A stretch of 64,000 nt of DNA, from assembly GCA_047947115.1 (NCBI GenBank), contig CP170459.1, positions 5,472,001-5,536,000 on the forward strand. Reading direction: 5' to 3'. Positions 1 to 64,000 of this stretch are shown in pieces (within the stretch, counting starts at the first letter, position 1; each line of letters begins with the position of its first letter). Source of the stretch: Verrucomicrobiota bacterium. Its GTDB lineage: Bacteria; Verrucomicrobiota; Verrucomicrobiia; Limisphaerales; AAA164-E04. A program made the translations under genes and the position numbers. The notes below the pieces were generated by a model, which worked only from the letters and a program-made list of their open reading frames with translations, was not told the DNA's origin and did no database searches.

Positions 1-532
1 TGGTGGCAAACGGATATCCGTGATCACCGGCGTTGCAGTCCAGAATATCAATCTGTTCAATTTCATCGAAAAGATGTTTCTGTGCATGTGCGCAGTAAAC
101 ATTGGTCACACCGGGATCAAACCCCGAACCAAGCAGTGCCATGCGTCCGGCGCTTTGAAATCGATCCTGATAGGCCCATTGCCATTTATATTCAAATCGC
201 GCGGTGTCGAGTGGTTCGTAGTTGGCGGTGTCCAGATAATCCACCCCGGCCTCAAGACAGGCATCCATGATGCTCAGGTCCTGATATGGCAAGGCCACAT
301 TGATGACAAGTCGAGGTTGAAAACTCCGGATCAATGAGACGGTCTCAGCAACATTGTCGGCATCCACTGAAGCAGTCTGAATGGGCCGTTGCAGTTCCGA
401 GGCTATTTGATCACACTTGCTCTGAGTCCTGCTGGCAAGACAGATTTCGCCAAACACTTCCGGTAGTTGGGCACACTTGTGAGTCACCACTCGCCCGACA
501 CCGCCGGCTCCTATAATCAATACTTTGTTCAT
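1..532 (-). CDS. Saccharopine dehydrogenase-family protein, probable carboxy(nor)spermidine synthase/dehydrogenase (5' part; runs off window start)
   Basis: Not in ORF track. Reverse strand from ATG at 532 reads MNKVLIIGAGGVGRVVTHKCAQLPEVFGEICLASRTQSKCDQIA (Rossmann GxGxxG); lies directly downstream of nspC, the usual pairing. Confidence 0.9.
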   Translation of the reverse strand, partial: MNKVLIIGAGGVGRVVTHKCAQLPEVFGEICLASRTQSKCDQIASELQRPIQTASVDADNVAETVSLIRSFQPRLVINVALPYQDLSIMDACLEAGVDYLDTANYEPLDTARFEYKWQWAYQDRFQSAGRMALLGSGFDPGVTNVYCAHAQKHLFDEIEQIDILDCNAGDHGYPFAT

Positions 533-568
533 GATGTAAATATTCTCTTTCAGGCAGTTGGCATGTGT

Positions 569-1705
569 TCAAGACAACCGGTCGCGATAATCTTCATATC
601 CAAACTGACGTACCACTTCTGTCTTTTCCGTCTCCGGATCATAAGTGGCAATGGACGGTAGCCGCACTCCGTTGAAGGTCGTGTTTTTGACCATGGTATA
701 GTGGGCCATGTCCTCGAAGACCAAACGGTCGCCAACTTTGAGCGGATGGTCAAATGCGTAGTCGCCAATTTCATCGCCCGCCAGACAAGTCATACCTCCC
801 AGCCTGATCGTATGAGGCTTGGAGCCTGGATCCCCGGCTCCCTGGATAACAGGACGATAGGGCATCTCCAACACATCAGGCATATGCGCCGTGGCGGAGG
901 CGTCCAGAATGGCCAGAGGCATGCCGTTTTCAAACACATCGAGGACACTGGACACCAGATATCCGGCATTCAACGCAATGGCTTCTCCCGGTTCGAGGTA
1001 AACTTGAACAGCATGCCGATCGCTGAATGCTTCAATAATGCGACACAGACGTTCAACATCATAATCACTGCGCGTAATGTGGTGTCCCCCGCCAAAATTA
1101 ATCCATTTCATCCGGTCAAGAAACGGGCCGAATTGTCGTTCAACCGCCTCGACAACTCGTTCGAGCGTATCTGAATTCTGTTCGCACATGGTATGAAAAT
1201 GCAAACCCTCAACGCCTTCCAGGTCCTGCCCTTCAAAATGCGCCAATGTCATTCCAAGCCGCGAACAGGGTCGACACGGATCATATAAGGGGGTGGCGAC
1301 TTCTGAATATTCAGGGTTGATCCGCAACCCAACGGATACGTTTGGGTTCAAGTCAAGCAACCGCTGCTGAAACCGATGGAATTGGGAAAATGAATTGAAT
1401 GTGATGTGCTGAACCAACGGGGCCAATTCCTCGATATCCAAATCATTGTAAGCAGGAGCATATGCATGGACCTCTCCACCAAACTCCTCCCGCCCCAATC
1501 GTGCCTCGTTAACCGAACTGGCCGTCGTGCCACAGAGATATTCGCTTACGATGGGAAAAGTGGAAAACATGGCGAATCCCTTCAGCGCAAGAATGATCTT
1601 GGCATCCGTCCGATCCTGAATCTTCCGGATGGTTTCCAGGTTTTGCCGCAGGCGGCCTGTATCCACCACATAACAAGGGGTGGGCAATTTGGAAAATGGT
1701 GTCAT
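569..1705 (-). CDS. nspC: Carboxynorspermidine decarboxylase
   Basis: PTPCYVVD, LALKGFA (PLP Lys), GLHFHTMCEQN, NFGGGHHIT, LEPGEA, HYTMVKNTTFNG; start trimmed to MTPFSK. Confidence 0.95.
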   Translation of the reverse strand: MTPFSKLPTPCYVVDTGRLRQNLETIRKIQDRTDAKIILALKGFAMFSTFPIVSEYLCGTTASSVNEARLGREEFGGEVHAYAPAYNDLDIEELAPLVQHITFNSFSQFHRFQQRLLDLNPNVSVGLRINPEYSEVATPLYDPCRPCSRLGMTLAHFEGQDLEGVEGLHFHTMCEQNSDTLERVVEAVERQFGPFLDRMKWINFGGGHHITRSDYDVERLCRIIEAFSDRHAVQVYLEPGEAIALNAGYLVSSVLDVFENGMPLAILDASATAHMPDVLEMPYRPVIQGAGDPGSKPHTIRLGGMTCLAGDEIGDYAFDHPLKVGDRLVFEDMAHYTMVKNTTFNGVRLPSIATYDPETEKTEVVRQFGYEDYRDRLS

Positions 1706-1722
1706 GTCTATTGAATAATCCC

Positions 1723-1815
1723 TTACAGATCGAACGTGTCTGCATAAACGGCGCAACGGGTTACCACAACGGAACCTGCGCCACCAGCACCAATGATCAA
1801 AACACAAGAACCCAT
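1723..1815 (-). pseudogene. 30-aa mini-ORF resembling the N-terminus of the carboxynorspermidine synthase (remnant or leader peptide)
   Basis: GAGG-preceded ATG; MGSCVLIIGAGGAGSVVVTRCAVYADTFDL* aligns with MNKVLIIGAGGVGRVVTHKCAQLPEVF of the 1..532 gene. Confidence 0.6.
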
Positions 1816-2014
1816 TTTCCTCAATATCCTTCCTTCGTTCGTTTAACATCGAGTAGCAGTTGGAGGGGAGTTTCCCACAAACCGCTCATAAAAACTTGCG
1901 GCAGGTTAATGGCGGAATCTCTGAATGAAAGCCCCTAACGCAGGCTCAATGAGGCAACTTTATTCCAAAAATCAAAAGTAAAGGGCAAGCAAAAAGAAAA
2001 ATCACCTGACGGCA

Positions 2015-2404
2015 TCAGATGGAATGCCTGCCAGCGTAACCGGCATCCAAGTCATGCCAATAAATGATGTCCTGCTGCCCCTTTTCCCAACAAAGAAATA
2101 CCTCACGCCCTCCCATCATACTGGGAAAATCAACGAGCCCCCGGGAAAGATCTTTAATGAGAATCTCACGACTTTTGAACTCATTCAGGATCTGAAGGAG
2201 TCGATTGAGATTCTTGATCTCTCCTTCCACCTGGTCGCCACCAAGATCGTGTCCCTGCTCAAACATCGCCTCCTGCCAGGCCCGACAAGCTTCCTGTTGC
2301 TCACTGAGTTGATTGATCTCATCCAACCACCCGGCGAGTTGAGGCAGCAATGCGCGTGCTTCATCAACCGTGTAATGTCTGGAATATCGGAGGGGGGATG
2401 CCAT
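2015..2404 (-). CDS. DUF2203-family protein
   Basis: YTVDEARALLP...IKDLSRGLVDFP...VFLCWEKG...YWH...GYAGR pattern. Confidence 0.8.
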   Translation of the reverse strand: MASPLRYSRHYTVDEARALLPQLAGWLDEINQLSEQQEACRAWQEAMFEQGHDLGGDQVEGEIKNLNRLLQILNEFKSREILIKDLSRGLVDFPSMMGGREVFLCWEKGQQDIIYWHDLDAGYAGRHSI

Positions 2405-2438
2405 CGAGGGAACCTTCGCAACGTGGCCGGGGCCATTC

Positions 2439-4166
2439 TCAAGATTGGATGTCCTGCTTATCTGTCAGCAGTCGCCACTTCTGGAATACCTTTTCATTGA
2501 ATTCTAGTTCAAGAGAACGTTTGAAAGCATCCACAGCCTTCTCACGTCGATCCAATGCCTGATAAACGTCGCCCAAATGATCGAGAATAGTAGGGTCCGG
2601 TTCTTCCAAGTGGGATTCAGCTTTCTCCAGATAGGGCAAGGCTTCCTCCGCTTTGCCTCGTTTGAACAGAACCCAACCCATGCTGTCCAGAATGGCGTCG
2701 CTCTCTGGATCGAGTTCCAGAGCTTTGGAAATCCACTCGTAGGCTTGATCCAGTTTCTTCCCCTGCTCCGCCCACATGTAACCGAGGTAGTTAAGCGTGG
2801 TCGCGTCATCTGGCGTCTTGTCCAGGCATTTCAAAAACTCCTTTTCAGCGGCTTCCAATTTACCCAAACGTTCCAGCACCATTCCGATCCGGAAGTAAAA
2901 GAAGCCGTTCAGCCGAGCGGGATCTTGTTTTGCGGCGATTTCCTCAGCGGACCGAAGAAAATCCAAGGCCGGTTCATACCGCCGAAGGGCCGACATGGCC
3001 ACACCGGAATAGAACTCGAGGATGAACTGTTTTGAAAACTGAGAACGGGCCTGTTGCAAAACCGTCAGGGCTTCGCGGGCGTCTCCAGCATTGAGTTTCA
3101 ACTCTGCCAGAGCAAAGTAGGGAGCCTCAAATGTGGACCGAATTTCAATAGCTTTGCGGTAATGGGTTTCGGCTTCGTCCGTCTTGCCTTCTTCCATCAT
3201 CAAGGTTCCCAACAGGTATTGCGGACGCGGATTATCGGGCTCGGCCTCGGAAAGCTCGGTCAATTCACGAACTGCTTGCTCAGGCTTACCCTGCCGCAAG
3301 TAAAGATCAACCAGCTTTTCACGCACCATGGGAACCGGAGGACGATAAGCTTTCAAGTCCTGCAGCCGGCTTTCAGCATCCTCAAAACGCTCCATCAGCA
3401 TCAGAACATCCGAGATGGCCAGCCCCAGAGCCGGGTGTTCCTCGGCCACTTCGGAACTCTTGATAACCAGGGATTCAAGCTGCGGGCCCAGATCATTCAA
3501 TCGATTGGGCTGTATGGTCAGGAACTTGAGATACAACCCGATCAGTGCGGTCATGTCTTCCAACGCGTAGTTGGTTGCTTTAACCGCTTTCTGGACGAGT
3601 TCGAGTGCATCAAGGTTTTCTCCTTCCCGAAGATGAACATCCACCAATCTGGAACGAGAGATGATCAATGATGGATCTCTAGCCAATGCGGTCTTAAAAT
3701 TCTCAAGAGAACTGTCAGCCTCACCTCTGGCCATTTGAATCAGGCCAAGCAATTCGAAAGCCTTGCCCTCCGCTTCTCCCAATTCAGTGGCAGGAAGGAG
3801 AATTTCATAGGCTTCATCAAATTTCTGCAGGGCGATATGCTTCTCCGCGACCCTCACCGCCAGCTTGGCATTGGTGGGATCAGCCTCCAGGGCAAGGGCA
3901 AACTGCTTCAATGCCTCTGCCTGTTCACCCTGGGCTTCAAATGTAATACCTGATGCAAAATGAGCCTGAGCCCTGGCACGACGTCCTGACGCATCCAGAT
4001 CATCCAAAGGGATATCCTGAGGCTCAAAGGCGTCGGAAACAACAGGACGAGCCGGCCCGACGTCTCCGTCCTGACCGGCTTCCTGAGCATAAACTGGCAT
4101 GGTGATAGCCCAGACACTGAGCGTCCATACCAGGATCATTGATTTAAAGGGCGATTCGCCAATCAT
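2439..4166 (-). CDS. Exported tetratricopeptide-repeat protein
   Basis: Signal peptide, many TPR-like repeats, C-terminal LNYLGY...ILDSMGWVLF...DHLGDVY motifs. Confidence 0.88.
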   Translation of the reverse strand: MIGESPFKSMILVWTLSVWAITMPVYAQEAGQDGDVGPARPVVSDAFEPQDIPLDDLDASGRRARAQAHFASGITFEAQGEQAEALKQFALALEADPTNAKLAVRVAEKHIALQKFDEAYEILLPATELGEAEGKAFELLGLIQMARGEADSSLENFKTALARDPSLIISRSRLVDVHLREGENLDALELVQKAVKATNYALEDMTALIGLYLKFLTIQPNRLNDLGPQLESLVIKSSEVAEEHPALGLAISDVLMLMERFEDAESRLQDLKAYRPPVPMVREKLVDLYLRQGKPEQAVRELTELSEAEPDNPRPQYLLGTLMMEEGKTDEAETHYRKAIEIRSTFEAPYFALAELKLNAGDAREALTVLQQARSQFSKQFILEFYSGVAMSALRRYEPALDFLRSAEEIAAKQDPARLNGFFYFRIGMVLERLGKLEAAEKEFLKCLDKTPDDATTLNYLGYMWAEQGKKLDQAYEWISKALELDPESDAILDSMGWVLFKRGKAEEALPYLEKAESHLEEPDPTILDHLGDVYQALDRREKAVDAFKRSLELEFNEKVFQKWRLLTDKQDIQS

Positions 4167-4256
4167 AATTCATAAAGAAAGCCCGGCCCGACATGGGCAA
4201 GGCCTTTGATGAACAATAGACACCTAAAGCGAAACGCCTGCAAGCGCGCGCCGCAA

Positions 4257-4358
4257 TTATTTCTGCCAGGTGCGCTTCTTGTGGCGATTCGCGCGCAGTT
4301 TCTTGCGTCGCTTATGCTTGTTGATTTTCGATTTACGACGTTTTTTAAGAGAACCCAT
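4257..4358 (-). CDS. Small basic protein, bS22 / AURKAIP1-COX24 (mS38)-like ribosomal protein
   Basis: Below ORF-track cutoff; [33 protein letters not shown], 10 nt after the hisG stop. Confidence 0.85.
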
Positions 4359-4368
4359 ATTTTAGTGC

Positions 4369-5256
4369 TTAATATACAATTTTGTTAAGAGGATACTCGA
4401 TGATCCCTTCGGCTCCAGCGGCCTTCAGTTGAGGGATTATCTCGCGAACTACGTGTTCGTCAATGACGGTTTCCACCGCCACCCAGCCTTCCATTGCCAA
4501 ACTGGAAACCGTTGGATTACGCAATGCTGGCAAACTTTGCAACAATTTTGACAATTTCTTTTCCAAAATGTTGAGTTTTAGCCCGACCTTGGCTTCGGCA
4601 TCCAAGGCTCCACGAAGGAGCATCGCGAATGTTTCAATCTTCTTTTTCTTCCATTTGTCCGCCCAGGAATCCTGATTCACAATCAACCTTGGAGTGGAGG
4701 TCATCAAGGTATCAACGATACGCAACTTATTTGCCCGCAGCGAACTACCAGTTTCAGTAATTTCCACAATCGCATCCACCAATTCGTGAGCTTTAACTTC
4801 CGTCGCGCCCCAGGAGAATTCAACATCCGCCTTGACCTTGTGCTTGCGCAGGTATTTTTTGGTAATGTTGACCACTTCCGTGGCAATGCGCTTCCCTTGC
4901 AGATCTTTTGCAGACTTGATCGGAGAATTCTCCGGAACAGCCAACACCCAGCGAGCTGCCTGGCGCGTTGCCTTACTGAAAAGAAATTCTCCGACTTCAT
5001 GAACTTTGGAGCCGTTTTCCACCACCCAATCATGCCCCGTGATCCCGCAGTCCAAATAGCCATGCTCGACATATCGACTGACTTCCTGTGCTCGAATCAA
5101 CCGGATCTCCATCTCCTCATCATCGATGTATGGAAGGTAGGAGCGACTGCTCACCGAGACGTTATAACCCGCTTTAGCCAGCTTTTGAAAAGTGGCTTCC
5201 TGAAGACTACCCTTCGGCAATCCCAATTTCAGAATGTTCTTTTTCTTCGACTTCAT
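4369..5256 (-). CDS. hisG: ATP phosphoribosyltransferase (long form)
   Basis: [42 protein letters not shown]-terminal regulatory domain. Confidence 0.96.
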
Positions 5257-5429
5257 TGCAAAATGGGAGCGTGTCACCCATTGATTGGGGTCTTATCCTG
5301 AGGAAACGGGACGAGAAGGCCACACGACAACCGGCATCTAGATACTCGTGAATGGGGGCAAAATGCCAACTCTTTTTGAAAAAATTGGCAAAAACCGTGT
5401 TTAACAGCCCGCCCCACCCTCATTCTCGC

Positions 5430-6056
5430 CTAGGAATCAGGTAAACGATGACAATGGCGGCCCTGAACGCTTAAACGCCCTCTCACGGCCAGTTCCAATG
5501 CCGCAGGGTACAAACGGTGCTCCGCCTCCTGAATGCGGGCATGAAGGGTTTGAGGCGTGTCATCATCCATGACAGGAACCGTTTCCTGTAGGATGATTGA
5601 CCCCGTATCGATCCCCTGATCCACAAAATGCACGGTGCAACCGGTAAATTTCACCCCGTAATCCAGAGCCTGCTTCCAAGCTTCCAGACCGGGAAAAGAG
5701 GGCAGCAGCGAGGGGTGAATGTTGATGACCCGATTGGAATAGGCCTTTAAAAACTGCCCCTTTAAAATGCGCATGAAACCTGCCAGCACAATCCAATCAA
5801 CCTCTGCCTTCTGAAACGCCTCAATGTAGGCCTGTTCGCAAACTTCATCCAACTTGGTCTTGAATGGACCGGGCACAAGGTATTGATTTGCAATCCCAAA
5901 AGACTCGGCACGCTCAAGAATGCCCGCCCCCTCGACATCACTGACCACGAGGGCAATCTCGGCATTCAAGGCCCCCGCCTCACAGGCCTTCGCCAAGGCC
6001 ACCATATTGGATCCCTTACCGGACCCCAAAACACCGACTCGCACTTTCTTGCTCAT
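5430..6056 (-). CDS. purN: Phosphoribosylglycinamide formyltransferase
   Basis: GSGKGSN, LAGFMRIL, INIHPSLLPSFPG, GCTVHFVDQGIDTG. Confidence 0.96.
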   Translation of the reverse strand: MSKKVRVGVLGSGKGSNMVALAKACEAGALNAEIALVVSDVEGAGILERAESFGIANQYLVPGPFKTKLDEVCEQAYIEAFQKAEVDWIVLAGFMRILKGQFLKAYSNRVINIHPSLLPSFPGLEAWKQALDYGVKFTGCTVHFVDQGIDTGSIILQETVPVMDDDTPQTLHARIQEAEHRLYPAALELAVRGRLSVQGRHCHRLPDS

Positions 6057-6150
6057 GGCTCAAAAAGTACGTGAAACCTTTGATAAGACAAGTCTTCATC
6101 CGAATCTGCGAAGAGAATTGGCTTCAATATTCCAGCGGCTACTGGAAGGT

Positions 6151-6966
6151 TCACCCCACAAATCTCTGCCTGAACACTTCGTAAAAAAACACCGCTGCCG
6201 CACTGGCCACATTGAGCGAATCCGTACCGTGCGCCATCGGAATCAGCACCTGGTGTTCGCACTGATCAAGCACTTCCGGGGAAAGCCCCTCTCCTTCGCT
6301 TCCTAAAACCACGCAGGTGTCGCGGGTAAAATCCACCTGGTCCAAAGTGCGTTGATTGGTATGTGGATGTGCGGCGACAGTCTGAATGCCTTGTTTCCGG
6401 AGTTTCGCCAGGGTTTGAGCCAAATCTCCCGAGTGATGAACGGGCAGTTTGAAAATGGTTCCCATACTGCTGTGCACCGCCCGCCGAATGTAAGGACTGC
6501 AGGAAGTCGGCCCCACAACCAGTCCCTGCGCGCCAAACCCTGCCGCATTGCGCACCAGCGCCCCCACATTCTCAGAACTGCTGAGCCCGTCCATGGCCAC
6601 AAAAAACCTGGGGCTGACGGCCTGAGAAACCCAGGCATCCAGTTCCAGGGGATCAGGGATGGATACCACCGCCTTGATTGCTTGAAAACACCCATAGCCT
6701 GTGAGCGCCGATATGCCTTCTTTGTCCGTAATGAAAGCAGGAATGTTTTCCGGCCGGCGATCCAATGACGGCCCCAAACGTTCCAGCCATTCTTCAGTCA
6801 ACAAAACGGAATGAATTCGAAAATCGGTCTCCAGTAAACGCGTGACCACCTTCTGTCCTTCCGCAACAAAAATGCCCTGCCCCTGCTGATCGGTCATCTT
6901 TCGCATGCTGCGATAAGGAGCCAGCTCCGGGCACGCCACATCGTCAACCTTTCGCACCTGATACAT
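6151..6966 (-). CDS. TrmH/SpoU-family RNA 2'-O-methyltransferase
   Basis: ENVGALVRNA, VLGSEGEGL, IPM...DSLNVASAA SPOUT motifs. Confidence 0.92.
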   Translation of the reverse strand: MYQVRKVDDVACPELAPYRSMRKMTDQQGQGIFVAEGQKVVTRLLETDFRIHSVLLTEEWLERLGPSLDRRPENIPAFITDKEGISALTGYGCFQAIKAVVSIPDPLELDAWVSQAVSPRFFVAMDGLSSSENVGALVRNAAGFGAQGLVVGPTSCSPYIRRAVHSSMGTIFKLPVHHSGDLAQTLAKLRKQGIQTVAAHPHTNQRTLDQVDFTRDTCVVLGSEGEGLSPEVLDQCEHQVLIPMAHGTDSLNVASAAAVFFYEVFRQRFVG

Positions 6967-6983
6967 GAGAATGAAGGCAAGGG

Positions 6984-8915
6984 CTACTCGAGGTCAATCC
7001 GTCCCCAATCCTCGGGACGCCCCTGCACACCCGACCTGGGCGCCCAGGCCAACCGGGATTCATTGATGTTTTCACCAGGAGAGGCATCGGCTTTGTCTCC
7101 ATCATAGATGATGACATTAAATCCCATACGGCTGCCGGATTCAATCCCCTCACCCACTTCGTCAAAAGGTATTTTCAATCGCAACCGATATCCATCATCT
7201 GTGCGTTCGGAAGTCATTTCAGTCCCGGGAGCTGTTTCTTCAACCGGCCCCTGATTGGCATCCGCATCCCGTGCAGCCCGAACCTGCCCGGCCGCATCGA
7301 ATGGAAACACACCCAATTTGTAGGTGGAAAAACTATCCTCGGAGCCCCCTTTGGCATCGAGACAGAACTCGACCGAATCGCTGCGCCAATGCCCCCGAAT
7401 ATCATTGGGCGCGATGTTGCTGACCACTTGGTCATCGTTCACATCGATCTGCACATAAAACGCGCTGCGATCATGGGCCATTTTGATCTGTGCGCTACTG
7501 TCCGCCAACCCTGTGGATTCACCTTGCACACGGTGCTCAGGAAGGATGGTGATGGGAACCAGACGCGACCAGAAGGGACTCTCCCAATCCAAACCACCCT
7601 CGGCAATTCTCGCAATTCTGTGTGTGGGCACGGGGTGAAGGTTGGCTTCCGCCGATGATTCTTTCCCATCATATTTGGCCGTCAGTTGAATGGTTCCATC
7701 CTCCGGCAATCCTTTGGGCGGTTTGACTCGGATGGTCATCCCCAGATTAAGTCCTGGCTTGATGGTGAAAGGCACCCATTGCGGATCCACCATCCAATCC
7801 TTGGGTATTGTCAGCCGAAGCTCCCCTTCCACCGTTGCGGATCCGACATTACCCAGGTCCAGGGCCACGTCATTCCACTCCCCGGCCACCACCGGAAGAT
7901 CGGCCTCGAATGCCTGGGATACATGCTCAATACACTGCTCCTTCGCCCAGACCATATATCGTTCGATGGCAGGTCGGGTGACGAAGCGTATGGATACATC
8001 ATCTTCGTCACCCGTATCGGAAGCGGGGGGTTGCACCAAGCCCGGCGTCAGATGATCAGGAGAAAAATCAAGCCCTCGAAACAAATCCGATTCCTCAGCC
8101 AGGAAAGGAACCACGGAATGCACCAGGGAAAAAGTACGAGGAAGTTGCAACCAGGCAGCACCCCGCATACGACCGAATCCCTGGGATCTGTGATGAGACA
8201 AGGCCTGCCCGGCAATCTGCCCTGCCGTCAGGCCATCACGAACTACCGCCGTGGATTCGATCTGAGCCTGATGATTCCCCATGGCGCCGCCGTAATACAA
8301 CTTTCGCACCTGCCAGACATCAATCCCTTCACGTTGGATCTGCAAAGGAAAAGCCTCGGGATCCGCCGCCAAACGCACGGCTTCGGTTGCCAGCACCCCG
8401 GCGGCCTGATGGTGACCGTGCTGTCCGGGACGCGGAGCCGGGTTCATGGTCAGAACGATTTCTGGTCGATGATTTCGAATGATCCGCACCAATTGCTCCA
8501 GAGCCCCCTCCTTGTCCCAACGGTTCAAAGTCGCCCAAATGCTTTCGGTATAAGCAAAATCAAGCTGCCCCAGAAAGTACCAATGCCGCACCCCCAACTG
8601 AGTGAGGCAATCCCGCAATTCCAGCTCGCGCATGATCCCCAAGGACGGTCCATAATGCGTGCCCACCATATTCCCTCCCCCTTCACCCCGCGTACAATAA
8701 GCGTGCAGGATGGTCTTGCCTTCGCCCAAAGCGTAATGAGCCAGGGTGGACGCCATCCCGGTCTCATCATCGGGATGCGCAAACACACCAAGGATATCGG
8801 TTTTCAACAAGGCATTGCCCTGGACCGGATTCTCGGCCCTGGCTGTCAACGCGCAGCAAAGGCCTGCAAACAGGATGGACGCAAACGTACAGTAAACAGC
8901 GGGTCGCATGGTCAT
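6984..8915 (-). CDS. Secreted PIG-L/LmbE-family deacetylase with C-terminal CBM9-like sugar-binding domain
   Basis: Signal peptide, AHPDDE, TRGEGG, HGHHQ; C-terminal DSVEF...GYRLRLKIPF...GFNVIIYDGD. Confidence 0.85.
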   Translation of the reverse strand: MTMRPAVYCTFASILFAGLCCALTARAENPVQGNALLKTDILGVFAHPDDETGMASTLAHYALGEGKTILHAYCTRGEGGGNMVGTHYGPSLGIMRELELRDCLTQLGVRHWYFLGQLDFAYTESIWATLNRWDKEGALEQLVRIIRNHRPEIVLTMNPAPRPGQHGHHQAAGVLATEAVRLAADPEAFPLQIQREGIDVWQVRKLYYGGAMGNHQAQIESTAVVRDGLTAGQIAGQALSHHRSQGFGRMRGAAWLQLPRTFSLVHSVVPFLAEESDLFRGLDFSPDHLTPGLVQPPASDTGDEDDVSIRFVTRPAIERYMVWAKEQCIEHVSQAFEADLPVVAGEWNDVALDLGNVGSATVEGELRLTIPKDWMVDPQWVPFTIKPGLNLGMTIRVKPPKGLPEDGTIQLTAKYDGKESSAEANLHPVPTHRIARIAEGGLDWESPFWSRLVPITILPEHRVQGESTGLADSSAQIKMAHDRSAFYVQIDVNDDQVVSNIAPNDIRGHWRSDSVEFCLDAKGGSEDSFSTYKLGVFPFDAAGQVRAARDADANQGPVEETAPGTEMTSERTDDGYRLRLKIPFDEVGEGIESGSRMGFNVIIYDGDKADASPGENINESRLAWAPRSGVQGRPEDWGRIDLE

Positions 8916-8956
8916 ATCTGTAGCTTAACGGGTTGAATCAAGCCTGTCCAACAGCA

Positions 8957-9301
8957 TCAAATACCCATATTGGACAACAGCAGACTGATCCGGTTGACCA
9001 ACTGGGTCATTTGAGGATGATCATTTTCAAACTCCACCACGGAAGCCTCCAACCCCTGCAATGCCGGCTTGAGCAATTCAGGTTGCTGCTTGGATTTTGT
9101 CGCTTCCAGAGAAGTGATATCTGCAAAACCGGCAATACTTTGCGAATGTTCCGGATGCGTTTTTGAAAGCTCCGTCACTTCGCCTCTCAAGGTCGCCAAA
9201 AGTTCAGCCAATTCCTTGCGTGAATCATCCGGCAACCCTTCAGCCCCACTGATGCGTTTTTCGATTTTATTAAAAGTCTCGTCTATCATGATCTTGCCCA
9301 C
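8957..9301 (-). CDS. DUF4404-like small helical protein
   Basis: C-terminal FENDHPQMTQLVNRISLLLSNMGI; true start possibly ATG ~9289. Confidence 0.75.
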   Translation of the reverse strand: MGKIMIDETFNKIEKRISGAEGLPDDSRKELAELLATLRGEVTELSKTHPEHSQSIAGFADITSLEATKSKQQPELLKPALQGLEASVVEFENDHPQMTQLVNRISLLLSNMGI

Positions 9302-9409
9302 AGCCTACCAAACCCCGAAAAATAGTTCAATGTGATCGTGCAGGGAGAAACAAATGAAACTCACATTTCGCATTGGCATTCTCCCGAAACTGGTTGCATA
9401 CTTTCCCCC

Positions 9410-10555
9410 ATGACTCAGACTCAGGACCAGATCAGCAGGAAAGCGCGTTACATTATGATCGGGGGTTTCCTCGGAGCAGGAAAAACCACCACCGTAGCTC
9501 AACTGGCCAAAACCCTGTCGGATCAAGGCATGCGGGTTGGACTGATCACCAACGATCAGGGCACCGGACTGGTCGACACAGCCATGTTGCGATCACGCGG
9601 ATTTGCCACAGCCGAAATCCCGGGAGGCTGCTTCTGCTGCCGTTTCAATTCACTGGTCGATGCAGCACAATCCCTCACATCAGAGAGCGCTCCTGAAGTG
9701 TTCATCGCCGAACCCGTCGGCAGTTGCACGGATCTGGTTGCCACCGTCACCTACCCGCTTCGGCGCATCTACGGTGATCAATTCGAAATTGCCCCCCTGA
9801 GTGTGATGGTCGATCCCGTGCGTGCCATGAGAGTATTTGGCCTGGTGGAGGGACGCCAGTTCTCCGAAAAAGTGGTTTACATCTACAAGAAACAACTGGA
9901 AGAAGCGGACATCATCGTGATCAACAAAATCGACTCCATCTCCAAAATGGAACGCGAACAGTTAACAACCAAACTTCAAGAAACGTTCCCTGGTAAAACC
10001 ATCACCTCTGTTTCAGCGCGCGAAGGAGAAGGTTTGAGCGAATGGTTCGAACAACTCAAAACCACATCCCAAAAAGGCGGCAAGGCGATGGAGGTGGATT
10101 ACGAAATCTACGCCGAAGGTGAAGCCCTGCTGGGCTGGTTGAATGCAACGGTCAATCTGAAAGCCGATCAATCCTTTGACGGAAACGCCTGGATCAAAGA
10201 ACTGGCCATCAACCTGCAGCAATCCCTCGGGAAAGCCGACGCCGAAATCGCACACCTCAAAATGACGCTCAGTCCGGATGAAGGATTGGGCGATATCGCC
10301 GTGATCAACCTGGTGCGAAATGACTTTCTTCCAGAACTATCGCAGAATTTACCCGATGATTGTAAAAGCGGACAATTGATCATCAACCTCCGAGCAGAAG
10401 CAGCGCCTGAACTGTTGAATCATTCCATAATGGAAGCCCTGGCAAAAGCAGCGGAACAAGAAAACGGAATCACCGCCACGCTGGATCACGTGGAACACTT
10501 CCGCCCCGGCAAACCTGAACCGACCCATCGATTGACCGAACTTGTGACCGCATGA
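9410..10555 (+). CDS. CobW/COG0523 (G3E) family metal-chaperone GTPase
   Basis: GGFLGAGKTT Walker A, GCFCC (CxCC), EPVGSC, INKID. Confidence 0.9.
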   Translation: MTQTQDQISRKARYIMIGGFLGAGKTTTVAQLAKTLSDQGMRVGLITNDQGTGLVDTAMLRSRGFATAEIPGGCFCCRFNSLVDAAQSLTSESAPEVFIAEPVGSCTDLVATVTYPLRRIYGDQFEIAPLSVMVDPVRAMRVFGLVEGRQFSEKVVYIYKKQLEEADIIVINKIDSISKMEREQLTTKLQETFPGKTITSVSAREGEGLSEWFEQLKTTSQKGGKAMEVDYEIYAEGEALLGWLNATVNLKADQSFDGNAWIKELAINLQQSLGKADAEIAHLKMTLSPDEGLGDIAVINLVRNDFLPELSQNLPDDCKSGQLIINLRAEAAPELLNHSIMEALAKAAEQENGITATLDHVEHFRPGKPEPTHRLTELVTA

Positions 10556-11001
10556 GCGAACGTCCAGCCACAGCCCATTCAACGGAACCAGCGGTAAGCG
10601 CATCCGGCCCAACCCGGATTCTTTACTGCCACTGCAATTACGCACAAATCATTTCATCCGAAACCAAGAAAACGGTTCTGGAAAAACTATGCGCATCCGA
10701 CCGTGCCTTTGACGCGGTCGCCGACCTCTGCGAAATGGCAGCAAGAAAAGATCCCGCATTGACCCGTCTCTCCGAGGGCGGCCCTGTAAAGATCGCCGCC
10801 TGCTTTCCTCGCGCGGTCAAATGGCTTTTCTCAGGCGCAAAAGCACCTCTGAACCAGGATACCACTGAAGTTTTAAACATGAGGGATGCCTCCGCTGAAG
10901 ATATCATCACCCGACTCCTGTCAGAAAATTTGCAACCCAACCTGCCGGCGGACAACCATCCGCCACAAGCATCCGAACAACCTAAAGAAGACACTCCATG
11001 A
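10552..11001 (+). CDS. Cys-motif protein resembling the HdrA N-terminal Fe-S module
   Basis: YCHC...DLC...AACFPR...LNMR; ATGA overlap with both neighbours. Confidence 0.6.
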   Translation: MSERPATAHSTEPAVSASGPTRILYCHCNYAQIISSETKKTVLEKLCASDRAFDAVADLCEMAARKDPALTRLSEGGPVKIAACFPRAVKWLFSGAKAPLNQDTTEVLNMRDASAEDIITRLLSENLQPNLPADNHPPQASEQPKEDTP

Positions 11002-11849
11002 AACTGACCGAATCATCCTCCTTGCGCATTGTGATGATGGACCCGTGCTCCGACCAGGACAGTGCAGCCGGCAACCATTTTGAAAAAATGCAGGCCCTGC
11101 TGGAAAAAGGATTTACCGTCACACGAGCCACACCAAAGGGAAAAACCGCCCCCACGGACCGAAGCTCGCTGCTGGTGCTGGGCCATTTCGACCAGCCCTC
11201 CGCCCCCAAAGACCTCTATGCGGAAGACACCGAAATCCGCTTTGAAGACATCCGGTCATTACAAATCGAAGACATGGTAAGCCTCGCCGAAGGCATGCGC
11301 CAGGAGACCGCCAGTTACAAGCATGGTGACTGGAAACCCTGGTTTCCGGTGATCGACTACGATCGCTGCACCAACTGCATGCAATGCCTGAGCTTCTGTC
11401 TGTTTGGCGTCTACGGAGTGGATGATGGCGACAAGATCCAGGTCCAGAACAACGATCAATGCAAGACCAACTGCCCGGCCTGTTCCCGTGTTTGTCCGGA
11501 AGCAGCGATCATGTTTCCGAAATACAAAACCGGCCCCATCAACGGCGATCAGGTGCAAAACAAAGACCTGCAGCGCGAGAAAATGAAAATCGACATTTCC
11601 GCCCTGTTGGGGGGAGATGTCTACGACATGCTCCGGACCCGAAGTGAAAAAGCCAAATCACGCTTCTCCAAAGAACGTGACCCGGACAAAGCACTGAACG
11701 AACGCATCAAGTGCCTGAACAAACTGACAGAATCCGGCGACATCCCGCCAGAAGTGCTCATGTCCCTTCCCTCACCCGATGAAATCCAACGCAGGGCAGA
11801 GGAAGCCAAAGCCAAAGCAGAGGCCGCACTGAACAGAAACAAGCATTAG
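10998..11849 (+). CDS. 4Fe-4S dicluster (ferredoxin-domain) protein
   Basis: CTNCMQCLSFC and CKTNCPACSRVCP. Confidence 0.88.
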   Translation: MKLTESSSLRIVMMDPCSDQDSAAGNHFEKMQALLEKGFTVTRATPKGKTAPTDRSSLLVLGHFDQPSAPKDLYAEDTEIRFEDIRSLQIEDMVSLAEGMRQETASYKHGDWKPWFPVIDYDRCTNCMQCLSFCLFGVYGVDDGDKIQVQNNDQCKTNCPACSRVCPEAAIMFPKYKTGPINGDQVQNKDLQREKMKIDISALLGGDVYDMLRTRSEKAKSRFSKERDPDKALNERIKCLNKLTESGDIPPEVLMSLPSPDEIQRRAEEAKAKAEAALNRNKH

Positions 11850-11874
11850 GGAATAATGTGAAAAAGGAAGTAAA

Positions 11875-11931
11875 TCTTCCACTATTCGAGCGGATTCCCG
11901 AAAATCTTACTGGCACTTGCACTGACAGTTT
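11875..11931. repeat. TA-array boundary motif, copy A
   Basis: TCTTCCACTATTCGAGCG...AAAATCTTACTGGCACTTGCACTGACAGTTT; near-identical at 13702-13754 and 14776-14833. Confidence 0.85.
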
Positions 11932-12025
11932 GCGACTGGGTTTAGGCACAATCTGAGACACAATTCAGTGCTGCAAAGTATGATCATGACTCGATACGGT
12001 AATCAAAACATAACACAAGGCAGAA

Positions 12026-12055
12026 TTGACGGTTTACCAAAAGTTGGTATATGCT
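12026..12055 (+). promoter_or_regulatory. Sigma70-type promoter with overlapping palindromic operator for parDE
   Basis: TTGACG at 12026; inverted repeat TACCAA-aag-TTGGTA at 12035-12049 in the spacer, reaching the -10 region. Confidence 0.6.
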
Positions 12056-12075
12056 GGTAAAAACGATAGAAGGCC

Positions 12076-12315
12076 ATGTCTCGCAACACAAGTGTCGAAC
12101 TAGGGGATGAAATCGCAGGATTCATCGATCATCAAGTAACCGCCGGACGATACGGTTCCGCCAGCGAAGTCATTCGCGCCGGCATCCGACTCCTCCAAGA
12201 TCAGGAAACGAAAATGGAAGCGCTTCGCCTTGCCTTGAGGGAAGGCGAAGAAAGCGGACCATCGGTTCCGTTCGAAATGGATTCCTTCATACAATCCCGA
12301 AAGAGTAAAAAATGA
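12076..12315 (+). CDS. parD: ParD-family RHH antitoxin
   Basis: NTSVELG...GRYGSASEVIRAGIRLL...ALREGEESG. Confidence 0.92.
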   Translation: MSRNTSVELGDEIAGFIDHQVTAGRYGSASEVIRAGIRLLQDQETKMEALRLALREGEESGPSVPFEMDSFIQSRKSKK

Positions 12316-12605
12316 AGGGCGAATTTCGACTCCGCCCAAAAGCAATCTCCGACCTCGATTCAATTTGGAACTACACCGTTGAGACCTGGGGCGAGGATCA
12401 AGCGGAGCGATACCTCCAAATGCTCAACACCTCCTTCAATGCCATTGCAAAGGATCCAGAACGTGGTCGCCCTTGTGATGAAATCCGCGAAGACTATTTA
12501 AAAATACGAGCCGGGCGACACACGATATTCTTCAGAAATGAACTCTTCGGTATAGACATCATACGTATTCTGCACCAAAGCATGGATGTTGAAAGACATC
12601 TTTAA
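12312..12605 (+). CDS. parE: ParE/RelE-family toxin
   Basis: AISDLDSIWNYTVETWGEDQAERY...RILHQSMD; ATGA overlap with antitoxin. Confidence 0.92.
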   Translation: MKGEFRLRPKAISDLDSIWNYTVETWGEDQAERYLQMLNTSFNAIAKDPERGRPCDEIREDYLKIRAGRHTIFFRNELFGIDIIRILHQSMDVERHL

Positions 12606-12617
12606 TCATCGAACACC

Positions 12618-12824
12618 ATGGTAACTCTAACCATCCGACTGTCAGATGAAAAACACGAACGGCTTCGCCAAATGGCTAGGCAACGCAAAATCAGCATCAA
12701 CAAACTCATAGAGGAAACGTCCACCGCCACCCTGGCCCAGTTCGATGCCGAAGTCCGTTTCAGAGCATTGACTTATCAGTTCGGCATGACGACTCAGCAA
12801 CTCGCCTTTCTCCTGCCGAACTAG
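12618..12824 (+). pseudogene. Orphan chimeric copy of the RHH/HicB-like antitoxin at 14242
   Basis: First ~150 nt near-identical to 14242-14390 (LTIRLSDEKHERLRQMARQRKISINKL...VRFRAL), then an unrelated tail; no cognate PIN toxin upstream. Confidence 0.7.
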
Positions 12825-12946
12825 GAGCATTAGCCAAGAGCATGGCTGAAACTGCTGACGACAACAAAGCAGCCAAGTTGGAAGAAAAAATCACCGCCGG
12901 TTTTTACAGAACCAAATAGGAAGATTCCTACCCCGAAATTGCCTGT

Positions 12947-13372
12947 TCAGCTCGCGAAAGGTGCTAAAATCGGAATCAACTGTCTCGCGTTTCGGCGATA
13001 GACACAAAAGTGGCGGTCCAGAGTGAACACCTGACATTTAGGAGTCAGTTCCGACATCCGCACCAGACAAGCATCCGCAAGGCTCATCGGCAAATCTTCG
13101 TATTTCCCCATCAATCGTCGAATATCCTGCCAATGTTCCTCGGCAGAAAACCGGAGGATCAGTTTACCCCGATCGATTGCTTGAAAGAGTGGTTCCACCG
13201 AAAGGCCGTCATCATGTAATAGAAAAATGACTTCTGAAAGGACTGCTTCACATGTGATGAGCGGACTAAAGATGCGATCAAACTGTTCTTTTGCCTAGGA
13301 GTGATATTGATCACCTCGATTGAAGAACGCAACCAACGGCCCGGTGTCAGTGATCAGCTCAACTGCGGCCAT
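12947..13372 (-). pseudogene. PIN-domain (VapC-like) toxin interrupted by an in-frame TAG at codon 26
   Basis: MAAVELITDTGPLVAFFNRGDQYHS*AKEQF...CEAVLSE...MSLADACLV...FTLDRHF; stop at 13295-13297. Confidence 0.85.
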
Positions 13373-13583
13373 ATCCTTTGAGTGACCGGGTACTTAAATC
13401 TTTCTTCCCCTCAAGGCAACCACACAAATCTGCCAGCGCCTGCCCGAGGCTACCCTCCTGGGTTGTTTGACGCTCAGTAATCAATTCACGAACGAGATCG
13501 CCCTTGGATCGTTTCAATGCATGAGATTGCTGCTCGAGCCAAGCAACCTGTTCCGGTTCCAGTTTAATCGTCAACAATCGCAT
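13359..13583 (-). CDS. RHH/CopG-type antitoxin
   Basis: MRLLTIKLEPEQVAWLEQ...SKGDLVRELI...DLCGCLEG...DLST; overlaps the PIN start. Confidence 0.8.
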   Translation of the reverse strand: MRLLTIKLEPEQVAWLEQQSHALKRSKGDLVRELITERQTTQEGSLGQALADLCGCLEGKKDLSTRSLKGYGRS

Positions 13584-13683
13584 ACGCCAACCAGTAACAC
13601 CATTCAGCCACCCGAGCAAGACAATTGGAAATATCAGAAAAGGGAAGTTTTCTGCAAAAGTAGAAATCACGCCTCTTGATGAT

Positions 13684-13754
13684 GATCCGCGTGTACTCCG
13701 TCACTACCCGAGCGTACCCCTCCAAAATCTTACTGGCACTTTTACTGACTGTTT
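13684..13754. repeat. TA-array boundary motif, copy B (fused type)
   Basis: GATCCGCGTGTACTCCGTCACTACCCGAGCGTAC joined to AAAATCTTACTGGCACTTTTACTGACTGTTT. Confidence 0.85.
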
Positions 13755-13810
13755 TTAGTCGTATTGCAGGAAAATGATCTTGCTAACATGACAGCATATA
13801 AGCTATCAAT

Positions 13811-14254
13811 ATGCACGTGGAAAGAATTATCGTAGTTGACACCAATGTCTTCGTGGCGGCGGTTCGAAGTGCCAAAGGAAGCAACCGAGATATTCTTCGA
13901 CTTTGCCTGAATTACCGCTGCGAACCATTGATGGGAACCAGCTTGTTCTTGGAATTTGAGGATGTGATGGGGAGAGAATTACTCTTCCGTGAATGTCCGA
14001 TTTCTTCCCGCGAACGAGATAATCTTTTTCGGGCGTTCTTGAGTGTCTGCCGATGGACGCATGTGTATTATTCCTGGCGACCAAACCTAGGAGATGAGGG
14101 GGACAACCATGTGCTCGAACTTGCTTTGGCGGGCGGAGCACAAACAATCGTAACAAACAACATCAAAGATTTCAAAGGGGGCGAGTTAGCTTTCCCTGAA
14201 GTTAGAATCCTTCGACCAAACGAATTTATAAAGGAAACCTCATGGCCACGTTAA
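13811..14254 (+). CDS. PIN-family putative toxin
   Basis: VVDTNVFV, EFEDV, DEGDNHVLELA, IVTNNIKDF acidic PIN residues. Confidence 0.9.
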   Translation: MHVERIIVVDTNVFVAAVRSAKGSNRDILRLCLNYRCEPLMGTSLFLEFEDVMGRELLFRECPISSRERDNLFRAFLSVCRWTHVYYSWRPNLGDEGDNHVLELALAGGAQTIVTNNIKDFKGGELAFPEVRILRPNEFIKETSWPR

Positions 14255-14463
14255 CCATTCGACTTTCAGACGAAAAACACGAACGGCTTCGCCAAATGGC
14301 TAGGCAACGCAAAATCAGCATCAACAAACTCATGGAGGAAATGTCCACCGCCACCCTGGCCCAGTTCGATGCCGAAGTCCGATTCAGAGCACTCGCTCAA
14401 CAAGGATCTGTAAAGGAAGGATTGAAAATTCTGGACAAGTTGGAAGCTGCATTTTCCAAGTAA
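14242..14463 (+). CDS. RHH/HicB-like antitoxin partner of the PIN toxin
   Basis: MATLTIRLSDEKHERL...SINKL; overlaps the toxin 3' end. Confidence 0.85.
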   Translation: MATLTIRLSDEKHERLRQMARQRKISINKLMEEMSTATLAQFDAEVRFRALAQQGSVKEGLKILDKLEAAFSK

Positions 14464-14488
14464 AGCAGCTATCAGGCCACAAATCACT

Positions 14489-14718
14489 GATCCGCGTGTA
14501 CTCTGCCATAACCCGAGCGGACACCTTGAAGAATCGAAGCAATTCAACTCATTTGTTTAGCCCGCCTTCGTCCTTAATTTGGACGGCCTGCCTAGCCGTA
14601 GCTTGCTAATCGGCTCATGGGCATCTTAATTCGATTTTAGGAAACTTCGGCGTGGCATCCTTCCCTTAGCTCGTTTCCTCGCAAGCGAAGGATGGCGGAG
14701 AGGGAGGGATTCGAACCC
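14489..14718. repeat. ~230-bp direct repeat of 15698-15927, including the 26-bp tRNA-Ser 3' end (att-like core 14693-14718)
   Basis: TGGCGGAGAGGGAGGGATTCGAACCC identical to 15902-15927; the preceding ~200 bp align closely. Confidence 0.93.
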
Positions 14719-14775
14719 AGATGCCCGTTAACTTCCAACAATTTACAACACATCACACCGACTACTCAAGCCAAC

Positions 14776-14833
14776 TCTTCCACTACTCGAGCGTACGCCT
14801 CTAAAATCTTACTGGCACTTTTACTGACAGTTT
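14776..14833. repeat. TA-array boundary motif, copy C
   Basis: TCTTCCACTACTCGAGCGTAC...AAAATCTTACTGGCACTTTTACTGACAGTTT. Confidence 0.85.
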
Positions 14834-14875
14834 GAGGCTGGTTTTTTGAGGCGCGTTATGCCCAAGCAAAGGGGC

Positions 14876-15241
14876 CTATTTCACTTTGTCTTTATCTCGA
14901 AAAGCACGGTGCAGAGCATCCGCTTCTAGGAATAATTGCGGTTCGATCTCGGCAATCCGGTTTGGCAAATCCATTGCACCGTGCTTGACCGTCAACACAA
15001 AGATGCCTTCCTCGAATACGGCACAAACAAGAAAATGCTGTCTCACTCGATAAAAGCAAAGAGACCGTGAATAGCTCTGCTTGGTTTTGAGAAGTTTGGG
15101 ATTTTCACGCAAAAGGTAGAGCGCATCTTCGATGGATTGCATGTATTGGGTAGCGACCAATTCTCCCCAATGCTCCATCGAATAAGTCTCGATTTCACTT
15201 AGGTCGAGCAAAGCTCGACGGGATAATCCGAGGTAGACCAT
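14876..15241 (-). CDS. ParE/RelE-family toxin
   Basis: LSRRALLDLSEIETYSMEHWGELVATQY...VLTVKHGAMDL. Confidence 0.88.
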   Translation of the reverse strand: MVYLGLSRRALLDLSEIETYSMEHWGELVATQYMQSIEDALYLLRENPKLLKTKQSYSRSLCFYRVRQHFLVCAVFEEGIFVLTVKHGAMDLPNRIAEIEPQLFLEADALHRAFRDKDKVK

Positions 15242-15248
15242 GGCTTGA

Positions 15249-15515
15249 TTACCAACCAGACTTTTCTCTTTTCCTGGCCTCGGTCAGAGCGGAACGAATA
15301 CTTCCGGTAAACTCAACGCTGTGCCCACTGAGAATGTCACGATAGCCCTCCAACACCCCATCCCGAATGCGGGCCGCCTCTATACGTTCCTTTTTTTCCC
15401 GTAACAAATCGCGTAAAAACTCGCTAGGGGTTGCGTACAACCCTTGGTCACCGCAATGACTGTCAATGAATGCGCGGAGTTCATCGGTTAATGAAAGATT
15501 GATCGTGCTAGCCAT
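15249..15515 (-). CDS. ParD-like RHH antitoxin
   Basis: TINLSLTDELRAFID...GLYATPSEFLRDLLRE; upstream TTGACG-N17-TAGTGT promoter on the minus strand. Confidence 0.88.
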   Translation of the reverse strand: MASTINLSLTDELRAFIDSHCGDQGLYATPSEFLRDLLREKKERIEAARIRDGVLEGYRDILSGHSVEFTGSIRSALTEARKREKSGW

Positions 15516-15901
15516 GATGATGTTTATCTTTAGGTAACCACACTACAGCGGTTGGTAAATATCGTCAATATTCGCCAAACTCTTTTACCTCTCCACCGAC
15601 CTGGCTGACTCCACAGGGTTCTTCAAAAGAATAATTGAACAATACGGGTTGGATACCGCTTTTTCCAACTAAAGCAGGTCTCGAACCACAATTCAGTGAT
15701 CCTTGAGTACACCGTCACTATCCGAGCGTACACCTTGAGAATTCGAAGCAAATCAACTCATTTGTTTAGCCCGCCTTCGCTCGTAATTTGGATGGCTTTC
15801 CTAGCCGTAGCTTGCTAATCGGCTCATGGGCATCCTAATTCGATTTTAGGAAACTTCGGCGTGGCAGCCTTCCCTTAGCTCGCATGCTCGCAAGCGAAGG
15901 C

Positions 15902-15992
<91 letters not shown>

Positions 15993-16120
15993 GGTTGTGT
16001 GGGGCAGGCATTGTGTCGGGTTCGGTCTGGGTGTGCAATGATTTTTAGGCGTTTTTGGGGATTATTTTTTAATGCGCTCATCGCTTGATGTTGCCGGGCT
16101 GGATCGCTAACCTACGGTTC

Positions 16121-18521
<2,401 letters not shown>

Positions 18522-18672
18522 GGTTTAGTTATCGAAGAGGCCACGCTTCAAGAGAGTTACAAGGACATATATATCAGCGGTTTCATGATAATCGGACTCG
18601 TGGTTTTGCTGGCGTTGGTGATCGGGATTTATTTCACGTTCCGAGACAAGTGATTTATTGCTGAGCGTCGGT

Positions 18673-18794
18673 TATAACGTTTGCCAGAAGTAATTTCAGA
18701 AAAACTCTGCGCCACTGCGTCCCTAGCGCAGCGGGGGTGAGAATAAGAAACAACAGCGAGCCGTTATGCGCACATACTTTTGGCAATCAGTATA
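18673..18794. mobile_element. 122-bp MITE-like element, copy 1
   Basis: Imperfect TIRs TATAACGTTTGCCAGAAGTA / TACTTTTGGCAATCAGTATA; second copy at 44218-44339. Confidence 0.8.
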
Positions 18795-19064
18795 ACCAAG
18801 AAGGCGCGAAGCACTGGAAGTTTGAAGGGATACCCCTGGCCATGCGGCATGGAATGAGTCAACACCTTGCCAGATTCATCACTTCTCCGACCATACGCCA
18901 TTGAGCACTGGTCGGAGCAATTCATTGAAAGTGGTTTAGTAGAGATAGCATAACCAGAAAACCGGCCACATCATCAGCATCCGCATCTTATCCGAAAATT
19001 CGTGGAACGGGAGCTTTCCAAAAGACGCCAGTGAACTCGAGCACACCATCACACAGAACGAGCC

Positions 19065-20345
19065 ATGACTTATCGCGAGGCTATTGAATATTTGTATCAA
19101 CTCCGATTGTTCGGCACGAAACTTGGTTTGGAAAACACGTTTCGATTGGCGAACGCGGTGGGTTCCCCGCAGGACCGGCTTCGCTTTATTCATGTCGCCG
19201 GCACCAACGGCAAGGGGTCTGTCTGCGCTTATCTGGAAAGCATTTATCGTTCGGCCGGTTACAAAGTAGGGATGTTCACCTCCCCGCACCTGGTGCAATT
19301 CGGTGAACGCATGCAGGTTCAACTTATCCCCATCGCGCCACAGGACCTGGTGCGTCATGTGGAACAGCTGCGTCAGGTCATTGCAGACTGGCCCAAGGAC
19401 ACCAGTCCCACGTTTTTCGAATTCATCACGGTCCTGGCCCTGCAACACTTTGCCGAACAATCCTGCGATATCGTCATCTGGGAAACTGGCATGGGGGGAC
19501 GGCTGGATGCCACGAATATCGTCCAGCCAGCATGCTCCATCATCACCAACGTCTCGATGGATCATCAAGCATGGCTGGGCGACTCCCTGACGGATATCGC
19601 CAGAGAAAAAGCGGGCATCATCAAACCAGGGCGGCCCATTGTCACAGCGGAATCAAATAGAGAACCATTGAAAGTCATCATGGACGTGGCCCATGATCAA
19701 AACGCCCCTGTTTACCACATTGAAAGCAATCTTCTGCCCGAGGGCGTCTCGCCCGGACTCAAGGGTTCTCATCAGCACTTCAATGCATCAACTGCCATTC
19801 AAGCAGTCGAGTTACTGCAGACCGCCTTTCCGGTTCCCGCCGCAACCGTGAACGAGGCTATTGTAAACACCCGCCTTCCCGGACGGTTCCAAATCATCGA
19901 GTGGTATGGACGGCAAGTCGTTTTGGATGTGGCGCACAACGGGGCCGGTATTCAAACCGTGGTGGACAGCTGGAAGGAATGCTTTGGAACCGAATCTTGT
20001 GATTTGATTTTTGCTTCCCTCAACGACAAACCCTGGCGGGAAAGTATGAAACGACTTGCCCCGCTTTGTCATACGATCCACCTGGTTCCGGCCCAAAGTC
20101 AACGATCCGCGTCCACTCAAGCCATGGCGGAATACGTGAGACAAATAACGCCAAACACACAGGTCACCGAGCATGAACAAGTGGAAAGCGCGCTTACTAA
20201 GATCAGAAACAACAAACACCCCCTCCTGATCACTGGTTCGTTTTATCTGGTTGGCGGCGTGTTGCCGAAGTTGGATCCGGTCAACTATTCAATTGAAGAG
20301 CTTTCCCTGAACGAATGGGGAGCGGTTTTGAATAGTAAATTGTAA
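19065..20345 (+). CDS. folC: Folylpolyglutamate synthase/dihydrofolate synthase
   Basis: HVAGTNGKGS, FTSPHL, ETGMGGRLDATN, LDVAHN. Confidence 0.96.
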   Translation: MTYREAIEYLYQLRLFGTKLGLENTFRLANAVGSPQDRLRFIHVAGTNGKGSVCAYLESIYRSAGYKVGMFTSPHLVQFGERMQVQLIPIAPQDLVRHVEQLRQVIADWPKDTSPTFFEFITVLALQHFAEQSCDIVIWETGMGGRLDATNIVQPACSIITNVSMDHQAWLGDSLTDIAREKAGIIKPGRPIVTAESNREPLKVIMDVAHDQNAPVYHIESNLLPEGVSPGLKGSHQHFNASTAIQAVELLQTAFPVPAATVNEAIVNTRLPGRFQIIEWYGRQVVLDVAHNGAGIQTVVDSWKECFGTESCDLIFASLNDKPWRESMKRLAPLCHTIHLVPAQSQRSASTQAMAEYVRQITPNTQVTEHEQVESALTKIRNNKHPLLITGSFYLVGGVLPKLDPVNYSIEELSLNEWGAVLNSKL

Positions 20346-20369
20346 ATTTAAAAGAGTGAATTGCCCACC

Positions 20370-20397
20370 GTAGGCCGCCTGCACAAGCAGGTGGCCC
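20370..20397 (+). repeat. GTAG-prefixed REP-like hairpin
   Basis: GTAGGCCGCCTGC-ACAA-GCAGGTGGCC just after the folC stop. Confidence 0.55.
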
Positions 20398-20620
20398 ATC
20401 TTGCAAATTTCATACTGCGAAGACAACGGTGTTTGAAGGACCGATTTCTTCCGATGTTTCCCCAAGTTTTCGGCTGAAAGGTCAAAGGGAAGTCATCCAG
20501 GAATCGCCTTTGACGTTCTTGTTACACCAATTATGATATTCCTCCTGTACATCCTGTCTAAAAAAGTCTTCTTGCCGATTGTCAGGGTTGGTCATTTGGT
20601 GCAGATTGGCTTGAAGCGAC

Positions 20621-21391
20621 ATGACAGATTCCAGCACACCGTTCTACGAAACCGACAAAGCCGTCAGTGAATACCTTTTATTTCATTACGGCAAACCTGA
20701 GGAACAGTTACCGCATGCCTTCGGCCCCGCTTCGGCGTTGAATTACCCCGTGCGCTGTATTTCAGAATGCCTGGATCTTGAAAATGTTCCGACGGGTGCA
20801 CGCGGACTGGACCTGGGTTGTGCTGTCGGACGTTCCTCGTTCGAACTGGCAAAGCATTGCGAAGAGGTCATCGGCATTGATTTTTCCCATGCGTTCGTCG
20901 AAAGAGCCAATCAGTTGAAATCAGACGGCTGTTGCCACTACACCTATGCGAAAGAAGGCAGCATTCAAATCGAAGCGACAGCCGAGCTTGACTCATCCAT
21001 CGACCGATCCCGCCTCCATTTCCAGCAGGGAGATGCCATGAACCTGCCTCGGGACCTCGGAACGTTTCACGTTGTTCTCATGGCGAACTTGATCGATCGA
21101 TTGACTCACCCCACCGACTGTTTATCAAGCCTGGCGAGTCTGATGGAAAGCGGAGGGCAGTTGATCATCACGTCCCCTTACACATGGCTGGAAGAATACA
21201 CTCCAAAAGAAAACTGGTTGGGAGGTTACGAAGATAACGGAAAGAACGTGTCCACATTAGACGGACTCAAAGGAGCTTTGGAGAAAGATTTCGATCTACA
21301 GACCACCAAAGACCTCCCCTTTCTCATCCGGGAACATGCCCGCAAATACCAGTGGAGCGTGGCTCAGGCTTCCATCTGGTTAAGGAAATAA
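20621..21391 (+). CDS. SAM-dependent methyltransferase, OvoA C-terminal-like (putative mercaptohistidine N-methyltransferase)
   Basis: YETDKAVSEYLLFHYG, LDLGCAVGRSSFELA, ANLIDRL, SPYTWLEEYTP, REHARKYQ. Confidence 0.8.
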   Translation: MTDSSTPFYETDKAVSEYLLFHYGKPEEQLPHAFGPASALNYPVRCISECLDLENVPTGARGLDLGCAVGRSSFELAKHCEEVIGIDFSHAFVERANQLKSDGCCHYTYAKEGSIQIEATAELDSSIDRSRLHFQQGDAMNLPRDLGTFHVVLMANLIDRLTHPTDCLSSLASLMESGGQLIITSPYTWLEEYTPKENWLGGYEDNGKNVSTLDGLKGALEKDFDLQTTKDLPFLIREHARKYQWSVAQASIWLRK

Positions 21392-22116
21392 CGCCACTGA
21401 CCGAACACTGACAAACCGCAGACCACCGCTGTTTCCGATCTCAAAACCAGTTGTCCCAGGTCGACTGGCACAGCTCCACTGTTGATGAGGGTCTGAACCT
21501 CTCCATTCGTGAAATCGCCCTCGGGTCCGACACACCAGCACGTGGAGGCGTTCTGAAATGATTGAGCCGCTTTCCACACCGGCAATGGCTCGACCGAATC
21601 GTGCAGATTGCCAAAGGCAATGTTCCAGGCCTCACCCAGTTCGGATTTCAAAGCTTCTATTTTGATGGGGCCATGCAAACGGGGTTTCCAAACGGCTCCG
21701 CACTGCTTCATGGCTTCAATGAGCGTGAGGTTGAGTTTCTCCAGTTTGACTGGAACCTCCTTGCCGGACCAGCGCGAAACGGATCGATCGGATTCAATGA
21801 GCCAAATATCATCCACCCCCAATTCCGTGGCTTTCTGCAGAGAAAGGTCCATGGCTTTGGGCTTGAGCTGTGCTATGGCCAAGCCCAGGCGTTGTGCCGG
21901 TTGAGCCTGTTTCCGTCTGGTTGAGATCCGAACAGTGACCTGCTTCCTCGATCCCTCAAGCAGTTCCCCCGAAAGGCATTCCCCTTCTCCATTCAGAATT
22001 TGAACGTCTGCTCCGGGAGACAGACGCAGGACATTCAAGGCATGACGAGCATCCGCAGCACGCAGCGTCACCACTTCGCCTCGACACTCGGATGGTGGCA
22101 GGAAAAAGCGATGCAT
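21364..22116 (-). CDS. rsmE: 16S rRNA m3U1498 methyltransferase
   Basis: HALNVLRL, KATELGV, EAMKQC, VGPEGDF, LRSETA. Confidence 0.93.
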   Translation of the reverse strand: MHRFFLPPSECRGEVVTLRAADARHALNVLRLSPGADVQILNGEGECLSGELLEGSRKQVTVRISTRRKQAQPAQRLGLAIAQLKPKAMDLSLQKATELGVDDIWLIESDRSVSRWSGKEVPVKLEKLNLTLIEAMKQCGAVWKPRLHGPIKIEALKSELGEAWNIAFGNLHDSVEPLPVWKAAQSFQNASTCWCVGPEGDFTNGEVQTLINSGAVPVDLGQLVLRSETAVVCGLSVFGQWRYFLNQMEA

Positions 22117-22131
22117 GACACACGCACCGGA

Positions 22132-23292
22132 TCAATTTCCGGTGAAGAACTTCTTGGCTTTTTCGAAAAACCCATTTGAGATGGGATTCACCCGGTCATC
22201 ACAGGACTCGGCAAACGCCTGCAACTTCTCCTTTTGCTCGGCATTCATGCTGGTGGGAACTTCGACATTCACGCGAACGTGCAGATCCCCCCATCCGTAA
22301 CCCTTGACATTTTTAACACCTTTGCCGCGCAAACGGAACACACTGCCCGGCTGGGTGCCAGCAGGAATACGAATCGTGGCCTTACCGGACAAAGTGGGAA
22401 CTTCGATCTCAGAACCCAGAGCAGCCTGCACAAAACTGATCGGCACTTCGCAGATGAGATCATCCCCTTCGCGATCGAAAATTTCGTGTTCACGCACATG
22501 GATCACCACATAAAGATCACCGGAGGGACCACCTCGCACACCACTCTCACCCTGCCCTGTTGATCGAATCCGAGCCCCGGTATCCACACCGGGCGGAATA
22601 CGGAGTCGCACTTTGGAAGTCTTCTCCTTTCGCCCCGCCCCTTGACATCGTTTGCAGGGTTTTTCGATGGTTTTACCGGCGCCATGACACCGAGGGCAGG
22701 TTTGTGTGAAGGTGAAGATACCTCGCGATGTCGCGATCTGACCTTTCCCGTGACAAGCGGTGCAGTTGACTGTGCGGGAACCGGGAGAGGCTCCGCTGCC
22801 TTTGCAATCCTCACAGGCATCCATTTTGGTGATGGGAATTTCCTTTTCACATCCAAGACTGGCTTCTTCAAAGGAAATCTCCATGTCATAACGAAGGTCG
22901 GAACCACGTTGCGGGGCGTTCGGATCACGGCGACCGCCGCCACCGAACAGATCTTCAAAGATGCTTCCACCACCACCGCCGCCACCGCCACCGCCGAAGA
23001 CTTCGCGGAAAATGTCGAAGGGATCATGGAATCCGGCGCCACCACCACCGGCCCCGCGCGAACGAGGATCGAAGGCGGCATGACCATATTGATCGTATGC
23101 GGCACGCTTTTGAGGATCGCTCAATGCTTCATAAGCCTGCCCCAATTCCTTGAATCTTTCTTCGGCTTCCTTGTCACCCGGGTTTTTGTCGGGATGAAAT
23201 TTGACGGCCTGTTTACGGTAGGCCTTCTTGAGCTCCTCCTGGGAGGCGCTGCGATCGACACCGAGAATTTCGTAGTAATCCCTTTTGGACAT
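22132..23292 (-). CDS. dnaJ: Chaperone DnaJ
   Basis: J-domain HPD, G/F region, four CxxCxGxG. Confidence 0.98.
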
Positions 23293-23330
23293 GATTTATT
23301 GAATGGGTCGTCTGTCCCGGAAGTATCTGA

Positions 23331-23996
23331 TCAGGAAGCGTCGTTTGATTCGGTTTCGGAAGATGGGGCTTTGGCCACCACCACATTGGCTGGACGGATG
23401 AGACGTTCGTTCAACTTGTAGCCTTTACGAGCCTGCTCGACGACTTGTCCTTCCGGAACTTCGGTGGTTTCCTTTTGCGACACGGCTTCGTGCCAGACAG
23501 GATCAAAGGCTTTGCCAAGCGCATCCACTTCTTCAAGACCAGCCTCTTTCAAGGTCGATTTCAATTGGTTGTGCACCATTTCGATCCCCATTTTGATGGA
23601 TGCCACACTTTTGTCATCCACATTTTGAACCGCCGCCATAGCCATTTCGAAATGATCCATGGTGGGAATCAAACGTTCCATCAGGGCTTCGTTGGCATAC
23701 TTGACGGCTTCGGAACGTTCGCGGGCAGCGCGTTTTTTGAAATTATCGAATTCGGCATTCAAACGCACAAAACGATCCCAATACTCATCGGCTTTTTGCG
23801 CCTTTGCTTCAAGATCGTTCCATTCCTTGCGTATGACGGTCACCGGAGAGTCGTCTTCTTGGTCGTCATTCCCCTCCTCAGTTGCATCAGCGTCGGCATT
23901 TCCGACCACTTCCACATTCACTTCATTGTTGTCCGAAGCGGTTTCGTTGGTCGCTTCTGACGCTTCAGGTTTTGTCTCTTCAGATTCCTTACTCAT
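23331..23996 (-). CDS. grpE: Nucleotide exchange factor GrpE
   Basis: AEFDNFKKR, FDPVWHEAV, GYKLNERLIRPANVVV. Confidence 0.96.
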   Translation of the reverse strand: MSKESEETKPEASEATNETASDNNEVNVEVVGNADADATEEGNDDQEDDSPVTVIRKEWNDLEAKAQKADEYWDRFVRLNAEFDNFKKRAARERSEAVKYANEALMERLIPTMDHFEMAMAAVQNVDDKSVASIKMGIEMVHNQLKSTLKEAGLEEVDALGKAFDPVWHEAVSQKETTEVPEGQVVEQARKGYKLNERLIRPANVVVAKAPSSETESNDAS

Positions 23997-24129
23997 ATCC
24001 TTCAATCAAATACTTCAACTACCGTTAAAGAACTTGGGAACATACGCAAGAGTCGGAAGGGATGCAACAGGAACCCAAAGTGTTTTGTGATTTTTTTTGG
24101 CCCAAAAACGGAATAAATCCAACAATCTT

Positions 24130-25038
24130 TCACCCCTTCCGCATCAGGTCCCAGGCCACCAACCATTCCTCACGCACTCTTCTGAACCCCATTTCATTGA
24201 GACGTCGATCCATGTCCGGCATGTGACCGGCGCCGTAAAACACAGCCAGACGCTTTTTTCCAGACTGTATTTCGCCGGAGAGCACCTGAAACGCCTTGTC
24301 GTTGCGACCACGTAAAATCACCGAACCTTTGCCGTCCATTCCTTGATCAATCCCCGCCATCATGGCCTCCAGCTCATTCAACTGTTGAGCAAACATCCAT
24401 TTGAGAGTGTGCTCACGATCGCTACTGGCAAGGGCGGCGAGCAACCCCAGCCCGTTTAAGCCGGATAATTGTCCGCTGGCCATCATCTGCTTTTCCTGAA
24501 AGAAGGACTGAAGCGCGAGGGTGAAGAAGTTTTCACCTTTCTCACCTTGCAGTCTGGAAAACGTCGCCGGATCCAGATCGGCATGCACGAAATTTTTGAC
24601 ACTGTAATCGATCCCCTCCAGTTGAAAATCCAAACCCAGCATATTCTTCATGCCCAACTGCATCTGACTGACCGGATGCCCGCTGCCCGAGATTTCCGAA
24701 GGATCCACTTCTTTATCCTTGATCATCTCATAAAGCACGGAATCATAGATTTTGAACCGCTCGTTCAACACATCGTAATAGGCTTTGTCACCGATATGAA
24801 CCGCCCCCACCAGAGCCACTTCCACTCCGGCAGGGTGACGATAAGTCTGGATCGCGGTATCCACATGCCCTTCACGGTCACCCGTTTTCACAAAACGCAT
24901 AAACGTTACGTCCGCACCAGTGGCTTCTGCACAATAAAGTAAAGCGACCAGCGACATCCAAAGGATGCTCTTCTCCACAAATTCCCTGGACCTGTCTCTC
25001 ATGTTGGGGAACTTAACGAGGAACCAGCGGCAAAGCAA
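24130..25038 (-). CDS. Exported conserved hypothetical protein, TraB/GumN-like motifs
   Basis: GAVHIG, LYEM, RND, FYGAGHM; start probably downstream (~25002 or 24957). Confidence 0.65.
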   Translation of the reverse strand: MLCRWFLVKFPNMRDRSREFVEKSILWMSLVALLYCAEATGADVTFMRFVKTGDREGHVDTAIQTYRHPAGVEVALVGAVHIGDKAYYDVLNERFKIYDSVLYEMIKDKEVDPSEISGSGHPVSQMQLGMKNMLGLDFQLEGIDYSVKNFVHADLDPATFSRLQGEKGENFFTLALQSFFQEKQMMASGQLSGLNGLGLLAALASSDREHTLKWMFAQQLNELEAMMAGIDQGMDGKGSVILRGRNDKAFQVLSGEIQSGKKRLAVFYGAGHMPDMDRRLNEMGFRRVREEWLVAWDLMRKG

Positions 25039-25100
25039 CCACCATTGGAATGGTGAATTTAAAATGGTGAATTATTGGTGAGGGGTGAGTTCAAGACATG

Positions 25101-25185
25101 GGTAGAACGTGTCGCCCCCGACGCGCCCCTCATGGCAGCCGAACTTAATTTCACCCAACAAGGGAACCGCCTATAGCATCCAACA
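25101..25185. repeat. Dispersed ~85-bp GTAG-led repeat (second copy 31662-31745)
   Basis: GGTAGAACGTG...CGCGCCC(C)TCATGGCA(G/A)CCGAACTTAATTTCACC...CATCCAACA shared. Confidence 0.75.
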
Positions 25186-25469
25186 AACTGAATCCCGACA
25201 CCCCGCCTGGACATCACAATTAAAAATCTTGTCTTCACTCCTGTGGTTCTTTGCGTCTCCGCGCCTTGGCGACACAAACAAGAAACCATCGCAAACACTG
25301 AAGTCTGTAAAAGTTCAATGCAGGATTCTCCCACATTTTAAAAAACCGCTTTACAAAAATTGCACCCAGCACACCGCAAAATGCGTCATGGATTCCCCAT
25401 TGCCTTTCAAGGGGAAACCCCTTAGCTTGATTAGCAAGTTTCCAAAACCTATTTAAGCGAGGCAAGGGT

Positions 25470-26030
25470 ATGAGTAAGGACGAGCTTCAAGCATCAGGCG
25501 GATCGGATCGCCGCGGTTTTATGCGCGGTGTGCTGGCCATGATCACAGGAACCCTGGCGTTGCTGGGGCCTTTGGTCGGAGGTTTGGCGGTGGTTCTGGA
25601 ACCACTGCGACAGAAAAAACACGGCCAGGCGGGCGGGTTCATCAAAGTCGGCCAGTTGGCTTCCTTGCCCAACAACGGGTTGCCCAAGAAATATGACATC
25701 CTGGCCGACAGACAGGATGCTTGGAACCGATACCCCAATGTCCCTGTCGGATCAATCTATCTGAGACGCACCGAGGATGATCAGATCACTGCATTCAATA
25801 TTATCTGCCCCCACGCCGGCTGTTTTGTTCAGGTGGACCAGCAGCAGAAACAATATAACTGCCCATGCCACAATAGCCAGTTCAAGCTGGACGGCTCTAA
25901 ATCCAACGCCGACAACCCCAGCCCACGCGGCATGGACCCGCTGGATGTCGAGATTCGCAATGGCGACGAAATCTGGGTGCATTACCAAAGCTTCAAAACC
26001 GGTGTAGCCGACCGAATCCCAAACAGCTGA
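25470..26030 (+). CDS. Rieske 2Fe-2S subunit of a quinol:cytochrome c reductase
   Basis: Tat-like DRRGFM plus TM helix; CPHAGC and CPCHNS. Confidence 0.93.
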   Translation: MSKDELQASGGSDRRGFMRGVLAMITGTLALLGPLVGGLAVVLEPLRQKKHGQAGGFIKVGQLASLPNNGLPKKYDILADRQDAWNRYPNVPVGSIYLRRTEDDQITAFNIICPHAGCFVQVDQQQKQYNCPCHNSQFKLDGSKSNADNPSPRGMDPLDVEIRNGDEIWVHYQSFKTGVADRIPNS

Positions 26031-27874
26031 TGCATATTTTCCTGAAATGGTTAGAAGAACGAACCGGGCTGGTTAAATCGTTCGAATCACTCCTGTTCCG
26101 GAAAATCCCGGGCGGGGCAAAATGGCGTTACACATGGGGAGGATTGCTGGTGTTTATGTTCGTCGTGCAGGCCATCACGGGATTCGCCCTGTGGATGGCC
26201 TACAGTCCGAGCACCCGAACAGCCTGGGAAAGCGTTTTTTATATCCAGCACATCATGCCATTCGGATGGCTTGTCCGTGGTATCCATTACTACGCCGCCG
26301 AAGCCATGGTGATCCTTGTCCTCCTGCATGTGCTGCAGAAAATCTGGTTCAGAGGTTACCAAAAGCCACGTGAACTGATGTTTTGGCTGGCCATGGCGAT
26401 GGCCCTGGTGGTCGTGAGTTGTTCTCTGACCGGCTACCTGCTGCCATGGGATCAGCAGGGGTATTGGTCCGCAAAGGTACGGACGCACATCATGTCCCTT
26501 TCACCCGTGATCGGCCCCTATCTGGAGAGCATCTCAGTGGGAGGCGATCATTTCGGGCACTTCGCCCTGACGCGTTTCTTTGCCCTGCATGCGGGCTTTT
26601 TTCCATTTCTGCTCGTCCTTCTTTTAGTCGGCCGCATGCTGCTGATGAGACGTTATCGCCAAATGGAAACCGAATCAAAACCGGATGTGATATCGGAACC
26701 TTTTTGGCCAAACCAAGCCTTGAAAAACGCTTTGACCTCCCTGGCCGTGATGGGTGTCGTGTTGCTGATCACCGTCAAACCTCAATGGTTTGGGTTTGCT
26801 CACTTGGGAATGGGGGCTCCATTGGCTTCGCCGGCTGATCCCACCGACCTTTACGCAGCTGCACGTCCGGAGTGGTACTTTCTGTTCCTTTTCCAGTTCC
26901 TGAAATATTTCCCCGGCGAACTGGAAATTGTCGGAGCCATCGTCATACCGGGAGCCATCGTAGGTTACTTCGCACTGATGCCTTGGATCGGGCGCCATAT
27001 CGCCGGCCACGTGCTGAACATCCTCGTGAGCATCTTCTTGTTGGGCGGTGCCATCTGGCTGACACTCATAGCCAAAAACAACGATGCCCGAAATGCGGGC
27101 TATCAGACCGCGGCAAAAGAAGCTCAGATCAAGGCGGCAAGAGCCATTGAGTTGGCTTCCGGACCCAATGGCATCCCGGCACAAGGCGCCCTGCAACTGC
27201 TTCATCAAGATCCCAAAACACAAGGCCCGCAACTGTTCGCCACCCATTGCTCAAGCTGTCACCGTTACGACGGGCATGATGGCCTTGGGGCAATCCCGGC
27301 AGACGCTCCCAGCGCACCGGATCTCAAAGGATTCGCTTCAAGGCAATGGTTGACGGAATTTCTGAACCCGGATCATATCGCCACGGAACGTTACTTCGGT
27401 GGTACCGCTTTTGCCGATGGAGACATGGTAAAGTATGTTACTGACGATGTGGCTGAATTTGACGCAGACAAAAAAGACGCCCTGGCTGCAGTTGTCAGGA
27501 TTCTGTCGGCAGAAGCACAACTCCCGTCCCAAAAGAATCCAAAAACAACAGAAACACCACTCAGCAATGAAGATAGGGATGAATTGTTTTACGACGTCGG
27601 ATGCACGGAATGTCATGAATTTCATTTTGAAGATGAGGATATGGACGGACCGGACCTTACGGGTTATGGTTCACGTGGGTGGATGATCGAATTCATCTCC
27701 AACCCGGCTCATGCCCGCTTTTACAAAAGAAACAACGACCGCATGCCCTCCTTCCGTGAAGAAGGCATTTTGGACGAAGAAGCCATCGGTCGCCTGGCTG
27801 ACTGGCTGCGAGGCGATTGGTATGAACCCGAAGAAAATCAAGCATCGGTCGCGATCGCGGAACCTGCGCCATGA
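26030..27874 (+). CDS. Cytochrome b fused to subunit IV and a diheme cytochrome c
   Basis: RGIH...LLH, GYLLPWDQ, TRFFALH, RPEWY, CSSCH and CTECH. Confidence 0.92.
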   Translation: MHIFLKWLEERTGLVKSFESLLFRKIPGGAKWRYTWGGLLVFMFVVQAITGFALWMAYSPSTRTAWESVFYIQHIMPFGWLVRGIHYYAAEAMVILVLLHVLQKIWFRGYQKPRELMFWLAMAMALVVVSCSLTGYLLPWDQQGYWSAKVRTHIMSLSPVIGPYLESISVGGDHFGHFALTRFFALHAGFFPFLLVLLLVGRMLLMRRYRQMETESKPDVISEPFWPNQALKNALTSLAVMGVVLLITVKPQWFGFAHLGMGAPLASPADPTDLYAAARPEWYFLFLFQFLKYFPGELEIVGAIVIPGAIVGYFALMPWIGRHIAGHVLNILVSIFLLGGAIWLTLIAKNNDARNAGYQTAAKEAQIKAARAIELASGPNGIPAQGALQLLHQDPKTQGPQLFATHCSSCHRYDGHDGLGAIPADAPSAPDLKGFASRQWLTEFLNPDHIATERYFGGTAFADGDMVKYVTDDVAEFDADKKDALAAVVRILSAEAQLPSQKNPKTTETPLSNEDRDELFYDVGCTECHEFHFEDEDMDGPDLTGYGSRGWMIEFISNPAHARFYKRNNDRMPSFREEGILDEEAIGRLADWLRGDWYEPEENQASVAIAEPAP

Positions 27875-28081
27875 GGATACCTTCACATCTTCCGGATTAG
27901 AAAAGGACGCCCCGCGTCCGGCCGAGACAAGTCCGGTTCTGGGATTCAGGGAACATAAAACGAAAGATTTCTCCCGTTTTTGCTGGCAATGGGTCGGCAG
28001 TTTTCCTAAAAGAGCCGTTTCGAATAGGGGTTACCCGCCAGAAACCGGGTAGCAACCATCACTAAAAGAGAGTGTTTGCAA

Positions 28082-28426
28082 ATGAAATTCGTGCTGACAA
28101 CGCATAATATTAAATTAACAAAATCGATCGAGAACCATATTCTCGGACGTATCGACAAGTTGGAACATCTGGATCGATGGGCCATCGACGCCCGCGTCAA
28201 CCTGGAACATGACAACACACGTTCCCCGGAAAAACAATTCAAGTGCTCCATTCGATTGGGGGTCAAAGGAAACGACCTTTACGCGACGGACTATGAAAAC
28301 GATCTTTATGCAGCCATGGACTTGGTAACCAAGAAGATCGAACAACAGATCCGCAAGCGCCACAGTAAAAAAAAATCCAAAACACAAAGTGAAGCCGCTC
28401 GTAACAAGCGACTCCTTCAAGAATAG
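28082..28426 (+). CDS. raiA: Ribosome hibernation factor HPF/RaiA
   Basis: LTKSIENHI...DLYAAMDLVTKKIEQQIRK. Confidence 0.9.
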   Translation: MKFVLTTHNIKLTKSIENHILGRIDKLEHLDRWAIDARVNLEHDNTRSPEKQFKCSIRLGVKGNDLYATDYENDLYAAMDLVTKKIEQQIRKRHSKKKSKTQSEAARNKRLLQE

Positions 28427-28466
28427 CCGGTCAAGTTAACCGACACCAAACCCATGATTTTGGCAT

Positions 28467-28500
28467 GCCGCTCGACCCCACATCGAGCGGCTTCTTTTTT
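28467..28500 (+). terminator. Rho-independent terminator
   Basis: GCCGCTCGA-loop-TCGAGCGGC followed by TTCTTTTTT. Confidence 0.8.
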
Positions 28501-28510
28501 AATCTCCACA

Positions 28511-28649
28511 GGTAGATGGGATCGTCCCTGATCCGAGGTAGATGGGATCGTCCCCGATGCGTAACCTCATGCCATTGGAAATCAAAATAACTTCACGAAG
28601 GAAAGCCAACAGGCCCTTGGCCGGTAGGGATGCGCTGCCGCGCGTCCGC
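28511..28649 (+). repeat. Cluster of GTAG-led REP-like units
   Basis: GGTAGATGGGATCGTCCC twice in tandem; GTAGGGATGCGC-TGCC-GCGCGTCC at 28624. Confidence 0.6.
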
Positions 28650-28742
28650 CAAAGCGTCCGCTCAACGCCTCAACATCTCGAACACACTTTACGCTCCCGC
28701 GGCCCCGCGGCATCGGGACCCAACCCATCGCCCTAACCTCAC

Positions 28743-30008
28743 ATGCCCACCACCCCCGAACCCCAAATCATACGCTGCCGCTGCCTGCTCCCGGTTAGCT
28801 CTCCCCCGATTTTCGATGGTGGTATGGTGGTGGCATCCGGCTTGATCCAAGACATCGGCCCGTGGAACCATATCCGGCAGCTTTACACGGGAACCCACAT
28901 GGACCTCGGAGAGAGCGTATTGATGCCCGGATTGATCAACGCTCATTGCCATCTGGAATACACCCAAATGGCAGGCAAGCTCGATCCACCTGCCTCCTTC
29001 ACAGACTGGATCCGGAAAATGATCGACCTCAAAAAATCCTGGTCTCCGGGGGATTTCCAACACTCCTGGCAAACCGGATACAACCAATCCACAGCATCCG
29101 GAACCACCACCATTGCGGACAACCTTTCACAACCCATCCAACTTTCGCGGGAACAACTCAGCCAAGGTGCACGCCTGATGGCTCTGTTTGAATGGATTCA
29201 ACTGGAAGGCACCCCCTGGACCTCCGAACAACATCAAGACAAAGGGTTTCTATGTCAATCAACTGACCTGGCTTCTGGCCTCATCTCCGGACTGGCCCCC
29301 CACGCCCCCTACACCACTACACCGATATTGTGGCGATTCATTCAAGAACACCCTGAACTGTCAAAAAGACCCATCTCCGTCCACCTGGCCGAATCTCAGG
29401 AAGAAATGGATCTCTTTCAAAAGCATTCCGGACCAATGCACGATTGGTTCTCATCCATAGGCCATCTGCCGAATTGGGGAACGGGAAGCCCGGTTCAATT
29501 ACTTGAAAGCAAAGGAGCCATTCGCAATGGAACCATCATCATCCACGCCAACGGCCTGGATGACTCTGATTTGGCAATCCTGGCCCATCACAACATCGGC
29601 ATCGTCCATTGCCCTCGCAGTCATCACTACTTCCAACACCCGGCTTTTCAACTGGAAAAATGCCTGAACCACAACATCCCGGTTGCACTCGGAACGGACA
29701 GTCTGGCGTCGATCCGTCCTGATCAACATCCTCAAAGCCTCAGCATGTTCCACGAAATGCAATCCCTGCTGAAATCCTTCCCGACACTGCGTCCTCAAAT
29801 GGCCATCGAGATGACCACCCTGACCGCTGCAAAAGTGTTGGGACTGGATTCGACCATCGGCAGCCTCGCCCCCGGCAAACAAGCAGACTGGATCAGCCTC
29901 CCCTGCAAAGGCACGGAAAGGGATCTGCTCGAGGCCATCATCCATACCAAAACTCCACCCCAAAAAGTCGTGATCGGAGGAAAAACCATGCTCGAAAAAC
30001 AGATCTGA
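28743..30008 (+). CDS. Metal-dependent amidohydrolase (nucleoside deaminase-like)
   Basis: PGLINAHCHLE, PHAPYT, HLAES, HCPRS, LGTDS, GSLAPGKQAD. Confidence 0.9.
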   Translation: MPTTPEPQIIRCRCLLPVSSPPIFDGGMVVASGLIQDIGPWNHIRQLYTGTHMDLGESVLMPGLINAHCHLEYTQMAGKLDPPASFTDWIRKMIDLKKSWSPGDFQHSWQTGYNQSTASGTTTIADNLSQPIQLSREQLSQGARLMALFEWIQLEGTPWTSEQHQDKGFLCQSTDLASGLISGLAPHAPYTTTPILWRFIQEHPELSKRPISVHLAESQEEMDLFQKHSGPMHDWFSSIGHLPNWGTGSPVQLLESKGAIRNGTIIIHANGLDDSDLAILAHHNIGIVHCPRSHHYFQHPAFQLEKCLNHNIPVALGTDSLASIRPDQHPQSLSMFHEMQSLLKSFPTLRPQMAIEMTTLTAAKVLGLDSTIGSLAPGKQADWISLPCKGTERDLLEAIIHTKTPPQKVVIGGKTMLEKQI

Positions 30009-30140
30009 ATGAATTCAGAAAAAGGAGCGTCAAAATTTCCGGCTTACAGGTGATCTTGAGCATTGACCCATGCGGGGATTTGACTACGATGATCTCGAGC
30101 CTCCTAAAGAGAGAAAAACTCATCAAAATTTTTGAGTCTT

Positions 30141-31526
30141 ATGGAAAACAATCAAAAGCAAGCACAGGTCGGCGGAGAAGATTCCCGTCGAGGTTTTATC
30201 AAGAAGGCTTCCACTGCCGCCGCGGTGGTTGCTTCCTCGAACATCATCAAAACCCCCGTTTACGGTCAAAACCAGGCGCCCTCCACCGGACGCGTCATTG
30301 GAGCCAATGACCGGGTCAACGTCGGCTACATCGGTGTGGGTGGCCAGGGCCAGGCCCACGTTCGCAGCATGAAGGGGCACAAAGGCGAAAGCAACCTGGC
30401 ACAAGTAGCCGTTTGCGACGTCTCCCAAAGCCGCATGGACCAGGCTCAGGGCATCATCGGTGAAAAGGTCGCTCAATATGAGGACCACCGCAAACTTCTG
30501 GAAGACAAAAACATCGATGCTGTTTGCGTCGCCACCGTGGACCACTGGCACACCATTTGTTCCGTGGACGCCATGAACGCCGGCAAGGACGTTTACTGTG
30601 AAAAACCCATGACCCGTTACCTGACGGAAGCATGGCAGATCCAGGACGCCTGCAAACGCACCGGCCGCCTGATCCAGGTCGGCTCACAAGGTTGCTCGGC
30701 CCGCAAATACCACAAGGCCGCCGAAATCATCCAATCCGGCATGATCGGACCTCTCGTAATGGGAACCACTTCCTACATGCGCAACAACCCAAAGGGTGAA
30801 TGGAACTACACCATCCAGGATTGGGCCACCCCGGACGACATGAACTGGGAGCACTGGCTGGGCGACGTGAACAAGAAGATCCCCTTCAACGCAGATCACT
30901 ACTTCCGCTGGCGTAAATACTATCCTTACTGCGCCGGTCTGTTGGGTGACTTGCTGCCTCACTTGCTCCACCCTTACATGTTGGCCACCGGAGCTCCCGA
31001 GTATCCTGCCCGTGTTGTCAGCTTGGGTAACAAAGCCCTGCGCACCGACAAAAACACCCCCGGCACTTACGAGCGTGACGTGGACGAAAACGTCCAGGCC
31101 ATCATCGAATTCCCTTCCGGATTCAACCTGGTCGTCGCCTCCAGCACCGTCAACGAGCGTAACTTCAACGAATCCATCCGCGGCCACCACGGCACGCTCA
31201 TGATGGGTGGTCTGGGAAGCGTGAAGATCGAACTGATCCCTGAACGCAAATTCTCCGACGAAGTTGACGCCGAAGTGTTTGACGATCTGTTGCCGGGTGA
31301 AGCCATTTCCCACCACGAGAAAAACTGGATCGAATGTATCCGCACCCGCGAACAGCCCAACTGCGGTATCGACCTGGCTGTGAAAGTTCAAACCGTCATT
31401 TCACTGGCTGAAATGTCTGATCGCTTGAACATCATGTGCGTTTACGACGAGAAGACCCGTAAGATCACCACCGGTGACGGCAAAGAAATCAAGCCCATCA
31501 CCTACGGTACCATGGATCTCTCATAG
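30141..31526 (+). CDS. Tat-exported Gfo/Idh/MocA-family oxidoreductase
   Basis: SRRGFIK Tat motif, IGVGGQG, ATVDHWH, YCEKPM. Confidence 0.92.
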   Translation: MENNQKQAQVGGEDSRRGFIKKASTAAAVVASSNIIKTPVYGQNQAPSTGRVIGANDRVNVGYIGVGGQGQAHVRSMKGHKGESNLAQVAVCDVSQSRMDQAQGIIGEKVAQYEDHRKLLEDKNIDAVCVATVDHWHTICSVDAMNAGKDVYCEKPMTRYLTEAWQIQDACKRTGRLIQVGSQGCSARKYHKAAEIIQSGMIGPLVMGTTSYMRNNPKGEWNYTIQDWATPDDMNWEHWLGDVNKKIPFNADHYFRWRKYYPYCAGLLGDLLPHLLHPYMLATGAPEYPARVVSLGNKALRTDKNTPGTYERDVDENVQAIIEFPSGFNLVVASSTVNERNFNESIRGHHGTLMMGGLGSVKIELIPERKFSDEVDAEVFDDLLPGEAISHHEKNWIECIRTREQPNCGIDLAVKVQTVISLAEMSDRLNIMCVYDEKTRKITTGDGKEIKPITYGTMDLS

Positions 31527-31547
31527 CCCGAATCCACAACCATTTGC

Positions 31548-31580
31548 AAAGGGTTCCACCAACAGGGTGGAACCCTTTTT
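31548..31580 (+). terminator. Rho-independent terminator
   Basis: AAAGGGTTCCACC-AACAG-GGTGGAACCCTTTTT. Confidence 0.85.
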
Positions 31581-31588
31581 CATGTCGC

Positions 31589-31745
31589 AGGTAGAATCCC
31601 GAGACCTCGGGATCACAGGCGCGCGGTAGATTCCCGATGTATCGGGATCCCTGATCCGCAAGGTAGAACGTGCCGTCCCTGGCGCGCCCTCATGGCAACC
31701 GAACTTAATTTCACCGTCCAAAGGAAACCCAAGAATCATCCAACA
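31589..31745 (+). repeat. GTAG-led hairpin cluster plus second copy of the 25101 repeat
   Basis: GTAGAATCCCGAG-AC-CTCGGGAT, GTAGATTCCCGAT-GT-ATCGGGAT, GTAGAACGTGCC... Confidence 0.65.
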
Positions 31746-32106
31746 GCCCCCCCCACACACGTGAGCGACACAACAAAAAATCCTTCCTACAATCCTTTGC
31801 GTCTTTGCGATAAAAACCACAGCCATTAAAAACCTCGCAGACTTTAAACGGTTCAATGCAAGATTCTCTCGCGTAAATAATGACGACACTGAAATGGAAA
31901 ACCCATGACACATCAGCCTCCTTTATCCGTATTCACGCAAAGCCGCAAAGGGCACAAAGCTATATTTCAACCAAATCCACCACCTCATACACCACCTCAT
32001 ACACCGCCCAACAACCCGAAACATTAAACAAACCACGAAGCAAGAAGAAACACGAAGGTAAAACAATAAAGCGAAGCTTAATGCCTTGTAGTGAGAAAAA
32101 AACACC

Positions 32107-33150
32107 ATGCACCCCCAAAAAGAACCCAACACCGTCCGAGCCGCCCGCATGGCAATGGCCACGCGCTTTGAAATCGTGCTGCACGGAGAACGCCGCGACT
32201 GGCTCCAATCCATCGCCGAAGAAGCGCTGGACGAAATCGAAAAACTCGACGCCAAACTCAGCCTCTACAACCCCTCCAGCCAGATCGCCCGCGTCAACCG
32301 CCAGGCCGCCATTGCCCCCGTCCGGGTCGATCCCCTGCTCTTTGACCTCCTCGAACGCTGCCTCAGACTATCCACCTATACCCAGGGCGCCTTCGACATC
32401 ACCATGGGCCCTTTGATCAAATGTTGGGGATTCATGAAAGGTACCGGAGAAGCCCCCTCTGAAAGCGCCATCGAACACGCCATGCAGGTCGTCGGACGCC
32501 AACACGTCCTGCTGGACCGGAACACCTACAGCGTTCAATTCGACCGCGAAGGCGTCATGCTGGACCTTGGAGCCATCGGCAAAGGCTACGCCTTGGAATG
32601 CGCGGCAGAAATCATCCGGGATTATGAACTCGAAAGCGCCATCCTCCATGGCGGCACCAGCACCATCTGCGCCATCGGAACACCTCCCGAAGACGACGCC
32701 TGGCACATCGCCATCATCAAACCCGAGAAAGACCCGGCTTTCCCCTACTACGTGGCATCCGACAACAGCTCCCCCGACTTCACCCAGGAAGACCTGCTTA
32801 CCTCCGTGCCGCTCAAGGACCAGAGCCTGTCCGTCTCCGCCGTGTGGGGCAAATCCTTCCAGACCGACAACCGCACCTTCGGCCACGTCATCAACGGTCG
32901 CACCGGACAACCGGCTCATGGGCAATGGATGGCAGGCCTCGTCTGCAACAACACCACCGACACCGACGCCCTGTCCACCGCCATGCTCGTCGACGGACTC
33001 AAAGCCATGCCCGCCATCCAATCCCTCTACCCGGACAGCAAATGGCTCCTCGTCGAACAAGGCGAACAAGAGACCGATTACACAACCCACCTGGAAGGAC
33101 TGGAACCAGGCACAGACCACTCGGATGATGCATCCCCCAAGGAGACTTGA
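32107..33150 (+). CDS. apbE: FAD:protein FMN transferase (ApbE family), no obvious signal peptide
   Basis: AMAT, GAFDITMGPL, LDLGAIGKGYA, GHVINGRTG, DALSTA. Confidence 0.9.
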   Translation: MHPQKEPNTVRAARMAMATRFEIVLHGERRDWLQSIAEEALDEIEKLDAKLSLYNPSSQIARVNRQAAIAPVRVDPLLFDLLERCLRLSTYTQGAFDITMGPLIKCWGFMKGTGEAPSESAIEHAMQVVGRQHVLLDRNTYSVQFDREGVMLDLGAIGKGYALECAAEIIRDYELESAILHGGTSTICAIGTPPEDDAWHIAIIKPEKDPAFPYYVASDNSSPDFTQEDLLTSVPLKDQSLSVSAVWGKSFQTDNRTFGHVINGRTGQPAHGQWMAGLVCNNTTDTDALSTAMLVDGLKAMPAIQSLYPDSKWLLVEQGEQETDYTTHLEGLEPGTDHSDDASPKET

Positions 33151-33375
33151 AGAAAAAAGACCTCAAATAGCCCTTTATTTTAACCGCACCACCGCGAGAG
33201 CGGGATCTGCGAAATTAAACAGATGATCGCAGATTCTTAATACTTTAGAACATCAGTTCGACTTGGGATCTGGGAGATGAACCATTGATTTCAGCAAATA
33301 CGTAAACCATGATGCATAGGGAAAGAAAAAAATATCTGCGATCATCTGCTGAATCTCGCAGATCCCGCTACCGCG

Positions 33376-34888
33376 CATGCGCGTCAGGATAAAAATGATT
33401 ATTTTTAACGATAAAGCTGTATTTTATGTACAGTTTGCTTTCTACTTTTCCGAATGACTCTCCAACAAATCCTTGTCAGACAATATCATCTTCAGATCTT
33501 CAACACACAACAAGACCTCAACCCAAATGTTTGACTTTACTCCCAGATTCACAAGGGGTTTCCCTGCCTCATGAATGGCACCGATGTGCCCAAACATTAA
33601 CCGGTTGGTTCGCTGATTTCGATTTCCAGACACTTGCTCGCGCCACCGGCTTTGTCCTGCGAACTCCGCGAAAAATAATGCCCGAATTTTTTCTACAAGC
33701 GACTATTCTATTGGTTTGCCAAGGCACCGCAAGTTTGAGTCGATGGGCGACTTTGTTGGGAATTTTGAGCAATAATACTATTGCCAAACAGTCATTGTGG
33801 GAACGAATGAACCAGGGCGCTGTGAATTATATTCAATGCATCCTGGCGCTAGTATTAAGCGCCAAATCCAAAGACAATGGCCGCAACGTCCCAAACAAGT
33901 TCAATCGATTTCCACGAATCCTTGTTCATGATAGCACGACCATCAAAGTAAATTCGAAACTGGCGGCTGCTTTTCCCGGTTCGGCTAACCAAAGTGGTTC
34001 CAAAATTGCATCGCTGAAAATACAAGCCATTCAGGATATACAAAATCAACAATTCCTCTACTTCGGGATAAGTGGATTTAGACGTAACGACCAAACCGCA
34101 ACTTATGATATTTTGAAAGTCATACGTAAGGGGGACTTAATACTCCGTGACTTGGGCTATTTCGTGATAGAATCATTCCAACAGATAGCAAACGCTGGAG
34201 CCTATTATTTGAGTCGAATCCGATTGGATATCGAAGTGAGGGACCCAGCCACAGGAGAAAAAATCGATTTACTCAAAAAACTGAAACGATTAGGAAATTT
34301 GGACTTTGATGTTTTGCTCTCAGATAAGCAGTTACCCGTGCGATTGGTGGCCATCAAACTTCCCGATGAGATCGCGGCAGAACGGCGACGCAAAGCCAAG
34401 AGCAATCGTGATAAAAGGCGAAAGCCCAATGCCCAAAGGTTGGAGTTGCTTGGTTGGGCGATATTCACAACCAATGTTCCCCAGAACGAATGCACAGCAA
34501 AAGAAGTGGCAAAGATCTACGGTTTGCGCTGGCGGATAGAAACCATTTTTAAGGCATGGAAAAGCCATTTTCGTATCACCGAGGTTCCTGACGGTTCTGC
34601 AGAGCAACTCCGGATAGTGGTTTGTGCACGACTCATTTTTATTACCGTTCTTACAAACTTGATAGAGCGTGACTGGCTTGCCCCGGGGCAGACTTGCAAC
34701 GCGGCGCATTTGAGCATGTTGAAAGTGGCTGCTCTACTGGGAGATTACTTTTTGGCTCTGTGTTTTGAAGCGTGGAATGTACAAGTCAGCGATGCTATCC
34801 CTATACAAATGAGATACCAATGCAAATATGACAAACGATCTCGTCAAAACTATGAACAAAACCTCCTGGCTTTATCCTGACGCGCATG
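33376..34888 (+). mobile_element. Complete IS4-family insertion sequence (1513 bp)
   Basis: 18-bp TIRs CATGCGCGTCAGGATAAA / TTTATCCTGACGCGCATG; 10-bp target duplication CGCTACCGCG at 33366-33375 and 34889-34898. Confidence 0.95.
33426..34880 (+). CDS. IS4-family DDE transposase
   Basis: LVHDSTTI, ILRDLGYF, YGLRWRIETIFKAWK (YREK signature); stop codon lies in the right TIR. Confidence 0.95.
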   Translation: MYSLLSTFPNDSPTNPCQTISSSDLQHTTRPQPKCLTLLPDSQGVSLPHEWHRCAQTLTGWFADFDFQTLARATGFVLRTPRKIMPEFFLQATILLVCQGTASLSRWATLLGILSNNTIAKQSLWERMNQGAVNYIQCILALVLSAKSKDNGRNVPNKFNRFPRILVHDSTTIKVNSKLAAAFPGSANQSGSKIASLKIQAIQDIQNQQFLYFGISGFRRNDQTATYDILKVIRKGDLILRDLGYFVIESFQQIANAGAYYLSRIRLDIEVRDPATGEKIDLLKKLKRLGNLDFDVLLSDKQLPVRLVAIKLPDEIAAERRRKAKSNRDKRRKPNAQRLELLGWAIFTTNVPQNECTAKEVAKIYGLRWRIETIFKAWKSHFRITEVPDGSAEQLRIVVCARLIFITVLTNLIERDWLAPGQTCNAAHLSMLKVAALLGDYFLALCFEAWNVQVSDAIPIQMRYQCKYDKRSRQNYEQNLLALS

Positions 34889-34921
34889 CGCTACCGCGGC
34901 GGTGCGGTTAGAAGAAAAGAA

Positions 34922-34998
<77 letters not shown>

Positions 34999-36152
34999 AA
35001 CCGAAGTGACATTCAAAAACCATTCCAACCGCATTTCAATCCAAAAGATGAATTCTCACGCCTGTCTCGCCAACCCGGCGGACTGAGACGAGGAGGCGCA
35101 GAGGTTTTTAGATAATAACCGGCGTCCCCGCAATTAACCTCCGGTCGTCATCCTGAACGCAAAATCTCAGCACGGCTTGCTCGCCTCTGAATGTTCTCTT
35201 TGAAAATTCTTTTCGGATGAGGGCGGCTTAAACAACTTACCCAGGTATCCCACAAAAATCTGGTGGAAGTATTCCGAATTACGCAGGGCACCCTTCACGC
35301 CGGAATGTGTGTCATCAGGATGAATCAGAGGGAATCATTCGTGTTGCATCCGCTTTCAAGAGCGATTCAAAGTATAACTTCTGTAAGTACTTTCTCCTCT
35401 ATGCATTCGAAGCGCTCTTATTAGGGTTTACGAAACAAGCCATACCGGTTGATGTTGAGATACCCGCTATGGGTGCCGTGTGTTTACAATTGTTAACATT
35501 GTTGTACTTCAGTATGAGGGCATTCATCATTTGCCCGACGCCCAATTCTGCTTCATTTCATTCTTGCCTCCCGTTGTTTACTTTTGAGTTAAGTTGTCGT
35601 AGAAGATCATCTTTCACATGGTGACACTGATTCATGGAGCTATCGATACATTGAAAACACGATTGGGTAGTATGTATACGACGTGATGTGGCATGAGAGC
35701 TATGTATATGTTTATTTTCGAAAATGGTACTGCGTGAATCGTTCATTCGACGCTAGATGAGGTGAGTTATGGTGCACAACGAACGCGCTTAGTCGTTTCA
35801 AGCCCCTCCCTACGTGAGGGCACTCTGGGGGTTTATGCTGTTTGTACCGGGGATGGTTGAATTCTAACTCCTCTTCACTTAAAAATTTTTTCATCCCCGA
35901 TTCACTTGCGATAACTATTTCCAATAATAAAAGTTAGTAAAATTTACTCATCGTATTTAATCAACATTTTGTAAACGTTCCTTAGATGCGTTTAACTCAT
36001 GTTTTTCTTTTGGTTGTGTGTTTTTTTTATTACCCATACTTTGTATTTGATAAGTTATAGTGCAAATCAAATTATTACTAAATCCGAATACTGGTCTTCA
36101 AATCTGTCACTCACTACGATGTGATCTTTGGTATCTTCTCGCAATATTTATT

Positions 36153-36180
36153 TTGACGTCTCATGTTTTAAAATTATGAT
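36153..36180 (+). promoter_or_regulatory. Putative sigma70 promoter for cassette 1
   Basis: TTGACG-N16-TATGAT, 77 nt upstream of the 36258 start. Confidence 0.45.
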
Positions 36181-36257
36181 TCATTCATCCACTACGGAAT
36201 AAGTAAAAATCTTATTTTCACTTATTCTCAACACTTCCATATAACTACAATATTTCT

Positions 36258-36869
36258 ATGCACATAATTAATAAATTCGGACTCATGGTCATACTTGGGA
36301 TCACTTTCATTTGGAGCACACGTGCTCAAATGGTTCCGTTACCAACCATTTCTTATCCATATCTGTCATGGTGCAGTTACTGGTATAAAACAACATACTA
36401 TCCCACTACTGGACCGTCGTTTTATGATTCTCTTTATACTCGGGCTAATCAGTCATTAAGCGGTACTACTCCCAGCACCTATTCACGGTTTGATAATAAC
36501 GGGAATGTTTCCATTACCTATGGTGGTGGATTTGTGCCTACCGTTAACAATTTTAATTGCACCTATGGACTTGGTACAAACCAGGTTTCAAATCACCGGG
36601 AAACGGCTGAATTCAGTTCTGATTATGTTGTTCCCGGCGCGTTTCCCGGGACAGCGTTCCCTGAACTTAATGTGCAGGTAATTCAAGTGGATTATTATGG
36701 GAACACCGTAGGTGGTAATTGGATGGAGCAAGATACGCTATCCGGCCTGGCTCCAGGATCATCCGGGACATTATCGGTACGTCCTCCATACATGACAAAA
36801 ACTACCTTTTACGCCTCCGGTGGACTGTATTACTTGGATGACGATGAGGATGAGGGCTGGAGCTTTTAA
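36258..36869 (+). CDS. Secreted hypothetical protein (cassette 1 lead protein), S/T/Y/G/N-rich with acidic C-terminus
   Basis: Signal peptide ending ...STRA|QMVPLPTISYP; ends LYYLDDDEDEGWSF; AT-rich DNA. Confidence 0.8.
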   Translation: MHIINKFGLMVILGITFIWSTRAQMVPLPTISYPYLSWCSYWYKTTYYPTTGPSFYDSLYTRANQSLSGTTPSTYSRFDNNGNVSITYGGGFVPTVNNFNCTYGLGTNQVSNHRETAEFSSDYVVPGAFPGTAFPELNVQVIQVDYYGNTVGGNWMEQDTLSGLAPGSSGTLSVRPPYMTKTTFYASGGLYYLDDDEDEGWSF

Positions 36870-36890
36870 GTAAGATCTAACCCTACAATC

Positions 36891-36935
36891 ACATACTACG
36901 TGAAGCACATTTCAGAGTCCGCGTAGTATGTTTTT
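36891..36935 (+). terminator. Intra-operon stem-loop/terminator after the lead gene
   Basis: ACATACTACG ... CGTAGTATGT then TTTT. Confidence 0.55.
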
Positions 36936-36954
36936 CCTGTAAAACTGCAGCACT

Positions 36955-37815
36955 ATGAATAGACCTTTAAAAATTTGGAAAGGCACTGCAATCATTATTG
37001 CAACCAGTCTATTTGTCTGTTACCTCCTGAACAAGGATACCAGTCATAATAAAAGGCAAACATTATTGAAGTATAAGGATTCAACACCAAAGATCCATTC
37101 ACCCACTGCTACGAGCAGTGACGATATTCCTGACCATATAAGCACCACCAACACGACGATTTCGGACCATCAAGCTTCAGAGGCCTTGCAATCTAGAAAT
37201 CAACTTTTAGCAACGTATCCAGATCTTTACTACAACCCTACAAATCAGTCCCGAACGTATCTGGCCAACCTAAACAGGCATTACTCCATTGCACCATTTG
37301 TCCATAGTCCTTTGAAGGGCTATGAATCCATGCAAACATTGATGCATATGTTGTTAGAGAACGGATATGATGTAAAATATTGGGGAGCAGCTGTAAACAT
37401 GCTTAAGCTATACCATAAATCCATTGATATCCGGCGGAGTCAACTTCGGGATTTGGGATTGCCAGCTGATGATATACAAGAGCAACTCGACGAATTTATT
37501 GAAACCGATAGAAGGTTACAATCGATTAAAGACGGGTTTACCTTTACCACTGGCATACGTAACAAGGCATTACTTTCAGACATATTCAATTTGGAGTTTC
37601 CTGCAGCGGGACTGGAAGAAAGTTTGGCTGATCCAACCCTTACCATTCTTGGAGACAGGTTGTTGACCGACTCAGATTGGCTGACACCAGAATTTCAGGA
37701 ATCACAAAAAAAGTATTCCGGATTGCCCAAACGCCCCACACAGCCTGGCATGCAGTTCTTAAAGCCCGGTTCAGAAAAAGATACTCAGCGGTTATTGGAT
37801 CACGATGCACAATAA
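36955..37815 (+). CDS. Membrane-anchored hypothetical protein, cassette paralog P1
   Basis: N-terminal TM helix; YYNP...RH...HSP...GYD...TGIRNKAL..IFNL...GDRLLTDSDW. Confidence 0.8.
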   Translation: MNRPLKIWKGTAIIIATSLFVCYLLNKDTSHNKRQTLLKYKDSTPKIHSPTATSSDDIPDHISTTNTTISDHQASEALQSRNQLLATYPDLYYNPTNQSRTYLANLNRHYSIAPFVHSPLKGYESMQTLMHMLLENGYDVKYWGAAVNMLKLYHKSIDIRRSQLRDLGLPADDIQEQLDEFIETDRRLQSIKDGFTFTTGIRNKALLSDIFNLEFPAAGLEESLADPTLTILGDRLLTDSDWLTPEFQESQKKYSGLPKRPTQPGMQFLKPGSEKDTQRLLDHDAQ

Positions 37816-38503
37816 CAACACAACAGGCACCATAGCCATCATGTGCACAGCAATCATTTTGTTGGTTGGATATTTGGTATTACATCAGCGTCATATTCCC
37901 GTTGAGCAGAAAGCCGTACCGGCACCAGGAGCGGCCGCTCCCTCCAGTCACCCTCCTCAGTCACATGCTATTACTGGCAACGTAATGGAAATCACAAAAT
38001 CAAGAGAGGCACTAAATACATGGCGACTTGAACATCCAGATGCATTCTATAACCCGGGCAATAGCAGTGAGGAGTATGGGAGAAACTATCTGAGACATAA
38101 CCAAATTGCACAGTACTACTATTCCCCAATACGTGATCATCCAGAAATGCAGAAGTTATTAAACCTCATCAAACAGCACGGATATGACATCATGGACTGG
38201 GTTAACATAGTTGTGATACTTACCGATTACCACAGGCCTGTGGCGTTAATTCGGAATAAGCTTATTGAAGCAGGATTTCATGAAGATGAGATCGAGTTAC
38301 AAATAGCAGAACCGCGACAGATGCAGGAGCAGAGAATCGACATGTACAAGGTAGAAATACGCCAGTTAACAGGAATACAGGATGAAGGATTTTTGGATAC
38401 CATCTTTAACTTGGCGATGCCGTTGGATGTAACCAAACCTACAATGCTCGGAAGAAAAACACTTCATCCCGGAGATGCATTCTTGACGGATACTGATTGG
38501 TGA
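37805..38503 (+). CDS. Membrane-anchored hypothetical protein, cassette paralog P2
   Basis: N-terminal TM helix; FYNP...RH...YYSPIR...GYD...TGIQDEGFL..IFNL...PGDAFLTDTDW. Confidence 0.8.
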   Translation: MHNNNTTGTIAIMCTAIILLVGYLVLHQRHIPVEQKAVPAPGAAAPSSHPPQSHAITGNVMEITKSREALNTWRLEHPDAFYNPGNSSEEYGRNYLRHNQIAQYYYSPIRDHPEMQKLLNLIKQHGYDIMDWVNIVVILTDYHRPVALIRNKLIEAGFHEDEIELQIAEPRQMQEQRIDMYKVEIRQLTGIQDEGFLDTIFNLAMPLDVTKPTMLGRKTLHPGDAFLTDTDW

Positions 38504-38798
38504 CGGGTGGGGTGCAGATGCAAAGTCGGAGCAGGATGCCGGAATGATCAATTTGGGAGCGGATTTTAGGATGCCCTGGCTGCAACAGACGGACAACGGC
38601 CACGGTTCATGCCGGTAGAGAGGTTCTTCTGAAACTCGAAACCGATCCGGACCAGACTGTCTTTCAAGGTATTGCAACCCAGCCTGTCAATTGACTGAAT
38701 TCGATACTGGAGTAGTTTTCGTCCTCTCATTAAGGCATTCAGACACGAATAGGGAGAGAGTCTGGTAAGAGCAGCATTTGAACTTCAGGGAGGATCGT

Positions 38799-39866
38799 TT
38801 ACTCCCAAACTTCTTTGAGGATCTTGCCTGGTCCTTGACCGGATAACAGATCGATGATTTTGTCGGCGGGTATGGATACGGTGAAGCTGCCTTCCGCATA
38901 GGAGGCAACAGCGTACGGGGCGAAGTGGATCGACAGCTTGGTTTCATCAAAGGTGAATGCGTACATCTGCCCAAAGTTCAGGAATGTCAGTGAGCCTTTG
39001 ACAACCTGCGATGCTCCCTGTGATGAAAGTGACTCGATGCACAGATCGCTCAATGCTTGTTCTGCTGGCGAAGCTGGATCGAATAAATCTTCCAGCCTGA
39101 AAACGTGTTGATTGTTGCCGGCTCTGTAAGCATTGACTGGTTTGTAGACAAGATTGCCATGGGCACCACCTGTATACTCATGATACATGCCCTGAAGGCT
39201 CAACAGGTTCTTGTTTTGGAAACTCTTGGTGAAAGTCCAATGCTGCCACCACATGTTGGGTGCTGTCGGGTGTCTGAAGAACTGCCAAGCTTCCTTATAA
39301 GCTCCCTTGAAAAACGTGGATCGGGCACTTCCCGGGATCAGGATAAGTATCTTGGATATCACCGATTCCTGCCAAGGATCGAGATCGGACATGGGTTCCA
39401 ATCTTATTCGCAGTGTTTTCTTTAATCCGCGTTTTCCGAAAAGGAATCCACTTGAAACACTCATTTCTTCATAGCGAGTGACTGTTGACAGTTAAATTTT
39501 TTCGGGATCCGTTCCTGGTGCAATAGTCCAAAGACCGTCGGCTGGAACCTTGTCAATGCCATCAAGCCAAGTCAAAAGCCCTTGAGTGTTTTCAGCTGTG
39601 GTTCGGAACGGCGAGACCTGCCAGGTATTCTCTTTCTTTGAATCATCCTGATTCACATGCCAGGAGCGGGTTCCATCGCTTAGGGACAAGGTGCCATATC
39701 CACGGTCTTCATCCCATTGCAGGTCGATGGGGCCCAGTTCGGTCGTTCCCTGATACCGGACCAGAGAGCCTGGATGGAATGATGGAAACACCACGGATTT
39801 GATCGCCCACGCGGCAAGCAAGACCACTGCGACCGACAGAAGGATAACAAGCTTTCGTTTGTTCAT
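38799..39866 (-). pseudogene. DUF3298/RsiV-like membrane-anchored protein split by an in-frame TAA
   Basis: ORFs 39492-39866 and 38799-39464 are in one frame (...EKI*LSTVTRYEEMSVS...); EYTGGAHGN, LEDLF, FAPYAVASYAEG motifs. Confidence 0.75.
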
Positions 39867-39942
39867 TTTAAAATCGCAGAATTTTTAAGACAGGATGAAT
39901 TCACCTCAGAAATCTCCTTCGTGAGGAAGGGCCAGCTAACAT

Positions 39943-40095
39943 TTAGAAAGCAGTTGCTCTACTCAAATGAGCCACGGACGCTACCGACGGAGACCATTCA
40001 AAAACCATTCCAACCTCATTTCAATTCAAAAGATCAATGCTCACGCCTGTCTCGCCAACCCGGGGGACTGAGACGCGGAGGCCCAGAGATTTTTC
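39943..40095 (-). repeat. Decayed duplicate of the tRNA-Arg 5' half plus ~110 bp of its upstream region (copy of 34960-35110)
   Basis: TTAGAA(A/G)GCAGTTGCTCTA...CATTCAAAAACCATTCCAACC...TCACGCCTGTCTCGCCAACCCGG.GGACTGAGACG. Confidence 0.9.
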
Positions 40096-40108
40096 AGACG
40101 AAATAATC

Positions 40109-40390
40109 GTAGGGTCGAGTGCCACCTCGAACCCAAATTTCACCCTCAGGTTGCCCATCACCAAAGGGAATGGAACGTGGACAAACCATTGTTCATCGGT
40201 TGACTGTGCCATGTCCATAGAATCCGGATTGATTTTCCGATGCACCGAGGATTGAAGTGGGTTCGAGACGGCGCTCGCCCCTCCAGGAGGGAACCACCAC
40301 TAAAACCCCAGAGGGGTGAACCATCACCAGCCCAGTGCATCGCGCTGGGTTAATGGCCCCAAATTTACAAAGCCCTGAAGGGGCGCACGA
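40109..40390. repeat. Cluster of short REP-like palindromes
   Basis: GTAGGGTCGAG-TGCCAC-CTCGAACCC; CCCCAGAGGGG...CCCAGTGCATCGCGCTGGG...GCCCTGAAGGGGC. Confidence 0.5.
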
Positions 40391-40698
40391 GACATTCCCC
40401 TTCAAATAGCAGACCCCACTTCCACCAAAATCCATCTCGAAGATCCGGATTACCCGGCGACTGTTAATTTCTCAGATCCAGTTTTATGAAGGCTGCTCAT
40501 CCAAGAAAACTACCGTCATCTTAGCTCAATTTGCGACATGTCATCTTAAAAACCGACACCCGACTACAAAATCATACAAACTATGTCGCAATTTCGTTTC
40601 AAGTTCTTATTGTTTAGTTTGCACTTGTATTTTATTTTTTAACTTATAAGTTAAATAGCAAAAATCATCATTTCCAACTTTCATTTTACCATACCGGC

Positions 40699-41469
40699 AT
40701 GAAATACAGCATATCACTGTTCTTTGCTCTCACCTTTGTCCCAGTGACACAAGGTTTGACACAAACCGTAGATCCACTCCCCAACGTGTCCCTCCCCATG
40801 GGGCAAATAAAAAAAATGGGGGCGGATTTTATTAAGGACATCACCGGGAAAGCCGTGGACATGTTTGCGGATTACCTGATCGACTACTCCCACGCCAGCT
40901 TTCAACTCGAACGTGCCTCCTGGCGGGAAGGCTTTTCCCACCGATATGCACAGATTGATAACCAAACTTTCCGACGAGTTGATTGGGCGAACGCTACAAG
41001 GGCCAGCTATCTGACAGAGAGAATCAGAATCCATTTAGAAACAGGTGTAAAAAAAGCTTTACCTCAAACGACAACTGCTTTCTCTGACCACGAAGAAGCC
41101 AACCGTTATTGGCGCTCTTACATAACAGTTAACGAAAAGTTGGAGCGTGAAAAAGCCTGGATCATGAAGATGCATCATCGCTTACGAAACACCTATTACA
41201 AAGGCGCAACATTCCCCAGCAAACAAATGACTGGCCCACTTTACCCCAGAATTTACTGTCGTGTTACAACGCTTCCCAATCTTGAAATCAATGGTTCCAA
41301 CAGAGGATTCCAATCAGGATATGCACGGGGATACAAATCTGTTTACGTGCCCCTGAATGGCGTATCGAGTGATTTCGAACTTCTCAGCCGTGCTAATTCC
41401 AGGCTCGATTGCGATCACACGACCGATTTATTTGTCCCGGGAGAAGATGACAACGGTATGAATACCTAG
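40699..41469 (+). CDS. Secreted hypothetical protein (cassette 2 lead protein) with acidic C-terminus
   Basis: Signal peptide then TVDPLPNVSLP; ends DLFVPGEDDNGMNT. Confidence 0.8.
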   Translation: MKYSISLFFALTFVPVTQGLTQTVDPLPNVSLPMGQIKKMGADFIKDITGKAVDMFADYLIDYSHASFQLERASWREGFSHRYAQIDNQTFRRVDWANATRASYLTERIRIHLETGVKKALPQTTTAFSDHEEANRYWRSYITVNEKLEREKAWIMKMHHRLRNTYYKGATFPSKQMTGPLYPRIYCRVTTLPNLEINGSNRGFQSGYARGYKSVYVPLNGVSSDFELLSRANSRLDCDHTTDLFVPGEDDNGMNT

Positions 41470-41471
41470 GC

Positions 41472-42191
41472 ATGTCCATGAAGCAGCCCCAGATACCGAC
41501 AAAAATCCACAAACCTCTCAGTCTGATACATGTGATGATCTCGACTGGGCTGGTCGTATGGATACTACTGCTGGGTTTTCGTATCATCAGGAAACAAGTT
41601 CCTTCCGTTGAAGCTGCTGACGAAAAGGAATCCACTGCCATCGTTCATCGTGCAACAGCCGAAAGCAATTCCGGCACTCAAGCTGAATCCTTCTTTCAGC
41701 AAATCAAATCCGGCTTGCAACAACCCCGCCTGTTTCCCTTTAAGCCCGAGTTGTCGGGGGAAACATACGACCCGGAAATCCCTTTGGATGCCCCTGCGGT
41801 GGAACGGCTGAAGCGTCATGTGATGCTTCGCAATTTCTACACCTCCCCTGCAAGACTGACTGCTGAGTTCAAGGCATTGAGTGATCTCCTCGCAGATCAT
41901 GGATTGGAGTTGGATCCGATTCTAATAAGAAATCTTTACACCTGTTTGGAATGGATCGAATCCAACAGGAACTTGCCAAAGGAGAACCCGGAACTGGTCG
42001 CCCATCAAATCCGCCATGAACTGGATCAAATGACCGCAGATGACACGGCTTATGCTGTTGAGACAGCCAAAAACCTATTGCCTGTCGAAGACGCATTATT
42101 CTGGTCTGCGTTTTTTGAGATTCGCCCCAAAGTCCCATTTCCTGCTCCGGATACCCGAGTAGAACCTGGCGAATACCTGTTGATCCGATAA
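41472..42191 (+). CDS. Membrane-anchored hypothetical protein, cassette paralog P3
   Basis: TM helix; TYDPE...LKRHVMLRNFYTSPARL...VEDALF...RVEPGEYLL. Confidence 0.82.
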   Translation: MSMKQPQIPTKIHKPLSLIHVMISTGLVVWILLLGFRIIRKQVPSVEAADEKESTAIVHRATAESNSGTQAESFFQQIKSGLQQPRLFPFKPELSGETYDPEIPLDAPAVERLKRHVMLRNFYTSPARLTAEFKALSDLLADHGLELDPILIRNLYTCLEWIESNRNLPKENPELVAHQIRHELDQMTADDTAYAVETAKNLLPVEDALFWSAFFEIRPKVPFPAPDTRVEPGEYLLIR

Positions 42192-42229
42192 GTCGACATG
42201 AAGGTTTCATCCAACAATCAATCACCTCC

Positions 42230-42940
42230 ATGACCACCCAACCAACAGGTAGCAAAGGGAATTTTGCGACAACAAGCCTCATGGTCCTGCTGGGGCTTAC
42301 AAACGTCCTGGTAGCCGTGATGACGTTTCGCGGTGAATCCCAGGCGCTTCCAAAAAGATCCGACCAGAACCCCAATGTTCAATCAACCACTACAGAAACG
42401 AACCCCCAGCTTTCCAATACGATGACGCAGGCGGAATCGCTGCTTCAAACGGTCAAAGCAGGCCTCCAGCAACCCCGCCAATTCCCCTTTACGCCGGAGT
42501 GGTCTGAGGAAACGTATGATCCGGAAACTACGTTGGACAAGGAGACTTTGATAAAACTGAAGCGACACGTAATGCTCCGGAATTTCTATTCATCCAATGC
42601 CCGATTGACTCCGGCATTCAGACAGCTGATTGGACTGTTGTCGGAATGGGGAATTGAGTCCGACCCAATCCTCGTTCAGCAACTTTTCGGACCTCTTCGC
42701 GGTATGGAAATGCATCGTGAAGGGACAAGGGAAAATCCGGAGCTTGTAGAGCCAAGCATTAAAAAGGAGCTGCAAGAAATGCTTACCACGGACAAAGCAT
42801 ACTTTTCCCAGGTTGTTAAGGAGTTGTTGAACATAGAAGACCCAGCCTTCATCACCGCCCTTCTCAAACTGCGGCCCAAGGAAGGATTCGGGATGCCTGA
42901 CACCCGCATCGAACCCGGCGAACGTTTACTGATACAATGA
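42230..42940 (+). CDS. Membrane-anchored hypothetical protein, cassette paralog P4 (close paralog of P3)
   Basis: TM helix; TYDPE...LKRHVMLRNFYSSNARL...NIEDPAF...RIEPGERLL. Confidence 0.82.
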   Translation: MTTQPTGSKGNFATTSLMVLLGLTNVLVAVMTFRGESQALPKRSDQNPNVQSTTTETNPQLSNTMTQAESLLQTVKAGLQQPRQFPFTPEWSEETYDPETTLDKETLIKLKRHVMLRNFYSSNARLTPAFRQLIGLLSEWGIESDPILVQQLFGPLRGMEMHREGTRENPELVEPSIKKELQEMLTTDKAYFSQVVKELLNIEDPAFITALLKLRPKEGFGMPDTRIEPGERLLIQ

Positions 42941-43677
42941 AAACTCAATCCTGGATCATCGCAGGTCTTTGCATCACATTGGCGTTGCTGGTGTGGAAGA
43001 ATCAGAGCATGGATCAAACGCGTTCCATTTCAGCTGAGAACGAGCAACCAGCCGTGCCACCTGAAAGGGACGCACCCCCAGTATTATCAGAGACAAACCA
43101 ACTGGACGCCTCCCCGCTTTCGGAACCTGGTGACCATGCGCTGGACGCCATTTATGGTCATTGGACTCCTCCCGAGGAGGAAAAGTATGTGGCGAATCCC
43201 GGTGGCCCGTTGGATGAGGGGTTCGAGTGGACGGATGAATACTACGATCCGGAGCGTATCGATGAACCCGGTTACCGGGACATGGTCATATCGGCCATCT
43301 ATGCAAAGCATTATTATGAATCACCCGAAAGAAAGCTGCCTCCCTTTCAGCAATCCGCTGCGTTACTCGAACGATGGAATATCGAACCTACCATGGATCA
43401 TACGGTGCTGATCCATGACGCCGCCCACGAATGGCACATGCATCAGGCATTTGCCGATCAGGATTCCGGACCGGCAGCCGGACCGGACGGCAAGAAAATG
43501 GCCGCCTTCAAAATGTATTTTCACCGCGAAAACATTACAAGCCGATTGAACCACTTCCTGGGCATCAAGGACAAAGCCTTCTTCGAAGAATTGATCGAGA
43601 TCAAGCCGGAGAGCGGCATCCTCAAACCTCTGCTGATCATCAACCCGGGCGACCGACTCATGAGGCAAACGGATTAA
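42937..43677 (+). CDS. Membrane-anchored hypothetical protein, cassette paralog P5
   Basis: TM helix; YYDPE...KHYYESPERK...LGIKDKAFFEELIEIKP...INPGDRLM; ATGA overlap with P4. Confidence 0.82.
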   Translation: MKTQSWIIAGLCITLALLVWKNQSMDQTRSISAENEQPAVPPERDAPPVLSETNQLDASPLSEPGDHALDAIYGHWTPPEEEKYVANPGGPLDEGFEWTDEYYDPERIDEPGYRDMVISAIYAKHYYESPERKLPPFQQSAALLERWNIEPTMDHTVLIHDAAHEWHMHQAFADQDSGPAAGPDGKKMAAFKMYFHRENITSRLNHFLGIKDKAFFEELIEIKPESGILKPLLIINPGDRLMRQTD

Positions 43678-43898
43678 GCATACGTTCCAGCTGCAGGCTA
43701 TACAGACTGGGCTGCTTTTGTCAGCTCTGAGCGCAAGATGGCACTCATTTCCTGATCTCACATTAAACATCAGTTGCTTTAATTGATATATTTTCCCACT
43801 CTTATGCTCACTACTCCCTGTTACGACCGATATCTTAATGGAGCGGAACTGAGGGTTCTCTTCAACACCATGACACATGTTGTTCAGAAAAAAGTGGG

Positions 43899-44212
43899 CT
43901 ATGAAAAAACAGTGGCTGTTGGCCAAATGGATCAGGTCACGCAGGGAGTGGCGGCCAATGCCGAGCAAAACGCGAGTGTTTCGGTGGAATTGAGCAATCA
44001 ATCAAGTTTGTTGGGGAATACCATCCATGGGCCTCCAGCAGTTGATCAGCAATCATGACTCTTCATCGGCCGCCACAGAAACCATGAATTTAAAAAAGCA
44101 TCATGCTCCCGCTTCATTGCAAAAAAACCACTCCAACAGAGTTGCGGGTTCATCAGGTCCGGATTCGGGGGAACGGATCACATCCAGGAAAAACATGATG
44201 CAGCATTCGTAA
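43899..44212 (+). pseudogene. C-terminal remnant of a methyl-accepting chemotaxis protein
   Basis: AVGQMDQVTQGVAANAEQNASVSVELSNQS matches the MCP methylation helix; continues in a shifted frame (LQQLIS...). Confidence 0.65.
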
Positions 44213-44217
44213 ACTTC

Positions 44218-44339
44218 TATAACGTTTGCCAAAGGTATTTCAGAAAAAACTCTGCGCCACTGCGCCCCTAGCGCAGCGGGCGTGAGAATAAGAAGCAACA
44301 GCGAGCCGTTATGCGCAAATACTTTTGGCAATCTGTATA
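44218..44339. mobile_element. 122-bp MITE-like element, copy 2
   Basis: Near-identical to 18673-18794 with the same TIRs. Confidence 0.8.
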
Positions 44340-44492
44340 AAATCCAGCATCCATTTCCTAAAACCGGAGTGACGACTACCGGGGGCAAATTCTCCATTAA
44401 AGGAGACGGGGTCCAGTGACGTAAAAGGTCGCCCACGCACTTTCCTGGAGACTCGATTCAATGATCAAGTTGTCGGTAAGGCGGCAAGCACT

Positions 44493-44756
44493 CCACGTTC
44501 TTGGGAACGCGGCTACAGGACACGTTCTTGGGAACGCGGCTACAGGACACGTTTTTGGGAAACGCGGCTACGGGCCACGTTCTTGGGAAACGCGGTTACG
44601 GGCCACGTTTTGGGAAACGCGGCTACGGGCCACGTTCTTGGGAACGCGGTTACGGGCCACGTTTTGGGAACGCGGTTACGGGCCACGTTCTTGGGAAACG
44701 CGGTTACGGGCCACGTTCTTGGGAACGCGGCTACAGTTTTTGGGAACAAGGTTACG
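44493..44756. repeat. Tandem array of 9 full plus 1 degenerate 26-28 bp palindromic units (REP-like)
   Basis: Unit CACGTT(C)TTGGGAA(A)CGCGG(C/T)TAC(A/G)GG(A/C); minus strand reads GTA(G/A)CCGCGTTCCCAAGAACGTG; no spacers. Confidence 0.9.
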
Positions 44757-44760
44757 GTAG

Positions 44761-45849
44761 CTATTTCAGATTTTGCACTGCGACTCGAAAGCCGAGGTAG
44801 CTGAAGGAATTGCCGGGCCAGGCTCGGAGGCGGCAGGCGGACCGGCAGTCCCTAGCGAAGTCTTCCCAGCCGCCGCCACGGATCACTCGGACGGCTCCGG
44901 TTTCTGGTCCCGGGGGATCAATGACACTGCCTCCAGAGTAGGCGTTGGCATAGAAGTCCAGGCACCATTCCCATACGTTTCCATGCATGTCGTAAAGTCC
45001 CCATGCGTTTGGTTCTTTTTCTCCGACCGGATGGGTTCTGCTTCCGCTGTTGGTCCAATACCAGGCGTATTGTGCGAGGTACCCGTAGTCCGGATCGTCT
45101 CCAAAGTAAAAACGGTTTTGGGTTCCGGCCCGGCAGGCGTATTCCCGCTGGGCTTCGGTTGGCAGCGTGAAGGCATATCCTTCCGGCAAACGTCCCGACT
45201 CACGCTCCCGCTCTGTCAGACGTTCGCAGAATGCAACGGCCAGGTTCCAGGACACGCGTTCAACCGGTAGTTGATCTCCTTTGAATCTGCTCGGATTTGT
45301 TCCCATCACCCATTCCCACTGCGCCTGGGTCACTTCGTATTTCCCCAAAAGGAATCGCTCGGAAATCGTCACTTCCGTCAAAGGCCCTTCATCTGATTCA
45401 CGATGCGTTTCGCTTTGGGGACTCCCCATGATAAAGGTTCCTGAAGGAATACGAACAAATTCCATGGTGATACCATCGCCAAGATCCAGTGTCTGCAAAG
45501 AAGCAAGCGGGTCCGGGATTTTCCGAATCTGGTAAAATGCTGTGGATGGACCGGCCTCCACAGCCAGGTCGTATGTCTGAACCGATTCCATGACTGGATT
45601 AAGATCCACAACCTTGACCCAGCTCCCATGCTCCAATTGTTCCCGGCGAAACAACTCATAACCCAAAGCCCCCTCATTCACCCAGGCCAGTTGAAGCCGT
45701 CCATTTTCCAGGAACTTGATCGGCCTGGACAGGGCCACCGCCTCATCAACAGCCACCGAAACGGACTGGCCAATGGCACCAACAGGAATGGCTGCCAAGG
45801 CCAAGCAAGAAACCACAAACAGCAAAAGCCTTGCAAACGCGCGCCCCAT
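44761..45849 (-). CDS. Exported FGE-sulfatase (SUMF1-fold) domain protein
   Basis: FIMGSP, KYEVTQAQW, PVERVSW, LPTEAQREYACRAG, PNAWGLYDMHGNVWEWC, RVIRGGGW, GFRVA; start uncertain. Confidence 0.9.
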   Translation of the reverse strand: MGRAFARLLLFVVSCLALAAIPVGAIGQSVSVAVDEAVALSRPIKFLENGRLQLAWVNEGALGYELFRREQLEHGSWVKVVDLNPVMESVQTYDLAVEAGPSTAFYQIRKIPDPLASLQTLDLGDGITMEFVRIPSGTFIMGSPQSETHRESDEGPLTEVTISERFLLGKYEVTQAQWEWVMGTNPSRFKGDQLPVERVSWNLAVAFCERLTERERESGRLPEGYAFTLPTEAQREYACRAGTQNRFYFGDDPDYGYLAQYAWYWTNSGSRTHPVGEKEPNAWGLYDMHGNVWEWCLDFYANAYSGGSVIDPPGPETGAVRVIRGGGWEDFARDCRSACRLRAWPGNSFSYLGFRVAVQNLK

Positions 45850-46014
45850 ACAAACCCGTTTCCAACCCGGCGTGTTTGAAAACCGGTTACCAGAACCCGG
45901 GTTGGGATGCGGGGACTTGGACTTTGAATCACCGGGCATGTGGTCAAGCTTAAAAGGGAGAAGCTGCGGATCAATATAAAAGATCGGCAAGATCATGTTC
46001 TGATCCAGCCGACA

Positions 46015-47511
46015 TCACCGGCGCATGCCTCCGAACAGACGCCCGAGAAGATAACCGGACGTCATCGCCCAGCCGATGTGCAATCCATGTCCCCAGAGAA
46101 TTTGTCCCCCCAATCCGTTTTGACCGACGGCGTATAATCCTGGAAGCGCCGCCCCCGAGGCATCGAGCACCTCGAAGCTCTCATTGATCGCGGCGCCTCC
46201 TTCCGTCGTGGTGAACCAAGCTTTGGCAGGCCCCAGCAGCACCCAACGATTTCCGGACAAAGGTTTCAGGGCCGAGGATGCATCCTTTGCCCGATCCAGA
46301 TTGAGTTGTCGAACCGTTTTCTCAAGGTTTTCGGCCGGCAGCCCCCGTTTATCGGCGAGTGCGTGCAATTGATCCGCCTCAAGGGCCAGGTCCGGCCGCA
46401 AGCGCAGGTAGTCCTTCACATAGGCATAAGCGATTTCAGGCGCGGTTGAAATAAAATGAGGCCAGGCGCTGAATCGTTCGATGAGGGATTCGTCCAGCAG
46501 GATATAAGCCTGCTTGTTCGGTTGCCGGGCGATGTCGATTTCTCTTTGGGGCGACCTGCGTTCATCGGTGAATCGTTCACCATTTTGATTCACCAGAATG
46601 GCCCCCGCATCGAACAGAGCATCTTCGGGATGTTGCCATGTGACGACCAGTCGTTTAATGAACGGCTGCATCCAACGTTTGGGAAGTCGATTACTCATCC
46701 ACCCCAACCATTGCGCCATCCAGCCCGTGGTCGGCAGCCGGTCCTGAAACGTGCCATCGGCCGGGGGGACAAATCGAATTTCCGGCCCATAGGTCACTCC
46801 CATATTCAGCAACCTGGCGCCGGCCTTTTCAGCCAGCACATGACCGTCACCGGAAGCGTGAGGATTGATACCCTCAATACACTGAAAATCATTCCCTTTG
46901 AACCGGGCGATCAAATCGGAAGCATTCGCATAATCCCCCGCGGCCAACACCACACCCAAACGCGATTCAGCCCGATGAACGCGTCCTTCGGTATCTTTCC
47001 AGCAAACACCATTCACGTGACCCGATTCCATCAACAATTCTGTGACATCCGCCCCGCAAACGAGACTGCCACCCAGCTCCTGTAATCGACGGACCAGCGT
47101 ATCAATATAGGCTTTGGCACCGGGCACCGCATTGTGCATGCGCGGCTGACGATTGGGGGGCTCCGGGTTGGGCCCCTGAAAGCGAATGCCCACCCCGGCC
47201 AGCCAATGAAGTGCTTCGGCGGAATGATTCAGGAAGAATCGACGGAGGGCGGCGTTGTTGTGTTGTTCGATGTCCGGCGGGGCAAATCGCCCGGCATCAA
47301 TCACGTGATCTTCCAGCTGGTCGGTGATGCCTGCTTCCTTTTGAAAACGCGTGCGATTGGATGTGAACGAACCGACCGCGATGCCTGTGGTGCCGCCGGG
47401 CGCAGCTTGTTTTTCCAGAACACAAACACGAACCCCCTGCTCCGCCGCGCTCACGGCCGTGGCCAAACCACTGCCTCCACCTCCCACCACTATCACGTCA
47501 AAACAACTCAT
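46015..47511 (-). CDS. FAD-dependent oxidoreductase (fumarate reductase / flavocytochrome c flavoprotein-like)
   Basis: DVIVVGGGGSGL, GVVLAAGDY, ILVNQNGERF, TTEGG, GLYAVG. Confidence 0.85.
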   Translation of the reverse strand: MSCFDVIVVGGGGSGLATAVSAAEQGVRVCVLEKQAAPGGTTGIAVGSFTSNRTRFQKEAGITDQLEDHVIDAGRFAPPDIEQHNNAALRRFFLNHSAEALHWLAGVGIRFQGPNPEPPNRQPRMHNAVPGAKAYIDTLVRRLQELGGSLVCGADVTELLMESGHVNGVCWKDTEGRVHRAESRLGVVLAAGDYANASDLIARFKGNDFQCIEGINPHASGDGHVLAEKAGARLLNMGVTYGPEIRFVPPADGTFQDRLPTTGWMAQWLGWMSNRLPKRWMQPFIKRLVVTWQHPEDALFDAGAILVNQNGERFTDERRSPQREIDIARQPNKQAYILLDESLIERFSAWPHFISTAPEIAYAYVKDYLRLRPDLALEADQLHALADKRGLPAENLEKTVRQLNLDRAKDASSALKPLSGNRWVLLGPAKAWFTTTEGGAAINESFEVLDASGAALPGLYAVGQNGLGGQILWGHGLHIGWAMTSGYLLGRLFGGMRR

Positions 47512-49064
47512 GGAGACTGCTTGATGGCTCCGGTTCGAATGGCCCAGTTGTTCCAGGAAAATGCCATGGCACGCACACGGTCGGGATATTGCTGCGCCAG
47601 ATTGGTCATTTCGGTTCGATCATGAAGGAGGTGGTAAAGCTCCCATTCCCGGAGTTTCTTGTCCCAAACCAATTTCCAATCCCCCTCGCGAACAGCCCGA
47701 TTGCCGGTGAATTCCCACCAGAGCGTCTCATGACCCTGCCGCATCTTTCCCTGGAAAACCGGGATCAGGCTTTTACCTTCCAGCGGACTGATCGGGTGAT
47801 TGTTGAATTCAGTAGGATACTTCCCTCCGGCTGCCTCCAGAAAAGTTGGCATGAAATCGATGATATGTCCCACCTGGCGGGTCAGTGTGTTGGGCTGCAC
47901 CACGGAGGGCCAACGAACGATGAGCGGCGTGGAAATCCCGCCTTCATGCATCCAGGTCTTGAACCGCCGAAAAGGAGTGTTCTGGGCAAAAGCCCAACCG
48001 GGACCGCAGGTGGTATAGTTCTTCTCCACACCAGGTTCGTATTCCGGAGAATCATGACCATATTTCTCACTGCATCCGCCGTTGTCGGAGAGAAACAGCA
48101 CCATGGTGTTTTCACGCACTCCAGCATCATCAATGGCATTAAGAATCCGGCCGATTCCCTGGTCCATTCGGTCGATCATGGCGGCATACACAGCCATCCT
48201 TGAATCCTGCCAATCCTTGTCAACCTGATCATCCCAGACACCCGCCTCCGGGTCGGCCGGAGGAAGTTTCCAACCGGGATCCACCAGCCCCATTCGCACC
48301 TGACGGGCGTGGCGTTCCTTTCGTAACTGTTCCCATCCGGACTTGTATTGCCCCACATACTTTTCAATGTCCTCCCTGGGCGCGTGCAAAGGATAATGAG
48401 GCGCCGTGTAGCAGACATGCAGAAAGAAAGGATCCGGCTGTCTGGACATGCGTTGAATGTTATCCACCGCATGATCCGAAAAAGCATCGGTGGTATAAAA
48501 GCCCTCGGGAAACTCGGTGATGCGTTCCTCATTATGACCAAAAACCCTTACCCGCCCCCCCTTGAACTCGGGATCGGGGATGGATGGATCAAAAAAGTTA
48601 CAGCACCCATCCATCAAGCCGTAGTATTCCTGAAATCCGCGATCGATCGGTCGACGGGGTGCGTTCGCCCCGAGATGCCATTTGCCGGTCAAGGTGGTTT
48701 GGTAACCGGCCAGTCCCAAAGCCTCACCCAAAGTGACCATGGATTCCTTGAGCAACGGTCCTGATTCCTGCCGGGGATATTGTCCGGTCAGGAGCGCTGC
48801 GCGTGTGGTGGTGCATTTGGCGCAGTTGTAGAATTGGGTAAACCGCAGCCCTTCACTGGCAAGCCGGTCGAGGTTGGGTGTGCGGACGTCCCCGCCGTAG
48901 CATCCGATATCAGACCAGCCCATATCGTCACACATGATGAGCACGACATTCGGACGTACCTGAGCCTCTGCGACCGGCCCTGTCCAAAACACCGCTGTAA
49001 AAACCCCCACCAGACAACGCGACTGGAATCCTTTGAAAAAGTTTAATATTCGGGTGACAGACAT
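47508..49064 (-). CDS. Arylsulfatase (S1 sulfatase)
   Basis: [23 protein letters not shown] (variant CxPxR), [20 protein letters not shown]. Confidence 0.93.
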
Positions 49065-49205
49065 GAGGTCATTGAAGAGTTTGGGCTGCAAAAAACCAAT
49101 CAAATTATAACCAAGTTTTTGACATGGAATAAAAGATGCTTGATTGTAATCGGGAATAAACCACGGAAATGGGTATCCGACAGATGGGTGAAGCGTAACG
49201 CCACC

Positions 49206-50075
49206 ATGACAAACAACAAGCAGCATACAAGATCGGCGGTCGAGGCCAAAGAACCTGGGGCAGGTTTTTTGGGGGCGTTCACGTTGATCGAGCTGCTGGT
49301 GGTCATAGCGATCATTGCCATTCTGGCGAGCATGCTTTTACCGGCCTTGTCCAAGGCCAAAGGAGCCGCACACAAAGCAGCCTGTATCGGCAATCAGCGG
49401 CAATTGAACCTGGCGTGGCTGGTGTATGTTGAGGACCATGGATTTCTTGTTCCCAATGGTTATGTCAATGTGGATGATCTGGGAAACCAACGCCCCTGGG
49501 TATCTGCCGGATCGCACATTGACCGGTTCATGCATACGAATGCCCAACTTCTTTCTGATCCACGCTATTCGGCATTTGCCAAAGGCGGTTACATCACCAC
49601 GGCAAAAACCTACAAGTGTCCGGCCGACCGCAAGAAAACCTTTTTCATGGGTGTCAATCATCTTGGAGTGCGTTCCTACTCGCTGAACAGCTTCATGGGA
49701 TGGCTTTACCCCAACTCCGGAACCTTTTCCTCAGGATATTCGGGTTACGCAAAAGCCAGCCATCTGGCAGGCATGCGTGCCAGTGAAGTGTTCACCTTTC
49801 TGGACGTGAATACTGACAGTATTTGTTTTGCCGGGTTTGTCACCCGCATGGGGAACAGTGACAGCTTCTTTCATATTCCGGGCGCCTATCACAACGGGGC
49901 AGGAGTGGTTGGTTTTGCCGACGGTCACGCGGAGGTGCACAAATGGAAAGATCAACGCACCATCACCAATAAAACCATCATCCACGTTGAAAAATCGGTG
50001 GGCAACAAGGACCTCGCCTGGCTGCAAAACCACGCCGCCGAACGGGACCAGAGCCAACCCGCGCGCGAAGAATGA
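49206..50075 (+). CDS. Prepilin-type N-terminal cleavage / H-X9-DG domain protein
   Basis: [42 protein letters not shown]. Confidence 0.92.
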
Positions 50076-50096
50076 TCCCACGGCCACCCGGCATGC

Positions 50097-50612
50097 TCAG
50101 GCGTTCGAGACTTGTCTCAGTTGTTTGGAGGTCCACATCCCTCTGAGCACGCCCCGGCATTCCTTGCCAAACACTCCACAATGCAGGTGGATGACAGCCC
50201 CCTTCTTCATTTGAATACGGGTGTTGATATGTCCGGAGATAAGCAGACTGGCCAATTGACTCAGTATGGGTTCGTGCCCGACCACCATCAATCGCTCGGA
50301 GGATTCCAAGTATGCCGCAAGTTGAATCTTAAAGAAAGGAAGCACGGACCGATCTGCTCCAAGTTCCTCGGCCAACTGGATGGGAGCATCGATTTTCAAT
50401 CCTTCATGAACGATCCGGGCCGTCTCGGCCGCTCTGGGATAGGGGCTTGAGACAATCACATCCGGCACAAAATCAAGTCCCTTCATCGCAGGAATCATGG
50501 CTTGAATGCGCTGCACGCCGACATCGGTCAGCCGACGCGCCCGATCGGACCAACCGGTGGCGGCAGAAGGATCCTCGGCTTGACCGTGGCGCATGATGAA
50601 CAGTTCACTCAT
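50097..50612 (-). CDS. sixA: Phosphohistidine phosphatase SixA
   Basis: MRHGQAE, RRLT..G, SSPYPRAAETA, VGHEP. Confidence 0.88.
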   Translation of the reverse strand: MSELFIMRHGQAEDPSAATGWSDRARRLTDVGVQRIQAMIPAMKGLDFVPDVIVSSPYPRAAETARIVHEGLKIDAPIQLAEELGADRSVLPFFKIQLAAYLESSERLMVVGHEPILSQLASLLISGHINTRIQMKKGAVIHLHCGVFGKECRGVLRGMWTSKQLRQVSNA

Positions 50613-51390
50613 GAAGCGTGATCAAAGGATCCAGCGCATCGTCACGATCGGCCGGTTCACCATCAAACCGGACATCCACAAATTGAATTTCCTCGCTGAG
50701 TTCGGGTCTGAGATCCAGCAGCCAATGTCGTACAAATCGGGCGAGTGATTTGCGGGCCTGATCCCGCACGAGCACCATCAGGGTTTCTTCTTCGGCATAT
50801 TGCACCAATGTCGGGGTCAACTGTTGTTCGAGACTGGCCAACTGTTCATCCACATTGAACCGCGCCCATCCAGTGTCCATGCGCTTCTCCATGCGATGCG
50901 TATGGATAGCGGGTGGAAGCATCGTTCGCAAACGCGGCGCTTTTACCCGGCAAACCGCCCCCTGCGTGTCAATCTCCCATGGATCATCCAGCTTGACATA
51001 ATATCGATAGGTAGCCGGAACGCGAATTTCTGCGGTTGAAGTGCCCAGAGAGATGGTATCCCATAAAAGAGAAAGGGTATCTTCCGATTTCAATGTTTCG
51101 ATACGATCCACCTTGGCCAACTCCAAACGCCCGGTCCCGGCATGGGCTATCACCGGAATTTCCGCCAGGAAGGATTGCTTGAGTGAGACTTGCGCGCTAC
51201 CGGAGAGAGTGTGCTGGATGCGATCGAGAACACCATTGGAAGCCTCAATGCCTTCAGACACCCCCCTGCCAATCAACCATCCACCGAACAGCATCACCAC
51301 GATAACCGAGCCCAGGACCATGGCCGTTAAACCCATTAAGGTCATGGGCCATCGGTAAGCGTGGAGCAATCTGCGTGTTGTAGGATGCAT
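50605..51390 (-). CDS. DUF4230-like membrane-anchored protein
   Basis: N-terminal TM helix; IRVPATYRY...W.I...VKAP. Confidence 0.6.
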   Translation of the reverse strand: MHPTTRRLLHAYRWPMTLMGLTAMVLGSVIVVMLFGGWLIGRGVSEGIEASNGVLDRIQHTLSGSAQVSLKQSFLAEIPVIAHAGTGRLELAKVDRIETLKSEDTLSLLWDTISLGTSTAEIRVPATYRYYVKLDDPWEIDTQGAVCRVKAPRLRTMLPPAIHTHRMEKRMDTGWARFNVDEQLASLEQQLTPTLVQYAEEETLMVLVRDQARKSLARFVRHWLLDLRPELSEEIQFVDVRFDGEPADRDDALDPLITLHE

Positions 51391-51454
51391 GAGGCTGATC
51401 AGGGCAAAATCTGTCCGAATAAACTACATGCTTACCTGCACAAATCAAGTGCGC

Positions 51455-52384
51455 TTATGACGGCTCCTGGTCAAAGAGGCCTGGTTCACCTTCAGATTCT
51501 TCCTTGGATGCCCGCTTTTTGGAAATGGCGGGAGTCGGTTCTTCGATCGTTTGATCGGCTTGATCGGCTTGATCGGCAGGGGCGTTGGCAATGGCTGGCA
51601 TGTCTTCCTGCTCAACCAGTCTGACCAAGGGGGGCCTCACCAGTCGCCCCTGAAAGGTAAACCCCGGGGCCAGTGTTTCAGCCACGGAAGGTTGTGTGAG
51701 TTCTTTGTGATCTTCCCCCATCACCTGATGCAATTCCTTATTATAGGAAGTTCCCAGTTCGGCTTCGTGAGGGGTCAACCCCATTCGGCGCATCACATCC
51801 ACCACTGCATGCTGAAAATTGGAAATCTGGCTGATCAGCTTGGGTTGACCGGATTGCAAGGCCGCCTTGTGCAAGGCGAACACGTGATCCAGCACCCGAA
51901 CAGCAGCCTGCAACCATTCCCGCTCGCTGCGACGCAGTTTCTCGGCTTCCACCCGCAGATGCTCCTTCTCGGACACATCCATACTCTGCATGACCTCGAC
52001 GAATCGAGTGGATTCCTGAGCCATGGATTCGGCAATCTTATCGGCATTTTGAACCGCCGAAACGCAATGATCCTGGATCGACTGCCACTGTCCGGTGGCA
52101 TGTCGGATGTGCTCCTCCAACTGAGTCAGGGCCTTCAGTTGCTCGGCAAGGTTCTGGAACTCATTGATCTCGTTACGCTTCAATTCAGCTCGATAGTCCA
52201 GCAGAAACGGAAGTGTGCTGAAAAACATGCCCACAACCAGGCACCCCACCACAATGCCAAGCTGAAATCCATCCGGCAAACCGCCCACATCCCAGGTGAT
52301 CCACCCTGCCATCGCAAGCAACAAAAGGTCGCCTACGATAAAAGGTGTTTTGGCAATGCGATAGGGTTGATTGGAAAAAGACAT
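51455..52384 (-). CDS. Membrane protein with coiled coil and GrpE-like C-terminal domain
   Basis: Two N-terminal TM helices; YNKELHQV...PGFTFQGRLVRPPLVRL resembles GrpE FDPxxHEA...GYxxxxRLIRPAxV. Confidence 0.65.
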   Translation of the reverse strand: MSFSNQPYRIAKTPFIVGDLLLLAMAGWITWDVGGLPDGFQLGIVVGCLVVGMFFSTLPFLLDYRAELKRNEINEFQNLAEQLKALTQLEEHIRHATGQWQSIQDHCVSAVQNADKIAESMAQESTRFVEVMQSMDVSEKEHLRVEAEKLRRSEREWLQAAVRVLDHVFALHKAALQSGQPKLISQISNFQHAVVDVMRRMGLTPHEAELGTSYNKELHQVMGEDHKELTQPSVAETLAPGFTFQGRLVRPPLVRLVEQEDMPAIANAPADQADQADQTIEEPTPAISKKRASKEESEGEPGLFDQEPS

Positions 52385-52390
52385 GTCAGG

Positions 52391-53803
52391 TCAGGAAATG
52401 GTCGGAGTTTTGCCGATCATCTTGGACGGAACCACCCATTCATCAAATTCGGCGTCGGTTAGCAATTTCAACTCAATGGCGGCCTGCCGCAACGTCGAGT
52501 TTTCGGCATGGGCTTTCTTGGCGATCTTGGCGGCGTTTTCGTAGCCGATCTTCGGGTTCAGGGCCGTCACCAACATGAGAGAGTTTTCCAGATTGTTCTG
52601 AATTTCCACCTTGTTGGGTTCGAGGCCGATGGCGCAATGATCATTGAAGGATTGGCATGCATCACCCAGATTGCGAGCTGCCATCAGGAAGTTGAAAATC
52701 ATCACGGGCTTGAAAACATTCAACTCGAAATGACCGTTCATTCCCCCGATAGTAATGGCCGCATCATTGCCGATCACCTGAGCACACACCATGGTCAAGG
52801 CTTCGCATTGAGTGGGGTTCACTTTACCGGGCATGATGGACGAACCTGGTTCGTTGTCAGGGATGATCACCTCTCCAATACCGCAACGCGGTCCGGATGC
52901 CAGCATGCGGATGTCATTTCCGATCTTCATCAAGCTCACCGCAAGAGTCTTCAAGGCGCCACTGGCTTCAACGATGGCATCGTGGGCTGCCAATGCTTCG
53001 AATTTATTGTCCGCGGTACGGAAGGGCAGTCCGGTCAGGCCGGCAATTTTCTCGGCGACCTTGACATCGAATTCAGGAGGCGTGTTCAAACCGGTTCCAA
53101 CAGCGGTACCGCCCAGAGCCAACTCCGACAAGTGATCCAAGCTTCGCTCCAGCGACTTTAGCCCATGATCCAACTGGCTGACATAACCCGAAAGTTCCTG
53201 CCCCAATGTCAAAGGCGTGGCATCCATGAAATGGGTGCGCCCAATCTTGACCACATCCATGAAGGCACGGGCTTTCTGAGCGAGGGTTTCCCTCAGCACT
53301 TTCACCTTGGGCAAGGTGGTTTCCACCAGCATGGTGTATGCGGCGATGTGCATGGCGGTGGGAAAAGTATCATTGGAGGACTGGGATTTATTGACGTCAT
53401 CGTTTGGATGCAAGGCTTTGGCCGCATCGGTCAAACCGCCTCCCTGAAGCACATGCGCACGGTTGGCCACGACTTCGTTGACGTTCATGTTGCTCTGGGT
53501 GCCGCTGCCGGTCTGCCAGACCACCAACGGGAACTGATCGTCCAAAGCGCCGTCCAGGATTTCGTCACAAGCCTTTGCGATCAACTCCGCCTTTTCGGCC
53601 GGCAACACACCGCAGTCCTGATTGGTCAATGCGGCCGCCTTTTTAAGATAGGCAAATGCACGAATGATTTCTTGGGGCATTTTCTGCTCCCCGATCTTGA
53701 AGTTTTGCAATGATCGCTGTGTTTGAGCCCCCCAGTAGGCGGCTTCGGGGACCTGAACCTCCCCCATGGTATCCTTTTCGATTCGATAACGCTGTTCTGT
53801 CAT
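52391..53803 (-). CDS. fumC: Class II fumarate hydratase
   Basis: [34 protein letters not shown]. Confidence 0.98.
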
Positions 53804-53860
53804 ATATTTAAAAAAATCTTGAAATCAAGCCATTCGCTTATGCCCAGCAGAAGCGGGAAT

Positions 53861-54550
53861 TCAGGGTGCCTCCGTTTCGGATTCCTTTTTCTTCAAGCGT
53901 TTTTTAACTTCCGCCGAAGTGGATACAAGCTCCGGGATATCGGTGGATCGCCATTTGATGAGCCCCAGCAATTGATATTGATTGAATTTGGCCCGACCAT
54001 CTCCTTCCTGAGAGTCCATGAGCTGCAATCCATTGTCCACTTTGTAAACCGCAAGGGCAAAACTCGCGATGGAATCGGCCATCTGAGCTTTGAAGAGAGC
54101 CAGTTCAGGTGATTCCACACGCCCAGCGAGCGGGATGGGAATATCCATGGCGGGAATACCCACGAGAGAAGTTCGGGTATCCAGTCCCAGCCCGCGATTG
54201 CGGGGCTCGACAATATATTGAGCCTTGTCGGCAGATGCCACAAGCACCGCCCCTTCCTCGGCAAGTTTCTCACGAATCGCCCCCATGACATAGGAGGCAT
54301 CAACACTGTCGAAGTAACCGGGATCCACAAAAACCTTTTGCCCCAGCAACAAATCAAACTCCATTTCTTCCAGAGCATGATCGGCTGAATGGCTCAAAAG
54401 CAGCAATTCCGTAGCCGTCCGCTTGGGTTCGGTCAAAGAAGAAGTATGACACCCGGTCGCCAAAAACCCAAACATCCCCAACACCATCCCTTTCACGGCC
54501 CAATCAAACATATCATTTCGTAAAACTCTCATAACTCCAAAAAATTCCAT
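53861..54550 (-). CDS. Putative lipoprotein (DUF6655-like)
   Basis: Lipobox-like LATGC; RTATELLLLS. Confidence 0.65.
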   Translation of the reverse strand: MEFFGVMRVLRNDMFDWAVKGMVLGMFGFLATGCHTSSLTEPKRTATELLLLSHSADHALEEMEFDLLLGQKVFVDPGYFDSVDASYVMGAIREKLAEEGAVLVASADKAQYIVEPRNRGLGLDTRTSLVGIPAMDIPIPLAGRVESPELALFKAQMADSIASFALAVYKVDNGLQLMDSQEGDGRAKFNQYQLLGLIKWRSTDIPELVSTSAEVKKRLKKKESETEAP

Positions 54551-54583
54551 TCTTTCACATGGCCACTTTCTTTCGAACGCAGC

Positions 54584-55540
54584 TCAATTGACATCCCCCA
54601 TTTTCTGTTCCAAACTCGCCACTTTTCCGCCACTGACCAGGAAAAGCACCGCCATACGAACAGCCAACCCGTTGGTCACCTGTTCCAGCACCACACTGCG
54701 CTCGCTATCTGCGATTTCACTCTCAATCTCCACGCCACGGTTGATCGGTCCGGGATGCATGATCATGGCATCCGGCTTTAACCAGGCCAAACGTTCCTGA
54801 TTCAACCCGAACAGTTTGGAATACTCGCCAAGGCTGGGAAACATGCTGTGCTGCTGACGTTCGTGCTGGATGCGCAATAAGTTGATAATGTCCGCGTTGG
54901 ACAGGGCCTCTTTGACATCATAAGTCACTTTGCAGCCCATGGATTCCAAAGACTTGGGAACCAGAGTCGGCGGCCCGCACAGAGTCACCCTGGCTCCCAG
55001 CTTCTGCAGTCCCCAGATGTTGCTCCTGGCGACACGACTGAAAAGGATATCTCCCAGAATGGTCACTTCCTTGCCTTGCAAATCCCCCTTCTTCTCACGC
55101 ATGGTGTAAAGATCCAGGAGGGCTTGGGTTGGGTGAGAGTGAGCACCGTCACCGGCATTCACGATGGAAGATTCCACCACACGCGACAGGAAATGGGCCG
55201 CACCGGCGGAACTATGTCGAATGATGACGATATCCGCAGTCAAAGCTTCCAGATTTCGGATGGTGTCCTTGAGTGTTTCCCCTTTTTTGAAAGAAGAGGC
55301 CTCTGCTGTGAAATTGATGATATCCGCGTTCAAACGCTGAGCGGCCAGCTCAAAACTCACTCGTGTGCGCGTGGATGGCTCCACAAACAGATTGACGACC
55401 GTTTTGCCTCGAAGCGCGGGGACTTTCTTGATGGAGCGACGTCCAACCTGCTTGAATCCCTTGGCCGTGTCCAGCACGGTGAGGATTTCTTCTTTCGAAA
55501 GGCTATAGATATCAAGAAGATGCTTCCGGTTCCAACTCAT
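54584..55540 (-). CDS. pyrB: Aspartate carbamoyltransferase catalytic subunit
   Basis: EPSTRTRVSFE, HPTQALLD, RIQHER, MHPGPINRGVE. Confidence 0.97.
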   Translation of the reverse strand: MSWNRKHLLDIYSLSKEEILTVLDTAKGFKQVGRRSIKKVPALRGKTVVNLFVEPSTRTRVSFELAAQRLNADIINFTAEASSFKKGETLKDTIRNLEALTADIVIIRHSSAGAAHFLSRVVESSIVNAGDGAHSHPTQALLDLYTMREKKGDLQGKEVTILGDILFSRVARSNIWGLQKLGARVTLCGPPTLVPKSLESMGCKVTYDVKEALSNADIINLLRIQHERQQHSMFPSLGEYSKLFGLNQERLAWLKPDAMIMHPGPINRGVEIESEIADSERSVVLEQVTNGLAVRMAVLFLVSGGKVASLEQKMGDVN

Positions 55541-56088
55541 TTGAGGGTCAAATATACCTGAAGCCCTCCATCCTCTTCCAGAGATTTCACAACAATTAAT
55601 TGATCATCCTCAATATCCAGCTTGCGACCGACATAATCCGGCTGGATAGGCAGTCGACGCTGACCACGATCAAATAAGACGGCCAGCTGTATGGATCGAG
55701 GACGACCAAAATCCCTCAAAGCATCCAATGCCGCCCGAGTAGTACGGCCACTTTGCAAGACGTCATCCACCAGAATGACATCCATGTCGTCCAAATGATC
55801 CGGAATACTTGTTGGCTGGATGTGCGGCACAGGGTTGGCTCCCAGATCATCGCGAAACATCCCGATATCCAGTTCACCGGTTGAAATGTCTTTGGAAGAC
55901 CATGACTGCTTGAGCAATCGAAATATGGCGTCCTTCACGAGAACCCCTTTTTGTTGAATACCAATGATCACCAACGAATCAGGAGTCACATGACAAGCCC
56001 GGATGGCATCCGACATGGAAACCAGCATGGACTGCACCTCGTCGGCATCAAACATCAATCTATCAATGGCAATCTGTTCCGTGTTCAT
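55537..56088 (-). CDS. pyrR: Bifunctional pyrimidine regulator PyrR / uracil phosphoribosyltransferase
   Basis: LDIGMFRDD, ILVDDVLQSGRTTRAALDAL, RRLPIQPDYVG. Confidence 0.92.
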   Translation of the reverse strand: MNTEQIAIDRLMFDADEVQSMLVSMSDAIRACHVTPDSLVIIGIQQKGVLVKDAIFRLLKQSWSSKDISTGELDIGMFRDDLGANPVPHIQPTSIPDHLDDMDVILVDDVLQSGRTTRAALDALRDFGRPRSIQLAVLFDRGQRRLPIQPDYVGRKLDIEDDQLIVVKSLEEDGGLQVYLTLK

Positions 56089-56184
56089 AGAAATAAGAAA
56101 AGCAAATCTTGTTCCGACAATTACATTGTCATCAAAAACCAACCTGAAATGCGGGATGTTGGAAAAATCAGGAAGCAAGGAAGA

Positions 56185-56400
56185 TTAATCGACGATCTGA
56201 CGAGATTTCCTCCAGGAGGGGCGGTAATTCACAATCCAATCCACCAGTGCCTGGTCAAAACCAATATCACGACCGAGTTTCTCTGATTCGATCCACTTGT
56301 GTTTGAGGACTTCTTCGCGCTCGGCCTGAAACTCCTTGTAAAGGGAAAGATTCCTGACCAGCTCGATTTTTCTCGAATCATGCTGAGTTATTTGAGCCAT
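56185..56400 (-). CDS. Small conserved protein (DUF4032-like)
   Basis: EREEVLKHKWIESEKLGRDIGFDQALVDW. Confidence 0.75.
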   Translation of the reverse strand: MAQITQHDSRKIELVRNLSLYKEFQAEREEVLKHKWIESEKLGRDIGFDQALVDWIVNYRPSWRKSRQIVD

Positions 56401-56645
56401 GGCAAACGGGTGATTGAATTGAGGGATAGATCGTATCACCGCGATAAAGGGGATTCAACCAGAATTCTGAAAAAAACATGGGCCCAAGCCTGCAGAAGGA
56501 ATATGTTCGTAATGCTCATGGACATCGAGAAAACCGGCCGCATATGGAGCGTATGGAAATCGACAGGTCTTCCACGCTTATTCTGGTTAAGAAACATCCT
56601 CCCTGAAAGCACGGATTTGGGCATTTCCAACATCGATTGCCATCC

Positions 56646-56673
56646 TTGACATCCTAAGGGCACTTGCTATGCT
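56646..56673 (+). promoter_or_regulatory. Sigma70 promoter of the rpmH operon
   Basis: TTGACA-N16-TATGCT with extended -10 TG. Confidence 0.6.
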
Positions 56674-56767
56674 TCCGCGCTCGATTTTTGGCGAGATGAG
56701 CCATTTTTCGATTGAAACCGAATGAGTTACATTCGGAACGGATCACTTTGACACAAGAAAACTTAGT

Positions 56768-56905
56768 ATGAAAAGAACGTATCAGCCATCCAAAATTCGT
56801 AGAAAACGTCAGCACGGCTTCCTGAGCCGCATGCGCACCAATAGTGGTCGCGGCATTCTGAATGCTCGCCGCCGATCAGGTCGCAAACGCCTGACACCGG
56901 CATAA
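56768..56905 (+). CDS. rpmH: 50S ribosomal protein L34
   Basis: Below ORF cutoff; [45 protein letters not shown]. Confidence 0.97.
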
Positions 56906-56913
56906 GGATATGC

Positions 56914-57303
56914 ATGAATGGCACTGGGCCAGGCGTTCCAAATCCCGCTGAGAAAAAACGATTTAGGAAGCACCAGCGAATCCGGTACAGCTCCGAATTC
57001 CAGCGTGCCAGGGACAAAGGACGCAGGTGGGTGCATGGTTGCTTGATTGCGAATTGGCAAAGCACGCAGGATAGGACCTTTTCCCGACTGGGAGTCATTA
57101 CCAGTAAAAAAATCGGAAAAGCGCACGTCCGGAATCGGGCCAGGCGTTTGATGCGGGAATCCTATCGGCAAATGCAACACCAGCTCAAAGCCCCCATCGA
57201 CCTGATCCTTGTCGCCCGAAAGTCGATTGCAACCATGAAGCAACAACAGGTGGAAAAGGATCTTCGCAATATTCTGAAGCGTCACCACTTGGTGGAGGAT
57301 TGA
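56914..57303 (+). CDS. rnpA: Ribonuclease P protein component
   Basis: RLGVITSKKIGKAHVRNRARRLMRESYR; synteny. Confidence 0.95.
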   Translation: MNGTGPGVPNPAEKKRFRKHQRIRYSSEFQRARDKGRRWVHGCLIANWQSTQDRTFSRLGVITSKKIGKAHVRNRARRLMRESYRQMQHQLKAPIDLILVARKSIATMKQQQVEKDLRNILKRHHLVED

Positions 57304-57306
57304 TTG

Positions 57307-57654
57307 ATGAAGTGGCTGCGATCCATTGCCTGCTTACCCATCCGTATCTATCAGTGGACCCTTTCACCCTTGAAACAAGCCCTGCTCGGCCCCGGATCCG
57401 GGTGCCGATACCGGCCGACTTGTTCCAACTATGCGATTGAGGCCATCAAGCGCCATGGGATCTTGAAAGGTGCCTGGCTGGGATCCAAACGCATTCTGCG
57501 GTGCCACCCTTGGGGCGGGCACGGCTTGGACCCTGTACCACCTTGCAACGACCACGAGCACCAAGGCCCCGATCATCAAACAGACATGGATCTTTCATCC
57601 AAAAGGAACAACGACCACCTATCCAACCGTGGATGGGGTCACGTTGTGAACTGA
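57307..57654 (+). CDS. yidD: Membrane protein insertion efficiency factor
   Basis: [11 protein letters not shown]...[17 protein letters not shown]. Confidence 0.95.
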
Positions 57655-57713
57655 TCATTGGACGATCCCGGCTAGAACATTCACTCCACATTTGACCGAA
57701 TCGAAATTATCTC

Positions 57714-59603
57714 ATGGATCGTAAATCCATCTTCATACTCGTCTTATCCATTGCCGGACTCCTTCTCTGGTTCCCACTGGTAAACAAACTATATCCACCA
57801 CAGGAACCCTCGCCGGAACAGTCAGTTGACAGTTCCGGACAAACCGGGACCGAGAACGGAACAGCGGGGGCTTTAGCCAACCTGTCCGAAGCGGCCGCGC
57901 TGGATCAAGAAAACGCCACAGCACCGGCAATCTCAGCTCCCAACCCCGGCTCGCAGGCAACCACCCTCACCCCGACAACGGCGGAAACCGAATTGACGTG
58001 GGCGAATGAAGACATCGAATACCTTTTCACTTCGCAAGGCGGCGGCATCAAAACGGTTACTCTGAAGCAGTTTGATGAGACCACCACATGTGACGACGAG
58101 GAAGCAGGCACTGAAACCGAGAAAGTAAAGTTAAACGCAGGTGTCCTGACTCCGGCGCTCAACATCTACTTCGATCGCCTCGATAATGGTTTTCTGCCTT
58201 TTGTTCTGAGTGAAACCGAAAACAGCGTCGCTGCGGAATATGTGGGCTCCGATGGCATACGCATTCAAAAAACCTTTGAGCCGGGAACAAATTACGTCAT
58301 TCAAGCGACGATTCGCATTGAAAACACCAGCGCAGAACCCCGCAACCTCCCCGAGCGATTTTTGGTCACAGGCACGGCGACCCCCGCCTCCGTGGAAGAT
58401 ACCGGCATGCATATGGGATTGCGATACTACAATGGGGACGATGCAGAAGAGGTCAAGGAAAGTTGGTTTGCCAACCGCACGCTCGGCTGCTTCCCAGGAA
58501 CCCCCCGCACCCTCTACCCGTCCGAACCCGGCGCCGTTCACTGGGCCTCGGTGGAAAATCAATTCTTCGCGATGATCGCGATCCCTGATGAACCCGCCCC
58601 CGGATTGGTGACCGAACAGCTTTTGCTCCCGGTGCCCGGACCCGATGTCATAGCCGAGCACCCCAAGGCCAACAAGGCTCCAAAAGCTTACCAAAATGCC
58701 CTCACCTACCCGGCGCAGACTCTACAGCCCGGCGAGTTCATTGAACAAACTTTCCAACTGTTCACCGGCCCCAAGGAATACAACACCCTGGCAAAATTCA
58801 GCAAGCAAACGGGACATGAAATCGATTCGGTCATGGGGTTTGATGGATTCTTTGGTTTCTTCGCCAAGATCCTGCTGCTGTCCATGAACGGATTGAATGG
58901 CTTTGGTCTGAGCTATGGATTTGCCATTGTCGTCATTACCGTGATCGTCAAACTCCTGTTCTGGCCATTGACCCAGGCCAGCACGCGGTCCATGAAACGG
59001 ATGTCCGCCCTTCAACCGCAAATGAAGGCGCTCCAGGACAAATACAAGGATGATCCCCAGAAAATGAACCGCAAACTCATGGAGTTCATGCGGGAAAACA
59101 AAGTCAGCCCCCTGGGTGGATGCCTGCCGATCCTTCTCCAATTGCCTGTCTTCTTTGGATTCTACGCCATGCTGCAAAGCGCCATCGAACTGCGCGGAGC
59201 CAGCTTTCTATGGACGTGTGATCTTTCCAAGCCGGACACCTTGTTCATCATCCCGGCACTGGGGATACCTTTTAATTTGTGGCCCATTCTGATGGGTGCC
59301 GCCCAGTTGTGGCAAACCAGCATGACCCCTCCCTCACCGGGAATGGACCCGGCACAACAGAAGATCATGAGATACATGCCTCTCATGTTTGTCTTCATCC
59401 TCTATAACTTTTCAGCAGGTCTTGCACTTTATTGGACAGTCCAGAACCTGTTATCCATCATCCAAATGAAACTGATTAAAAATGAACCGACCGGACCAAA
59501 ACCCGGGCCGGGAGCAAAACCGACTCCCCCAGCCCCACGGTCGGGATCAGGTCCGGACTGGAGCCAGTCCTACCGAAAAACCAAGAAGAAAAAACAACCA
59601 TAA
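57714..59603 (+). CDS. yidC: Membrane protein insertase YidC
   Basis: GPKEY, GGCLPILLQLPVF, GLALYWTVQN. Confidence 0.96.
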   Translation: MDRKSIFILVLSIAGLLLWFPLVNKLYPPQEPSPEQSVDSSGQTGTENGTAGALANLSEAAALDQENATAPAISAPNPGSQATTLTPTTAETELTWANEDIEYLFTSQGGGIKTVTLKQFDETTTCDDEEAGTETEKVKLNAGVLTPALNIYFDRLDNGFLPFVLSETENSVAAEYVGSDGIRIQKTFEPGTNYVIQATIRIENTSAEPRNLPERFLVTGTATPASVEDTGMHMGLRYYNGDDAEEVKESWFANRTLGCFPGTPRTLYPSEPGAVHWASVENQFFAMIAIPDEPAPGLVTEQLLLPVPGPDVIAEHPKANKAPKAYQNALTYPAQTLQPGEFIEQTFQLFTGPKEYNTLAKFSKQTGHEIDSVMGFDGFFGFFAKILLLSMNGLNGFGLSYGFAIVVITVIVKLLFWPLTQASTRSMKRMSALQPQMKALQDKYKDDPQKMNRKLMEFMRENKVSPLGGCLPILLQLPVFFGFYAMLQSAIELRGASFLWTCDLSKPDTLFIIPALGIPFNLWPILMGAAQLWQTSMTPPSPGMDPAQQKIMRYMPLMFVFILYNFSAGLALYWTVQNLLSIIQMKLIKNEPTGPKPGPGAKPTPPAPRSGSGPDWSQSYRKTKKKKQP

Positions 59604-59630
59604 ACCGTTCTTTAAACATTCCGAAATAAC

Positions 59631-60080
59631 ATGAACGCCAAACCCAAAGAAACACTGGAAGGCTTGCTGGATTCCCTGGGATTCCCATCCACCGTCGTCG
59701 AAACCCATATGGATGACGCCATCTTCCTGGAAATACAAACCGAGGATTCCGGCCGCCTGATCGGACGCCAAGGCCAAACCCTTAGCCAGTTGCAATACGT
59801 CGTCAACCGTCTCCTATTCAAACAGGACCGCAACGTGCCCAAGGTGACACTCGACGTTGGAAACTATCGTTTGAAATCACGCGACTCTCTGGTTGAAAAA
59901 ACCAAAGCCGCCGCCGATAAGGTGCGTCGCTGGGGAGACGTGGTCGAACTGGAACCCATGAACGCCTACGAACGCCGCATCGTCCATCACACACTCAAAG
60001 ACGATCCATCCATCGAAACCCACAGTGTCGAAGTCGAAGGAACGCGCAAGAAAGCCATTCTCCTGAGACCCAAACACTGA
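59631..60080 (+). CDS. jag: Jag/KhpB KH-R3H RNA-binding protein (short form)
   Basis: LIGRQGQTL (KH), PMNAYERRIVH (R3H). Confidence 0.9.
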   Translation: MNAKPKETLEGLLDSLGFPSTVVETHMDDAIFLEIQTEDSGRLIGRQGQTLSQLQYVVNRLLFKQDRNVPKVTLDVGNYRLKSRDSLVEKTKAAADKVRRWGDVVELEPMNAYERRIVHHTLKDDPSIETHSVEVEGTRKKAILLRPKH

Positions 60081-60102
60081 TCAACCAATGACTGATTTCA
60101 AC

Positions 60103-60133
60103 AAAAGCCCGTTCTGAACAGAACGGGCTTTTT
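60103..60133. terminator. Bidirectional rho-independent terminator
   Basis: AAAAGCCCGTTCTG-AA-CAGAACGGGCTTTT between convergent genes. Confidence 0.85.
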
Positions 60134-60224
60134 GTTTTGCAGGATTGAATGAATCCAACATGCGAGACGGAATCCAACGCATGCCAGCCAGTCTTCATGC
60201 TCTTACCCCACCCCATTGATCACC

Positions 60225-63200
60225 TCAAGGTTGCGTATCCTCCGGGAAGTTGATTTTCAATGTAAAGAATCCTGTTTTGGCACCGATCCGAGCTTCTACC
60301 TGAATCCAGGCCTGATTTCCCTCCTGCACACGGACCGAAGGCCATACCTGCCAATCCGTCCCCAACAAGTCGGTCGCATATTCAATGGTCCAAGAACGTG
60401 CGTCCAAATTGGGAGACACAGGAAACCGTAATAAAATAGTTTGTTGAGTCACTCGAATAATCGGCGCCGGGGCTTCATCCGATACCCAGGGGTTGGTCTG
60501 TTGGGCGAATTCTTCAAAATGATTACGCCCGTCCTGATCCGGATCCAGGGAGTATACTGAAGCATCCAGTGGCACCTCCCACTGCTCACTCCATTGCTCA
60601 AACGCGCTCAACACACCTTCAAAATCCTGAATGGAGACGCCCGGATTCGGCCTGGCGGCGAACCATTCGGAAGCGTCGTTTCCATAGGAGTAAATATTCC
60701 GTTTGTGCAGCGAGAACCCACCACCATCTGCGCTGTCAGGCCACAATCCACCATCTCCATAAACGACACGATCGATTCGTATGTATTGGCGCTCGCCTTG
60801 AGCATCCACATCTCCAGGCCGGGACAGTTCCAATTTCTCCCCGCCATTGCTCAGGGCTCCGGCACTCCATGGCAACACACGAGTTCCATCCGGCACTTGA
60901 TAAACAGCGGCGAAAACGTCGGGGTCGAGCGCCAGTATGATGCGTTCGCCGGGACTCATTGTGAGGGGGGCCTCGATCGAAAAGATCATGTCAATCCCAT
61001 CCGTAAACCGCCAAGGCTCGCCAGCATCCTCCTCCCAAAATGTCACGGGCTCGGGCGAAATGTTTGTGAGTTCCAAATATTCCGCTTTAGCATTGCTTTC
61101 AGGATGATACATGATCTCCGAGATCACAATCGGCCCAACGAGAGGGGGACTGTTGATCTTTCCGGGAGTCGGAATGGTCATGGGAACAAAATTAACCAAT
61201 CCGCTGCCGTTTTTTTCATACCTTCCTCTGGAAACACCTGACGCCGAGGGGCCAAAGATTTCCTTTTCCAGATAATCCAGATAAAGTCCATCACCTGGAG
61301 CGAACAATGAAACCGTCTCCCCATTTTCACTCAACGCAAAAGCTATCCTCTTCCCCGGGTGAGATGCGGATACTCCAAAGTGCACATCCTCGTAAAACAC
61401 GGCGAAAGCACCTCCTTCAAGGATCGTTCCGTCGGGAATCTGAAACTTGCGAGGCTGTTCCTCATCGTCACTAAGATACCAACCGCCGATATCCACCGGC
61501 TGTGTTCCCTGATTCAACAGCTCGATCCAGTCGGGTTCTTCGCCATGAGAGTGAGCCATGATTTCGTTGATGACAATCTGGTGAGGTGGGATATAGGGAT
61601 AATCACTTTCCTGAAACTGATAATGCGCGCCAACGTCCGGAAGGGTTCCGTCAAGGTCCCTCCCCAACAGGGGATTGCCCCGATCCAGTGCCAACGAGCC
61701 GGATTTCAACTGAAAATTGTAAGAAGCAGGATCGACGAACCCGGGATCAGCAATGAAGTTTCCTATGCCTTCAAACATCACCGGATCAAACAAGGTATAG
61801 ACCGTATCCGCTGTGGATAAGGAATCCACCGTCACCGGCCTGGTCCCTGATCCGACAATGATGCAACTATCCACCCAAACGCTCCCTCCACCATGCAGAA
61901 GATTCTTTTCGTAAACCGCCACGGCTGTCTCATTGTCAACAAATGTGTTGTGAATCAAATGTGCTTCGGAACCTGTATCTTTGATCCCAACACCCAAAAC
62001 GCATCCGACGATCAGATTCTCCCTGATGTTCACCAGCGAACCTTGCCCGACGGAAATGCCTTTGTCGGAGTTGTTGTAGATCAGGTTCCCTTCAACCAAC
62101 AAATCCACACATTGTTCCCCCACATCGATACCGTCACTATTCGGTCCCCTAAAAGCATAGATGCGATTGCCCCGTATCACACCTCCCACGACGCCATCAA
62201 AATCGATGGCATCCGTATCCGCAGAAGTGTTGCCCAAAAACACACAAACTTCCACGTTACCCCATCCCCGTTTGACATTGATCCCATCACCCGTATGAGG
62301 CGAATGGATGCGGCTATCCATTAAGGTGGTGCGCCCTCCCAAAGCGAAAATGGTGGTTGAAGATTCCAAGTCCAGATGATCAATAACCAACTCGGAATCC
62401 ATATTCGAAATCGCACCTCGATGTCGAACCGGATCCGGTCCCAATCCACCATTGCGCAAGATCAGATGGGAAACATGCTGCACACCCTCGGCCTGCTCAA
62501 ATACTATGCTCCCCCATTGGGTGATGCCATTGCGGGCATGAATCAGGACAGGACGCTCAGCCTCGCCCCGAATATCCAGCTGCCCCCTCACCATCAGATC
62601 CGCCTGCGGTGCCATCCTTATTTCCACACCAGCCTCAACAATCAATTGCCCCCCCCGCTCCACCGCCAAAGATCGTGGTACGATGTAAGGAGAATGCGCG
62701 GCATCCAGAACCAGCAATTCATCCAGCCGCTCGGGCAGCATGGTCTCATCGGATCGTTCAAACAGAGCGGTCCAGTTACGCGCAACGTCCACAACAAATG
62801 ACTGTTCCGCCTCGGAGGACCCGGTTTCTTCCCAGCCTACAAACCGGTAACCTGCCGCACTTTGCGCTTCGAGCTCAGCCGGCACATTTCGAAATAGCTC
62901 GAACGCCATATTGTAATCAGGCAAAGCAGGCACACCGCAGACGGTCACCCTTCCCGCCTCGGGGGGAACGACTTTTATTTGAATGATCGCGGTGTCCCCC
63001 ATCCCCAAATGGTCGCTCATACCACGTCGAGCATGAGGAGCACGATTGCGGGAAAATTCAAGGATTTCATCCAGTTCTGAAGAACGTGTCTCAAGGGATT
63101 GAATCCCCCCATCTTTACGCCACCGGGCAATGTGCTGTTCAATATCGCCTGCAAGTGGAACGTCCAGTTGATGGAGAATATCACGGATCCGGTCCGGATG

Positions 63201-64000
63201 AAAAGTGCTTCCCAGATGTGCGGCATATCGCTGCGCCAACCTGTTGCGAAACGATGCATTATTCAGCAAGGCACCGACCAATGGGTAACCATCATCAATA
63301 TTGTCAATCAAAGACCGATCGACATTTTCCCTCCGAAAACCACGATCCAGATCAGGAATCACCCAATGCCATTTGCCTTCATCCGTACGTTCTCTCCAAA
63401 ATTCCCGGTTATGTCTCCAGCTGGAATTGTATACAAAATCTTCAAAGACAATGTAATCACACAGGCTGTCCAAATCGATTTGAGAAGCCACTGTATGAAA
63501 CGCATCGGGATCCGTCAGGTCGCTGGACACAGCCAATTGTTCCAGTTCCAAATACGCGTCCGTATCGCCTTCGATCGGCAACAAAGCCACAGCGTTTCCA
63601 ATGACATGGGCATACTCCAAGTAATCGTATGCCCCGACATTAAGGTGGTGGTGCGTCTGAAACCACACTTCATCCAGGCGCTCGCGTAGGTTGTAGATCC
63701 CCCAGTATTCGCCGTTGAGATACATCACGCAGGGCCGGTAGTTCTGCACATCGCAGTGACTCTGCCCCTCTAAAATGAATGGCGTCATCGCATCTCGCAG
63801 CATGGCATTGGGCCAATTGTCACCACCGTTGCGAAACACAAACTGCCCGAACAACGCCTGGCGTTCGTTGTCAAACAAGGGGTATTGAACCAAATCATCC
63901 CCATATTTGCCTCGCATCGAAATCGTCAGCGGTTTCTGGGCAAATCGCCAGATGTTTTCACCGGCAATCTTGGCACCCGCGTTCACACTGAAAGCAAGCC
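60225..64000 (-). CDS. Large secreted CotH-kinase / beta-helix / lamin-tail-domain protein (5' end beyond window)
   Basis: YLNGEYWGIYNLRER, WVIPDLD (CotH); DAIDFD/DGID/DKGISVG beta-helix; two [IV]VI[NS]EIM lamin-tail domains; DPDQDG...EFA...NP tail. Confidence 0.88.
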   Translation of the reverse strand, partial: LAFSVNAGAKIAGENIWRFAQKPLTISMRGKYGDDLVQYPLFDNERQALFGQFVFRNGGDNWPNAMLRDAMTPFILEGQSHCDVQNYRPCVMYLNGEYWGIYNLRERLDEVWFQTHHHLNVGAYDYLEYAHVIGNAVALLPIEGDTDAYLELEQLAVSSDLTDPDAFHTVASQIDLDSLCDYIVFEDFVYNSSWRHNREFWRERTDEGKWHWVIPDLDRGFRRENVDRSLIDNIDDGYPLVGALLNNASFRNRLAQRYAAHLGSTFHPDRIRDILHQLDVPLAGDIEQHIARWRKDGGIQSLETRSSELDEILEFSRNRAPHARRGMSDHLGMGDTAIIQIKVVPPEAGRVTVCGVPALPDYNMAFELFRNVPAELEAQSAAGYRFVGWEETGSSEAEQSFVVDVARNWTALFERSDETMLPERLDELLVLDAAHSPYIVPRSLAVERGGQLIVEAGVEIRMAPQADLMVRGQLDIRGEAERPVLIHARNGITQWGSIVFEQAEGVQHVSHLILRNGGLGPDPVRHRGAISNMDSELVIDHLDLESSTTIFALGGRTTLMDSRIHSPHTGDGINVKRGWGNVEVCVFLGNTSADTDAIDFDGVVGGVIRGNRIYAFRGPNSDGIDVGEQCVDLLVEGNLIYNNSDKGISVGQGSLVNIRENLIVGCVLGVGIKDTGSEAHLIHNTFVDNETAVAVYEKNLLHGGGSVWVDSCIIVGSGTRPVTVDSLSTADTVYTLFDPVMFEGIGNFIADPGFVDPASYNFQLKSGSLALDRGNPLLGRDLDGTLPDVGAHYQFQESDYPYIPPHQIVINEIMAHSHGEEPDWIELLNQGTQPVDIGGWYLSDDEEQPRKFQIPDGTILEGGAFAVFYEDVHFGVSASHPGKRIAFALSENGETVSLFAPGDGLYLDYLEKEIFGPSASGVSRGRYEKNGSGLVNFVPMTIPTPGKINSPPLVGPIVISEIMYHPESNAKAEYLELTNISPEPVTFWEEDAGEPWRFTDGIDMIFSIEAPLTMSPGERIILALDPDVFAAVYQVPDGTRVLPWSAGALSNGGEKLELSRPGDVDAQGERQYIRIDRVVYGDGGLWPDSADGGGFSLHKRNIYSYGNDASEWFAARPNPGVSIQDFEGVLSAFEQWSEQWEVPLDASVYSLDPDQDGRNHFEEFAQQTNPWVSDEAPAPIIRVTQQTILLRFPVSPNLDARSWTIEYATDLLGTDWQVWPSVRVQEGNQAWIQVEARIGAKTGFFTLKINFPEDTQP

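Follow-up and report, generated by a model that had tools for sequence, protein, structure and literature searches.

Polymorphic toxin-immunity loci, such as CDI (cdiA-CT/cdiI), Rhs, the staphylococcal T7SS loci with esaG and tsaI, and streptococcal tipC, consist of a gene for a secreted protein followed by a partner gene. The partner genes form strings of non-identical members, and the partner outlasts the secreted gene. Chaperones of the type II secretion system (T2SS; Lif/LipB/LipH and Acinetobacter CpaB) have one N-terminal membrane helix, a variable linker and a soluble domain, helical in Lif, and are encoded beside a client with a signal peptide. In the Pam pilus of Ca. Mycosynbacter amalyticus, secreted Ig-like subunits (the PamA/B pilins) and two membrane-anchored helpers (the PamC/D chaperones) are encoded in one operon.

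These traits recur in a gene family described here from a 64-kb window (the whole stretch of DNA that was analysed) of a Limisphaerales genome. The family, termed P, is unnamed, large and membrane-anchored, and lies directly behind genes for secreted proteins, termed S, in one family of uncultured bacteria. A literature search of main texts returned nothing on the S/P family.

Two cassettes and five related proteins

A signal-peptide gene opens each of two forward-strand cassettes, S1 for P1-P2 and S2 for P3-P5, and P1-P5 are the second half of these S-then-P modules. S1 (36258..36869; 203 aa, its signal peptide judged by eye) heads cassette 1 and is followed by P1 (36955..37815; 286 aa), an N-anchored helical family member, and by P2 (37805..38503; 232 aa), which shares a subclade with P1. 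Cassette 2 is headed by S2 (40699..41469; 256 aa), a signal-peptide protein with an N-terminal amphipathic segment and a hypervariable block (40986..41083, about residues 96-128); then come P3 (41472..42191; 239 aa), P4 (42230..42940; 236 aa) and P5 (42937..43677; 246 aa), a separate conserved subtype without the family His. Cassette 1 is bordered by a reverse-strand tRNA-Arg(TCT) gene (34922..34998), and a degenerate copy of its 5' half and upstream DNA (39943..40094, reverse strand) lies between the cassettes; the duplication comprises repeats D4 (92%) and D5 (84%), with copies about 4,985 bases apart. A promoter scan stayed at chance level. Low-depth contigs from RNA libraries, which may be DNA, cover S1, P1, P2 and P5 in part, and S2 and P3 over short stretches.

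The sequence-only reading had described P1-P5 as one membrane-anchored family with a shared motif chain. The five ORFs lie at the starts it gave, each protein carries a single N-terminal hydrophobic helix and none further on, and the proteins form one homologous family, as judged by the family profile and by pairwise alignment scores compared with 500 shuffles. Similarity is strongest for P3-P4 (44% identity, z 84), followed by P1-P2 (31%, z 38), P4-P5 (z 23), P2-P5 (z 8.8, 0 of 500 shuffles as good) and P2-P3 (z 5.5, 1 of 500); P1 is only weakly similar to P3, P4 and P5 directly (z 2.4-3.1, 7-14 of 500), so its membership rests on its link to P2 and on the family profile. The Y[ND]P motif and the closing [PL]G[DE].[LF][LM] are present in all five proteins, TD.DW is common to P1/P2, and LKRHVMLRNFY to P3/P4. 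The [RK]H...[FY].SP motif held up in part: its [FY].SP spacing breaks in P1 (FVHSPLK), and in P5 the family histidine is replaced by Ala, so that its 'KH' belongs to another column. The three-motif chain has four matches among the 28,429 ORFs of the genome, all four inside the window. The expansion of paralogs within each cassette, also proposed earlier, is likewise only partly right, as in the tree P5 belongs to its own clade (support 100/97), which has members in other genomes too, while P1 clusters with one outside relative and P2 with another.

Spread, conservation and models of P and S

The source genome carries 15 P genes, and relatives have up to about 50 matches per genome; the family comprises 275 clusters at 50% identity, nearly all within one Limisphaerales family. 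With 5 candidates scored per genome in a 400-genome sample of the phylum, 19 of the 20 P matches were rejected because only the anchor and linker aligned. The anchor is present in 91 of 106 P rows, and a lipobox in none of the 106. The earlier picture of conserved ends around a variable middle was borne out (the top residue has a mean frequency of 0.49 at one end and 0.54 at the other vs 0.23 in residues 160-200). P genes are under purifying selection (measurable dN/dS 0.06-0.37, with dS saturated), no positive selection being shown for the variable middle, where dN/dS had been suggested as a check, and P5 is the slowest-evolving member in the window.

The model of the P4 core (residues 55-236; pLDDT 92) is a helical bundle, all helical apart from two short strands, in which the conserved ends come together as paired beta-strands; the fold alone can thus account for their conservation. 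P has no significant match among Pfam, NCBIfam, PHROGs and PDB sequence profiles. Searches with P4 returned only unnamed clusters, below 0.9, in the ESM Atlas, and no Foldseek match at E<=0.001 for the model. The best VIA match, AFV1 ORF140 (Z 7.2, rmsd 3.5, 80 aligned), lies within the noise usual for helical bundles, and no fold search with the model produced a clear match, be it to the Lif fold or to another.

The S model was built for one main-family S; S1 and S2 themselves are missed by the main S profile and align weakly to it (P 0.011 and 0.004, respectively). The model is elongated and nearly all-beta, and S appears to have an Ig/FnIII-like base into which a variable domain is inserted; conservation peaks at residues 126-233 and the variable insert is internal. 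The S2 block diverges strongly from strain to strain: a near-identical variant of S2 (P0155) differs at 17 of 32 block residues vs 3 of 185 elsewhere, and a contig of run X14 skips 96 bases of the block, the letters between being not known. S1 has a 31%-identical homolog in another genus (G020), where a P1/P2-type gene follows too. In S, neither a toxin domain nor a catalytic motif or pore-former fold turned up, profile searches gave (Pfam, NCBIfam, PHROGs, PDB) no significant match, and an ESM Atlas search with one S no usable match. The model's best Foldseek match is GP64 (E 0.006, TM 0.13), natterin-like proteins being next, its best VIA score is Z 3.7 (MspA Z 3.5, rmsd 5.5, 120 aligned), and a viral fold library gave no match; matches this weak leave aerolysin, fusogen and porin readings of S possible but unsupported. 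As modelled, neither S nor P matches a solved fold.

Linkage of S and P, and the proposed role of P

P lies directly 3' of S (within 450 bases downstream) for 80 of the 85 S ORFs, and S lies upstream of 76 of the 98 heads of P runs, 22 having no S. Subtypes of S and P are paired (Mantel rho 0.58 for 68 pairs, a value reached in 0 of 999 permutations), with shared descent contributing; the order S2-P3/4-P5 is kept in four loci of other genomes (L035, L036, L107, L110), and one locus (L087) encodes a natural S-P fusion (residues 83-392 match the S profile and 482-707 the P profile). Charge complementarity of the pairs is weak (rho -0.25), and complex prediction for S2 with the P4 core yielded no answer (score 0.02). 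Many P genes stand in tandem or as orphans, and one S can be followed by two or three P genes that have diverged. After a hand check of a raw script count of 26 vs 2, S is broken and P intact in 19 loci vs 2 with S intact and P broken or absent, these loci coming largely from four related genomes and P intactness being judged on anchor and core only; among loci listed by the S search, the count is 16 vs 1. Homopolymer phase variation is not evident, runs near most breaks being only 3-6 bases. PilB/GspE-like ATPase genes (motifs by eye) stand beside 2 of 4 other loci of the source genome, and secretins were found in all five genomes tested, VipB (type VI) in none of the five.

The partner-specific recognition proposed earlier fits these data, the likely partner being the upstream S, absent from that reading. 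Because of the S-then-P order, the subtype pairing, the fusion, the loss of S before P, the tandem and orphan P genes and the variable block of S2, we hypothesize, at a little short of even confidence, that P binds and neutralises a harmful secreted S, both binding and toxicity being putative; the early loss of S and the orphan and tandem P genes form a pattern as in immunity genes. S and P would both cross the inner membrane via Sec, and P would face the periplasm, where each of the membrane-anchored helical P1-P5, coded directly behind S, likely binds an S and keeps it harmless in the manner of an immunity protein. The helical bundle of P is predicted to be closed by a clasp of both conserved ends, leaving variable segments free to read the partner. 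Without P, S would be harmful, probably because its N-terminal helix, Gly/Ala-rich or amphipathic, acts on membranes; S would exit through a secretin channel, extra P copies would cover S variants from neighbours, and P may additionally serve S as an export chaperone. Several findings count against neutralisation: S has none of the toxin features sought, no more than 16 of 57 S rows have a clearly hydrophobic N-terminal segment and S1 has none, its variation is internal with no swapped C-terminal tip, S1 and S2 align only weakly to the main S profile, and the decay loci have the narrow origin and simple P test given above.

The main rival, which we consider unlikely on balance, sees in P just a membrane-anchored chaperone of secretion, comparable to Lif or CpaB, which folds a harmless cognate S and passes it to a T2SS. 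An anchor, a variable linker and a helical domain beside a signal-peptide gene are exactly the anatomy by which T2SS chaperones are defined in PMC4713064 (which also gives cpaB deletion as viable), secretins and neighbouring ATPase genes fit as well, and the fusion is easier to explain for client and chaperone than for toxin and antidote. A chaperone should, however, decay symmetrically with its client, which the 19 vs 2 loci do not, and it accounts neither for P heads without S nor for divergent P genes behind one S; moreover, the foldase motif of Lif, RxxFDY(F/C)L(S/T)A (PMC7046727), occurs in 0 of 108 P sequences, strict or loose. It is more improbable that S subunits build a variable filament, coat or channel at the surface, with the P proteins as membrane-anchored assembly factors, two subtypes per S acting together. 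The Ig/FnIII-like base with its inserted domain, a hypervariable block suited to a phage- or predator-exposed surface, the retention of both P3/4-type and P5-type genes behind S2, and the two membrane-anchored chaperones of the Pam pilus (PMC13278184) all agree with such a structure, but the loci show no recurrent usher, tip or anchor genes and orphan P genes are left without account. Least probable by far is an enzyme or small-ligand binder with the His/Tyr/Ser/Arg pocket of the sequence-only reading, acting independently of S. His113 (88%) and Arg125 (82%) are conserved across 108 sequences and orphan P genes remain intact, yet no column is invariant, Ser122 and Tyr96 reach only 38% and 39%, and slow-evolving P5 lacks the histidine; a catalytic pocket is unsupported because of that serine and of P5. 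Neither Pfam nor NCBIfam gives an enzyme match, and the tight linkage to S would be left unexplained.

Neutralisation by P may form part of a wider scheme, which we hold rather more doubtfully: an undescribed system of polymorphic antagonism, confined to one family of uncultured Limisphaerales, whose S proteins would be exported by Sec, act on membranes, have a new fold and carry specificity blocks that can be exchanged. A helical P of a second new fold, tethered to the inner membrane, would neutralise each S, and a genome would keep up to about 50 immunity genes. If P neutralises S, the cassettes would be an undescribed weapon-and-antidote system, amplified on a massive scale in a little-known group of Verrucomicrobiota, and would add one class of toxin and one of immunity protein, neither with a known fold. 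Should P be only a chaperone, they would be, to our knowledge, the largest cognate client-chaperone repertoire in one genome, useful for the study of secretion substrate recognition. Each pair is small and defined, and can be put to a direct test in E. coli.

Comparison with known systems

P departs from Lif and CpaB in having no Pfam match and several or orphan copies per client, and S from their clients in being neither lipase nor protease, its model being nearly all-beta and Pfam giving no match. The Pam chaperones PamC/D are FimC/PapD-like beta-barrel proteins anchored at the C-terminus, whereas P is helical and N-anchored and its host a diderm. Unlike in toxin-immunity loci, no known toxin or immunity domain was recognised in S and P, S toxicity being putative; S has a Sec-type leader and no link to CdiB, Rhs or VipB, and varies internally rather than in a C-terminal tip on a conserved N-terminal trafficking region; and dozens of dispersed cassettes occur per genome. 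The likeness to toxin-immunity loci lies in two further features: modules made of a 3' fragment of S and an intact P stand behind full cassettes in L002 and L036, like the cdiA-CT/cdiI modules that stand as orphans in PMC3150448, and the strings of P genes resemble the esaG and tsaI arrays of non-identical partner genes as these appear in PMC9484751.

Composition and range of the P family

The sequence-only reading had proposed a family of five membrane-anchored proteins (P1 to P5) in two cassettes, P1-P2 and P3-P4-P5; all five open reading frames are present where it put them, and their homology is borne out, with identities of 31% (P1-P2), 44% (P3-P4) and 22% (P4-P5) and with P2-P5 as the bridge between the cassettes (z 8.8, pairwise alignment against shuffles). 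The motif chain said to be shared is specific, matching 4 of 28,429 genome ORFs, all four in the window, but it is incomplete: P1 lacks the [FY].SP spacing and P5 the family histidine. No family library searched (Pfam, NCBIfam, PHROGs) names P1 to P5.

In an alignment of 108 sequences no column is invariant; the best-conserved positions are W81, F85-P86, P89, H113 (88%), F119, R125 (82%), F130, G230 and L234, and S122 is conserved at 38%. A membrane anchor is found in 91 of 106 rows and a lipobox in none, and since net positive charge precedes the anchor helix (82 of the 106), the predicted orientation is N-in, C-out. The core of P4 is modelled confidently as a helical bundle (pLDDT 91.6, pTM 0.81) with strands only at the PGERLL end and in the segment that runs up to YDP; because these conserved ends hold the model's only strands, they would most simply pair as a clasp. 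The proposed variable middle was also confirmed: residues 160-200 differ in sequence and in length (19-104 aa), and between P3 or P4 and the counterpart in genome G001 the middle is 22-24% identical and the flanks 56-60%. For P5 the middle is 75% identical. Measurable dN/dS values are 0.06-0.37, many comparisons being saturated.

Each cassette opens with a signal-peptide gene (signal peptides read by eye): S1 (36258-36869, + strand) ahead of P1-P2, and S2 (40699-41469, +) ahead of P3-P4-P5, three bases from P3. A tRNA-Arg adjoins cassette 1, and a degenerate copy of its 5' half lies ahead of cassette 2. Just outside this tRNA, within a palindromic element, sits a DDE transposase (33426-34880, +; PF01609, E 2e-26) framed by terminal inverted repeats of 21 nt without mismatch (33373-33393 and 34871-34891). 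Between the cassettes are a DUF3298/PdaC-like protein (38799-39464, -) and a protein of 124 aa (39492-39866, -) that matches no family and has a hydrophobic helix at its N-terminus; a unit of 27-28 nt, repeated head to tail about ten times (44471-44757), lies in the gap ahead of the FGE-sulfatase gene. Iterated profile searching found 10 further P ORFs at four other places of the 6.08 Mb genome; at each of the four, too, a gene with a signal peptide precedes a P. A 778-aa ORF (L002:7157-9493, -; equal to G000:C1:896157-898493) is built from two P domains; the array in which it lies reads S-P-S fragment-P-PP-P.

Within the bacterial family, 18 of 21 further genomes contain P matches, as many as 50 in one genome (at most 56 candidates being scored in each); so does 1 of 19 from other families of the order, and of 400 sampled across the phylum one has a real match. 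The family forms 275 clusters at 50% identity in a representative protein library, the records of relatives are mostly labelled Limisphaerales, and window DNA is found in marsh, estuary and seawater sequencing runs. The S-P module of two genes is real, restricted to one lineage and highly amplified there. The real match in the phylum sample is on a 76 kb contig (L093, G110:C2) from a genome of another class, which carries transposase-like ORFs and, among them, four P genes accompanied by S partners, through either transfer or misbinning. One 337-aa database protein (P0002) is a chimera, P3/P4-type in front and P5-type behind.

The S proteins and their pairing with P

One homology component, the main S family, takes in 55 of the 74 non-P ORFs that lie immediately upstream of P genes. 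Its profile does not detect S1 or S2, whose alignment to the part of the family that is conserved best is weak (P values 0.011 and 0.004), so their membership is likely but unproven. A model of one G001 member (pLDDT 86.8) has very long strands, low-confidence N-terminal helices and, in its base, weak Ig/FnIII-like fold matches; the base varies less than a domain inserted at 44-125. Among the conserved residues G, W, Y, L, S and A predominate, and no catalytic set is evident. In many members the N-terminal segment is rich in Gly and Ala and either amphipathic or hydrophobic (mean hydrophobicity >0.5 in 16 of 57). S and P are two unnamed families without a clear fold match. Two S proteins (L104:934-2376 and L134:643-2319) bear an additional N-terminal domain, which we take to resemble pre-peptidase C-terminal (PPC) domains; the L104 protein has no Pfam match. 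In S genes of genus g3 (L009, L011, L030, L056, L065) the last signal-like helix comes after a very long leader of 100-200 aa.

P lies directly downstream of 80 of 85 S ORFs, a figure that is partly circular because a P match was how many loci were fetched, and S lies upstream of 76 of 98 heads of P runs. Among 20 regions fetched mostly by S match, 18 contain P, one ends at a contig edge and one is without P. Similarity of S tracks that of P (rho 0.58 over 68 pairs); for 36 of the 68 the nearest neighbours coincide, and joint duplication accounts for part of this pattern. Two other genomes, as well as metagenome contigs, again show the order S2-P3/4-P5; a P1/P2-type gene follows an S1 homolog found in another genus; and in G011, the sole such case, a single 787-aa ORF encodes S and P. 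We regard it as probable that S and P function as a pair. A transposase-like ORF (L004:5422-6687) separates one S gene from its P, coinciding with an altered S C-terminal end; the G001 counterpart is uninterrupted. At L029, L031 and L101 the neighbours of P genes are other unnamed proteins that have a hydrophobic helix at the N-terminus (three scanned, no Pfam match), perhaps forming mixed partner arrays.

Asymmetric decay and the role of P

A script classified 105 cassettes, with 5 set aside (fusion or contig edge), as both intact (63), S broken and P intact (26), both lost (14), or S intact and P broken or absent (2). Hand checking reassigned L006, L041 and L091 to intact, and L144 and L153 to the class with both genes broken, while L004 (insertion-clipped) and L104 were left unassigned; the count is then 19 against 2. 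One of these two exceptions, L113, has a further P downstream that is intact. Loci from the S search only give 16 against 1, or 14 against 1 with two probable ortholog pairs merged (two-sided binomial ~0.001). Behind the full cassette of L002 and of L036 comes an intact P paired with a 3' fragment of S. If either knockout caused an equal loss of function, symmetric decay would be predicted; if S is harmful without P, S should decay first, as observed. We therefore tentatively favour a putative role of P as the antidote of S, at somewhat less than even probability. That P is a plain secretion chaperone of S is the main rival reading and seems somewhat less likely: it fits the anatomy of P and the S-P fusion equally well or better, but fits neither the decay asymmetry nor the orphan P genes. 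The antidote and chaperone roles are compatible and can coexist.

Under the antidote reading, S and P would most likely both enter the periplasm by Sec, where membrane-tethered P would bind its S, free S most likely being harmful; any action on membranes would best be ascribed to the N-terminal segment of S. All five genomes tested have secretins, and the type VI secretion marker VipB was not found in them.

S2 has 15 database relatives; in all 13 aligned, 16-22 of the 32 positions at residues 96-127, a region picked after the alignment had been inspected, differ. One of the 13 shows only 3 differences in 185 positions elsewhere, and a contig of another sequencing run skips the 96 bases of this region. 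In two other runs dense substitutions at 41204-41277, many spaced at multiples of three, suggest recombination within S2.

Comparison with known systems

Our literature search, of incomplete coverage, found no description of the S-P family. A lipase-specific foldase (Lif) was rejected as an identity for P, the Lif motif occurring in 0 of 108 sequences and no lipase gene being found beside it. The membrane-anchored chaperones of the Pam pilus system (PMC13278184) are unlike P. Classic polymorphic toxins have a swapped C-terminal tip, whereas S is without one. In its working the module would resemble polymorphic toxin-immunity loci (PMC3150448 for orphan modules; PMC9484751; PMC3482391), and in its build it resembles type II secretion chaperones (PMC4713064, PMC7046727).
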